A stretch of DNA of 64,000 bases from Negaprion brevirostris (lineage: Eukaryota), in contig JARDVH010000132.1 of assembly GCA_030324005.1 (NCBI GenBank), positions 122,498,172 through 122,562,171 on the forward strand, written 5' to 3'. Under the pieces are notes generated by a model, which saw only the letters and a list, made by a program, of their open reading frames with translations, made no database searches and was not told where the DNA came from. The position numbers and the translations under genes were made by a program. This document shows positions 1 through 64,000 of the stretch, one piece after another. Positions within the stretch are counted from its first letter, which is position 1, and every line of letters starts with the position of its first letter.

Positions 1-60
1 GTCTATTTGACTATTCCACCTCTGGCCCCACAACCTAATCTATAAAATTGTGTTTTGCAG

Positions 61-167
61 AACATTGATCTTCATGCTTTGACTGGTTGGATTCCAGAGC
101 GAATTGCAATGCATTCGGACAATCAGAAGTTTGATTATGAGGGCACTTTCAGAATGCTATATCAAAG
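61..167 (+). CDS. CAPN7: Calpain-7 coding exon (protease core), [35 protein letters not shown](R)
   Basis: ttttgcag acceptor ends at 60, gtaatc donor at 168; peptide matches vertebrate CAPN7 as recalled. Confidence 0.96.
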
Positions 168-266
168 GTAATCTTAGACCAGTGTTGAAGCATCAGTAAA
201 AGTTTTCAGGGGGTTTTAGTCAGTGATTTGAGAAGTTTTTTTTGTGTGCATGTCCAAATCAAATAG

Positions 267-387
267 GTTTCATAAGGGAGATGTTCTAATTACCACAGCG
301 ACGGGCATTATGAGTGAGGAAGAGGGAGAACGATGGGGGCTCGTACCGACACACGCGTATGCAGTTCTCGATATCCGGGAATACAAG
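267..387 (+). CDS. CAPN7: Calpain-7 exon, [40 protein letters not shown] (catalytic His in THAY)
   Basis: AG at 265-266, GT at 388; phase 2 to 0; calpain HAY motif. Confidence 0.97.
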
Positions 388-1359
388 GTAACAAAATGTT
401 TCCATGTGTCGCAGACAATGAGACAGCCCATTTCCAGGTACAATCACATCGGCAATGGGAGCCCTAAAAGCAAATATGGGAATTGAGTACCAGTAGACTA
501 TAATATTCTCTTCATCCCTTCTAAATTAGCACCAGGAATGTATCCATGTAGGTAAGTGATATCTATACCATCAGAGTTCTAGCTATTACCTCACCTAAAT
601 TATTCCAAAGGAACACAGCAAATATGGTTCACCTTCTAAATTAAATATCCTAAGTTATCATTAATGAAAGGCTAAAACTACACTTAGTCACAACGCTGAT
701 TGTCGCTTACCCTAATATGCAAGAAAAACAGAATTCTTTTAAAAATCTCTTATTGCTTAATAATTGCATAGTTAATGAGAGATTTTTAAAGTTATACAGA
801 GGAAAAGGTGTTAGATTTGTAGCTTAGTGGTGTAGCGGTTTAATACCAATCAGATATGTAATGACTGGGTTGGTGTGAACCTTGGATAGTGGTGTAAAAG
901 GCGAAAGGGAGTGTTTCCACCGGATGGTATTGGGTATTAGTACTGAGGCAGCTTGGTCTATTGAAGCATCTAGGTTTTTGTTGTCCCATTGCCCATAACT
1001 AAATAGATGGTGGGTTGGTATCTGGTTTTCATTGTGCTTTCACCTAGTAATGGCATCTGATCTTAACACATCTATATCTATTAATTAATATCATGTAATT
1101 CTGAACATTTGCTGGTAACTTTTTTCATTATTGGTTCCTTTGATTGGATAATAATGGAAACAGCTGGTGTAAACTTGCCATATAGCATCACACTCTTTTC
1201 CTCTTCTCCCCCAGCCCTCCATGAAGGTGCTGCAGTACCACCCCTGGCAGGAGGGTGTAATTACAGCATGATGCATTTAGGTAGGCAAACTCCCACCCAG
1301 CTGTGCACATAGGAATTTCTTAAAGAAATATATTTAAAAAAACAACACATGCATTTATA

Positions 1360-1660
1360 GCCAATGAAGAATTTTTTTGAATGATAGTCACTATTGTAAA
1401 ATAGAAAATGTGACATCTGATTTGTGCACAGCAAGATTTCCCCCCCACCCCCCCCCCACACACACACAATCAGCAATATGATAATAAGTAAGTATTCTCT
1501 TGACTGATATTTGATTGAGGGATAATGTTGTCCATGGGAACATTTATGCCTCTGCTTGATATCTCAACCAAAAGACAGCACCACTACCAGTGCAGTTTTC
1601 CCCAGTGCTGCACTGGAGTGCTATCCCAGATGTTTGTGTTCAATTCTCTGGAATTTAAAC
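1360..1660 (-). mobile_element. Old Deu-domain SINE (SacSINE1/AmnSINE1-like)
   Basis: gcacagcaagat...gattgagggataa...cagtgctgcactggagtg matches the Deu-domain pattern found in many copies here. Confidence 0.6.
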
Positions 1661-1773
1661 TTAAAGATAGTTAGTCCTTTAAAATGGAAGCTGTATTGTG
1701 TTTTCTTGACCTGATCCAATTATCCTTTACCTTCCAATCCTATTTAGTCAGGAAAACTACTGTTCGTAGAACT

Positions 1774-2140
1774 GTAGAATTCCCCCAGTGCAGAAAGAGG
1801 CCGAGAGCCCAATGTGTCTGCACTGACTTTCCAAAAGAGCATCCCACCCAGGCCCTTCTGTAATCCTGTGCATTTACCATGGTTAACCCACCTAACCTGC
1901 ATATCTTTGGACAGAAAAAGGAAACTGGAGGAAACCCACACTGATGCAGGGAGAACTGTAAACTCCACACAGTCACCCAAGATGGTTAGGTGGATTGGCC
2001 TTGCTAAATTGGCCCTTAGTGTCAGGGGGATTAGCTAGGGTAAATGCATGGAGTTGTGGGGATAGGGCCTGGTGGGATTGTGGTTGGTGCAGACTTGATG
2101 GACCGAATGGCCTCCTTCTGCACTGTGGGATTCTATGATT
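1774..2140. mobile_element. Two HE1-like V-SINE pieces in inverted orientation (- 1774-1980, + 1981-2140)
   Basis: cacctaacctgca...ggaaacccac on the left; ggttaggtggattggcc...gaatggcctccttctgcactgt on the right. Confidence 0.8.
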
Positions 2141-2709
2141 TAGGGCAGGAGGGGCATTATCTGGAGATCTTTGCTCATACTCTCTTGTATGGACCCAATA
2201 TTATTATTGTTATACTGAAAGGCTTTGTCGGTATTTAAACATTTTTCCCACAAAAAAACGCTTTGATACACAGGAATTGACAGGACCACCTCGGTTGCTC
2301 TCCACTGTTTTCTTTTGATGAAAATCTGACACTCACCTTGAACTTGGAGTAAACCTTCCCTCCTCTGATGTTTGCAACAATAACTGGTATCAGTTTTATT
2401 TTCATCCATTCAAATTTTAGAAAAGGCTGATGTCCAGCCTTGGTGATTTTATCGTTTTGGAGATGGGAGTGCTTTGCAATCTTTGAATACTCTTCTTAAG
2501 CATTCTGCCTTGCAATGAGCTGGAATAGATTGAGGTCAAGCTTTTGAAAGGCAAAATTGAATTCAAATCATCGCCATGCTGTCACATTTGGATTTCTGCC
2601 TGAGATTGAAGATATGTTACTAAATTATTAAAACTTGTGGTCCCTTGCTACACTGTCAATATTTAAGTGGTCCAGAAAGCCATGGCCATATGTGTAAATG
2701 GGAAACAGA

Positions 2710-2915
2710 GACTGGAACTTTCTGGCTGTTCACATCGATGGGATCTTCCAGTCTTGCTAATGGGCAGCCCCGCTGTGGGTCTCACGGTGGCGGGACTGCA
2801 TTCAATGGGAGACCCCATTGACAACTGCAGGACCAGGAGATCCTGCTGCTGGCCAGTGGCAAGTCGTCTCGTACTGCCGTGAATCACACGCTGGGTTGTG
2901 CAGTAAATCCCACCC
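2710..2915. mobile_element. MITE-like non-autonomous DNA element
   Basis: GC-rich with central palindrome caatgggagaccccattg; ends aaatcccaccc; related copy at about 35805-35925. Confidence 0.5.
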
Positions 2916-3050
2916 TTAGGATCAACTGTGGCTCTCCTTAAGAGCTTGAGATGTTAATTTGTCAATTCATAATTTCTAATTGATTTAGAAACTTACAATT
3001 ATGTAAGGCCTAATATATAAATTTATATTCAGTAATATGGATATTGTTTT

Positions 3051-3275
3051 TGATTTGATTTATTATTGTCACATCTATTAACATACAGCGAAAAGTATTG
3101 TTTCTTGCATGCTAAACAAAGCATACCGTTCATAGAGAAGGTAACGAGAGACTGCAGAATGTAGAGTTACACTTATAGCTAAGGTGTAGAGAAGCATAGA
3201 ACAAAAGTAAACGATAGAATTAGAAGGTATGCTGGGCAGAGCTTGCAAGAAGTCGCCTAGCTCCGGCACCATCTT
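3051..3275 (-). mobile_element. Short bipartite retroposon: AAGATGG head plus Rex1/Babar-type 3' UTR and (AAATC)n tail
   Basis: Head shared with 35490-35580; tail shared with 43040-43185. Confidence 0.6.
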
Positions 3276-4513
3276 AACACATTAAAGATGAATTAAAAAG
3301 CAGTTGTCAGCAAAATGTCTTTGTACATTTATGAGATATTGTCAGACACAATTGCATCATTTCACATAAATTTAAAAACAATCTTCACAAGTTAAAAACA
3401 ACCAAACATCATTTAACTTCCCACATCAAAACTCACCCCTTCTCAAGTCTTAGTAGTTTCTGAAACTTGATTGTTTTTATCCTTTGGAATTGAAAATCTG
3501 CTAAAACAGCACAAATCATTAATAATGTTAATTTCAAAAGAGGTCCATCAGGGAATTAAGATGTAATTATGTTAAGCTATTAATATTTTTCTTCAAAAAG
3601 TGCTCTGTAGATCCAATTTTTCCAGTGGAACCAAATTGATTAAACAGGCAGAAATCAATTTAATTGTCCCAAATTCCAATTCAGATCATTAAACATTGTA
3701 AAAAGTTCAACATTGCAAATGTTTATAGAGTCATAGAGTCGTACAGAGCAGAAAAGGCCCTTCGGCCCATTGAGTCTGCACTAACACTAACTACCACTAA
3801 AAGTGCGCTAATCCCATTTTCCTGCACTTGTCTCATATCCTTGAATGTTATGATATTTCACGTGCTCATCCAAATACTTTTTAAAGATTATAAGATTTCC
3901 AGCCTCTACTCCCNNNNNNNNNNNNNNNNNNNNNNNNNNNNNNNNNNNNNNNNNNNNNNNNNNNNNNNNNNNNNNNNNNNNNNNNNNNNNNNNNNNNNNN
4001 NNNNNNNNNNNNNCTTGATGGACCGAATGGCCTCCTTCTGCACTGTGGGATTCTATGTTTCTATGACTGGAATCGAACCACAGTCCCTGACACTGTGAAG
4101 CAGCAGCGTTAACCACTGTGCCATTGTGTCGATTTTGGATTTCTGATGTGCAGCATCAAAACGAAACCTTTAAGCTCTAAGCAAAGCCAAGATGCAAAGA
4201 ACCAAATGTTGTAGATTTACTTGATTCATCCTTGTACCATGTAGAAAGATGCTAAATACATTTAAATATAATTTAACTTCCCTAAATTATTGATCTGGTC
4301 TGAAGCTAAGACCAGTAACCAAAGTATAAGCTTGAAAAGAATTTTTAAAAACACAAGTTTGCTTTAACACTTGTGTTTCACTCGTAGCCATCATTGGATT
4401 GTTCTGCATATCCTTTTAGGGAGGTTAATTATTTTAAACAATTCTCGGAATTTGTTTGTATTCCTTCTTAAGTTATTGGGTTTGATTTTTTTTTTTGTTT
4501 TGCCATCCTTTAG

Positions 4514-4658
4514 GGTCTTAAATTTCTTCAGCTTAAAAATCCCTGGAGCCATTTGCGATGGAAAGGACGGTACAGTGACAAGGATGAGAAAAGCTGGGTA
4601 CCAGCTCTCCAAAAATATTTGAACTTTGATCCCAAGACAGCACAGAAAATAGACAATG
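4514..4658 (+). CDS. CAPN7: Calpain-7 exon, GLKFLQLKNPWSHLRWKGRYSDKDEKSWVPALQKYLNFDPKTAQKIDN(G) (catalytic Asn in KNPW)
   Basis: ctttag acceptor, gtaagc donor at 4659; 145 nt, phase 0 to 1. Confidence 0.97.
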
Positions 4659-5126
4659 GTAAGCTCTCATGGTTTAGGATAGGGGCCCTTTTCATGCAAG
4701 TATTAGTTCCAGAAACAAGGGTAAAACCAATAGTTTTATCGTGTCACTTTTTTGGGCCCCCACATCCACATTTATCTTAACGAGTGCAGGGTTCCCCTTG
4801 TAGCACCGAGACGTTGAAGGTTCCCTGATGGAGTGTGTAGAGGAAAATCATGCAAAGATTGCCTGCCCGTTAACCTAGTGGGCAGAAATTTAGAATTGGC
4901 TTTTTTTAGGTGCCTGATTTTTCCTGCCTTATTTTTCCTCCCGCTGCTCCTGCCATACCTTCCTCTATACCCTAGTACCTTAACAGATAATCAACCCTGG
5001 TAACTTTATTAAGTCCAAGGACTTGAAGCTTTGCAAGTTGCCAACAGTGCAGTAAAAAAGTCATGTTATTTAATGTGTCAAATTGAAAGTTGCTTAGCTA
5101 ATTTTGTGAATTCTTGCCCATTACAG

Positions 5127-5226
5127 GAATTTTCTGGATTAACTGGGAGGATCTTTGCCGGCATTATGATGTAATTTATTTGAGTTGGAATCCTGCACTG
5201 TTCAAAGAGTCAACGTATATCCACAG
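5127..5226 (+). CDS. CAPN7: Calpain-7 exon, IFWINWEDLCRHYDVIYLSWNPALFKESTYIH
   Basis: ttacag acceptor, gttggt donor; calpain GIFWI motif; phase 1 to 2. Confidence 0.96.
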
Positions 5227-5279
5227 GTTGGTTAACATGATGCTGTGCAATACTTAATTTCTTCCATTTCAGTGGGCAG

Positions 5280-5560
5280 TTTGTGATGTTCGTAGACTGA
5301 GTCCCATACTGTCAGAGGATGCAGTGTTAAACTAAGGCTTCACCTGCCAATTCAGGTGGGTATCAAAAATCTTATGGTTTTTCTTTACAGCAGAGTTAAG
5401 AGTTCTCTTGGTAGCCTGGCCAACATTCAACCCAACTCCATCAAATCTGACTAATTCCACTTGCTTACTGATTGTGGGATGTTGTTATATACAAGTTGTG
5501 GTGGTTTTGCCCAGACAAAAGTGGATATGCTTAAAATGTAATTTGCTAAAATGCAAATTA
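5280..5560 (+). mobile_element. Old Deu-domain SINE
   Basis: gttaaactaaggc...caggtggg...aaaa...gagttctcttggtagcctggccaacatt. Confidence 0.55.
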
Positions 5561-6911
5561 CCTTGGCAAGGCTGGCATTTGTTGCTTGCCTCTAGTTGCT
5601 CTGAGAAGATGGTGGGCTTTCTTGAAACATTATAGTCCATACAATGAATCTGTATAATGATTTGATAGAATTAAGTGGCTTGCTTCAGAAGCAGTTAAGA
5701 GTCAGCCATGTCGCTATATGATTGTAACCATATGTAGGCCAAACCGTGGAGGGGTAGCAGATTGCTTTCCTCAAATGACATTGGTGAACATTTGGAGTCT
5801 GTAAACTACAATGTGACAGCTTCATAGCCCTGTTCTTTTTTATTTGAGATGTAATAACCACTATATAAATTCCTTAACTTACTGAAATCAGATCATCTTC
5901 AGTAATTTATCAGTCACTATTCTATTTACATTGTGACTGCACTATCCCCACAAAGTAATTTCCCCTTAATAATCTATTTGTTTTGCAAGGATTCTCTATT
6001 TAAATAATATTCTTCCCTTTCTTGGTTTCACAGTGAAGTATATTTGCTGAGATATTCTTCAGTTTTTGAATTGAATTATTCCAGCCTATAAATTTGTTTC
6101 AAGTTTTATATTTAATATGACATTTAAAAGCACACCTCTGACAATCTGACAAATGAGAAAATTGCTTTTGACCCTTCAGAATAGATTTTCCTATTTGAGT
6201 GATATTGGTTAATATTGTCGTGACCCTGAAATCTTGCTGATTTGATTAGAGCTGTTTTATGCTGTGCTGGGCCAGTCAGAGCCAAAGAAGTTTTTTTTAA
6301 ATTTTGTTTAAAATCCTATTTCTAAAAAATATTTTGACCATTGTTTCCCACTTCTGTAGCTGAGACCAATGACCTCTCACAACTGGCCTGAATCCCCTCC
6401 ACCTCCCCACCCCTCCCCCCTCCCCCACCAGCCCAACCCCCTCCCCCACCAACCCACATCTCTCTTGCCTTTCGAGTATGCCATTGTGGTTCCAGGTTCC
6501 CTTAGCCAGCATGCTGTTCTGCATCTTCCCCTTCCCCTGCCCCATTTTTCTTTGCTCACCCAACTAACCAGCCATGCTCTGCATGCTGATGGACAAAGTC
6601 ACACGAGATCAATGTTGCTTGTTAGGTCTATTTGTGGTTGGTACTATTTATCACTGGCATGTCAGATCTAAAACTGCTGCCTAATTCTTTCATATTCTTT
6701 GACCTTGAATCAAAAATAATCTTGCATAGCTGAAATAGTGTGAGAAATATTGATTGGAATAACACTGGGGGGAGGGTGAGGTGGTGGTGGTGGTTCGGTG
6801 CAGCATTGCATTAAAATTTGCTTATTTTCTGCCAAAATGAGTTTGTCACCTTCACAGTCTGGTAAACTTCCTCATTCATTTGTGGGATATGGCCAATCAC
6901 TGGCAAGGACA

Positions 6912-7150
6912 AGGGTGGCACAGTGGTTAGCACTGCTGCCTCACAGCACCAGGGACCCAGGTTTAATCCCCAGCTTGGGTGACTGTCTGTGTGGAGTTTG
7001 CATGTTCTGTCCGTGTCTGCGTGGGTTTCCTCCGGATGTTACATTTCCTCCCACAGCCCAACAATGTGTAGGTTAGGTTGATTGGCCATGCTAAATTGCC
7101 CCTTAGTGTCAGGGGGACTAGCTGGGGTAAAGGCATGGCATTATAGGGAT
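6912..7150 (+). mobile_element. HE1-like tRNA-derived V-SINE
   Basis: A box ggcacagtggttagc, B-box-like ggtttaatccc, V domain gtgggtttcctccgg. Confidence 0.85.
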
Positions 7151-7244
7151 AGTGGGTGGGATTTTCTGACCACACTTTCCCCAAGACTGTAAAATCCTGC
7201 TTGAGATCAATGGACCCTTGCATGGTCCTGTCCATATATCTGTC

Positions 7245-7900
7245 CAGAGATAGATAGGCCCTTGATCAGTAAGGGGATCAGGGGCTTTGGGGAGAAAGCA
7301 GGAGAATGGAGAATAGAATCATATCAGCCGTGATTGAATGGCAGAGTAGACTCGATAGGCCGAATGGCCTAATTCTGCACCTACATCTTCTGGCGCTGCC
7401 CAATACAATGGGTGGGATGTGAAAATTCCACCCAAGGTTTTTAACGTTGCAAAGACTTTAAGGATTGGACAAGTTTAATAAACCAGCAAATAGCCATCAA
7501 GAATCTGATGATAATGAGGAAAGTAAAGTAAATTCACCAAAATGTAACAATAAATTTCATAAATATACAAAATACATAAAAAAGGAGGAGAGTAGCTAAA
7601 GTAAACCTTGGTCCTTTAAAGGTAAAGAGAGGAGAGATTATCATGGGGAATGAGGAAATGGCAAAAACTGTTAAACAGACATGTTCTGTCTGTCTTCAGA
7701 GTCTCAGAAATGCAGGTTGCCTAGGGGTGATGAGGACGAAGAAATTAATTAATTTCAGCAAAATATTAGAAAGACTTAAGTAACTAAAAGCTGACAAAGA
7801 TCCAAGACCAGATGCCTACTTCCTCAGCTACTAAAAGATTGGCTGCAGGGATAATGACGCCACTGACCCTGACTGTATGATATTTCCTAAACTCAGCAAT
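7245..7900 (+). mobile_element. CR1-type LINE fragments (3' tail at 7245-7390; ORF2 piece at about 7500-7900)
   Basis: Tail gattgaatggcagagtagactcgataggccgaatggcct; second piece homologous to 33940-34350. Confidence 0.65.
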
Positions 7901-8243
7901 GATCCCAACACAGTAAATGGGATGCTGTTTTCCCCCAGGACATTGGGGATATCCCCCTTATTCTTCTTCAAATCCCCTCCAAGTCTCCCCTGACCGTCTA
8001 CACAAACGTTCAAAGGGCAATTCGACTTGGAGGGTACTGATTTGCGGTGTTACGGGGTGATTATTAGAGAACACAGAACATTACAGCGCAGTACAGGCCC
8101 TTCGGCCCCCGATGTTGCGCCGACCAGTGGAACCAATCTAATGNNNNNNNNNNNNNNNNNNNNNNNNNNNNNNNNNNNNNNNNNNNNNNNNNNNNNNNNN
8201 NNNNNNNNNNNNNNNNNNNNNNNNNNNNNNNNNNNNNNNNNNN

Positions 8244-8303
8244 CAGTGTCCACAAGGTGGTGCCGTAGTCTGGGTTTTACTGACGAGACACATTACTGAC
8301 AAG
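8244..8303 (+). CDS. CAPN7: Calpain-7 exon, 3' part only, QCPQGGAVVWVLLTRHITDK; 5' part lost in the N gap
   Basis: Frame starts at the gap edge and ends at aag|gtaagc; matches recalled CAPN7 QCPQGGAAVWVLLSRHITDK. Confidence 0.92.
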
Positions 8304-9061
8304 GTAAGCAGACAGCAGAGGATGTCAAGGTAATTGCTTGGCTTGTCTGGCTTAGTTACAGTCCTAATGTCTTTTACACCTTAATTCAAATGCTGATTTG
8401 AATCTCTGGAATCCAGTCTTGGGCAGTGACTCTGGCTGTAAGAGCAGTATGTGTTCTGTACGTATTGTCTCTCTGTCTTGATCTTTCTGTTTACTGTCAC
8501 ATTAGAATGCTATTTGCACACCTTTATGTAGAATCATAGGTGACAATCCAGAAAGAAGCCATTCAGCCCATTATATCGGTGCTGGTGTGCATCTAGCCTG
8601 GTGGAAAGTTGAGCATTTTCCTGTTCCTTAGTGTTTACATGGAGCTCCTTTGATTTTTTCTCTGTGCTTACTGAATCATTTTAGTCCTTTGCTCATTTAA
8701 TGCTTCAGTTACCACTGGTTCTTGCAATGTAGAATCTAATTATTTTGTGGGGTTTCTGAGCTGGCAGACTATTTTCTCACCTACTTAATTTACCTTGTCC
8801 TTGATTCCAATGAAAGAACAATTTAGAAATCATAGAACCCTACCATGCAGACGGAGGCCGTTTGGCCCATCAAGTCTGCACTGACCACAATCCCACCCAC
8901 TCCCTATCCTCTCAACCCCATGCATTTACCCTAGCTAGTCCCATGACACTAAGGGGCAGTTTACCGTGGCTAACCTAACAAACCAGCATATGTTTGGACT
9001 AATGTTTTGGATTAATTTGTGGATCGATTGTTTAAACGTTGCAAGAACGCAGATGGAACTT

Positions 9062-10235
9062 CTTTCATTCATCGGATGTGAGCATCACTGGCAAGGCCAG
9101 CATTTATTGCTCTCGAGAAGGTGATGAGCACTTTCTTGAACTGTTGCACGATCAAATTCCTCTGTGCTAGGCATGATACCAACCTGTAAAGGGTTTTTCT
9201 CCTGGTTCTCCTTGACTTTTACTCTGGCACCTTGGTGCCACCCTGAGTTAAAGTCTGTCTTGATGCCAGGCACAATCACTTGCTTCTTACCATTGAATTT
9301 CAGCTTTACCAATGTTTGGACTAATGCTGCTTTGAGGTCTGAAGCTGGTTCTGGTGGAATCCAGACTGAGTACTGGTGAGCAGCTTATTGCTGACCTTAT
9401 AACACTATTGAACAAACTTTCCATCATTTGCTGCAGATTGATATCAGCCTATGGGGTGATAATTAGCTGGATTGGATTTCTTCAACCTTTTTTGAGGACT
9501 CAGCAGTTTTCCACTTTGAGTAGATGATAATACTTTATTAAAGCAGCTTGGCTAGGGGCATGGCTAATTCTGGAGCACAGGATCTCACCACTACAGCTGG
9601 GAAGTACGGATTGTTGGGACTCGGTGTAATACATGCAACATAACTTTTATATCTGGTAGAGTGAATCGAATTGGCTGAAAAGTGGCTCCAGTGGTGATGG
9701 GGACCACAGAAGGAGGTTGAGATGGATCACTCATTCTGCTTTTGGTTGAAAATGGTTACAAATGTTCCAGCTTTGTCTTTTAAACCAATGTCCTGAGTTT
9801 CCCCATCATTAAGAATAAGTGATGTTTGTGGAGCTGTACCTCTCCTGTTGTTTATTTAACTTTCCACCACCATTTATGACTAGATGTGGCAGAAATGCAG
9901 AGCTTCAATCTAATCGGTTGATTGTGGAATCATTTAGTTCCATGTAGTATGCTTCTTTCACTAGTTATCTCACTGTCAGTCGTGTATTGTATCTTCACCA
10001 AATTTGTGTGTGCCTGGTGCTGCCCTGGTTTTCAATGCTGCTCTTTGATTTAGGGTTGATCCCCTGGTTTGATAGTAATGGCAGAGTGAGGAATATCCTG
10101 TGCCACAACATCACATTGTGATGGAATACAAATCTGATGCCCACAGTTTTGATGGCCCACAATGTCTCATGTTTGCCTAGCTTTGAGCTGTTAAGATCTG
10201 TTCTGGATAAAGGCAATTAGGAGTGGTACACAGCA
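9062..10235 (-). mobile_element. Decayed LINE, probably L2 clade
   Basis: 3' terminus cattcatcggatgtgagcatcactggcaaggccagcatttattgc recurs at about 38485, 52070 and 61398; clade assignment from recall. Confidence 0.5.
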
Positions 10236-10984
10236 CATTGTCATAATGACAAAGAAGGAGGCCAAACAGCCCACTGAATCCATGCTGGCCATCTGCTGCA
10301 TAGTTCAGTTAATACTGTCACCTCACACCATCCCCTGAACTTAAACCCTGCATGTTTGTTCCTCAAACGCTCATCCCTTGAAACCATTCATTGTCTCTGT
10401 TTCCAATGTCGTTTCTGGCAGCAAGTTCCAGGTTCATTACCACTCTGCTAGGACCTCTTCCTCCCATCCTGTGCTCCAAACCTGCGTCCTCAAGTCCTTG
10501 TATCATCAGCTAATGGGAACAGCTTTTCTTTGACCACCTTATCTAACCTGTCAATCTTCTGCACCTTTTTCGAGTCTCCCCTCAGTCTCCTTTGTTCCAA
10601 AAAGAAAAACCAAACCTTGTAACTAAAATTCCTCGTCCCTGGAACCACTCTGGTAATTCTTCGTGGCACATTTCTCAAGGACATTTGCATTCTTCCCAAA
10701 ATGTTTTCAGAGAGAAGATTGGCGAGAGGAGATATGTATGTTGAATTCTGTAGCACGCAAAACATTTTGTCACAATTGGCCATAATGCAAAGGGACCTTT
10801 ATTCTGTATTCAGCCTGGATTACCAACCCATAAGTAATATGCAATTGTCTTCTCAGCTTATTACCAAGAGTAATTTGAAAATTTCCCAAGTTGTGGACTG
10901 GTGCAGCAAAGCTGTTTTACTGACATGGATTTAAATGCTGAATAGAAAAGGCAAGGAAAGATACTTTATTTGAGAAGAAAGCAT

Positions 10985-11686
10985 TCAAGATAGGATCAGT
11001 AAGTTTGCCAGTGACACAAAGATTAGCTGGGTGGTTAAGTGAGGTTGAGTGTCTTGGGTTACAGGAAGATATAGATGAGATGGTAAAATGGGCGGATGAG
11101 CGGCAGATGGATTTAACCCTGAAAAGTGTGAGGTGAGGTACTTTGGAAGGAGAATTTATCAAGTAAGTACACTATGAAGGGTCTAACACTGAAGTTATGA
11201 AGAAAGAAGGAACCTTGGCATGTTTGTCCCAAGTTCTCTGAAGGTGGAAAGGCAGGTTAATGGGGTTGTGAATAAGGCATATAACACACTAGCCTTTGTC
11301 AATTGGGGTATAGATTACAAAAGCAGAGAGGTCATGATGGAGTCATGATGAACTTTGGTGAGGCCACAGCTGGCATACTGTGTGCTGTTCTGGTCGGCAC
11401 ATTATAGGAAGGATGTGAATGCGCTTGAGGGGGTGCAGAGGAGATTCACCAGGATGTTGCCTGGGATGGAACATTTAAGTTATAAAGAGAGGTTAGATAG
11501 GCTTGGGTTGTTTTCTCTAGAGCGAGAACACTGAGGGATGACTTAATTGAGGTGTTCAAGATTGAAGGGCGTGGACAGGATGGATAGGGAGCAGCTGTTC
11601 CCCTTAGTTGAAGGGTCAGTTACGAGGGGGCACAAGTTAAAAGTAAGGGGAGGGAAGTTAGGAGGGATTTAAGGAAAAACCTTTTT
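10985..11686 (+). mobile_element. CR1 LINE ORF2 3' fragment running into the gap
   Basis: Encodes TLVRPQLAYCVLFWSAHYRKDV...VQRRFTRMLPGM, the CR1 RT C-terminal signature. Confidence 0.85.
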
Positions 11687-13010
11687 NNNNNNNNNNNNNN
11701 NNNNNNNNNNNNNNNNNNNNNNNNNNNNNNNNNNNNNNNNNNNNNNNNNNNNNNNNNNNNNNNNNNNNNNNNNNNNNNNNNNNNNNNNNNNNNNNNNNNN
11801 NNNNNNNNNNNNNNNNNNNNNNNNNNNNNNNNNNNNNNNNNNNNNNNNNNNNNNNNNNNNNNNNNNNNNNNNNNNNNNNNNNNNNNNNNNNNNNNNNNNN
11901 NNNNNNNNNNNNNNNNNNNNNNNNNNNNNNNNNNNNNNNNNNNNNNNNNNNNNNNNNNNNNNNNNNNNNNNNNNNNNNNNNNNNNNNNNNNNNNNNNNNN
12001 NNNNNNNNNNNNNNNNNNNNNNNNNNNNNNNNNNNNNNNNNNNNNNNNNNNNNNNNNNNNNNNNNNNNNNNNNNNNNNNNNNNNNNNNNNNNNNNNNNNN
12101 NNNNNNNNNNNNNNNNNNNNNNNNNNNNNNNNNNNNNNNNNNNNNNNNNNNNNNNNNNNNNNNNNNNNNNNNNNNNNNNNNNNNNNNNNNNNNNNNNNNN
12201 NNNNNNNNNNNNNNNNNNNNNNNNNNNNNNNNNNNNNNNNNNNNNNNNNNNNNNNNNNNNNNNNNNNNNNNNNNNNNNNNNNNNNNNNNNNNNNNNNNNN
12301 NNNNNNNNNNNNNNNNNNNNNNNNNNNNNNNNNNNNNNNNNNNNNNNNNNNNNNNNNNNNNNNNNNNNNNNNNNNNNNNNNNNNNNNNNNNNNNNNNNNN
12401 NNNNNNNNNNNNNNNNNNNNNNNNNNNNNNNNNGGAATTATAGACTGGATAACTGTCTTTCAGCTAGCACAGTTAAACTGGGTTGAATGGCCTCTTTCTC
12501 TGCTGTAAACATTTTGACGTTTGTATGAAATTGTCTTGATCCTGTCTTCACACAAATTTAGGAAGAATGTCGATACATTGGTGAGAATACAGAAAAGATC
12601 TTCAAAGATAATATCAGGCATGAGAGTGCTTATGAGGACAGGCTAGAAAAAATGGGGCTCTTTTCAACATAACGAAGGAGGCTGCAGAGCAATTCTGGGG
12701 GTGGGGGGGATTTTGTTTCCAATTGTCAGTAACTGGAAGAAATAGGTTTAAGATCATCAGAAAAATGAAGGGAGCAGTTTTTAATCCAATTGGTTATTGG
12801 GACTAGAAAGTTGGTGGAAGCACAATTGAACATATAGTTGAATTTCTTTAAAGGCTATGGCAAAGGGTAGGGAAATGCAACGGAGATAACAGCTGAGATC
12901 TGGCATGGATGTATGGCTGAATGCTTTCCCCTATATTGTCAGGTTTACAAGAGTTCCATGACACTTGTTTGCACACTAACCTAACTGCTAAGTTTATGTT
13001 CTTATTACAG

Positions 13011-13086
13011 GATGATTTTGCCCACAATCGTGAATTTATAACATTGGTAGTTTACCAGACTGGTGGAAAGAAGGTTTACTATCCAA
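13011..13086 (+). CDS. CAPN7: Calpain-7 exon, DDFAHNREFITLVVYQTGGKKVYYP
   Basis: ttacag acceptor, gtaagt donor; phase 0 to 1. Confidence 0.96.
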
Positions 13087-13909
13087 GTAAGTATGATCCT
13101 CATGGAAACGGCAGAACTGTAAGATTTTAAAGGAGCACTAGGAGGATAAAAGTGAAACCAGTGCATAAAACTTGAGGGTGTATGCGTGGGGGAGGTAGGT
13201 GTTGAGAGAAATGTAGAAAGGGGATAAATCATTCCAGAAAGTAATACAGCAGGACCAAGACTTGGGATCTCAAAGTAACTTAAAGCCAGAGCAGAAATAT
13301 TTTCAGGTTCAGTAAAGTAAACTGAATAAGGAATGTGATTTTTACGGAAGTGAGTAGACAAGAGCAGTGAATGATGGACAAGGCGAACAGGACGATGGAT
13401 TTTAGATGAGTGAAAAGGATCCCAAGGATCTTTTTTGCTTGTTGGTTGATCTCTCATGATGTCATTCCCAGAGGATCAAAGGCCAGTTGACATTTCCAGA
13501 GCAAGCCAGATTGCAAATGAATAGTGGAGGTGCAATTGGGTTTGTTTAACTTGCAGACTGTCTGCACAGTCCCCAAGCCATGGTCATTTTCAAAGACTTT
13601 GATCAGTGAGCCTGTCTCTGTTCAGAAAACAAGGTGCATATCCTGACCTCCTTGAACTTTGATCATCTTTGCCTTGCCCTGAGGGGCAATGAATAATCCT
13701 GTCTGGAGATGTGTGTTGCTGTGCTGCTGGGAGAAGCAGCCAGCAGTAACTATTCTAACCATAGATATGCTGCATAACCAGCAAGATATAATCCAGTAGT
13801 AATTCACCTGTGACCAAAAGGCTTCAATTTTGCTACAGTTAAATAGATCCATCAAATGAAACATTTCCATTGTGCCTGAACAGCACAGTCCCACATTATC
13901 TTGCCAACT

Positions 13910-14100
13910 CAACAGCATGGCCAGTGCACTTAACCAGCATGTCTTTTGGACTGTGGGAGGAAACTGGAGCATCCAGAGGAAACCCACGCAGACACAGGGA
14001 GAACATGCAGACTCCACACAAACAGTGACCCAAGCTGAGAATTGAACCCGGTCCCTGGCGCTATGGCACAGCAGTGCTAATCACTGCTAACATGCTGCCC
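13910..14100 (-). mobile_element. HE1-like V-SINE (5' half)
   Basis: ggactgtgggaggaaactggagc...attgaacccggtccctggcgct...gcagtgctaa. Confidence 0.8.
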
Positions 14101-14351
14101 TAAAGTGTTTCTGCATTAGAGCCAGATTACCACCTATTACAATGCCCTGTATACTCCAGGCAGATATAACTGTTATTTTCTGTTTACCAAATATGGATTA
14201 TGTGTAGTGTTACTGATTTGAAGACTAAAACTATAAACGCACTCAGTTACGAGACTGTCCAAGGAAAATTCAGACCGATTCTTGAAATGCATATGCTGAA
14301 TTCTTAGCCTAGTTTGACATATTTATTTTCAAATCTTCTGTTTAATTGTAG

Positions 14352-14497
14352 GTGATCCTGCACCATACATTGATGGAATTCGAATAAACAGTCCTCATTA
14401 CCTGACAAAGATCAAGTTGACCTCACCAGGGACACACACGTTTACTTTAGTGGTGTCTCAATATGAGAAGCAGAACACCATCCATTACACGCTCAGG
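14352..14497 (+). CDS. CAPN7: Calpain-7 exon, DPAPYIDGIRINSPHYLTKIKLTSPGTHTFTLVVSQYEKQNTIHYTLR
   Basis: ttgtag acceptor, gtatgt donor; phase 1 to 0. Confidence 0.97.
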
Positions 14498-14939
14498 GTA
14501 TGTAGGGTATTGCATCACTTTTGCTTTCTCATAGCTTTAATCTTCAATTAGTAACAATTATTTCATTCAAATTTTATACCCTAGCCATAATGTTCAGACT
14601 GGCTTCCACCCAAGTCGCTGCACTTCAAAGCAGCTTGTATGAAATTATTTTCAGAGTTCCTAAAAGACAAGTTGAAGTCCTAAACAATGCAATTTCTTCC
14701 TACCTTCCTGCCTAACAGTTTGGTTGTTTGGCCCCTACTGTATAGCTGACTGACCCTAGGACCTGGTCGGGACTGAGTTGAGTCAAAAGTGGAAGTATGA
14801 GAGCTGTACACTGGGTCAGTGCAATCTGATAGATATTGTTGGGCAGAGGGATNNNNNNNNNNAATGCCCATAACTTGAAAGGCTGGAGATAAGAGGCAGG
14901 AAACCAAGAAAAGAATACTTGTGTATTTGTGGCAACATT

Positions 14940-15310
14940 GATGACCTCAAGACTTCCCAAGGTGCTTTACAGCCAATTAGGTACTTTGAAGTGTAGTCAC
15001 TGTTGTGATGTATCAAGCACAGCACCCAATTAGAAAACAGCAATGCGATAATGATCAGATAATCTGTTTGTGAGATATTGGTTAAGACTTCGGAGTAAAT
15101 TCCCTACTTTTCATAAATAGCAAAAACTTTTAAGTCCGCCTGAGTAGACGGACAGGGCCTTGGTTAAATTGTATTTAAAAGATGGCACAGCACCTTCCAA
15201 CAGTGGAGCTCTCCCTCAGCAATGCATTGAGATGTCAGCCAAGACCATATGTTGAAGTTGTGGAGTGGTACTTGAACCCACAATCTTTTGACTGAGTCAA
15301 CACTGCTATG
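14940..15310 (-). mobile_element. Deu-domain SINE
   Basis: gctttacagccaat...gtactttgaagtgtagtcactgttgt...cagataatctg...cttgaacccacaa. Confidence 0.7.
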
Positions 15311-15756
15311 CAGACACTGATAGTGTCAAAGTTGTTCAGAACAGCAGACAATGGACACGAGGTAACCCTGCATGTATAAAGAAAGGGGAAAGCTGTGTGT
15401 GGATGAAAGGGTTGCTTGTTAAGCAAGTTGGATAGCTCACTCCCATTCACCGTCAGGACTCGCGTGTCAATAATGTAAGGTCCCAGGCTGGATCTAACAG
15501 GGATTCCGTACTTTCCAGAGAGAAGGGAATCAAAATGAGGAAAAAATATAATTAAAGAAGTGACTAAAGGTGAAAAAGTGCTGCTGAGTTGTTTCCTTAA
15601 GTTATAGGTTGACGGTTATCTCTGGTATATTGAGTACCTCATTCAGATGTGGAGTAGCTTTCTTTCTCTTGACTCTGATCTCCAGGCACCAATTAGCAGG
15701 ATGTACATAGAAATAATGTTGATAATTCATTAGACTTGTTTTTTTTTCTCTGACAG

Positions 15757-15819
15757 GTTTATGCCATGTGCAAGTTCACATTTGCAAAGATCCCATTTCC
15801 ATACACACACTATAAGAGG
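15757..15819 (+). CDS. CAPN7: Calpain-7 exon, VYAMCKFTFAKIPFPYTHYKR
   Basis: Long T tract plus gacag acceptor, gtgagt donor; 63 nt. Confidence 0.94.
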
Positions 15820-17290
15820 GTGAGTGTTTCTGGTTCACAGATATCAAATTTAAAATTGTATGTGTACCTGTCAATATTTTCATGTGGTTGTGGAAACTAG
15901 GAGTAAAGTGTTGATGTTTTTTAAATGCACTGTGGTCTGGAATGAGTGAGATAGGTGTCAATAAATCTTCAATCAATTAAAAGAAACCTGAGGCAGAGAA
16001 ACCACATCTGGCAGCCTAACCCAAAGTCACCAATCTAACTCAATACAACCTGGTACTCAATCTTCAACCCTCTGAAGGATCCCATGAATTCATTGCCTGC
16101 AACTAGGTGCAGTGTGCCTCCCTAAACAGTGACAAATCTTTCCCATTTGTTCTTATTCCATTAGATAACACTTTCCTTCAAAGTTGCTGAATAGCTTCTG
16201 CTAAGTCAGTCAAAACAGTTTGAAATTCTCAAAAGGGAATAGAGAACAATGTTGTCCATGATTAAAATGAGAATCTTTTTGTGATTCTGTGAAAACACTT
16301 AAATTTCATCGCCTCCCCCCCCCCCCACCCCCCACCATTGTTTTGGGTGTAATGCTTTGTTCAAATACACCTATTCTTATTAATTTTATAAAAGGCAGCA
16401 TATAATTCTTAGTAAATAACCATCATTATCACATTATCATCTTGACTCTGTGCTATGGATGAGTTTGCTAGCCTGATTGCATTTACTGCAGTGGAAGTTG
16501 CACTTGGCAATCATAATATTAGGAATTCACAGTCTAATCTAATTGCCCCTAAATTTCTTGGGGGAAATGTTTTGTGACTTTATCCTCAGAATAACATCCC
16601 TTAAATGCTGCATATCCCAAGTGTGTTTACAGTACAACTGAAATGTCAAATATAATTCTGTTGGTTATAATAAATGGTAATCACCTTGAATCACCGTAAG
16701 ACTGTGATTTTTCACTAATTGGGCACACCCCATTCTGGAATTATGGAAGAATAAGAGGAAGCAGCTACTTCCAATAGCACAAAAGACCACAGAGAAGATT
16801 TAGATCGAAAAGCAGGAGAAACTTTTCACAAGAAACTGAGGCTATGGAGTTTACTTTACAGGGTTGGCGTTTGAGGCAAAAATTATGTCAACATTCAAGA
16901 TTAGATTGTATAGGTGGATGATGTAAAATGGAATGAAGGGATATGGTAACAGGGTGAGTAAACGTGATTAGGACTATTAACTTAGGTAGAGAGTAAATGC
17001 CAACAATTGATGCAAGGCTCTGTAGTATTTCCATACTTCTGTAATCCAGACTGCGACGTCACATGCTACCATTGCACATGGTTCATTGCTGATATTTAAG
17101 TAATTTCAGGTGATATTTCTATCTGTCCACTCTGTCCTGCAGTCTAAAATGGAAGACTAGCGGACTATCAGAGAGGAATACAGTTTTGTTGAATTGATTT
17201 TCATTACCTGTGACAAGAATGGCAAAAACTGAAATGTATTTCTATGAAATGCAATACCATAAACTTTTGCTGTGTGTGTGATCATGCCAG

Positions 17291-17421
17291 GTAAATGGTC
17301 AGTGGAAAGGTCAGACTGCAGGAGGATGTGGAAATTACAGAGATAGCTACAAGAAGAATCCTGTGTATCAGATCACCGTTGACAAAATCGGGCCATTACT
17401 GATGGAACTGCGTGGGCCCAG
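17291..17421 (+). CDS. CAPN7: Calpain-7 exon, VNGQWKGQTAGGCGNYRDSYKKNPVYQITVDKIGPLLMELRGP(R)
   Basis: gccag acceptor, gtcggt donor; calpain beta-sandwich GxW..AGGC..NP motif. Confidence 0.96.
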
Positions 17422-17965
17422 GTCGGTCAAGAATAAAAATTACCTTTGGTTCAGGAATAATGGTGTTTGATTTCCTTGTTTAGTTTAGATCACATTAGGG
17501 GCTGATCCTTTTTGATATCTTTATAAAAGATCAGAATGCTCTACTTTTATTTTCAAGGTTAAAAATATGAAATATTATTATATCCTACATACAAATTACA
17601 GCCGAGAGATGGACCATTTAGAGCAACTGATCTATACAAGGCTCCTTCCACACGACTTTGTGTACTCTATCAGCATATCCTTCTATCCCTTTCTTCATGA
17701 CATACTTACCAAGCATTCCCTCACGCCCAACCACCTGAATATCCTCTCAATCTGACCAGACAGCCTGTCTGCTCACCTACCCGTTCTGCCCACTTACTCA
17801 TCCATTCACTAATATTCAAATATTGGACTTTTAAACTTGCCATGCAGGAACTAGTACTGTAAAAAGAGGACATGTCCTGTATTGTCCTTCTCTACTCCAT
17901 TCTGACAGAGTTCCCTGAGGGACATCACTTCACGTTTCTGTGACAGCCAGGATCACTGATTCACT

Positions 17966-18140
17966 GGGGTGGCACAGTGGTTAGCACTGCTGCCTCACAG
18001 TGCAGGGTCCCAGGTTCAATTCTGGTCTTGGGTCACAGTTTGTGTGGAGTTTACACGTTCTCCACAGAGTGGGATTGTGGTTGGTGCAGACTCAGTGGGC
18101 CAAATAGCCTCCTTTTGCACTGGAGGGATTCTGTGATTCT
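17966..18140 (+). mobile_element. Internally deleted HE1-like SINE
   Basis: tRNA-like head joined directly to the CR1-like tail. Confidence 0.75.
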
Positions 18141-19084
18141 AGAAGAAATGCACAGCAGTCGAGTTGGGGGAACCTTTGAGTGCGGCAGCAATCGTTCCTC
18201 ATTGCCACCACTGTTTGGAAGCGTCAAGCCATTGTCTCTAACTTATCAAACTTCTTCATAATTTTAAGGATCACTTGTCCTTCAGTGTTTTCTTTTCTAG
18301 AGAAAAGATCCCCATACAAAGAACAAAATCAGCCCGGGAAACAGGCCGATTCAATCTTTGTGNNNNNNNNNNTGTGATATTTGGCTGTGTAAAAATAAAT
18401 TTAGAACTTTTTTCACTATCCATGCACCTTTTCAGAGAAAATTATTTGCTGTTACAAAGCTTAGTAAATTCTCATCACCAAATATTTCCTGGCTGCACTT
18501 TTAAATCTTGTGACTTAAGCATATGGGAAACACTTGGAGGTGTGACTATTCTTGTTATCCTCAGTTTGTCATCTCCTTGCTGTCTATAAACCTCTTCAAA
18601 ACGCTAATACCTCTTTAATTATATTCCATTATTTATTCCTTGAAATTAAAGTTAGGAGAGGAGCATGTCCCATCAGGTACACGGGTGTCCTCATGCTATG
18701 TAGCTGCAGTTTGGGAAGTTGACGTGGTATTCTCAACATGCAAGACTTTGTGCATTCTAGCTATGTGACAAGATCAAAATTGATGAGGATGGCCATTTGG
18801 CCTATCTTACTGAATCCAGGAAGACCCTATGGTCTCCCACTGCTCTAGTCTGTCAAATTATTTATTTTGCTGCTGTATCTGGGAATCCATTCAAAGTGGT
18901 GACTCTTGTCAACATCAGTCTTAAAATTGCACTTTACCAAATTTGTTCCAATGCCTTGCTCCCACAGTTGAATTCATCCTAGCTTAACCTTTTTTATTCC
19001 ATTTACTATCTTATATTCCTCCATGGCCCTAATGTCATATATTGGGAAACATTTTTTTCAAACTGTTTTTAAATTCCACCATAA

Positions 19085-19390
19085 AATCATGCAATTATAA
19101 TGCAAAAGGAGGCCATTCAGCCCATTGAGTCTGCACTGGCTTATCCAGGCCCACTGCCACCCTATCCCCCTAACCCCATGCATTTACTCCACTAATCACC
19201 CTAAGGGATACAAAGGGGCAATTTAGCAATCCACCTAACCTGCACATCTTTGAACTGTGGGAGGAAACTGGAGCACCCAGAGGAAAGCCACACAAACACA
19301 GAGTTCAAAATCCACACCATCACCCAAGGCTGGAATTGAACCTGGGTCCCTGGCGCTGAGGAAGCTTTGCTAACCACTGTACCACCATGC
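19085..19390 (-). mobile_element. HE1-like V-SINE
   Basis: Near full-length reverse-complement match to the other copies. Confidence 0.85.
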
Positions 19391-20025
19391 CATTTCCCTC
19401 TACTCATGTTTGTGGAAGCTCCTCCCTCCTTCCCAATCCCAAGTAGTAGTGGCAAGTTGAGGGACTTACCATGTGATAACAGCAACTTACATTTATATTG
19501 CATCTTTAAAATAGTAAAATATTCCACCGTGCTTTATCAGAGCATTATTAGAATATATGACATTGAACCGCAGAATATTGTAACAGTTGACTAAAAGCAT
19601 GATTGAAGGTAGGTTTTAAGGTACATCTTAGTAGAAGAGGGCAAAGTGGAGAGTCAGAGATTGAGAGAAGGAATTGCAGAGTTGGGGCTCAGCAAACAAA
19701 ATACAAAGCTGGCAGTAATGGGATAAAGAAAGTGATAGATAGACAAAAAGCTGTAATTGGAGGAATTGGGAGTTTGCGGAGGATCTTGTAGGGTTAAAGG
19801 AGTTTATAGTGATACAACGAGATGGGGCAATGGAGGCACTTGAAACAAGCATGAGAATTTTGTGTTGGTGAACCAGGAGTCAAACATAAGGGCGTGGATG
19901 AATCAGACTTGGTGTGAGTTAGGATATGCACTCTAATGGTGCACTGCATCAGGAACCAACTAAAATTACTATAATCATAATGCATTATTTTCTTGATTTA
20001 TTTACCCACATTCCCTCTCTTACAG

Positions 20026-20109
20026 GCAATATAGCGTTGGATTTGAAATGGTGATGGTCTCAACAGCAGGAGACACTGAATTCCAGAAAAAGCCCAGTGG
20101 AGATTACAG
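20026..20109 (+). CDS. CAPN7: Calpain-7 exon, QYSVGFEMVMVSTAGDTEFQKKPSGDY(R)
   Basis: ctctcttacag acceptor, gtattg donor; phase 2 to 2. Confidence 0.95.
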
Positions 20110-20679
20110 GTATTGTTTTTACTTTATTTGCATCATCTCATTGATGGAATCTGTCTTCCTTGATGCTACAAATGTGTTTTAAGAAGAGTGCTTTTTTAAA
20201 AATTTTGTGGCTGTTGCTTTCTGTTGTGCCAGCTCCATGTGGTCTTGTTCTGCCCTCCCTTGCCAAAAACCACAGGTCTACCTGCCTCCATTCTCCTAAC
20301 ACCAGTGAACTCTGGCTCCCTGTCTACACCAGCATTAGCCAATTTAGTCAGCCTTTGAAGTTAGCCTACAAGCCAGTCGCTTCATTAAAGTTTTTTTTTG
20401 ATGTTGCTCCATTTTGCTCAGTAGACAGGCCAGTAACTTGCTCTGACACATGTCTCTATATGTCAGGAGCACTGTTGCAGCCTTGTATAAAATGTCTGTT
20501 TTTTGTCATCTTTGAGATCTTAAACAGCAGAGAAACCTGTAGAAGTGAACAAATAAAAACATCCAGCAGATTTTCGACATGAGAAACATGTCCACTTATT
20601 TTTTCCCCTCCTATTTGAAGTTTGTCCTTCAACTCAGTTGGAGCATTCTCATCCAAGTTGTGGCTTCAACCCCACTACT

Positions 20680-21015
20680 GAGATTTGAACCTGTAATCCA
20701 GGTTGGCAGTCCCATTGCAGTACTGAGTGAGCCACAGAGTTGCATTTGCCGTCCCCAGTTGTCTCGTCATTTTTAAAGATTGTATAGTGGTGTTTTTTTA
20801 ATGAAGCGCATGGAAGTTGTATCTGGTGTTCTGGTCAATATTTATCCCTCAACATCCCAAAAACAGATTAATTGGGCATTATCATTTGTGGGATTTTTGC
20901 ATGCGAATTGACCTTCATGTTTTCTATATTACAACAGTGCCTACGCTGCAAAAGTATGTGCACTGGGATGTCATGTGGTCATAACAGTGCTACATAAATT
21001 CAAGTCTTTTTTCTC
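20680..21015 (+). mobile_element. Deu-domain SINE
   Basis: ggtcaatatttatccctcaac...aaaacagatta...acaacagtg...ataaattcaagtcttt. Confidence 0.65.
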
Positions 21016-21024
21016 TCGTGATCA

Positions 21025-21350
21025 CCAGTTTGTATCGTCTTCCAGCTTCTCCCATTTGTACTCGGAGTCACCAAGATGCTGATAATTTCGACTTCTCCAT
21101 CTCCTCCCGTCGGCCAACCATTCTTCTTCCAATCCCATTGCGTTGATGTCTCTCGCTGCCACATCTTTCCATCTGGTCTTGAGCCTTTCTCCTCCTCCTC
21201 CTCTTTCTGGCTGTCCCATCTCCATCACTCACCTTATCACATTTTCTCTTTCATCCCAACAGATGACCATACCATTTCCTCTTGGCTACTTTCTTCCATA
21301 ATCTTCACTGACCTCCTGATGTGCTGGTACTTGATTTGTACATTGTGTTT
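21025..21350 (-). mobile_element. RTE-clade LINE 3' fragment
   Basis: Minus-strand peptide LKTRWKDVAARDINAMGLEEEWLADGRRWRSR resembles the RTE ORF C-terminus. Confidence 0.6.
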
Positions 21351-21405
21351 GACCTGATTATACATGGACATTTAGCAGTTAATGTGTGCATTTCTTCTGT
21401 TGCAG

Positions 21406-21550
21406 ATGTGGATTCTGCTATTTGGAAGTTGAGCGGGTCCCTACAGGAGTTTACAATATCATCCCTACAACCTTCCTCCCTGGTCAGGAAAGCCCTTTCT
21501 TCTTAGATTTCCACAGTGTCATCCCACTCAAGATCACTCAATTACAGTGA
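21406..21550 (+). CDS. CAPN7: Calpain-7 terminal coding exon, CGFCYLEVERVPTGVYNIIPTTFLPGQESPFFLDFHSVIPLKITQLQ*
   Basis: ttctgttgcag acceptor; TGA at 21548-21550; KITQLQ C-terminus as recalled for CAPN7. Confidence 0.97.
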
Positions 21551-22300
21551 ACCAAGGAACTGTAATGACATCTTTAATCTTCAATCATGTACTTACCTGT
21601 TAAGGTACCTTTTTAAAAAGGGGACATTTTCTCAGGCACCAGCTCAAATTTATTCATTGTAGAGGATTTATTTGAGAGACTGCAAGGTGCTAACTGGTGG
21701 ATAAGGTATACTTCCACTGCAGTTTACCCATTAAGCAAAGTCACATCTATAAGGAAGGAACTTGTATAATCTTTACAGAAGTAAATAATGTGCATATTTT
21801 GAATATAAACTATAGCTGGGAGTCTTAATTTGTGGCTGTTTGTCTTCAGCATTGCAATCAGTTAACTAAATTCAGGCTAGAATTAGATTGGAGTATTTTC
21901 ACAAGTGCTCAGTTGCAAATGTGTTGCCGACCTTTCGCGTGATGACACAGGAGTGGAAATGTTTTTCGAACATTTTTAATCTGTAAAAAAAAAAAGCAGC
22001 TGTCGATGTTTACTGGATTAACTCTGCAACTTAGGGACATGTGCAATGTATAATATAAAGACCAGTCAATATTTGTAATCATAAATCAAATTTTTTAAAG
22101 GGTGGATATTTATCTTTTAATTCTTAATTAANNNNNNNNNNCAGCTGTATGTATTTCTATTACAGATTATATATTTTTTATTTTTTTTAGTATCTCACAT
22201 GCATAAGGATTAAAATTATGCATCCACACACTGGTTGTGGGAAAGCTGAATTTTCATTAAGATACTAAACCACTTTTATTTCAAGACAGGAAACTTAGGA
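21551..22300 (+). other. CAPN7: Probable CAPN7 3' UTR (end uncertain)
   Basis: AT-rich repeat-free sequence after the stop; ATTAAA at 22209-22214 is a possible poly(A) signal. Confidence 0.5.
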
Positions 22301-22849
22301 CCTCATCTATTCAAGTATGTGTGACATCTTGGATTTTTAAAATAATGTTTCTAATCATTCATGTGCTTTTGTGTAAAGGTTATAGAGTTCAGGAGTTAAT
22401 TGGCCAGTTCAGTCCATGTTGTCTTGTAATGATTGGGACTCTTTTTCCTACAGCTCAACTGCAGACACTCAAACCCAGACATGCTGACTCCATACTCTGA
22501 GCCTATTTTCCTCCCCCAAGAAATATATGATCCATTCACAGCCTCAGGACATTCCAAAACACTAGGAGTAATCACTGTTTTAATGTATGGAATGCTGCTG
22601 CCAATTTGCACACAGTAAGCTCTCTCAACCAGAAATGTGATTAAATACAGATTATCTGGTGGGGGAAACTCCTCTACCTTAGCACCACCAAATCTTTTAA
22701 GTCTACCTCAAAGGGTAGGCAAGAATTTGATTTGACCATTTAGCAGCATTCCCTCTACTGCACAGGTGATAAATCTACCTTCTGAGTTCAAAACCACAGC
22801 ATGGAAACTGAATTGTGTCAGCCTATTAAATAGTTCTCACTGCAGAATC

Positions 22850-23830
22850 AAATGTCTATGATTATTTACACTAAACAGTCAACATGGTTTAGTGGATGGG
22901 GAATCATGGTTAACCCATTTATTGGAGTTCTTTGAAGTAATCACATGGATCTGATAAAAGGGAACTGGTGGATTTCTAGATAAGTGCCACATCAAAAGTT
23001 ATTGCAGAAAATAAAAACTTGTGTAGGGTGCAATATATTGGCATGGATGCACAATTGGCAATCTAACAGGAAACTGGGTAGCCCCAAATGGGTCTATTGG
23101 TGGTTGCCAAGATTTAATGAGTGGTATGTCACAGGAATCAGTACTTTAACCCCTACTTTTTTTTTAAACAGTTTATATAAACAATTTGATAAAGGGATCA
23201 AAAGTATGGTTGCTAAGTTTGCTGACAATATCAAGATAGGCAGGAAAATTGTGAAGAGGACATATGGAGCTGAAAAGTGGCATAGATGAGGGAGTGGGCA
23301 AATGTAAAATTGTTCATTTTGATAGCAAAAGCATGTCCAATTAGAAATGCAGAGGGATCTAAGTGTATTGATTGCAAAAGATCAGCATGCAGTTACAACA
23401 ATTAAATAGAAAAGCTAACAATGTTAGTTTGGGAGAAGAATCGATTACACATGTTTGGAAAACTGAATTGGCTACTTGGCCAATTGAAGATTTACCAGAT
23501 GGGAACAAGGATAGATTGGATGGATATGGTTTGTATCCACTGGTGTTTGAAAGAGTAAATGGTGATTTGCACTCTGATGGATATTGACAAAGAGAAAAGA
23601 TATAATTATTGTCCCCAGGTCAGTCTCCATTGCATAATTTGTCAGTTTGGTCAAGGTTGCTGGTTTGAGACCACCCAAGTATGGAAACTTTGGCAGTGCT
23701 GTTTGCTCCCATCAACATTCAATGTGGTATTAGAAATCGATAAGTATTTCCCAAGATCAAGTTCCAATCAGATCAGCCATGATCTTATTAAATGGCAGAG
23801 CAGGCTCAGGTGGCTTACTTGGAACTCTGC
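22850..23830 (+). mobile_element. Decayed CR1 LINE between the two genes
   Basis: VPHQKLLQKI, KFADNIKIG (RT motif), tail cagccatgatcttattaaatggcagagcaggctc. Confidence 0.8.
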
Positions 23831-24139
23831 CACCACAGTGTTGTTTAGTCAGAAAGAGTGTTTTCTCACATTAAACCTAGCGTGCAGAATGTGCAATATT
23901 TAAATCAAGATCTTCCTCAAGTCTTGAAGCATTTTGCTATTTACCTACTCTGATTAGGAATGCAAAAGATTGAGTATGATTAAAAAAACTTCAATTTCTG
24001 GACATTCTCAGGAGGTTAGGCAGCATCTTTGAGGGAGAAAAACAACATCTGTCAGAACAAACATCGACTTGAACCATAAGCATTTGTAAGATGTTCATTT
24101 GTAACTAGAACTGGCTTGGACTTGATGTTGTCCTTTAGA

Positions 24140-25357
24140 CAGATTGTCACTGTTGTTCAATATCATTATGTACAAGATACAAAAACACAATCACAATAAT
24201 GAGCTGTATATGTATTCATAATGTACAGACATACAAGCCAACTTCATAAATGACAATCTATAAAATAGTTAAATGCATCATAGACAACTCAATATTACAA
24301 TAACAAATGTACAAAATGTAACACTGAAAACAAGGTCTAAATCTACAACATGTGATTGATAATGTTTAAAACATAAGGCATGCAGGCTTTGCCATTGTTC
24401 ATTTTATTTGCCTGACTTGGGTCAGAAACAGGCTTGGCAAATGAGGTTGTGTATTTCCTGTGCTAAGCTACAGGAACTGGTTTGATGATTTGGGTTTCCA
24501 CCGTACTCCCCCTGTTCAGGGCACTATTCATGGCCTGCACAGGTCAAAAATGCACAGCAGTAAAACCTGTCCATTCATGTAGTGCATTTGGATTAGCACA
24601 AACAGGTCTATAAAAAAGGAAAAAAAAAGTGAAAATTCTTCCACCTCAAGGGAACATCCCACTTCCTAGCAAAGGCTGGCTGCACATTTCCCCATATCTG
24701 TTTCCTTCTGTGTATCAGAAGGACGTGAAGGAAAAGGGATGGAGTCCAACTGTGCCAGCTACTAAACTGTGTTGTTTCACTAATAATAACACTGAGCACA
24801 GGAAGTGAAGGACCTTCTGCAATTTCCTTTGTCTTTTTTTGTTGTTGTAAGTCCTTCCAAATAACAGGAAACACAGGTTCTTAAGCCTGCCACAAAGGGA
24901 TCTAACCCTCAACATACACCAGGATATGGCAGGGTCAACACTGAAGAGGACATGATGAAGTAGTGCACATGGATACAGCACAAAGTACAAGTGGAGCAAA
25001 GCAGGACTTGCTGCTAATCGGAGCTCCATCTTTGCCACATGTAAGCAGGTCATCAGTTGGGGAACAAAGCAGACAAGGATCTTACTTCATATCCAGTTGA
25101 ACAACACAAAATTGGTTACTGCTACTTTGCCTCCAGTCTGAAATTAGACTGCTAACTAGACTTTGCAGATATCCCATTAATTTTCAACCCAGAACTACTG
25201 TAGTTTCTTTTTCCCAGACAGGAAAACCAGCCACTCCTTAGGGAAGCCTTTCGGCACAGCAGTTAGACAGCAATTAAAAGGCCAAGACAGTGTCTGCGAG
25301 TGAATAAGTCAGTGACGCAATGTTTCCTGGCACATTGAGGATGCCGCTTCACAATAT
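24140..25357 (-). other. SH3BP5: Probable SH3BP5 3' UTR (end uncertain)
   Basis: Repeat-free sequence after the stop; minus-strand AATAAA at 24403-24408 and TGTACATA at 24167-24174. Confidence 0.5.
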
Positions 25358-25533
25358 TTAACAGGTTGGTGATTGAGCCAATTCACAGAATTCTATTTCG
25401 GAAATTTTCTTCTCCTTTGGCTCTGTGCACTTGTCTGAAATTTGAGTTACTTTGATCTCCAGGGTTGCTTCATCAACGGACTGCTGGGTAATCAGTTTGT
25501 CCTTTTCATGTTCAACACCTTCAGCCTTGTCCC
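25358..25533 (-). CDS. SH3BP5: SH3BP5 terminal coding exon, (G)DKAEGVEHEKDKLITQQSVDEATLEIKVTQISDKCTEPKEKKISEIEFCELAQSPTC*
   Basis: tttggacag acceptor, phase 1; start resembles recalled human GDRAEGAENK; ends in TAA. Confidence 0.88.
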
Positions 25534-25844
25534 CTGTCCAAACAGCAAAATTAAATTGATAACTGAGCATTGAGTGAGCACTGAACAAACATCCTACAAA
25601 ATCATTTTTAGTTCACAGCACAGAGAAAACCAATAGATTACTGAGAAAGAAGAAAACATTGCAGAATTTTGTAAACCCTCACCCAAGCATGATGAATATC
25701 ATAGTGGAGTGGTTAGTCTTAAAATTTATTTTTCTCAGCGTATTCCATTGATACACTGACCTCAAGAGTTCTTGGGCATAGAGACTGCTTGAGCTTTCGG
25801 TGGAACCCATATCAGAATTTTGTCCCATTCGTCCTTACTCAAAA

Positions 25845-26130
25845 TTACAGCGCCAGGGACCCCAGGTTCAATTCTGGCTTTGGGTGACTTGTCTGTGTGC
25901 AGATTGCACGTTCTCCCCATGTCTGCACAGTCCAAAGGATTGGCCGTGCTAAATTGCCCCTTAGTGTCCCATGATGTGCAGATTAGATGTCTTAGACATG
26001 GTAAATGCTAAATGTGGGGGATTACAGGGACAGAGTGGGAGAAAAGGGCCTGGTAAAGAAACTCTATCAGAGTTGGTGCAGGCTCGATGGGGCGAATGGC
26101 CTCCTTCACTGTAAGAATTCTGTGATGATT
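25845..26130 (+). mobile_element. HE1-like V-SINE
   Basis: cagcgccagggacccaggttcaattc...gaatggcctccttcactgtaagaattct. Confidence 0.8.
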
Positions 26131-26884
26131 CCAGAATGGGGAAGAGGGAAAGAAAACTGGGGTAGCTCTCTCCACTCCATCAATTCCCCTCCTTTTCAAA
26201 AGGAATTTCCTGGCTACTCTTAAGAAATGCTGCCTTTTAAGCCCTTGATAGTTCTCCACAGAACTCATACTAAATCATTGAAGTTATTCAAGATTGAGTT
26301 AATTTTTGATTGACAAGGGAGTCAAACATTGTGGGGGGAGGGTTGGGGAAAGATGGAATTAACATCATGTCTAATCCAACTGTGGTCTCATTGAATGACA
26401 GAGCACACTTAAAGGGCCAAATAGTCTATGCGTGCTCCAAAGTCCTATGTTGTTTCGTTCCTATGTGGCATGTGTTCTGATAGATTGAATACAGCAGTCT
26501 GAACCTTAAATTGGAGGAATGGCACCATCCTCAGAGGTCTGCTTGCTCCACTGGGTGTAAAAGACGTAGAGAATTTATTTGAGTCCTTCATTGATACACA
26601 CATCATGCCCACCCTAGCCATGCAAATGATCCTACTGCCACAAATTAGGACTGGATCCACAAAATGGCATGGCCAACTAAGAAATTCTACATCATCATCA
26701 TTACATTGGCACAGCATAACCACAGAAGTGTCAGAGCCAATGACCTACCGTAGAGTCTATACTTATCATCCCTTTCACCCTCCTATCATATTTAGTAAAG
26801 GAGATTTTGGGTTGAAATAAGGACTCATCACATTTCATCTGCTACAATACTTTCCTTCCATGGTGAACCTGAAACATCACTGAC

Positions 26885-27136
26885 CTTTCTCAGCCTCACA
26901 TTCTGGAGATGAGGCTCCACTGCACTCACTGCGAGGCCCCAGAATGGGAGAGCCCATGGCACATTCAGACACAGGACTCAACAGTTCCAAGCTGGGGGGC
27001 CGATTTCCTGGGGGGAAAGGGGTCGGGGGATCAAACGGACTAGTTGGACAAGAACTCGAACAGAACTCAGACTGGCTCTCCGAATCTTCAGAGACAGGGC
27101 TGCTGCAGTTATCGTCTTCGAATATTTCAGATGTCA
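26885..27136 (-). CDS. SH3BP5: SH3BP5 exon, (M)TSEIFEDDNCSS...RPPSLELLSP...LGPRSECSGASSPECEAEK (JNK docking motif KIM1)
   Basis: ttttgcag acceptor, gtcagt donor; LGPRSECSGASSPEC matches Sab; 252 nt, phase 1 to 1. Confidence 0.95.
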
Positions 27137-27559
27137 CTGCAAAATGAGAAAGATGTTACAGAATAATCAGCTGGAATTTATATTAAGAAATCCATCATCA
27201 CACTGCGTTCAGCCTCATTAGATTAGACAATTTATTCAACAAAATTAAAGAGGCATTTCTAATTTAAAATGACAACATTGTGTACTTGGCGTTATCAGAG
27301 ATCATGCATAAAAACCTTCAGTGGGTTTGATATCTGTGTCACTGCTTCTGATTATAGTGTGTTGCCACTAAACAGTCCAATGATTTCATTAGGTATTCTC
27401 AAATGCCATTTGAACTATTTAACATGCAAATCCATTGAGATAGTGCTTTTGTGCAGCAATAAACCAGAATCATCAAAATTTACAACAGTGGGAGTTCATT
27501 TAATCCATTAAATCTGTGATGACTGATAAATATCTATTTAGCCTAAAGCACATTAAGTA

Positions 27560-30500
27560 GCTCTGTAGGTTACTGCGCCGTTGCTGCATATCCATTTCCT
27601 TTCAGTACAATGAGGGCTTTTGCCCCTATTGCCCTTCCAGCAGCAAATCTCAGAACCACAGCACCATCTGAGTGAAAAGATTTCTCCCCAACTCCCCACT
27701 CATCCTTCTACCAATCACATTAAAACTGCGCCCTCTGGTTCCTGACCTCGCTGCTAAAGGAAATAGAACTTCCAATCCAGTGTCCAGACTCACAAAATGT
27801 TATACACCTCAACTAAATCATCCCTCAGCTTCAGGTTCCAGAGGAATCAACCCCAACCTGACTATGCTTTCTTCATAGCTCAATTTCACTCCCGGCAACA
27901 CCTTCGCATATCCCAGTATCTTCTCCAGTGTGATGACATACTTCCTGTAACATGGTGATCAGAACTGTACACTATACTCGAGCCACAACCTTACTAGTGT
28001 TTAATATTGTTTAACATAACTTCCCTCCTTTTAAAGTCTCTACCTCAGTTAATAAACTAAAGTAGCCCGTATGCCTTTCTAATCGCCTTATCTTTCAGTC
28101 CTGCTACCCTCAGACATTACATAGGCAAGTACGTCCAGGTTTCTCTATATACCTCGGTAGCTACCGTTTATTGCACATCGCCTTATCTGGCCTCTCCCTC
28201 ATTTCTCTGGATTGAATTTCATTTGCCACTTTTCTGCTCACTTCACCAATTTATTGATATGTTTGTCTAGTCAGCAGCTTCCTTCCTCATCAATCACAAT
28301 TTGTTGTATCATCTGCAAACTTCTGAACTCTACTCACTACAGCTATAGTCTAAATGATTGATATATACCACAAAAAAAGGGATATAATACCACCCTGTGG
28401 AACCCCACTGGAAACAATGGTTTAGTCACAAAATCATTTCTTGACCACAATCCTTTACTTCCTGCCAGTGAGCCAATTTTGGATCCAACTTGCCACTTTT
28501 CCTTGCACTTTTATCTTGCTGAGGAGTCTGCTATGTGGAACTATGTCAATATTCTGTGCGTATCACATCAAATTTAGTGCCCTCATCAACCTTGCTATCT
28601 CAAAAAAAATTCAATCAAGTTAGTCAAACAAAACATGCTGATTGCCCTTGACAAATCTGTGCCTTACTAACTGATAGTTCATACTAACCCTCAAAATCTT
28701 CTCCAGCAATTTGCCCACATCGGAGCTGAGACTGACAGGCCTGTAGCGAACTGATCTCTTCTTCACTTTTTAAACAATGGTACAACAGTATTAGAAAATG
28801 ATAGTTAGTGCCTTTGCTATTTCGTCCCTTGCATCTCTTAACAACCTTGAAGATTTTAATGTTACTTGTCAACTGTCAATGCTATTTGTCCACTCTTAAA
28901 GTTGGTAAACCTCTTAGTATTTCCTCTCACACTATGTTTATCCTATCCAATATTCAGCATGCCTGCTTTGTCACACTCTTATGAAGACAATCGTGGAGTA
29001 TTCATTAATAACATACCAATGTTATCCACCTCCACCTTGCAGTTATCTTTTTGGTTTCTAAGAAGTCCTGCTCTTTTAGTTACCTTATGTATTTACAAAA
29101 TATTTTTGGATTTGCCTTCATTTTACTTAGGAAAGCAAAGACAGGACATGAAAAATATTGCTAATTTACTATTTTATTTTACCCCTACATTTTTTGTACT
29201 CCATGCTTTTTGTAGTATTTAGCACTTGCTATCCAATATTAAGCATTCCGATTTTGCTTTATCCCACTTCATGTGCTGCCGGACATCTGGGATCTCTGAA
29301 CCTGAATTTTCATCCTTTTGGGAATATATTTTCTGCTTGGACAGCTCCCATTGCTCAGATACTAGATTATCTTCAAATCATTTGTTCCTGTCTATTTTTG
29401 CCAAATCACATCTCAACTTAGTAAAATAAACCTTTCCCCAAATGAGAACTTTTATTTCTGGTCTATTTCTTTCCTTTCTAATAACTATGCTAAATCTAAC
29501 TGAATTACTCTTCCCCTACTTTCCTGCCTGCCCAGTTTCATTCCCTGAAACAAAGTCCAGAAATCCCTCTTGTTGGACTTATGAACATACAGAATAGGAG
29601 CAGAAGCAGGCCATTTGGCCCCACACTTTGTCAAGACCATTCAGGATTTTATACACTTCAATCAATTCATCCTGTCGCTCTAAATTCCAGTGGAGTTTTA
29701 AAGCCCAACCGATCCTCATAAGACAACTTACTCATTCCAGGAAGCTGCTCTGAACAACCTCCAATGCAGTTACACCCTTCCTTCAATAAAGAGACCAAAA
29801 TTGCACACAGTATTTGAGATGTGGGCTCACCAATGCCCTGTATAACTGAGGCTTAACATCCCTATTTTATGTTCCTCAAATAAAGGCTAACATTCCATTA
29901 GTCTTCTTGACTATGTGCTGAATCTACAAACTAACCTTTTTGTGACTCATGCACTAGAGGACATAGATCTCTCTGCCTTGTGGAATTCTGGAGTCATTCT
30001 TCATTTAAGTAATATTCTGCTTTTTTATTCTTCCTGCCAAAGTAAACAGCTTTACATTTTCCCAAATTATACTCCATCTGCCAGATTTCTGCCTAGTCAC
30101 TCAACCTATACTTTCCTAACTATCTTTGTGTCTCTGGGTTTGTACTCATTGGCGTTTAGAAGGATGAGGGGGTCCTTATTGAAATTTACAGGGTACTGCA
30201 AGGCCTGGATAGAATGTTTCCATTAGTAGGAAAACCAGAGGGCACAACCTCAGGCTAAAGGGACAATCCTTTAAAACGGAGATGAGGAGGAATTTTTTCA
30301 GCCAGAGAATGGTGAATCTGTGGAACTCTGCTGCTGAAGGCTGTGGAAGCCAGGTCACAGTGTCTTTAAGACAGAGATAGATAGGTTCTTGATTAATAAG
30401 GGGATCATGGTTATGGGGAAAAGGCAGGAGAGTGGGGATGAGAAAAATATCACCCATGATTGAATGGCAGAGCAGACTCAATGGGCCAAGTGGNNNNNNN

Positions 30501-32200
30501 NNNAAATTAAGCTACCATGCCTTCACTCCCCTCATCTTAGTTATTAATGTAAATTGTAAAAAAGTTGAGGCTCCATCACAGACCCCTGAAGAACTCCATT
30601 CATTACATCCTGCCAATCAGATAAACACTTATGCAAACTCTGTTTTCTGCCAGCCATCCAACGTCCTGTCCAAGCTAATATATTACCCCCCCCCCGACAC
30701 CATGAACATTTATTTTTGGTAATAACCTTGATGTAGCTGATATTAAATTCCTTTTGGAANNNNNNNNNNNNNNNNNNNNNNNNNNNNNNNNNNNNNNNNN
30801 NNNNNNNNNNNNNNNNNNNNNNNNNNNNNNNNNNNNNNNNNNNNNNNNNNNNNNNNNNNNNNNNNNNNNNNNNNNNNNNNNNNNNNNNNNNNNNNNNNNN
30901 NNNNNNNNNNNNNNNNNNNNNNNNNNNNNNNNNNNNNNNNNNNNNNNNNNNNNNNNNNNNNNNNNNNNNNNNNNNNNNNNNNNNNNNNNNNNNNNNNNNN
31001 NNNNNNNNNNNNNNNNNNNNNNNNNNNNNNNNNNNNNNNNNNNNNNNNNNNNNNNNNNNNNNNNNNNNNNNNNNNNNNNNNNNNNNNNNNNNNNNNNNNN
31101 NNNNNNNNNNNNNNNNNNNNNNNNNNNNNNNNNNNNNNNNNNNNNNNNNNNNNNNNNNNNNNNNNNNNNNNNNNNNNNNNCTCTCTCCTGTCCACCTCCT
31201 GATTTACAGCTCTTACTGGAATTTTTTGTGCATCTTCTACTGTGAACACAAAGAAAATTTTTGTTCACTTCACCATTTCCTTATCATCTACTATTAATTC
31301 TCCATTCTCACTCTCCAGAGGACCAACATTCACTTAGCTTACTCTTTTTTAAACACCTGTAGAAACTCTTGCTATTTGTTTTTACGTTTCTAGTTATCTT
31401 CCTTTCATACTCTAATTTCTTTCTCTTGAATAACCTTTTAGTCATTCTCTGCCATTCTTTATATTCTGACCAATCATCTGGCCTGCTGCTCACCTTTGTG
31501 CAGTTATATTGTTTTTTTCTTAAGTTTGATGCTTTCTCTAAATTCTCTCGTTAACCACAGATGTTAGGTCCTTCCTTTAGAATTTTTTCTTTATAACAGA
31601 AGTATAGTTATTGAGTATTTTGAAATATCCCCTTAAATGTCCACCACTGTTTTTCTATGAATCTAACCCCCAGCCCATTATCCCAAACCTCAGCTTTCAT
31701 GCCCATATAGTTGCCCTTAGTTATGTTTAAAATTCTAGTCTTGGATCCACTCTTCTCCCCCTCAAACTGGATGTAAATTCAGTAGCATTGTGCTTGCTGC
31801 TACCTTTAATTTGAGAACATGAATTAATCCTGTCATATTACCATGTCTGATGTAACCTGCTGTCTTGTTGGTTCCAGGCTTGCTATGTGCTGGCTAAAAA
31901 ACATCTTGAATGCATTTTAAAATTTTGCCACCCTCTTTAGGGTTTAAAATATATTACTGCTCTGCTGTTTATATCAGCATCTTAAATACATATTTTCTCT
32001 TCTATCGCTGCGTGTCTGATTTTGTGGGGAGAGAAGAGGGGGAGCGGATATCAAAGCATATTCCCAGCAGTATGGCTGTCCCAATTTTTGTTTTTCAATT
32101 CAACCCATATAGACACACTTGATGATCTTTCTCATCAACATCCCTCTGACTAATATTGCAATGCGTCCCTCTTTATTTCTCTCCTGTTTATCACACCAGA
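27560..32200 (-). mobile_element. Cluster of decayed CR1 fragments, mostly minus strand (a plus-strand 3' end at 30130-30490)
   Basis: gtatcatctgcaaactt (KFADD reversed) near 28310, ccctgtggaacccc, ccaaaattgcacacagta; interrupted by gaps. Confidence 0.65.
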
Positions 32201-32459
32201 AAAGTAGAAATGCTGAGCTGCCATTTCTACCATTCAAGACGTTTCAGCACGTTCCGTGCTTTGAAATATACCTCACTAAGCGCTGCCAAACTCTTCTGTT
32301 GATTTATTTTCTAGCCTTCGCTTCCCTTGCTTTCCACATTCATTTACTAATTTTTTTGCCTTCTAGTTCCAGTTTTGCTTCTCTCCCAAGGTTCTCATAC
32401 ATTTGTAAAGCTAGTTTAGATCCTCCCCAGCAAGCTTCCTGATGAGTCCTAACTCTGTT

Positions 32460-32685
32460 TAACCTCACATATTTACCCTGCTAATTTCCTGACACTAAAG
32501 GGCATTTTAGCATGCTAATCCACCTAACCTGCACGTCTTTGGACTGTGGGAGGAAACCGGAGCAACTGGAGGAAACCCATGCAGACAAGGGGAGAATGTG
32601 CAAACTCCACACAGACAATGATCCAAGGCCCAATTGAACCTGGGCCTTCACTGTGAGGCAGCAATGCTAACAACTGTGTCACCAC
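32460..32685 (-). mobile_element. HE1-like V-SINE
   Basis: cacctaacctgcacgtctttggactgtgggaggaaaccggagc. Confidence 0.85.
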
Positions 32686-33919
32686 TCCTTCTTCATCAGT
32701 CTGGTGATCAGCCATTGCCTGAACACTTTTAAGCTACAGGGTGATCACAGAATGTGCTATCCACATTGTTTAAAGCCACACAGACACACTGCAGTGACAC
32801 TAGCTGTTGCTCAAACTCCAAAAATGGAGCTCAGGCAACTTTAGTTGACAACACTTTCTACACATGACTTTGAAGAGATGAAAGTAAAAGCCTATATCCT
32901 TAAGAAGTGGAACGTTTCGTTTTCAATGATTCATTGATCTGTGAAAGAGCAGGGGTGGAGTATTGAGAACAGAAATCATTCAATTACTATGCCTTCATAA
33001 GGAAACGTCACACTATCTTCTACCAACACAAGATGGCTGCCTGTACCCATCTGCATAGGAGCAGAAAACTAATGGGCAAGAGACACACTGCTAGCAAACC
33101 TTGTCTTTAAAATAACTTCTGTAGAGGTTTTCAAACTAAACAATTTGAATCCAAATATTATAATAGTCATAGCTTTAGAAACCTTAAATTTAGATTCTGC
33201 CTTTAAAAATCTGTCATGTTAGGTTGTTTACCATCTGGGTACATGCAAACCTTCCAAATAAACTAGAGTTTAGCCAACTCAATATTATATGCTGAATCTG
33301 AGGATTGGATCACCAATGTCTGAAGGCTTTCAGATTGATCTGTCAGTGTTGTTGAATTGTTTCATATGACGGTACATTAACACTTTAACATTCAGAAAAT
33401 AATGAGATGAATGACCATTATTTCTTTAATTTAAAAATACATGACATTCACTTATTTCCCATTACAAATAAAAATCTTAGGCTCACAGTAGCAAGGAACT
33501 GAACTGGTCACGACAGTATGGAGTAAAACAGCACAACAGTGCCTGCAATGCGCTGGCAGCAAACGCAGTTCGGATATGTTCCATTCAACGGGGAGTGGTT
33601 ATCATCACATGATGGTGAGGTACTTTGCAAACAGCTTTCTTGAGGCACTAAGCCTTATAAAGCAGGTCTGATTCATGGAGCCAATCTTCCTCACATAATC
33701 CAGGCTAAATTTGACTACATGAAAAAATGTGTCACAATATATGACATTTTCAGACTAAAACCAGCTAAACGGCTCAAGTTTTAAGGAAGTTTCTGTCACT
33801 TATTTGCACAAAATGCAGAAAATCGGACAAATGTTCCGAGTTCTCAAATGCTGCAAAGCTTATTATTTATTTAAAAGCAGGCTGTCTCGCCATTTCTTCT
33901 GATCAGGTTAAATTCAGAA

Positions 33920-35340
33920 TCCAGTAAAGGAGGACTAAAAAGATAATAAAGAGAGAAAATACACTAAAAAAGCAAACTAGCAAGGAGTATAAAAATTAAC
34001 AATAAGATCTTCTTTAAATATATAAAAAAGGAAGCGAGAGGTCAAAGTGAACACGGACCTCTTAGAAAATGAATCTGGGGTGATAGTTATGGGGAACAAG
34101 AAAATGGTAGAGGAGTTAAACAGATATTTCTGCATCAGTATTTACGGTGAAAGATACTTCAAACATCCAATTAATACAAAGAATATTGGAAGATTTAGGT
34201 GCCATCGCCATCACTGGAGAAATAGTATTAGATAAATCAAGGGGCTAAAGACAGATAAGCCCGCAGGCCCTGCTGGCTTCATCCCAGGGTCCTTTAAAAA
34301 ACTACAGAAATAGTGGATGCATTGGATATAATGTTCCAAAAATCCTTGGATTCTGGAGAAGTACTGGAGGATTGGAAAACCAGGAATATGATACCCCTAT
34401 TCAAAAAGGGGAAGGAGGCAAAATGCAGGTAACCATAGGTTGATTAGCCTAACATCTATTGTTGGAACCAATTAAGGAATTAAAGGCAGCACATTTGGAA
34501 AATCATAATCTAATCAAGCAGAGGCAGCAAGGCCTCACGAAAGGGAAATAGTGTCTGATTAATGTATTAGTTTTTTGAGGAAGTGTCAACCAGAGTGTAT
34601 AGAGAGGGACCAGTTGATGTGTTGTACTTGGACTTCCAGAACGCATTTGACAAGGTACCTTACAAAAGGTTAAGGCACAAGATAAAAGAGTTTGTGGTGT
34701 TGGAAGTAGTATATTGGCATGGATAGACAATTGGCTAATGGACAAGAAACAGCGAGCGGGGATAAGGGGCTCTTTTCCACTTTGGGAACCTGTAACCACT
34801 GGTGTTCCACAGGGATCAATGCTAGAACTGCAACTGTCTATAATATATATTAATGACATGGAGGGAGGAAGAGAATGAACTGTAGCAGATTTGCAGATAA
34901 CACCAAAATAAGTGGAAAGGCAATTTATAAGAGGAGTAAAAACAGTTTACAAAGAGATATTGATAGGTTAAGTAAGAGGACAACTAGTTGGCAATTGGAG
35001 ATACAATGCGGGAAAATGTGAAGTTGTTCATTTTTGAAGGGATAAGAAAAAAGTTATTTAAATGGAGAAAAACTGCAAAAAGCTGCAACACAAGGGACTT
35101 GGAATACTTGTGCACAAAACACAGAAAGCTAGTATGAGATGTAGCAGGTAATCAGGAAGGCTAATAGAATGTTGGCCCTTATATCAACAAGTCAGAGTAT
35201 AAGAGTAAGAAAGTCTTGCTGCAACTGTACAAGGAACTGGTAAGACCACATCTGGAATAGTGCAAGCAGTTTTGGTCCCTTTATTTAAGGAAATAATTTA
35301 TTTCATCGGAGGCAGTTCAGAGAAGGTTCACTAGGATGAT
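33920..35340 (+). mobile_element. CR1 LINE reverse transcriptase region, pseudogenised
   Basis: YLDFQNAFDKVP (~34624), GVPQGSML (34801), FADNTK (~34890), LVRPHLE (~35237); stops and frameshifts present. Confidence 0.9.
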
Positions 35341-36440
35341 AGAACATAGAACACTACAGCACAAACAGGCCCTTCGGCCCACGAGTTGCGCCGATCACAT
35401 CAACACCTACCAATCTATAGACCTATCTATAACCCCCAATCCCATTAAACCCCATATACTCATCACATGATCTCTCTCATTTGACCATCAAGATGGGGCT
35501 GGATTGATGCGACTTCTTGCGAGCTGTGCCCAGCATTCCCTCTAATTCTATCCCTTACTCTTGTTCTAGGCTTCTAAAACTTCATTCCAACTCTTTTAAC
35601 CTCTCTAACAAATCAAATCAAATTTTCCTGGCCTTGGTTTGGTAAAGGCCTAAATATAGGGGGAAACTTTCCAACTTCTGCATTAACTCATTACAAAATC
35701 TTTCACCTCCAACAGCCCTGAGGATCACACCATCCTTTTCTTTCCCCCTCTTTTCCAATGTTTATATCCAAGCTGTTCAAGGGAAATAAGAAAACACTTC
35801 TTTTAATTTTTGCCGGTGGGTCCCGGCACAGTCAATGGGATCTCCCACTGGATCCACCCCACGCTGCCTGGGGCTAGGTCGTCGGCAGGACCAAAACAGC
35901 GGGAAGAGCGGGGAGATCCCGCCATGCGTGTGCAGTGCAGATACTGTCCAGTGGAACAAACAGTTGGTCATAACTGAGGACAGTGGGTGTATAATGGGTA
36001 ACTTAGATCACTCAGAGTCACACCCAGAGGGTGATGAATGTGTGGAATTCATTACCACAGAAAGTAGTTGAGACCAAAACATTGTGTGTGATTTTTAAGA
36101 AGAAATTAAGTATTGCCCTTGGGGGCTAAAGGAATCAAGGGATACGAGAGGGAAGTGGGATCAGGACGTTGAATTTGATGATCAGCCATGATCAAAAGGA
36201 ATGGCAGAACAAGCTTGAAGGGCCGAATGGCCTACTCCTGCTTTTAGTTTCTATGTGGATTAAAATGTGTTTTTCGTTCACTCAGAAGAAGTGGGTGTTT
36301 ATATCTTGTTTTGATATTAAAAGGGGCAAGGACTGGGTTTTGGAATTGTAAAGGCTGCCATTTCTGACCAGTTCACTACAGACTCTCACACGTACACGCT
36401 GAACTACAACTGTCCTTACCCATGAAACAGATCCTAACAT

Positions 36441-36587
36441 CAGTTAGGCCAATGGTACTGGTTAGGCCCTGCAATGCTCCAGCGAGGTCTGCAGTACTGC
36501 TGAGTCCGAGCGTTATAGTTAGGCCTGAAGCACTGGTTAGGCCTGGAGTTCTGATTAGGCCCAGATTACTGGTTCAGCCTGCATTAC
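36441..36587. repeat. Degenerate 18-bp tandem repeat, 8 units (one of 21 bp), consensus about TGGTTAGGCCTGNAGTAC
   Basis: Units start at 36441, 36459, 36480, 36498, 36516, 36534, 36552 and 36570. Confidence 0.8.
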
Positions 36588-36799
36588 TGGGCAAGATTGT
36601 TCGCAGTCCTGGCTGTGTTCACACTGGGAGGATGTTGGACTGAATGCAGAAAGTGAACCTTTCTTTGAAAAGAACACAAGGTGCCTTGGAGTTGCCAACC
36701 AGAAGCCACCTGATCTTAAGAACATAAGAAATAGGAGCAGGAGTAGGCCATCCAGCCCTTTGACCCTGCCCCTCTTTACAACTGTGGTCAAAACTCAAG

Positions 36800-37270
36800 G
36801 AGGCTCGAAGGGAATCCCAGATAAAGAAATCCGCCATGGGACGACATTTGGAATGTAATTTACGTCGCCGCGGGGGGGCGGGGGTAAACAGAAACTCCCT
36901 GTGGTTTTCTTAAAAGGTGTGACTAGCTTTCTTATCTTCTCAAACCTGGGAGAGTAGGAGTCATTCAAGTTACTGTCTGAGACTTTTAAAAGGTTAATTG
37001 CTTTGCATAAAAAGATGAAGAAGGGGACTGTAACCACCTCCCCCTCCCGATCAGGACTAACGCAGTGACGTGTTATGCATCTAAGTCTACGCGAGTACGT
37101 AACTGTAAACCTGCCTGATCTCTTGCATCCGCCTTGATTTCAGTAAAACTGCACAACTCTAAAACAATACCTCACGTGGAAGGAGGATGTGACAGTTTGG
37201 GTCCGGCAGCCATTTTGTGCTGGAGCGTATGAAGGAGGCTGTAAGACGCCATTTGTGTCAGGCAGCTCTC
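36800..37270. promoter_or_regulatory. CpG-rich promoter-like patch inside the SH3BP5 intron
   Basis: GC box ggggcgggg (~36875), TGACGT (~37066), CACGTG (37173), YY1-like GCCATTTT (37209) and CGCCATTT (37247); CpG retained against a depleted background. Confidence 0.45.
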
Positions 37271-37671
37271 TCACAGTCTGCTGAACCAGTCAGCTGCCCC
37301 CAGTGAAGGAAACTCTACTCTTCAACACTGTACAAAGAACAACACAGCACGGGAAACAGGCCCTTCGGCCCAACGAGCCCGCGCCGCCATTTCAACATTG
37401 TGAGTCCCCTCTTCCATCCATGACCCTTATCTGTAGCACTGGAGAACATTGTCTATCACCAGACTGAGTGAGCATTCTGCATCGCCCAGGAGGCTTATCT
37501 TCTCAGATAATGCAGGAGTTTGCCACTTTGATCATTTAACAGCAATTAAACTTTGACTGATTTCAGGACCTCCTCAGACTCGAACCCCCACACGGGAATA
37601 ACTGAATAGCAATCTTAAAGCACATGGTTTGCAGTGAAGAGTCATAACCATGCAAAGTGTATAACAAGCTG

Positions 37672-37990
37672 TAGAATCACTACAGTGCAGAAGTAGGCCA
37701 TTCGGTCCATCGAACCTGCACTGACAACAATCCCACCCAGGCCCTATCCCCATAATCCCATGTGTTTACCCTGCTGGTTCCCTTGATACTAAGGGACAAT
37801 TTACCATGGCAAATCCACCAAATCTGCTATCTCTGGAATGTGGGAAGAAACCGGAGCACCCAGAGGAAACCCACACAGACATGGGGAGAAAGTGCAAATT
37901 CTGCACAGACTGTTATCCAAGGCTGGAATTGAACCCGGGTTCCCGGCACTGTGAGGCAGCAGTGCTAACCTCTTGTGCCAGTGTGCTGCC
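37672..37990 (-). mobile_element. HE1-like V-SINE, full length
   Basis: Tail tagaatcactacagtgcagaagtaggccattcgg through head gaggcagcagtgctaacc. Confidence 0.88.
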
Positions 37991-38469
37991 CTGGAATGTT
38001 GATCGTGAGACATATTTACTGCAAGTTTAATCTTTACTCAGGGGGAATAGGGCTGGTGCCGAAGAAAGGGATTTAAATCATGGACAGGGGTAGATTGTTG
38101 TGTTCCAGCTCCCTCTGGCTTTTCAGGAGCATTGAGGTTTCTCATAAATTTTGCAATATTGGGATCCATTGGTGTAAAGTAGACTCTAATATAATCTTTA
38201 CTGTGAGCTAAAGGAATTGCACAAAGATGAAGACCAGCAGCAGGCAAAATAAGACTAGTAGAGGCTCAGATGGATAATAAGGTTCATTATAACCAGGGTA
38301 GAACTGAAATGCTGCTTTACGCCCAACCTTGCCCATTGGCTTCACTTGATCTTAGCTGACAGTGATCAGCCAGAACACTGCATTGCCTGACTTACAGTGC
38401 TGAGCTCCATTTCATCCAGCCACTGCTGATTCCCACTCCCACTCGTCATTGGCGAACTCAGATTTTGTT

Positions 38470-39160
38470 TTTATATTTGTCCTGGGATGTGGGTGTCCCT
38501 GTCTAGGCCAGCATCTACTGCCCATCCTTAATTGCCCTGAAGAAGGTGACGGTGAACTGCTGCTTTCCATGTGGTACAGTTACATCCATAGTGCTGCTAG
38601 GGAGGAAGTTCAAGGGTTTTGACTCAGTGGTAGTGATGAACAGGCGATGTAGTTCCTAGCCAGGCTGGTGAGTGGCTTGGTGGGGCACTCACAGAAGGTG
38701 GTGTCCCATGTACTTGCTGCCCTTGTCCTCCTGGGCGGCAGTGTTCCTGGGTTTGGAAGGTGTTGTCTTTGAACCTTGGTGAGTTTGTTTAGTGCATCCT
38801 GTAGATGATATACTGTTGGTGTGCATTGAATGTGGAGGAAGTGAATGTTTTTGGATGAGGTGCCAATCAAATGGACTGCTTTGTACTAAATAGTCAGAGA
38901 GTCATGGATTTAGAAGGTGCTGCCAACGATGCCTTGGTGAGCTGCTGCTATGCATTTTGTAGATGGAATACATTGCTGCCACTATGCATTGGTGGCATGT
39001 TTCAGATGGTGGATGTTATGTATCAAGCTTTGTCCTGAATGGTGTTGAGTTTCTTGAGTCCAGTTCAGTCTGTGGTTAATAGTAACTTTCAGGATGTTGA
39101 TGGTGAGAGATTTAGTGCTGGTAATGCCATTGATGAATGTTATAGAAAAATGGTTAGCCA
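38470..39160 (-). mobile_element. L2-like LINE 3' fragment
   Basis: Same terminus as 9062 and 61395. Confidence 0.55.
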
Positions 39161-39171
39161 CCAACTTGATT

Positions 39172-39618
39172 TTCGAGTTTTCTGATGACATCACCATAGT
39201 GGGTCAGGTATCAAACAATGACGAGACAATACAGGAATGAGATAGAGAGTTTGGTGAACTGGTGCGGCAAAATTTCTCCATTAATGTCAACAAAACAAAA
39301 GAGATTGTCATCCAATTCAGGAAGCATAAAAGAGAACATGCCCCTGTCTATATCAATAGGGATGAAGTAGAAAGGATTGGAGCTTCAAGTTTTTAAGTGT
39401 CCAGATCACCAACAACCTGTCCTGGCTCCCCGTGCCGGCACTATAGTTAAGAAAGCTCACCAACGCCTCTACTTTCTCAGAAGTCTAAGGAAACTTGGCA
39501 TGTCAGCTGCGATTCTCACCACTTTTACAGATGCACAATAGAAAGCATTCTCTCTGGTTGTATCACAGCTTGGTATGGCTCCTGCTCTGCCCAAGACCAC
39601 AAAAAAATTACAAAAGAT
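39172..39618 (+). mobile_element. Rex1/Babar LINE reverse transcriptase fragment
   Basis: FSDDITIVGQVSNNDE, NVNKTKEIVIQFRK, VKKAHQRLYFLRSLRKLGMS, YRCTIESILSGCITAWYGSCSAQD. Confidence 0.85.
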
Positions 39619-41506
39619 NNNNNNNNNNNNNNNNNNNNNNNNNNNNNNNNNNNNNNNNNNNNNNNNNNNNNNNNNNNNNNNNNNNNNNNNNNNNNNNNNN
39701 NNNNNNNNNNNNNNNNNNAGGCCATCTTAGATTTTTGTTCAGTGAAGAAATCAAAAGTATGGCAAAAGGGCAAGAAAGTGGATGTGAGGAATATCAGATC
39801 AGCCATGATCCTACTGAATGGCAGCGCAGACTCAAGGGGCCAAACAGCCTACTCCTATTCCTTTTACTTATGGTCTTTTGCTCTCTTTGCCAATTGCAAA
39901 CTGCTCATTGAGCTTTGAAAGAAAATCGCAGGAGCTTATTTCGTTACATTTATTAGTTAGTCGAGAGACGCTGTCAACAAATAAATTGTGCACTAACCTT
40001 CCAATTAAAATGACTAAAATTTACCAGAGATCTACTTTGTGAGAGACGACTTAATTAGCAACAGTATATGTTTAATAGGAAAATCTTTTTTGATACTATG
40101 CAAAATTAATGGGTTCTTCCCTTCAAATGATAAAACAAACCATGAATAAAAGAGTCAGAACAAAGTCACAAAGCATGAGTAAAAGGAGACAAAAAAGTAN
40201 NNNNNNNNNAAAGTACTTAACAATCAAGTTCAACTATATAAATCAAACATAATCATTCTGTTCTAACTAAATGATTTAATCTAAAACGGCATTGAAATAA
40301 TTTTCTTCTTGCTTTTAGTAAATTTCCCCACTCTCACTCACCTATAAGATTGCATTGTACTGGGATCAAACTCTAGGCCTTATCATACTGACCAATTGAA
40401 ATATTCAGTGATGAATATAGTACTCTGGCCTACAGTTTGCAGGAGATACAGGTGGAATCAGTGGGTCAAGATTGGACATCTTGCCTTTGGAGGCCAGTCG
40501 AAAAATTCCGGTGGAAAATAAAAATGTCTTACTGCTAATTTTGATTCCAGAAATATTTTCCCAAAATATTTTCTGTGCAATCTACAAACTTTTCTGCTAA
40601 TGTCAGCGAAGTTCAAGTAGTCTATTTTGCTTCAGATTGGGGAATAAATATTGCCCAGAATACTGGGAAGCCCTGATCTTCCTTGGATGGTGCCGAGATC
40701 TCTTCATCCAAAAGGAGAGGCCTGGCCTAGATTCAATGTCCCTTCTAAACGATAACATCTCTGACAGTGCAGCACTCCCTTAAGTACTGCATTGGGATTG
40801 TCAACATAGATTAGGCACTCAGATCCAGAGCACAGCTTCTGATTGACAGGGGAGTGTGTAACCACTAACAAGCCATTGCTCTATGCTTCAGGCAAAGATG
40901 AATTTACTACCAAGATATTCAAGATTACTCAGTACATTGTTTTCCAATGGGTAGCTTCATACAATACAGCACATTATCTATTTTTAATTAAATTTCCTGC
41001 TATAACACCTTTAAATGGGGATTTATAAGGAATGATGACGGGTGCCATTTGATATAGACAAATGAGAAGTGAAAGCATGGATAAAGATGATTTGTGAAGC
41101 TGTGTTTACAAAGCTGGTACTACAGAAGCTAATTCAAAGCAAGTCACAATACTCTGCATTTATCTGCAGTCACATGAATGAAGTCACAAGTAATCCTCTT
41201 TGTCTTAACATTAAGATTAAAAACACATTATTGTATCCAATTAGTTACTCCTCATAATATCTCCTGTGGCAGAGTGCCCACTCGATTAATCCCAATGGAA
41301 TGATTCTCCACATTAAAGACTCTACATAAATACAAACTGTTGCATTTGTTTTACAATCAAGATCAGTAATGCACGTAATGTTTAATATTCAGGAGGGTGG
41401 TAACTGACTGGTGTCTGACACCAAAGCTTTATTTATCACTCTTTTCCTATGCATATCCCCAACTGTTTTTATTATCCTTCACCACAACGATAGGTGAAAG
41501 TTGGGA

Positions 41507-41796
41507 TTCATAGAATCTCTACAATGCAGGAGGCGGCCATTTGGCTCATCGAGTTTGCACCTACCACAATCCCACCCAGGATCTATTCCCATAACCCCAC
41601 ACATTTACCCTGCTAATCCCCCTGAAATGAGGGTCAATTTAGCATGGCCAATCCACCTATCGGAGGAAACCGGAGCACCCGGAGGAAACCCACGTAGACA
41701 CGGGGAGAACATGCAAACTCCACACAGTCACCCAAGGCCGGAATTGAACCTGGGTCCCTGGCACTGTGGAGCAGCAGTGCTAACTACCGTGCCACC
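41507..41796 (-). mobile_element. HE1-like V-SINE
   Basis: ggaaaccggagcacccggaggaaacccacg...ggaattgaacctgggtccctggc. Confidence 0.88.
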
Positions 41797-42172
41797 TGGG
41801 ATTAGCCAAGTACTCAAAACCTCAGCTAAATATAGGGATCAAGGGGTTAATTGGATCGGTCAGTGAATCCCATAAAGTGCTGTACATGAACTTAAAGTGA
41901 TTATGGGGCATCAGTTATATTTTCCTTTTTTTGCAAATCCTCTGCTTTGTTTTTTTAAAAGCAATATCCAATATAAAAACAGGTCTTTAAAACATAGGAT
42001 TTTCTCAGCATTTCCTATTAATTTTAAACTTTTCTCCCTTTATTCACACAAATTAAAACTCGAACCTCCAAAATAACAATTAGAATAAATTTTGAAAATC
42101 GTTATTAGAAGTTCAGCATCAGTGTTTAAAAAGAATGCTCATTTTGGGAGTGCTGCATTGTCAGAGATGGTG

Positions 42173-42559
42173 GGGGCGATTCTCCCATCCCACTGCAAGG
42201 GGGGGAGCGGGGCCTGATGGGGTGATCAGTGGGGATGGGTCCTGCTGACACACTGCAGTTGGGATCGGAGGAGGAGGGAGGGAGGCCAGCGACCGGGACT
42301 GGCCAGCCTGTCAGGAGGCCAACAGTGCAGGACTACTACACATGCTGTGCCCTCCACCAAGTCAGCTTGGCACATGCACAGTGGCCCATTCAGTGCTATG
42401 CTGCCAGCGGGGAGAAGTCCCACACTCAGCTTTTTAAGAGTGATTCACGCTATTGCATTCAGCAGTGCACAGAGCGTGGGAGATTCACTTTTAAAATCCG
42501 CTGAAAAAAATCAACGCAATTTACTGCAATTTTCACACATATTTTGGGAGAATTACCCC
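42173..42559. mobile_element. MITE with terminal inverted repeats GGGGCGATTCTCCCA...TGGGAGAATTACCCC, inserted in a Deu-SINE
   Basis: Inverted termini visible; flanks join into gtgctgcattgtcagagatg/ctatcttttggacaaaaggttaaactgag. Confidence 0.65.
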
Positions 42560-42879
42560 TGCTATCTTTTGGACAAAAGGTTAAACTGAGATCCCATTTG
42601 ACTTCTCAAGTACGTAAAATTTTCCAATCTCTATGGCACTTTTCACAAGCTTCAGCCAGAGAAGCACTTTCAAACTATATTTACAGTGGCTATATAGCAA
42701 ATTATATATAGCAAAGTCCCACAAAAAAATCAACGAGTTAAATAACCTGATTCAGTGATGCTAGCTGAGGGATAAATGCTACCCAGGATATTTAAAGAGC
42801 ATCACAGGATCTTTTCCATGAAGTAAGAGAGCAGAAGGGGGTCTCAGTACATCATCCTGTTCGAAAGACAGAACCTCTG

Positions 42880-43216
42880 CATAATCAAGGATCTCGCGTG
42901 CCCCGGACATTCTCTCTCCCCACTTCTTCCCTCAGAAAAAAGATACAAGAGTCTGAAAACACATACCAATCGAGTCAACAGCTTCTTCCCATTGCCATCA
43001 GATGTTTGAATGGTTCTATCACACATTAAGCTGATCTTTCTCTTCACTCTATCTGTAACTGCACCACTATATTCTGCATCCTATCCTTTCCTTCTCCCCA
43101 TGTACTCTATGAAGTGTGTTTTGTCCGTAACAGCTCACAAGAAACAATACTTTTCACTGTATCCCAATATATTTGACAATAACAATTCAGAATTGAGTTG
43201 ATTCGATTCAGTTCAA
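42880..43216 (+). mobile_element. 5'-truncated Rex1/Babar LINE (ORF end plus 3' UTR) inside a minus-strand Deu-SINE
   Basis: IIKDLACPGHSLSPLLPSEKRYKSLKTHTNRVNSFFP; ctctg present on both sides (42875-42879, 43217-43221). Confidence 0.75.
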
Positions 43217-44056
43217 CTCTGACATTGCAACACTCAGTGCTGCACTGAAGCCAAGTGGGTCTCGAACACAAAGCAGTGAGAGTGCTAGCGCTAACCCTTG
43301 AAAGACATTTCAGGCTGCCTTGGTTTCCCTTGTATCTGCCTCCTCAAGTTCAATAATTACACTGCAGCTGGTTCTGTTCTGCTAATACTTGTGAACTAAA
43401 TGGCATCACTGCTGATAGTCAGTTAAGAAGAATGCAATTCATAAAGTGGCCCCAAGGCCACAATCATATCAGCCGTGGTCACACTGAATGACAGAACAGG
43501 TTCAAGAGGCTGAATGAATTACCCCTGCTCCCAATTTGTATGTTCTGAATGCATTCAGTATTATGATTATGCCTGCAGGCCCACTTAGCAAATCTGTGGC
43601 AGCTGCGGTTTGTTGCAGTTTCTGCTAATAACTGGAAAATCTTTGTTGTTCCATAATAAACAAAACCGACAAGATGTGGCAGGGTACAGGGAAATGCTAA
43701 CTGCTTTGAAGAAGTCACAAAGCACATGCAGCACACGATCTATTCTTGGAATCTTTAGGAGGAAGAAATGTGGTCAATAAAGTTAAGTGTACACTATATG
43801 CATTTAGTTTGTCCAGTTGGACTATTATGGTAACCGAGAAGAAGCTGCAGCTCCTAGTTTGTTAATAGCATGTACAACTGGACAAGGATAAGGATCAGAA
43901 GAAACTAAATTGGAAAATTGTTTAGAAAGTTCCATATTGGCAACCTGAAAGGCAGTGGTTGCACAAGAGAAGAGACCTGTGGACAATCATTAGGAGTCAC
44001 TAATAAAACGCTGCCAAATAAGTAATGGCGCAATGGTATCCACATGGAACACTTAC

Positions 44057-44276
44057 TGGACAATTCATCAGGTTCAGTCTTCAAACTAGATAGATCTTCC
44101 AGGGAAGTTTCATTTCCTTCAGCACCAACTCCTCTTCCCCTGGGTCCCATCATATTGGAGCGTCTCCTTTCATGAATCTCATCAGAGATCATCTCTAGGT
44201 TCTTCAAGGCAGCTTTGTACTGCCCTTTGGCTGCTGACAGCTTGGCTTGTAGTTCATCTACATTTTTCTTCAGTTG
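44057..44276 (-). CDS. SH3BP5: SH3BP5 exon, QLKKNVDELQAKLSAAKGQYKAALKNLEMISDEIHERRRSNMMGPRGRGVGAEGNETSLEDLSSLKTEPDELS
   Basis: tgttag acceptor, gtaagt donor; phase 0 to 1. Confidence 0.97.
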
Positions 44277-45349
44277 CTAACAAATCAAAAGCAGAGAATT
44301 TAAAATACAGCCACACTTTCCAAACTTGTGTACAATTTGATAAAGGTTTAGTTAATCATAGAATCCCTACAGTGGAGAAGGCTATTCAGCCCATCGAGTC
44401 CACACCGATTCTCTGACAGGATCTTACCCAGGCCCTCTCCCCTGTCAAATCCCTGTAACCCCACCCATTTATGATGGAAAATCCATCTAATCTGTTAAAT
44501 GCATCAAATCCCAATTTGTCAAGAGGTTACAGGGCTAGGCTCATGTTCTGTCAGAAGCTCCCACATCATTGGAGGTAAATGAAAGAAATTTATTCCAAAG
44601 ACTACTTTTTAAAAATCACATAACATAAACAACACAAAAACAGATCATTCAACCCAATTTGGCTTACACTCCTTGCAAACCTTCTCTGGCTCTGATTATC
44701 TCTTCCCACCAGATACTTTATCCCTCTATTCCTTTCTCTCTCATTTTTGCATCGATCCTCTCCTTAAATGTACCACTATTACCTGTTTCAATGTAGCAGC
44801 AGTTTCCACATTCTCATCACCCTACGCTCATGAAGGAATTTGAGAGTTCTAGCATGTCACTGTGGTAACCCAGTTTTCTTTTGTTCTATCCACCTTTGAT
44901 AGAGAAATTGCAGATCCTGCCATTTTACATATAATCTGGAAAAGGACACCGTAAGACTGCCCTGCTTTTCAATCAGCTCACAGCTGATGCTGATCTCAGC
45001 TTCATTTTCACACCTTTACTCTATAATCCTTCAATACCCTTACCAAAGAAAAATCTACTTCAGCCTCAAAAAGGTCAAGCAGACAGCCAGCATGCTTTTT
45101 GGGGAACAGAGTTCCAGAATCTCTCTATCCTTTCTGTGAAGGAATGCTTCCCACAATCAATCCTCAATGGGTTGCATACACTGATGAGTGAACCTGTGTA
45201 ACAAACTCAGCAGCCAGTACAGACCAAAGCATTTAGCGCACTGTAAAATGCACAAAAAAACAAAAGACTTGCAGGATCCGTAACAAAAAAAAACACGAAA
45301 TATCCAAGCTAATTTAAATTGTAAACAAAATTGAATAGAATATCAATTT

Positions 45350-45599
45350 CCAAAAGTGAAAATGTTGGACAATCTCAGCAGCTGTAGCAGCATCTGTAAG
45401 GAGAGAAAAGAGCTGACATTGAGCCCAGGTGACCCTTTGTCATCATCTGGACTTGAAGCATTGGGCTTTGACAAAGGGTCATCTGGACTCGAAACGTCAG
45501 CTCTTTTCTCTCCTTGCCGATGCTGCCAGACCTGCTGAAATTTTCCAGCATTCTCTCTTTTGGTTTCAGATTCCAGCATCCACAGTAATTTGCTTTTAT
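45350..45599. mobile_element. Penelope-like element remnant with inverted duplication (arms 45350-45442 and 45469-45563)
   Basis: Arms of about 90 bp are reverse complements; contains gatgctgccagacctgctga and a hammerhead-like core; PLE assignment is inference. Confidence 0.65.
45463..45503 (+). ncRNA. Minimal type I hammerhead ribozyme motif (U3-A8 variant)
   Basis: GGGCU-UUGACAA-A-GGGUC-AUCUG-GACUC-GAAAC-GUC-AGCUC; stems I and II pair; ACGU palindrome replaces stem III. Confidence 0.65.
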
Positions 45600-46773
45600 C
45601 TACAATATCAATTTATCACGTTATCCCAAGTGCAGATAAACCCGTTCTGCATTTATCATTCTGTGGATGTGAACACTGCTTTAGTAGTTTGTGGGCTGGG
45701 ATTTAAATTTTTATTTAATGAGGAACTGCAAGAGTAAGGATGATATGCTTAAATCTATAACTTCAGGTCAGGCGTTCACAAATACCAACAGCAAACGCAT
45801 TAGAACAGATGAGGGAGATGCAGTAAAATAGGGCGATTTTATTTTTGTCTTTCCATCAATTCCCTTTACTTTGGCTCCGTTCTACAATTTGACTGCTTGC
45901 TCTGATCGAATTCAATTGACTTCCTTTTGACAGAAACATCACACCCAGGCTCGATCTTCACCTACTGTCCACTTCCAAGAGAGATAGTTAGCTACTGACC
46001 TGAAATGAGAACCCTGCAGATCTTAGTGGAGCATGGAGTGGGGTTCAGGAGGAAAACCTAACCTCCCCACAGCCAAAAAAACCCACTCGATTGCAGTGGC
46101 TGGACACTTAAGTGCCCATGACCACTCAGTACTAGCTTCAGCACAAAAACTCTCACTTGCTTTCTCATCATCACAAAGCCTGCCACCAGTGATAAATGAA
46201 CAGTGTGCCAAAATAACTGTTTTTCCATTAGCATTAGGCTGATGCAGTGTTGTCCAATATATTAGTTACTGGTCTCAAGGCTAGTTTGGAATCCAGATGT
46301 AGCTAACTGCATTTCTGATTGGTAAAAACAAACATGGTAATAGGCATCATCATTGGCCATGTGGTTTCAGCATTGATATTTACATGGTCANNNNNNNNNN
46401 NNNNNNNNNNNNNNNNNNNNNNNNNNNNNNNNNNNNNNNNNNNNNNNNNNNNNNNNNNNNNNNNNNNNNNNNNNNNNNNNNNNNNNNNNNCATGGTCAAT
46501 TCATGTGAAATTTTATCTTTTGATGCAATTTCTGCTTAAATTACAGGATGGAAAACAGTGTGTGAGTGTTTTTTGATTGTTGTTATCGCCACTTCCTTGG
46601 TTACTGAATATACATGTGTGAACACCTTTACCTGTACTAGGTTTACGTAAAGCATTCTCAACCAAAATATATCTGTATCATCTATGCTTGTTCAACAATT
46701 CATACTGAATTTTTCCTATGGCCATAGTAATACAAGCAATGGATAGCATAGAGAATGTCAAGAAAATGCTTAC

Positions 46774-46816
46774 CTCTAGCTGCAGGTAATATTTTCCTTT
46801 GAGTTCAAAATAAGGT
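46774..46816 (-). CDS. SH3BP5: SH3BP5 exon, (K)PYFELKGKYYLQLE
   Basis: tgtgtag acceptor, gtaagc donor; 43 nt, phase 2 to 0. Confidence 0.95.
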
Positions 46817-47273
46817 CTACACAAGAGAGAAAGTGCACATATTACAATGAGTTATATGGTTTAATTGCAAATAAACTGTGTATAATGATAAACAGGTGGA
46901 GGGTATTAATTGGGTTGTTACTTGGGGATATGTAAATAAACACTGACTGATACTATGATGTTCCCAAGTCTAGAAGGATATGCCTGTAATGTCTCACACT
47001 GTGAATAAATCTCAACTGAGCAAAGATCAGTTTCAGTTTTATCCTTCACCGACTAGCTATCAGGAGTTATACCACAAGGCGATGGTGCATGGTTGAAACC
47101 AAAGATAAAATTAGCAGGCTGTGCTACTAATTTTTCTTCTCAATATGGCAAGAGATACAAAAGAACGAACTTTTGTTGATATAGCACCTATCACAACCTC
47201 AGGATAGCCTGGAGTGGGTTTGAAGGGAAGGGTGCAGAGTGCAGGATGCAGGGTTTGGGTGGAGATCACTCAC

Positions 47274-47404
47274 TTGCTTTTATTAATGGCTCTTTTCAGT
47301 TTTTTCTCCAACTGCTTCATCCTGCTCATCGCTGCGTTGTACTTCATCGCTGTGTCTTTGTGTAACAACTCACTTCTCGTCTTGGTCTGCTCTGCTTCCA
47401 TGAC
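47274..47404 (-). CDS. SH3BP5: SH3BP5 exon, VMEAEQTKTRSELLHKDTAMKYNAAMSRMKQLEKKLKRAINKS(K)
   Basis: cccag acceptor, gtgagt donor; coiled-coil SH3BP5 domain. Confidence 0.97.
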
Positions 47405-48837
47405 CTGGGCGGAGAAAGAATCAGAGTTGAGAGCTCTACTCACGAACATGTAGTAGCGGCCTTTTAAAAAATTAACTTACAAAAAAAATACACACACAGC
47501 CAGGGCCACTAATGGTCCATTCATACTTTGTTTAAATTTTGTCTGTGAGAGGAAGGATTTCCAGTTCAAGGGACTCTGACAGAGATCAGAATGGCTGACT
47601 TGGACATCGAAGCCTCAGGAGCCAGCAACCACAGGAATGGAGAGGGGACCTGGAAAGGATCTTCCTTCCCTGTTCCGGAGTCTCAGGATTTTACCTAGAG
47701 GTCTTATTGTGTGATCTGAGGAATGGAGGTGAGGTGAAGGTTCCTAAAGATGGGAAGGAGGGGGAAAGAGATCAGCCTCTCAAACCAAGCAGGTATGAAC
47801 AGAAATGGCCAAAGGCTTCATCAGCAAGATGATCCCTCAAATCTCAGCTGTGATAACCTCTCAATACATTCAAGGACCTCAGAAGGGTGGGAAAAGCAAG
47901 TGGTATAACACTTTTGGATGTTGCATGTTGACCTACCCTGTATTCTCATGCGCAACACTCCTCAAACCAACATACATTGCAGCTCCACTCGGAACACTCC
48001 CCCCAGGCATTCAAAAACCTCAGCTGAACAGCCAGCTCTCACATCTGCCCTTACCTTTGTGACATCCATCACAGGTGCCTCAGTTACCCTTCACAAATAT
48101 TGTTCTTCCCTCCTCTCCACGGAAGCATTTCTCATGTAACTCTGTTTCCTCTCTTTAGACAAGTAGGCAAAGAACTGCAGGGACAGGCAAGAACTGGGAT
48201 GTGGAGGGGAGTGCAATGGTGGTTCCAATGATAGCCAACCAGAAGGTCACTGGCAAATGGTACCCACCTGCACCTCAGGTAAGGATATTTGCTCCTGGAA
48301 GTTGCAAATGTCACCAATTACTTGCCCTGAAAATCTGAGCCTCATGAAGCAGATATTCACACACTAGAAAAGCAGATCCTCTACCTACGGATTCTGCATT
48401 GGGGTAGATTGGATTTTGAAAACACATAACACATATGGAGCACCAGCCGTCACTTCCTCCTTTTAACTGGCCTATATTTTCAAGTCATACATATCCACAA
48501 TTATGGTCAATGTTAACAGATATGATAAGGAAATTGACCAATTAGGAAGCTCCAACAATAACAGATATCATTTGTGATTGCACAGGTCAAGAGGAGGTCA
48601 TTGCCCCAATAGAACGTGGCTGAATTTATGGAGAAACAAATTCATCTGTCATTCTTCACTGTGTGGACTGCCATTCAAACACTTCGCAAAAGCATCAGAT
48701 TGAATCAGAATTCAACAGCAATAATGAAAAATAACCAAAATGAGTCACTTAAACGATGTGCAATTGGCATCTGTTTTTCCATTCCACATTGGCAGGAAAT
48801 AATATAGAATTATCTCAGGTACAGGCGCAACAATGAA

Positions 48838-49118
48838 ATGGGTGACATGGTGGTTAGCACTGCTGCCTCACGGCGTCAGGGACCCGAGTTCAATACACGG
48901 CTTGGGCCACTGCCTGTGCAGAGTCTGCACATTCTCCCCATGTCTACGTGGGTTTCCTCCCACAGTCTGAAAGATGTGCTGGTTAGGTGCACTACCCATG
49001 CTAAATTCTCTCTCATTGTACCCAAACTGACACCAGAGTATGGCGACTGGGGGATTTTCACAGTAACTTCATTGCATTGTTGATGTAAGTCTACTTGTCA
49101 CGCTAAAGAATAAATAAT
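48838..49118 (+). mobile_element. V-SINE with alternative 3' tail
   Basis: HE1-like head; tail ggattttcacagtaacttcattgc...atgtaagtctacttgtcac..aataaataa. Confidence 0.8.
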
Positions 49119-49874
49119 ACTTCTGAACCACAACGTTCAGTTTCAACAGTTTACCCCTTGCCTCTAGGGATGGGATTTTCCAGCCACGCTCACCCNNNNN
49201 NNNNNNNNNNNNNNNNNNNNNNNNNNNNNNNNNNNNNNNNNNNNNNNNNNNNNNNNNNNNNNNNNNNNNNNNNNNNNNNNNNNNNNNNNNNNNNNTCACC
49301 CCCAGACCAGAAAATCCTGCCAGGAGACAGCTGAGCTATTGCAAGGTCCATGCCCCGCCTGCAACAAGTCTTGGTGGGCAGGATGGGACAACTCCTCCCT
49401 AGGAGTCTAATGCCTACAAGTGGCAACTGTAAATCTGAAACAAAGCTAACGGGGTGAAATCCCTCCCAACGGTAACCGTAGTTGGAGTAATTATAATTAC
49501 AAAATGGGGCTTTCCTGTTTTGTCATCACAAGCCCAATAACAAACAAACAAAACACTGCAGTGCCCAGAGGAATATGAGAACATCACTATTTCTTTTTTC
49601 ACAATTAGGAAGGGGTTGTTGTTGCAGGTTTGACACGTCCCTGGCACCGACCACGTGACTCCTCATCCTTGCCTCATAGTGCAAAGATTTCCAGGTAGTT
49701 ACAGTAATAGGTTGGGCAAATGCAAATTCCAGATTAATCAGTCTGCAAGGAGGAAAAACGCAACTTCCTGTTGACAGCTGCAGTCAGTGAGAGGTTTTAG
49801 CTTCGACTGCAGTGATCGCAGTCCTAAATGAGGAAGTGTCGTGATATGGCAGAGAAAGGAACCTAGCAAAAGGA

Positions 49875-50990
49875 GTTTGTTCTCCTCAGCACAGAGGAAG
49901 CTGTGGGGAAATTTAACAGGCATGTTCAAATTTATTAAGTGTATTGATAGAATAAATAAGGAAAAATTGTTTCCAAAGGCGGAGAAGTCATTATAGTCAG
50001 AGAACAATAATTTAAGACAATCAGGAGGGAAGTTTTTTTTAGAAAACACAGCAAATTGCTACCATCTGGAATACATTAATTGAAAGGTTGCTGGAGGCAG
50101 ATTCAACTGTAATTTCAAAAGGGAATTGGGAAAATACTGGAAAACAAAAGATTTGCCGGGCTACAAGGAAGGAGCAGAGGAACCCATTGGATAACTTTTG
50201 TAAAGAGTAGATACAGACATGATAGAACGAGGCCATTTGGCCTATGCTGTAAGATTCTACAATGATTGAATTTGGGCAGCAGTCTTGGGGTTAGACAGTG
50301 ATCAGGTGGTCTGGCTCTGATTTTACCATCTGTAATGCCAACATAATGGTGTCTAAGCAGAAGTTGCTTCTGCAATGAATAGAGCAATAATTCTAGACTC
50401 AACTGAGGAAGTGTTATATTTCACAAACCACTGATGTTGGCAAGCAGCATCTTTATCAAGAAGCACTTCAAAGGGAAATTTACAGCACCAAAACAGTGTG
50501 TTATTCAACTCCTTTGTCCATAGCCCTGTAGGTCACTGCACCTCAAGTGTAACACCAAATGTTTTGTTAAATATGATGAGGGTTGCTGCCACCACCAGCA
50601 TTCCAGGCAGAGACTTCCACAGTCTCAGTCTCATCACCCTTAGGGTGAAACAATTACAGCACAACTTTTCACTAATCTATCACCAATTATTTTAAACCTA
50701 CATATCCCCTGGCTTTTAAACTCTCTGCTAATAGAAATAGATCCTTCTTATCCAGTTTATCAAGGTCGCTCAATTTTATATGTCTCAATTAAATCTTCTG
50801 TCAACTACTTCTTTTACAAAAGTAAACACCTCAATCCATCCACAACCTTTTCTTATGTCTATAATTCTCTATGACTGTATAGTAACATCCTCATAAATCT
50901 CCCAGTACAACTGTATCCTCTTGTAAGGCAGTGACCTCAACTGTACACATGTTCAAGCTGCCATCTCACTAGTGTTGTACACAGTTCTAG
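49875..50990. mobile_element. Old CR1 3' fragments (+ 49875-50260, - 50500-50990)
   Basis: Degenerate matches to the CR1 3' regions elsewhere in the window. Confidence 0.5.
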
Positions 50991-51475
50991 CCTAAGTTTA
51001 AGGGGAATGTTTTAGAGTTCAGTTTTGTTCTACAGGCAGTCGCTGTGTCTGGAAAACAGGTAGGTTAGATGCTGGGTAAGGAGGATAATTACTCGTTTAG
51101 CCATGAGGTGTTTATTTAGGAAATAAATAATGAATTCTTGTTTATAGATGAAAAGTCCCCTGAATTTTTTGGTTTAAAAGGAATGGAAGGTGGGTTTAGG
51201 TATATAGGACAAAAGATCCCTAATTTGTCAGTAGGATTACTCCTGGAGCAAAGCATCCGATCCTGTTTCATAACATACCTTGGGAAATCAGATTCAGCAT
51301 CCTACAGAAGGAAATGTGGGAGAGAAAACCAAATGAACATTCCAAGGAAGACCAAGATTTTCTTTGCACCCTAGTCTCAGTGAGTCCAAAATCTCAGAAA
51401 AGCATCCGACAGACAGGCTCCAAGGAGACTGGTTGAGGATATAAACCTGTGGGATCGGATTAGGGTTCAACATAC

Positions 51476-51640
51476 CCGCTGTGTTGCATGATTAAGCATC
51501 TCCTGCCATGCTGAATCAAACTGCCGTTCCTCATCTTCCAGCAGCCTCTGTTCAGCCAGAGCAATAGTCTCCTTGGCTGCCCGCAACACCTCAGTGGCTC
51601 TTTGAAAATCCTGAGTAGCTTTCTGGGCCTCCAGCTGTGC
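51476..51640 (-). CDS. SH3BP5: SH3BP5 exon, AQLEAQKATQDFQRATEVLRAAKETIALAEQRLLEDEERQFDSAWQEMLNHATQR
   Basis: ccccaaag acceptor, gtatgt donor; 165 nt; close match to recalled human Sab. Confidence 0.97.
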
Positions 51641-51759
51641 CTTTGGGGAAAGAAAATAAACAGGGCACTTAGAAGAGATAAGAATATGTGAAACCAAAAG
51701 TCCTTGACAAAGTTTAACGCAGGACAATTAACGGGATTCAATTTCCATTCCTTCTATCA

Positions 51760-52110
51760 CTGGTGCACTGTGTATACAATTGATAGGACGTGCTACAGTA
51801 ACTCGAAGACTACTTCGACTGCCCCTCTCAAGTCCATGAGCTCTACGACCAAGCAGGTGAAGAAAAGGAAATACCATCACTGCCAAATTTTAGTCCAAGT
51901 CACACATCATCCTGGCTTGTGCACAAGTCATTTTCCTTCATTGTCATTGGGTTAAAATCTTGGATTTGCCATCGAACCCTGGGGGCACCATCATCACAAG
52001 GATTGCAACAGTTCGTGAAAACGCACTGTCTTCTCAAAGAAACTAGCCAGGAGCAATGAATGTTTACATTCCCAGCAATATTCATATCCCAAGAACAAAT
52101 ACATTCAAAG
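51760..52110 (+). mobile_element. L2-like LINE 3' fragment
   Basis: Reverse complement of the 38485-38830 pattern. Confidence 0.5.
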
Positions 52111-52329
52111 AATGAAACAAGAATGTGATGAGCATGAAACAGAATATGGGAGTGGGATAAAGAGAGCCACCAGGAACCATGACTAAACAATGGTCCATTA
52201 TCATTTTTATGGAAATGAAGACCAAGGTATTAGACAAAGCACTAGCTACATTGTGGGGATTTATTTTTAAATTCCTTTTAAACTTTGTAATGTTTCTCAT
52301 GAAAACAAGGAAATAACTACCAATGATCT

Positions 52330-52680
52330 GACCCAAAGGTCAGGGTTCAAGTCCAACACCCGAGAGTGAAGTACATACTGCTACTCCAGTGCAGTGCCCA
52401 GTCCTTTTGCACTGTCTTTTCGATGGGATATTAAACTGAAGCCCTATCTTCCCTTGAGTGGAATTGGAAGGCCACATTTGAGGAAGAGGGAGGGAATTCC
52501 TAATCAACATTTATTCCTCAGCTAACTTGTAAAACTGCTGTTTGTGGGAGCGTGCCAAGTTATGTTATTTCCTGCATTCAACAGTGACTATACTTCAGAA
52601 GAACTTAATTGGCTACACTCTGGAACGTGGTGTGGTTACAAAAGACAATTATATAAATGTAAGTTTTTCTTTTATCTAGG
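52330..52680 (+). mobile_element. Deu-domain SINE with tRNA-like head
   Basis: gggttcaagtcc B box; ttaaactgaagcccta; acagtgactatacttcag; tataaatgtaagttt. Confidence 0.65.
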
Positions 52681-53454
52681 GCAGTATATTAAGGCACAAA
52701 CTCTGCCTTGAAAATATTCAATGATCCTGCTTTCACCACTCTTTGTAGGAGAGTTACAAAGACACGTGAACTTCCGAGAGAAAAAAAATTCATCTCCATC
52801 TTAAAATGCAGCTTCTCGGAGTGACAATCACCAGCAGATTGCCATTTCATAGCCACTTGCCTTTGCTGGCATTCCAAAGTCTCTGTCTCCCTGGCCTTCC
52901 TGACTCAGGCTTGGTGTGAGACAGGAACAGCGAAGCAGCTCCAGAGCAGGGGGCGGGGTTTACCCCATACAATGTTCACTTTTGGGTCTTTAAAATTGCT
53001 ACTCTGAAGTTGAAAGTGCTTTCTTTTAACTCTTTCAGAGTAATTATGAGCATACAAATTGGTAGTACCATCCAAAGTTAGCAATTGAATTTGACTTATT
53101 GTCACTTACTGGAATACAGTATAAAGTATTATTTCTTGTGTGGATACAGGCAAAACATAACATTTGTAAAGTACATGGGGAGAAGGAAAGGATAGGCTGC
53201 AGAATACAGTGTTACAGGACAGAAGAAGAGAAAGACCAGCTGAATACATGTAGGACCAAACTAATTTGTTTTCGTGGATGGTTTTAAGCCCAGTACAATT
53301 CTCCAGGGGAAGTCAGTACTTCTGAACAATTGCCAAATAAACCCTTACATGGGAAATTCCAAAAAGGGATTCCCTAGTGCATGATTGGGGTACTCCCCAA
53401 ACACAACACTGAGGAGCTAGGAAATAGGTCCCAGGGTCACCTTATTTCTTAGCT

Positions 53455-54520
53455 GTGTCCCTGAGTCCCAGTCTCCCCCACAAAGGGAAATATCCATTCA
53501 GCAACCACCCTGTCAAACCCACTCAGGATCTTATAAGTTTCAATAAGATCACCTGTCAATCTTCTAAACTCCAATGGATACAGGCCAAATCTGTCCAACC
53601 TTTCCTCATAAGGTAACCCCACCCCCTCCATCCCAGCGATCGGTCAAGTGAACTTTCTCTTATCTACTTCTAATGCATTTACATCCTTTCTTAGTAAGGA
53701 GAGAAAAACAGAACAGTACTCCAGATATGAGCTCACCAATGCCCTGTACAGCTGTGGCAAAAAATTCCTAGTTTTATAGTCCATTACCCTTGTGATAAAT
53801 GACAATAGTCCATTTACCTTCCTAAATCTTCCTACCTTGGGTGGCTCAATGGCACAGTGGTTAACATTGCTGCCTCACGGCACCAGGGACTCTGGTTCAG
53901 TTACCAGCTTGGATTACTGTGCAGAGTCTGTACATTCTCCCTTTGTTTGCCTGGGTTTCCTCTGGGTGCTCTGGTTTCTCCCACAGTCTGAAAAACGTGC
54001 TGGTTAGGTACACTGTCCATGCTAAATTCTCCCTCAGCGTACCTGAACAAGCGCTGGACTGTGGTGGCTAGGGAATTTTCATGTAACGTCTTTGCAGTGT
54101 TAATGTGAGCCTATTTGTGACACCAATAAATAAAGTTTAAAACTTTAATTACTTACTGTACCTGCATAGTAACCTTTTGTGATTCATGTAACAGGATATA
54201 CAGATCCTTCTACACCTCAAGAGCTCTGTAATCACTCTCCATTTGATATTCTGCTTTTCTATTCTTCCTGCCAAATTGGAAAATTTCACATTTTCGCCCA
54301 CTCCCTGAATCTATATCCTTTGTAGATTCCTCATGCTCTTTTCACAACTTATTTTCCTACCATTGTATCATCAGTAAATTTGATCCCTTCAACCAAGTCA
54401 TCATTATGAGTAATTGAGGCCCCAGCATTTGATCCCTGTGGCACTTCACTGGTTATATCTCACCAACTGAAAAATCATTCATTTATGTTTACTCCATTTC
54501 CTATTAGCTAACCAATCCTC
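53455..54520 (-). mobile_element. CR1 LINE fragment split by a plus-strand V-SINE with the alternative tail (53840-54140)
   Basis: ORF 53449-53631 YEERLDRFGLYPLEFRRLTGDLIETYKIL is CR1 ORF2; CR1 sequence resumes after the SINE. Confidence 0.8.
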
Positions 54521-55863
54521 CACCTGACCTTCGCTCCCATTTTTTCCTTCGCCTAAGCATATTTTGCTTGATCCCTGAGTCCTCCCTAGTGTTCTAAACA
54601 AAGCGCCAGTGTTGCAATGACCACACTGAATGGTTAAACAATTTAATTGCTGCTGAAGCTCTGCTACCCTCTGTCACAGCAGAGGAATGTTTTCTGAATA
54701 AAAAGATTAGCAACACGTCCCCGCAAGCGCGCGTGAATTATGAGTGGTCAGAATGAACGGATGGACTGATAAAACTCAATTCATTTCACAACAAACTTCT
54801 GGGTCACGTCATATTCCTGTGAATGAACGGGCAAATCACCTCCATTGTTGGTCAGCTGAGCAAACTCTGTCCACAAGGGAACAGTAAATCCTGTAGAAGA
54901 GCCTGAAGCAGCAAGACACATCATTCCAATAAAACTGAGTAGCAAATGCTAATTATGAATTAGTTGTTTGAGCCTGCGATACTTCACATCTCTTCTCATT
55001 TCACCACACATCACACACTGCACTTCAAAAGGTAATACATTGCATAAAGTGGTCTGATGTGATAAGGTGCAACATCAATACAAGAGCTATTGCAGCACTG
55101 AAGGTACAACACAAGAAATGGGTTCAACAGGTCTGTGCTGGCATTCAATCTCCACAAGATCAAACCCATTATGTTTGAGGGAAAAATTGCTCCCGCAAGC
55201 TAAACTTTAAAAACAAAATATACCCAATCCACCCTTAAGAGTAACACAGATAATAGGGGGATGTAAAGAGAAATCTTGTTAGCTTCTGAGAGAATGACAG
55301 TATGAACTACACACAAATGGCACTCCAAGGGTAGGGGATTCCCACGGGTACAAAGACAGACACGTTTTTAATAAATAACCGTTATTTCAGGAGGAATTTC
55401 CCCAGTAAATCAAGCAGAAACACTCAAAAATTAAGAAGGACAGAAGTGGCTTATTCTAAAATAGGCCAGTAACCAAGCAACCACTTCCTGTCTGAAACCT
55501 GGGCTCTCAACCCTAAAGCCACCGATGCTCTACATATGGTTCAAATGTTCCAGCAATATTAAATTCACTCTGCATAAACACATGTATTTAATAAAGGTGC
55601 TGGAAATCATGAGGGTGTTTGATGGAGCAGATAGAGAAAATCTCTTTCAGCTCACAGGTACTGCAGGACCTGCACACACCAATTTAAAACACTAACCAAT
55701 TCTATAGATCTGAAAGATCAAATGCAACAGATCTACAATATAATGAAACTTGCATTAGGGTTCAAAGAGAAACATCCAACAGAGGAGAGAACCAGGTTCT
55801 CATTTAGATAAAATTGTTTCCTTTTGGTTTATTTACAACTGGGTAACTCACCTTCCTTCTCAG

Positions 55864-56649
55864 TGTGGTGATACTGGGCCTTTAAGAAATATATTTGAGT
55901 CTTGCATCTTGTGCAAGATTGTCTGTTCTAACACTGGTGCTGCTCGCACTATAACTGACATCGTGTATTGTTACTGCAGCAGCATAATTGCTGCAATGCT
56001 TGTTTTAATCTAGACTAATGCTGTACTGTTGTTCTTAGTGTTCCTCTGGGGTTTTGCAGAGTAGGACTTGATTATGATGATAACTGACATAGAACAAATC
56101 ATGTTTGTTGATTGGGTAGAGCTAGGCTTATACAGAGAACTCAAGCTCAGATGCTGGTTGGAGTTGTTAGACAGCAGTGCCTCATTTTCCTCTCAGTTGG
56201 AGACTGAAATCTGTCAGAAAATAAGTCCCTTGCTCTGAGAGTCTGCTCTGTGAGAGTCAGAAGACAGGTGTTTGTTTGGATCACTTTCCAGAAATGTAAA
56301 AAGGCTGGAAATCTAGCATCCAAATAAGCACATCTGCTTTGGTGCTAGCTGGTTCTGAGGAACAGATTTATGTCTGTGGGGGATACTGCTAATTTGGAAA
56401 CAGAGATTGATAGCTATTAAGGATTATACTTTGTCATGTTTAGCTATTTTAATTGGTAAAAGTTATGCTTATTTTGTTATATTCTAATCATGTTCCTAAG
56501 TAAATTTTGTTTTGATAAAAGCTTCCTAGTGGGTCAACTGAATCATATCTGGAGCAAAACACTATGTTCTAATGCCAAAATCCAAAAGAAAAGTTGGGCT
56601 CTAGGCTAACTTCATACCCTTGGGCTTTCTGATCTGGTGCCTATCAACA
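55864..56649. mobile_element. Possible solo LTR
   Basis: TG...CA ends with imperfect inverted termini (tggtgata / tatcaaca); no clear target-site duplication. Confidence 0.3.
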
Positions 56650-56887
56650 TTATTTTTAGTTTATCATTATTTTTTAGTTTGTTTGCTTCATTTTATCATT
56701 CCTCCTCTCCCCATTCTGTTTCTCCAGCCAGATGTCCAGGCTGCCTGAAGATGATCCTCAACAATTTCTTTCCGTCGCTTCTTGGAATTAGTCCCATGCA
56801 GCAGATTAGAGCGCCGAGACTCATTGGTTCACATATATTACCATGCTGCAATGGCTGCTGATTGAAGGGGTAGGGTAGACGCACGCG

Positions 56888-57882
56888 GGGTAATTTTAAC
56901 TACAAAAAAACAAATTGTTGGGTCGGAGTCAGGTGGGACTAAAATTTTAAAATGGAGCCCAAAGGCTCACTCCACCCACTTCCAGTTTTAACAAGGTGGG
57001 AATTTGGGTGGGGGAAACCAACCCACAGGCAGGAGATGGGTTGATCACTTTAATACCATATCGAGGCTGCATGCTTCGTACGTAGCCTGTCTTCCAGGTT
57101 TAACCCTTGCCTGCTGAGCAACTGAAGGAGGACAGCTTCCTGGAAAAGAGAAATGGCCTTATGGCACTGCTTCTGAGCCGAGAGGAGCAGGAGCGCTTTC
57201 TCCCAGTTCATCAAGCTTACATTGGAGAGAAATCAGATTTGACCAATCCACCCCAGCCTGCTCATAAAAAGCAACCTCATGGATAAGAAGCCATAGGCTT
57301 GCTATTAGATTCACACTCAGCTGGCAGTCTGAGACCATTAACTCTAGAATCAATTGCAGTCTGAGGAGGATTTGGCTCATACCNNNNNNNNNNNNNNNNN
57401 NNNNNNNNNNNNNNNNNNNNNNNNNNNNNNNNNNNTTTGGAGTGTGGGCCATTAAATTTACTTTTAATTTTGTGTTACTAATAAGTTCACAGGGCAAGTA
57501 CCTCCAACCACCTCTCTGAGCAAGTTTCGTAAACCTGTGTCAAAAGACAACAAAAAAAAGGAAATTTGAACATGCTTTAGCAGGTGAGGGGAATGTAGGA
57601 CAGGCGCCAAACCCATACATCCTCCAAGACCTTGACAAAGTGAGGCCCACACAACTTTAAGATTTTTAATACCTGGGTCTCAGCTGCCTAGGCAAGAAGA
57701 GGCAGTTGGTCAGTCAGCAATGGAACAGAGGTTCATTAGCACCAAATTGATGCTCGCCAGCAAACAAAAAGTAGGATTGGGTTTGATGGAAGTAGGTGGA
57801 ATGCGTTTTAGAGGAAGTACGAGCAGAGGAGGCCTCAACTATCCTTTATCATCTGCCCACAGGAACGGGTTTAAAATTACTA
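56888..57882. mobile_element. Possible non-autonomous DNA transposon
   Basis: gggtaattttaac at left, gtttaaaattact at right; interrupted by a gap. Confidence 0.35.
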
Positions 57883-59077
57883 GATGGTAGGATTTAGGCA
57901 GGATATCAATGGGTAGGTAACAAATTAGAGCAGGAACGCACCATACACCCCCTTGAGCCTTCTCTGCCATTCAATACAATCATGATTGATCTGCTGCCTC
58001 AACTCCACAGAAGATCCCACCACTGCCAATGGCGGGCTGCCTCTGTCTCAGTGAAACACATTGCAGAAAATCCCACCTTATGTTGCTGACCATTCAGCCC
58101 CTGCAAAACAGCCAAATGTCTCATTTCACATTTGCTAAGTACCATTCTTTTGTACAGCACTCTGTACTGCCATAATCTCATACACAGATCAAAATTGGGA
58201 CTTTACACTGAAGAGAAGCATCTATTCAGGGGAAATGTTCTAAACTGCACATCCATACAGCAACTAGAAAGTCCCCGTGCAAACAGCATACAAATTATGT
58301 CATTTCATTTGCTCCGTGTGTCCACATGCAGCCAAGCAAACAAAATGTAAAAGCGGTCCAAAAGATTCAGGAGCAGGTTGCTTAGGGCTGATCTGATCAA
58401 GCTTACAAGACAATGAAGGAAAGGGATTATATCTAAATGGATAGTTCTTCTAATTAAACAGGTTAGGAACAGGTCAATTTTAAGCTGTGTAATGCCAGAT
58501 CTAGGTTCGCTGTCAGGAAGTGACCCATTGTGTGCTGGAGCAGATGAGTGAAGGAGCAGAGAGACAGATAAGAAATTACCTGTTAAAAACCTGCTTAAAT
58601 ANNNNNNNNNNNNNNNNNNNNNNNNNNNNNNNNNNNNNNNNNNNNNNNNNNNNNNNNNNNNNNNNNNNNNNNNNNNNNNNNNNNNNNNNNNNNNNNNNNN
58701 NTGATTCTTTTCATCACCTTGCTTCCTTGTGGTCACCTCTTGGATCTGATGCAAAGCGTCATTTTGGAGACAATGAGCCTCTGATCTATCCAGCAGTCAG
58801 CACCACACATGGCCTCAGTCACTGACACCCTGTCCGTCTTTTCTCCTGCCAATGACATAGTCAATAAGATGCGGGGGTGCATCCAGGAGGTCTCATTACG
58901 GGTAGGCAGATGAAAGGCTGTGTTGGTGACGAGGAAGTCGTGTGCTGCAGGTCCTCATTAAGAGTAGGCCGATACTGTTACACTTGCCCACGCCATGCCT
59001 CCCAATGACTCCCTGCCAAATTGCAGAGTCACACCCGACTCTTGCATTGAAATTGCCAAGCAAGATCAGCTAGATCA

Positions 59078-59388
59078 GATAGAATCCTATAGTGCAGAAG
59101 GAGGCCACTCAGCCCATCAGGTCTGCACCCAACACAATCCCACCCAGGCCCTATTCCTGCAACCACTCATATTTACCCTGATAATCCTCTGACACTAAGG
59201 GCAATTAAGCATGGCCAATCCACCTAACCTGCACATCTTTGGACTATGGAAGGAAACTGGAGCACCTGGAGGAAACCCACAGAGATACAGGGGGAATGTA
59301 CAAACTCCATACAGACAGTGACCCAAGCCAGGAATCGAACCCAGGTCCCTGTCACTGACAGGCAGCAGTGCTAATCACTGTGCCACCC
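59078..59388 (-). mobile_element. HE1-like V-SINE, full length
   Basis: tagaatcctatagtgcagaaggaggcc...ggaatcgaacccaggtccctg...cactgtgccaccc. Confidence 0.9.
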
Positions 59389-60400
59389 TCTTCAAGTAAA
59401 ACATGTATATTTATACATGTAAAATACTAGCTGCTCTTCCATGGCATATTGAAAACATGGATCAAGACTAACAATGAAATTTTAAAAAACGTCATTTTTA
59501 AAGAACTTTTCTTGATGTTAGGACATTCTAAAGCATTTTTCAATCAATGGAATGAGTGAAAGTTTTAATAAGCTGGGGGTCATATGCAATTTGTAGGGTC
59601 CCAGCATAACTGAACATCAAAGGAGAGGATTTTTACAGCCTTGCTCGAGTGAGACTGGAAATTCTTGCGCGAGATCAACGGACATTTCTGTTATCTGTCC
59701 CTCACCAGCTCCGATTCTGTGGCAGGCTGGGTGGTAGAATTCCACCACAAGTGTCTGAACCAGCGGATTTTGAACAGAATGATGCAGGAAACTTGGGGAA
59801 AAAACAAAAATCAACAAAAACCCACTGTACTGATTTTTTGAGAGGTCAGGTGAAGGATGAGTGCTCGTAACAATGCAAATGGTTCAGGACTCTTGCTCAC
59901 GCAGTTTGGCAGGGGTAGCTCCATACAAAAACTAAAGGATGCATAGAGTGCTTCTACCAAATTAAGAACTTTTCAGTTGCTGTCACTGTTGTAATGTAGG
60001 AACCACGGCAGCGAATCTATGCACAGCAAGATCTTACAAACAGGAAAATGATAATGACTGGATAATTGGTTTTGTGACATTAGTTGAAGGGTAACTCTTG
60101 GTCAGGACACAAAGGAAAACTCCACTGTTCTTCTTCAGTAACCTTTGGATTAAACATTCTGAAGTGAGATGTTATATCAAACTAGCAAAGAGATTGGGGT
60201 GGGGTGGAAATGGAACTGACTGCACTGCTTTACAGAGAGTCAGCATGCACTAGAAGGGTCAAATTGCCTACTTTGGTCTCATAACGGCTCCCATGTCATG
60301 CTGACATTGCAAATTTATTGTTTCTTCTTACTATCCAAGCATATCTCCGAAGAAACATCCTTATTGAATGGGGAGAATAATATAAAGTTCATCTCCTTAC

Positions 60401-60529
60401 CAGTCGTGTAACTCGCCTGGCTTCCCAATAAGGCTTGGAATCATCTACAGCTTTTCCCACCTTCTTACCGGCTTCATCGAGTTTAACAGTAGCTTCGACT
60501 AAAACAGTTCGAAATTTCTGCCGAGCTTC
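60401..60529 (-). CDS. SH3BP5: SH3BP5 exon, EARQKFRTVLVEATVKLDEAGKKVGKAVDDSKPYWEARRVTRL
   Basis: ttacag acceptor, gtaagg donor; 129 nt; upstream exons lie outside the window. Confidence 0.96.
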
Positions 60530-61319
60530 CTGTAAGGTAAGCAACAGATCTGGTCACACACAAAAAAAAAGACAGCAGCAGTAAACTATTTTAATACTTA
60601 AAAAAGAGGGGTGCAAGTTTCAGTCCACAGTAAACAATGAACATTAACACAAGACAACGGTAGGGCACATGAATCCCTACTTCAATTTACGCCAGGAGTA
60701 CAGCTCCCTCTTCCATTTACAGTGGAAGCATTGGTGTTAATGCTACTTCTCCACTATATGCAGGGAAATAGAAAGGTAATTGTTACCAATCAGGTAATGT
60801 TTTCCTTGTAACTGCCTCACCTACTCATTAGCAAGTGCATCCAGAATTTCATCAGTAAAGTAACTTATTTTTGACAATACAGAAGAATCTTACTTTACCC
60901 AAAAGCAGCAGAACCCATTAAAATCAGGAAGAACTTAATGAGGCAAGAACTTATGGAACTGCTCAAAGGCTCAACTGACAATATAATGCATTAAGTGTGG
61001 CACCTTTGTTACTGACTATGGTGCTGGCAAGTTGTAATTTGCTGATATATGTGGCTGTCTGTAATAAGTGAAGACAAATATAAATGGTGAATTCACTATA
61101 ATTCATCCTGACATCTCTCTCTAAAATTATAACTATGGTGGATGAGAGCAACTGTCCCACTTATTAACACATTGGATCTTATCCATCTCTTACTACAGAT
61201 CATTAACTTTAGGAAGAAACTCACAACTATCAAAATTCATGTCATGTTGGGCAGTCAAAGCACAGAATTCACGCCACACATCATTCAGGGAAAGGTGGAA
61301 GGAGGGATACAAAATTAAA

Positions 61320-62345
61320 AGGAATGAAAAGACTTGCATTTTCATAGAACTATTCATGATCCAAGTATGGTCCAATTAAGTACTGTTTTTAAACACTCAT
61401 TCATGGGATGTGGGCATCACTGGCTAGGTCAGCATTTATTCTTCATCCCTAGCTAACCTTGAGAAAGTGGTGGTGAGCTATCTTTTTTAACAATGCAGTC
61501 CATGTGGCGTTGGCAGACTTACAATTATTCTTCTCACCTACACAACTGTTAGGGAGGGAGTTCCAGGATTTTGACCCAGTAGCAGTGAAGGATTGGCAAT
61601 ATAATTCCAAAATCAGGATGGTGATGAACTTGGAAGGGAACTTGCAAGTGATAGTGTTCCCATGTATCTGCTACCCTTGTCCCTCTAGATGAATTGGAAG
61701 GTGCTGTCAGTGCTGTGTATGTGGTACAGGCTGCTGGTACTGTATACCAGTGGTGGAGGAAGTGAATGTTTAAAAGGTGGTGGATATATTGCCAAAGTGG
61801 GCTGCTTTATTCTGGATGGTGTTGTGTTCCTCAAGTCCTTTTTTTGGAGTTGCACTCATCCAAGCAAGTAGACAGTATCCCATTGCACTCCTGACTTGTG
61901 CACCATCTACAAGGCACATGCTTTGGGGAGTCAGGAGGTGAATTACTCTCCAGGGAATTTCCAGGCTCTGGCTTCTTTTAACCATTGTAATGTTGAATAC
62001 ACACCATAACAAAAGTCCACAAAGAATGGAGGACATATTGACTGGATAGGCTGTTTCTTTTGTGATGTTGGTTGAGCAATAAATATTGGCCTGAACACTG
62101 GGGAAAGCTCCTCTACTTCAAAATAGGGCCAAAGGACTCCTTTTTTTAAAAATCCAGCTTGAGATAACAAACTGGATCCCAGCTTAACATCACATCCAAA
62201 AGACGGTGTCTCTTAAAGTGCAGCAGCATTCCCTTAGTACTGCATTGACTTGTCAGTCTGGATGAGCAGCTCAGGTCTCTGGAATGGGCATTAAATACAT
62301 AACCTTCTGATTCAGAGATAAGAATGCTACCAACTGACAATGCTA
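61320..62345 (-). mobile_element. Deu-domain SINE split by an L2-like fragment (about 61390-61985)
   Basis: SINE tail aaagacttgcattt at ~61328; body resumes with ataaatattggcc and aaaagacggtgtctc. Confidence 0.6.
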
Positions 62346-62593
62346 CAGGCTGACAATTAAAGAGCACAGAAATAGAAGAGAATGGAAAGGGAGAGAGATT
62401 AGAACAGCAAACAGGGAAAACCTGCANNNNNNNNNNNNNNNNNNNNNNNNNNNNNNNNNNNNNNNNNNNNNNNNNNNNNNNNNNNNNNNNNNNNNNNNNN
62501 NNNNNNNNNNNNNNNNNNNNNNNNNNACCTGCAACACAGCAACAGGTAGCTGAAGTGCTTTCCAAATTCCTGTCAACAACCCACTAATGTTTA

Positions 62594-62832
62594 TGGCTGT
62601 TCGTTTAGCTCAGTTGGCTGGACAGCTGGTTAGTGATGCGGAGCAACACCAACAGCACGGGTTTGATTCTTGTTCTGGCTGAAGTTATTCATGAAGGCAC
62701 TGCCTTTTAAACCTTGCTTCCCACCTGAAAGTGTGGTGATCCTCAGGTTAAATCACCATTAGTCAGCTCTCCTCCTCAAAAAAAAGGGGGTCAGCCTATG
62801 GTCATCTGGGACTATAACAACTTCACATTTAC
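62594..62832 (+). mobile_element. tRNA-derived SINE of a third family
   Basis: A box tagctcagttgg, B-box-like gggtttgattc; body unlike the V and Deu domains; tail ctatggtcatctgggactataacaacttcac. Confidence 0.7.
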
Positions 62833-63542
62833 CAGCCTTAGTTCAAAGATTTCAGTGAGAACTGAGTCATATTCATTGCTGAGTGAAGAGTGTTCAACTG
62901 AGAACAATCCTGTAACAAGGACAACGATGTCCATTGACAAATGATTCCATTTGCAGTTATTTGCAAAGCTCCCAGCTGTGAAGTAATTAATCAATGAACA
63001 GCACTGTTATCATGCATTTAACTCCCAAAGGTCCTCAATGCCAAGTGGAGCCAGCTGAATGACAACCAAAAACTATACACAATGCCTCCGTATTTACATC
63101 TCAATAGAATAAGTTTCCTCAGAACAAAACTAAGATTCAAATGATTAAATTAGTCATGTTCTTGTTAAAGTAGCACTCAAAAATAAACTGAAAGCAGACC
63201 CCATAAGGCAATCTGAACAGGTGACTGACTCACTGAAACAAATTACATTTTATTACAAGACATTTATTGGTATTATAAGGGTCACACTCTGCCAGTTCTT
63301 CAAGAAGGGCCAGTAGTGCACAATGCCTGATTCAACCTAACCCAATTATTATAGAATTTGAAAATTGCTTTGTCATTTGTACTTAGCAATAATAGAGATA
63401 TTTCAATGAAAACCACAAATCATACCACTCAATTTCAGTGGACGACTGTTTAATCTACAGATCAAGCATCCCAGCAAAATAATGGAAGTAGTTGCGTTGA
63501 TTCATTCAAATGCAATTTTGATAGATTTTGTTCAGAAAATTT

Positions 63543-63875
63543 GGCAGCACGGTGGCACAGTGGTAGTACTGCTGCCTCACAGCGCCAGGGACCCAGGTTC
63601 AATTCCAGTTTCGGGTTACTGTCCGTGTGAAGTTTGCACATTCTCCCCATGTCTGTGTGGGTTTCCTCCAGGTGCTCGGGTTTCCTTGCACAAGTCCAAA
63701 AGGTGTGTGTGGGTTAAGTTGATTGGCCATGCTAAGTTGATCTTAGTGCCAGGAGGATTAGCAGGGTAAATATGTGTGGTTACGGGAATATGGCTGGGTG
63801 GGATGTGGTCGGTACAGACTTGATGGGCTGTATGGCCTCCTTCTGTACTGTAGTAATTCTGTGACTTCATGCTTC
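63543..63875 (+). mobile_element. HE1-like V-SINE, full length
   Basis: ggcagcacggtggcacagtgg...ggttcaattcc...ggcctccttctgtactgtag. Confidence 0.9.
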
Positions 63876-64000
63876 TNNNNNNNNNNTGTTCTTCGGTCAG
63901 TTGGTACGTGACATCAAGTCAAGGAAGGAGAGATTTAGGGAGGAATTCTGGAGCTTAGGGGCCAGGCAGCTGAAAGCATGGTCACCAAGGGTGCAACAAT

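Follow-up and report, generated by a model that had tools for sequence, protein, structure and literature searches.

Is a U3-A8 pair in the core of a hammerhead motif the inherited state of the repeat family that carries it, or is it damage to a single copy? This question is raised by positions 45463..45503 (+ strand) of the window, by which we mean the whole 64,000-nucleotide stretch of Negaprion brevirostris DNA that was analysed. A sequence-only reading of this stretch had described a minimal hammerhead ribozyme at these positions, had linked it to Penelope-like elements, and had taken its U3-A8 core for a paired variant of the family rather than for decay.

Results

The hammerhead motif

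The letters were re-read in the window and agree base by base with the earlier description of a minimal type I hammerhead motif with a U3-A8 core. In hammerhead numbering, and with all features on the + strand, the 5′ strand of stem I occupies 45463-45467 and is followed by the core positions U3 (45468), U4, G5, A6, C7 (45472), A8 (45473) and A9, by an extra A at 45475 between positions 9 and 10.1, and by stem II, in which 45476-45480 pair with 45486-45490 (one G-U pair; G10.1-C11.1 is G45476-C45490). Downstream of stem II lie G12-A13-A14-A15.1 at 45491-45494, the palindromic C15.2-G16.2 at 45495-45496 and then U16.1, C17 at 45498, 3′ of which the cut is predicted, and the 3′ strand of stem I at 45499-45503 (one G-U pair). 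The core requirements of a hammerhead are present (a paired 3-8, U4 G5 A6, A9, G12 A13 A14, A15.1-U16.1 and NUH), and every published feature of the min-HHR consensus was found in the motif. When both strands of the window were scanned with a descriptor that admitted either C3-G8 or U3-A8 and demanded G10.1-C11.1, a palindromic 15.2-16.2, NUH, a stem II of at least 4 pairs and a stem I of at least 3, the sole match was 45463..45503, and no second hammerhead-bearing copy exists within the window. The same descriptor matched none of 150 random 62-kb sequences simulated with the dinucleotide frequencies of the window. The motif is not a product of chance.

The count of five pairs out of five that had been given for stem I holds locally, but the family usually ends at 45465, and inside this end stem I comprises just GCU/AGC (3 bp); the two outer pairs are supplied by the local spacer. 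The folding energy of the motif (z -1.7) is weak evidence by itself, and the 37-nt motif alone favours another fold (-8.9 vs -6.7 kcal/mol). Searches with Rfam returned no match at the gathering threshold in the window, and in 40000-50000, where 10 matches with E values up to 5 were obtained, none was to a hammerhead model. Our guess is that the Rfam hammerhead models miss the motif since they expect helix III.

The insertion and its host gene

The motif belongs to an insertion that covers 45350-45600 and consists of an inverted arm, a 22-nt decayed spacer and a full arm. The full right arm (45465..45600, + strand) is a 136-nt repeat unit with the hammerhead at its 5′ end, and its last 37 nt (45564..45600, + strand) form a tail that is confined to this arm, the left arm matching just to the equivalent of 45563. 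The inverted left arm (45350..45442, - strand) begins at position 4 of the core; it retains C7-A8, has a broken GAAA and lacks the tail, and the two arms form an inverted repeat over 45350-45563. In the alignment, the core of the left arm (45436-45442, minus strand) has A8 and has lost two GAAA bases. The inverted copy had been said to carry A8 as well, which is correct, although this arm is silent on position 3, where the junction falls. The spacer between the arms (45443..45464, + strand) aligns as a decayed partial copy of the 3′ half of the hammerhead (equivalent of 45479-45499) and shows CpG-type decay.

The spacer is joined to the full arm at a GCT that is present on both strands of stem I, and a contig of run X7 has a similar spacer before 45465, in a head-to-tail copy. 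The repeated GCT junction suggests template switching at this palindrome. A 46-codon open frame (45465-45602, + strand) spans the whole right arm; a canonical CUGAUGA core would place an ATG in this frame, at which the window has ACA. The frame may be a relic of the gene start of a parent element, and a protein search with it returned no Penelope protein.

On both sides of the insertion lies a 14-nt AT-rich direct repeat, with its left copy at 45336..45349 and its right copy at 45601..45614 (+ strand). The copies are identical at 13/14 letters, an equally good repeat was found at 1 of 8,423 control positions, and the pair is likely a target-site duplication. In the runs X2, X7 and X12, the last of which is possibly an RNA run, contigs of the flank that each differ from the window at 22-32 letters continue into the 3′ end of the element. 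Because these diverged contigs reach this end, the insertion is likely common to related species. Elsewhere in the window, a decayed and far more ancient relative of the 136-nt repeat occupies 23985-24103 (nhmmer E 0.00042), with no recognisable hammerhead core.

The insertion is situated inside an intron of SH3BP5, and the intact motif is antisense to this gene, which is on the minus strand. Exon-bearing frames of SH3BP5 with matches to PF05276 were found upstream of the insertion at 47273..47476 (profile positions 126-171, E 9.7e-10), downstream of it at 43905..44273 (profile positions 188-228, E 2.9e-10), and also at 51470-51727 and 60392-60553, all on the minus strand. Profile positions 172-187 were not found among the SH3BP5 frames above the length cut and may be encoded by a short exon below it. 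SINE-like and LINE-end-like repeats of several families, with 60-85% identity, are scattered over the window (e.g., 13942-14086, 32535-32679, 37829-37973 and 59235-59379); we take them to be of the kind that is present in shark genomes.

The repeat family

Contigs that aligned to 45446-46380 at 80% likeness in four public runs numbered 26,363, 35,727, 41,074 and 920; these are not copy numbers, and they include sister families that share just the 3′ part. Nearly all of the contig depth falls on 45465-45600, and the best-supported loose ends are at 45465, 45519 and 45598-45601; past 45465 and past 45600, the contigs carry unrelated sequence. The 136-nt repeat family is very abundant. Among the joints listed, opposite-strand joints from 45465 occur in at least three of the four runs, and many copies consist of one arm between unrelated flanks, as seen from the loose ends and from the spurious protein P0005 described below.

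The depth over 45465-45477 is at most ~33-43% of that over the next bin. Many related copies end before the core or differ there, and sister subfamilies with C3-G8 may exist. In each genome-size run, contigs in the hundreds align only from 45519 onwards, and their upstream letters are related. Because contigs join only from 45519, sister families are considered to share the 3′ part and to differ in the hammerhead region.

Among the differences from the family that are listed, at least four are private to the window copy (45516, 45518, 45539 and 45553; 83-97% of depth). Neither 45468 nor 45473 is among the listed family-level differences, 45468 being 4 nt from the usual start of the alignments, a place at which differences may have been filtered away. 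Among the places listed for single runs, X1 has no T>C place and two A>G places without a known position, and X2 has its two T>C places in the flank. For positions 3 and 8, this listing of differences between runs is only a hint. Scans for the family DNA gave 0 and 0 matches in viral contigs and 0 and 0 matches in genome contigs; the metagenome contig locus L001 was dropped, as it matched only over the search pattern.

The core in other copies

The state of the family core was tested with spurious open reading frames that had been called from other copies of the repeat, in short contigs, and deposited in protein collections. Their residues were decoded by the codon table, and the frames P0001-P0005 served as an indirect census of copies. 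Six proteins were returned, five of which are family members; four of these reach the core, and their flanks are unlike those of the window, as judged by eye and by alignment. P0004, which does not extend into the core, was left out of the core count, and P0006 (2,987 aa, 37% identity) was rejected as a chance match. P0001-P0003 also contain inverted arms.

In the left arm of P0002, the residues LCQS specify C7-A8. In P0003, the reading of which needs TGA as W and a frameshift, PFVK of the left arm specifies U3 and C7 and WQR of the right arm specifies C7-A8. FDKG in P0005 specifies U3 and A8, and C7 is specified by P0001 and by ALTK in the right arm of P0002, P0001 being silent on positions 3 and 8. 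P0005 is biased, since its query contained FDKG. The informative residues of P0002 and P0003 are in frames other than that of the query and were therefore not selected for.

Among the informative independent arms, U3 was present in 2/2, A8 in 3/3 and C7 in 5/5 (four loci, a small sample), and C3, G8 and T7 were found in none of the informative arms of the four independent loci. On the three calls from P0002 and P0003, the likelihood ratio against decay of the single copy is 41-608 if C3T is assumed to have a rate of 3-11% and G8A one of 20-40%. Because U3 and A8 recur in independent copies and neither C3 nor G8 does, U3-A8 is, on these decoded letters, likely to be the state of the family and not damage to the window copy. 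The claim of a paired family variant is supported by these counts, which include no T7-G8 form, another product to be expected of CpG decay.

The link to Penelope-like elements

The Penelope link that had been proposed for the motif is backed by the anatomy of the insertion. Features of the Penelope type are present, namely a truncated copy in inverted orientation beside the 5′ end, a 37-nt one-sided tail and an AT-rich target, the tail and the target being known at one locus. Described hallmarks of Penelope-like insertions are a 5′ end that carries a truncated copy in inverted orientation and a tail of 30-40 nt on one end only (PMC8557442; PMC8969392), AT-rich targets also belong to the hallmarks (PMC8557442; PMC11167929), and the tail has been traced to two start points of reverse transcription (PMC11167929). 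None of the 133 minus-strand frames in 44.3-64 kb gave a Pfam match to a reverse transcriptase or to GIY-YIG, and protein searches for a coding gene joined to the repeat returned only spurious open reading frames. The motif stands at the 5′ end of a very abundant repeat, and we consider it probable that this repeat is a Penelope-like non-coding end piece and that U3-A8 is its family core.

Discussion

Our preferred account of this insertion is as follows. A Penelope-like reverse transcriptase/GIY-YIG protein, encoded elsewhere, would have copied the RNA of the element into a nicked AT-rich site; two starts of reverse transcription 37 nt apart would have produced the two unequal arms, and U3-A8 in the source RNA would keep a Watson-Crick pair between positions 3 and 8. 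In the Anolis element, loss of the 3-8 pair abolishes cutting and a swap of the pair partly restores it (PMC11167929), and U3-A8 ribozymes are stated to be active in vitro (PMC3088659). In motifs lacking helix III, monomers did not cleave and the cleavage of dimers was low (PMC4209133). The RNA of the present element, which has no helix III of its own, would probably be cut after C17 only slowly, either as a dimer held by two ACGU palindromes or with a protein of the element aiding the fold.

The window copy itself is most likely inert, according to the folding predictions. In the predicted fold of 45330-45620, the pair probabilities of stem I and stem II are 0.0, and the hairpin has an energy of -138.4 kcal/mol. 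The probability of stem II is 0.79 in the right arm alone and 0.0 with the left arm present. The copy is regarded as inert because a single long hairpin is predicted for RNA that spans the two arms, and because SH3BP5 transcribes the strand whose arm has lost part of GAAA.

As the copies begin at 45465, which is upstream of the predicted cut at 45498, their template would have been uncut RNA, as in the Anolis assay. In its most extended form, our proposal is that U3-A8 is fixed in a short element derived from Penelope and present at tens of thousands of loci in a group of sharks, the first such family in a vertebrate; that copies start at the edge of stem I, where the uncut fold marks the 5′ end; and that the weaker U-A pair persists since RNA that is cut slowly can be mobilised uncut. 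We put this extended form forward tentatively and regard it as possible but doubtful.

The same family state could have been reached by a founder effect, through the amplification of one master copy with U3-A8, and the motif would then be a relic freed from cutting. In the Poseidon system of Anolis, insertion in vitro was unimpaired when the hammerhead was mutated, and the template was mainly uncut RNA (PMC11167929), which speaks for such a relic, as do the start of the copies upstream of the predicted cut, the family-level stem I of 3 bp and the preference of the 37-nt motif for another fold. However, positions 3 and 8 have changed in just the combination that preserves their pairing, and neither the rest of the core nor either stem is damaged; moreover, the same swap recurs in Schistosoma elements (PMC4209133) and supports cleavage in vitro (PMC3088659). 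With these points on its two sides, a founder effect appears unlikely to us.

Decay of the window copy alone was first favoured, with three-quarters confidence before the copy data, because C7-G8 would be a CpG. According to this explanation, the family has C3-G8, and in the window copy CpG decay turned C7-G8 into C7-A8 while an unrelated transition produced U3; the CpG-type decay of the spacer and the at least four private changes of the window copy would agree with it. However, C3 is present in 0/2, G8 in 0/3 and T7 in 0/5 of the informative independent arms, both arms in the window carry C7-A8, and the likelihood ratio given above, under its assumed rates, is against it. The U3 and A8 of other copies largely refute decay at the level of the copy, and we now regard it as very improbable. 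Least probable of all is another hairpin element, such as a miniature DNA transposon or a microRNA-like hairpin with an incidental hammerhead look, which the strong hairpin (z -10.9) and a match to MIR169_6 (E 0.00029) might suggest, but this match scores 34 bits where its cut-off is 54 and belongs to a plant family, all of the matches to microRNA families are under their cut-offs, the arms are unequal owing to the one-sided tail, many copies are single-armed with unrelated flanks, and the descriptor had 0/150 chance matches.

U3-A8 as the family core of a Penelope-like end piece, the reading that we prefer, must be seen against what is known of related systems. The class of ribozyme, its U3-A8 variant and the link of that variant to Penelope-like elements are already described. 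According to Perreault et al. (2011; PMC3088659), who first reported natural U3-A8 hammerheads, these ribozymes have the same compensatory swap as the window motif; section 8 of that paper ties them to no Penelope-derived repeat, whereas the motif described here is minimal and is located in a repeat family. The swap is also found in ~1,300 Cercyon motifs of Schistosoma mansoni (Cervera & de la Pena, 2014; PMC4209133). The Cercyon min-HHRs and the window motif both have U3-A8, the extra base between 9 and 10.1, G10.1-C11.1 and a palindromic 15.2-16.2, and both have a short helix I and no helix III. Like the repeat family studied here, the Cercyon motifs are mostly single and dispersed, with some pairs on opposite strands. 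They differ from the present family, which has a vertebrate host, a 5-bp stem II and a different sequence. In Fig. S3 of the same paper, each of the 11 vertebrate motifs has C3-G8 and cartilaginous fishes are not represented, a count that leaves out the consensus drawings of the coelacanth and Xenopus.

In the Anolis Poseidon element PAc (Frangieh et al., 2024; PMC11167929), the hammerhead lies ~100 nt or more upstream of the 3′ end, as it does here, and PAc resembles the window element in its AT-rich target and in the tail between two starts of reverse transcription. PAc is autonomous, has C3-G8 and has been shown to undergo protein-aided cutting, whereas no coding part was found for the repeat in the window. 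The non-LTR retrozymes (PMC7229834; 10.64898/2026.07.22.740005) are likewise non-coding, have a type I hammerhead, and have been proposed to originate from a Penelope-like pLTR. Retrozymes form head-to-tail arrays with one hammerhead per unit, whereas the window has an inverted pair with one intact motif, and no array of the retrozyme type was found in 44000-47500. Tandem retrozymes have been found in one chondrichthyan (bioRxiv 10.64898/2026.07.22.740005). Searches of the openly accessible literature showed no description of a shark family with U3-A8. Compared with all of these systems, the part that looks new is a vertebrate repeat family with a U3-A8 core. A known variant is thereby extended to a very large vertebrate family, and because a CUGANGA search would miss this family, the counts of hammerheads in shark-type genomes are probably too low. 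With thousands of copies to compare, covariation between positions 3 and 8 could be tested on natural sequences, as could the question of whether the hammerheads of Penelope elements need to cut.
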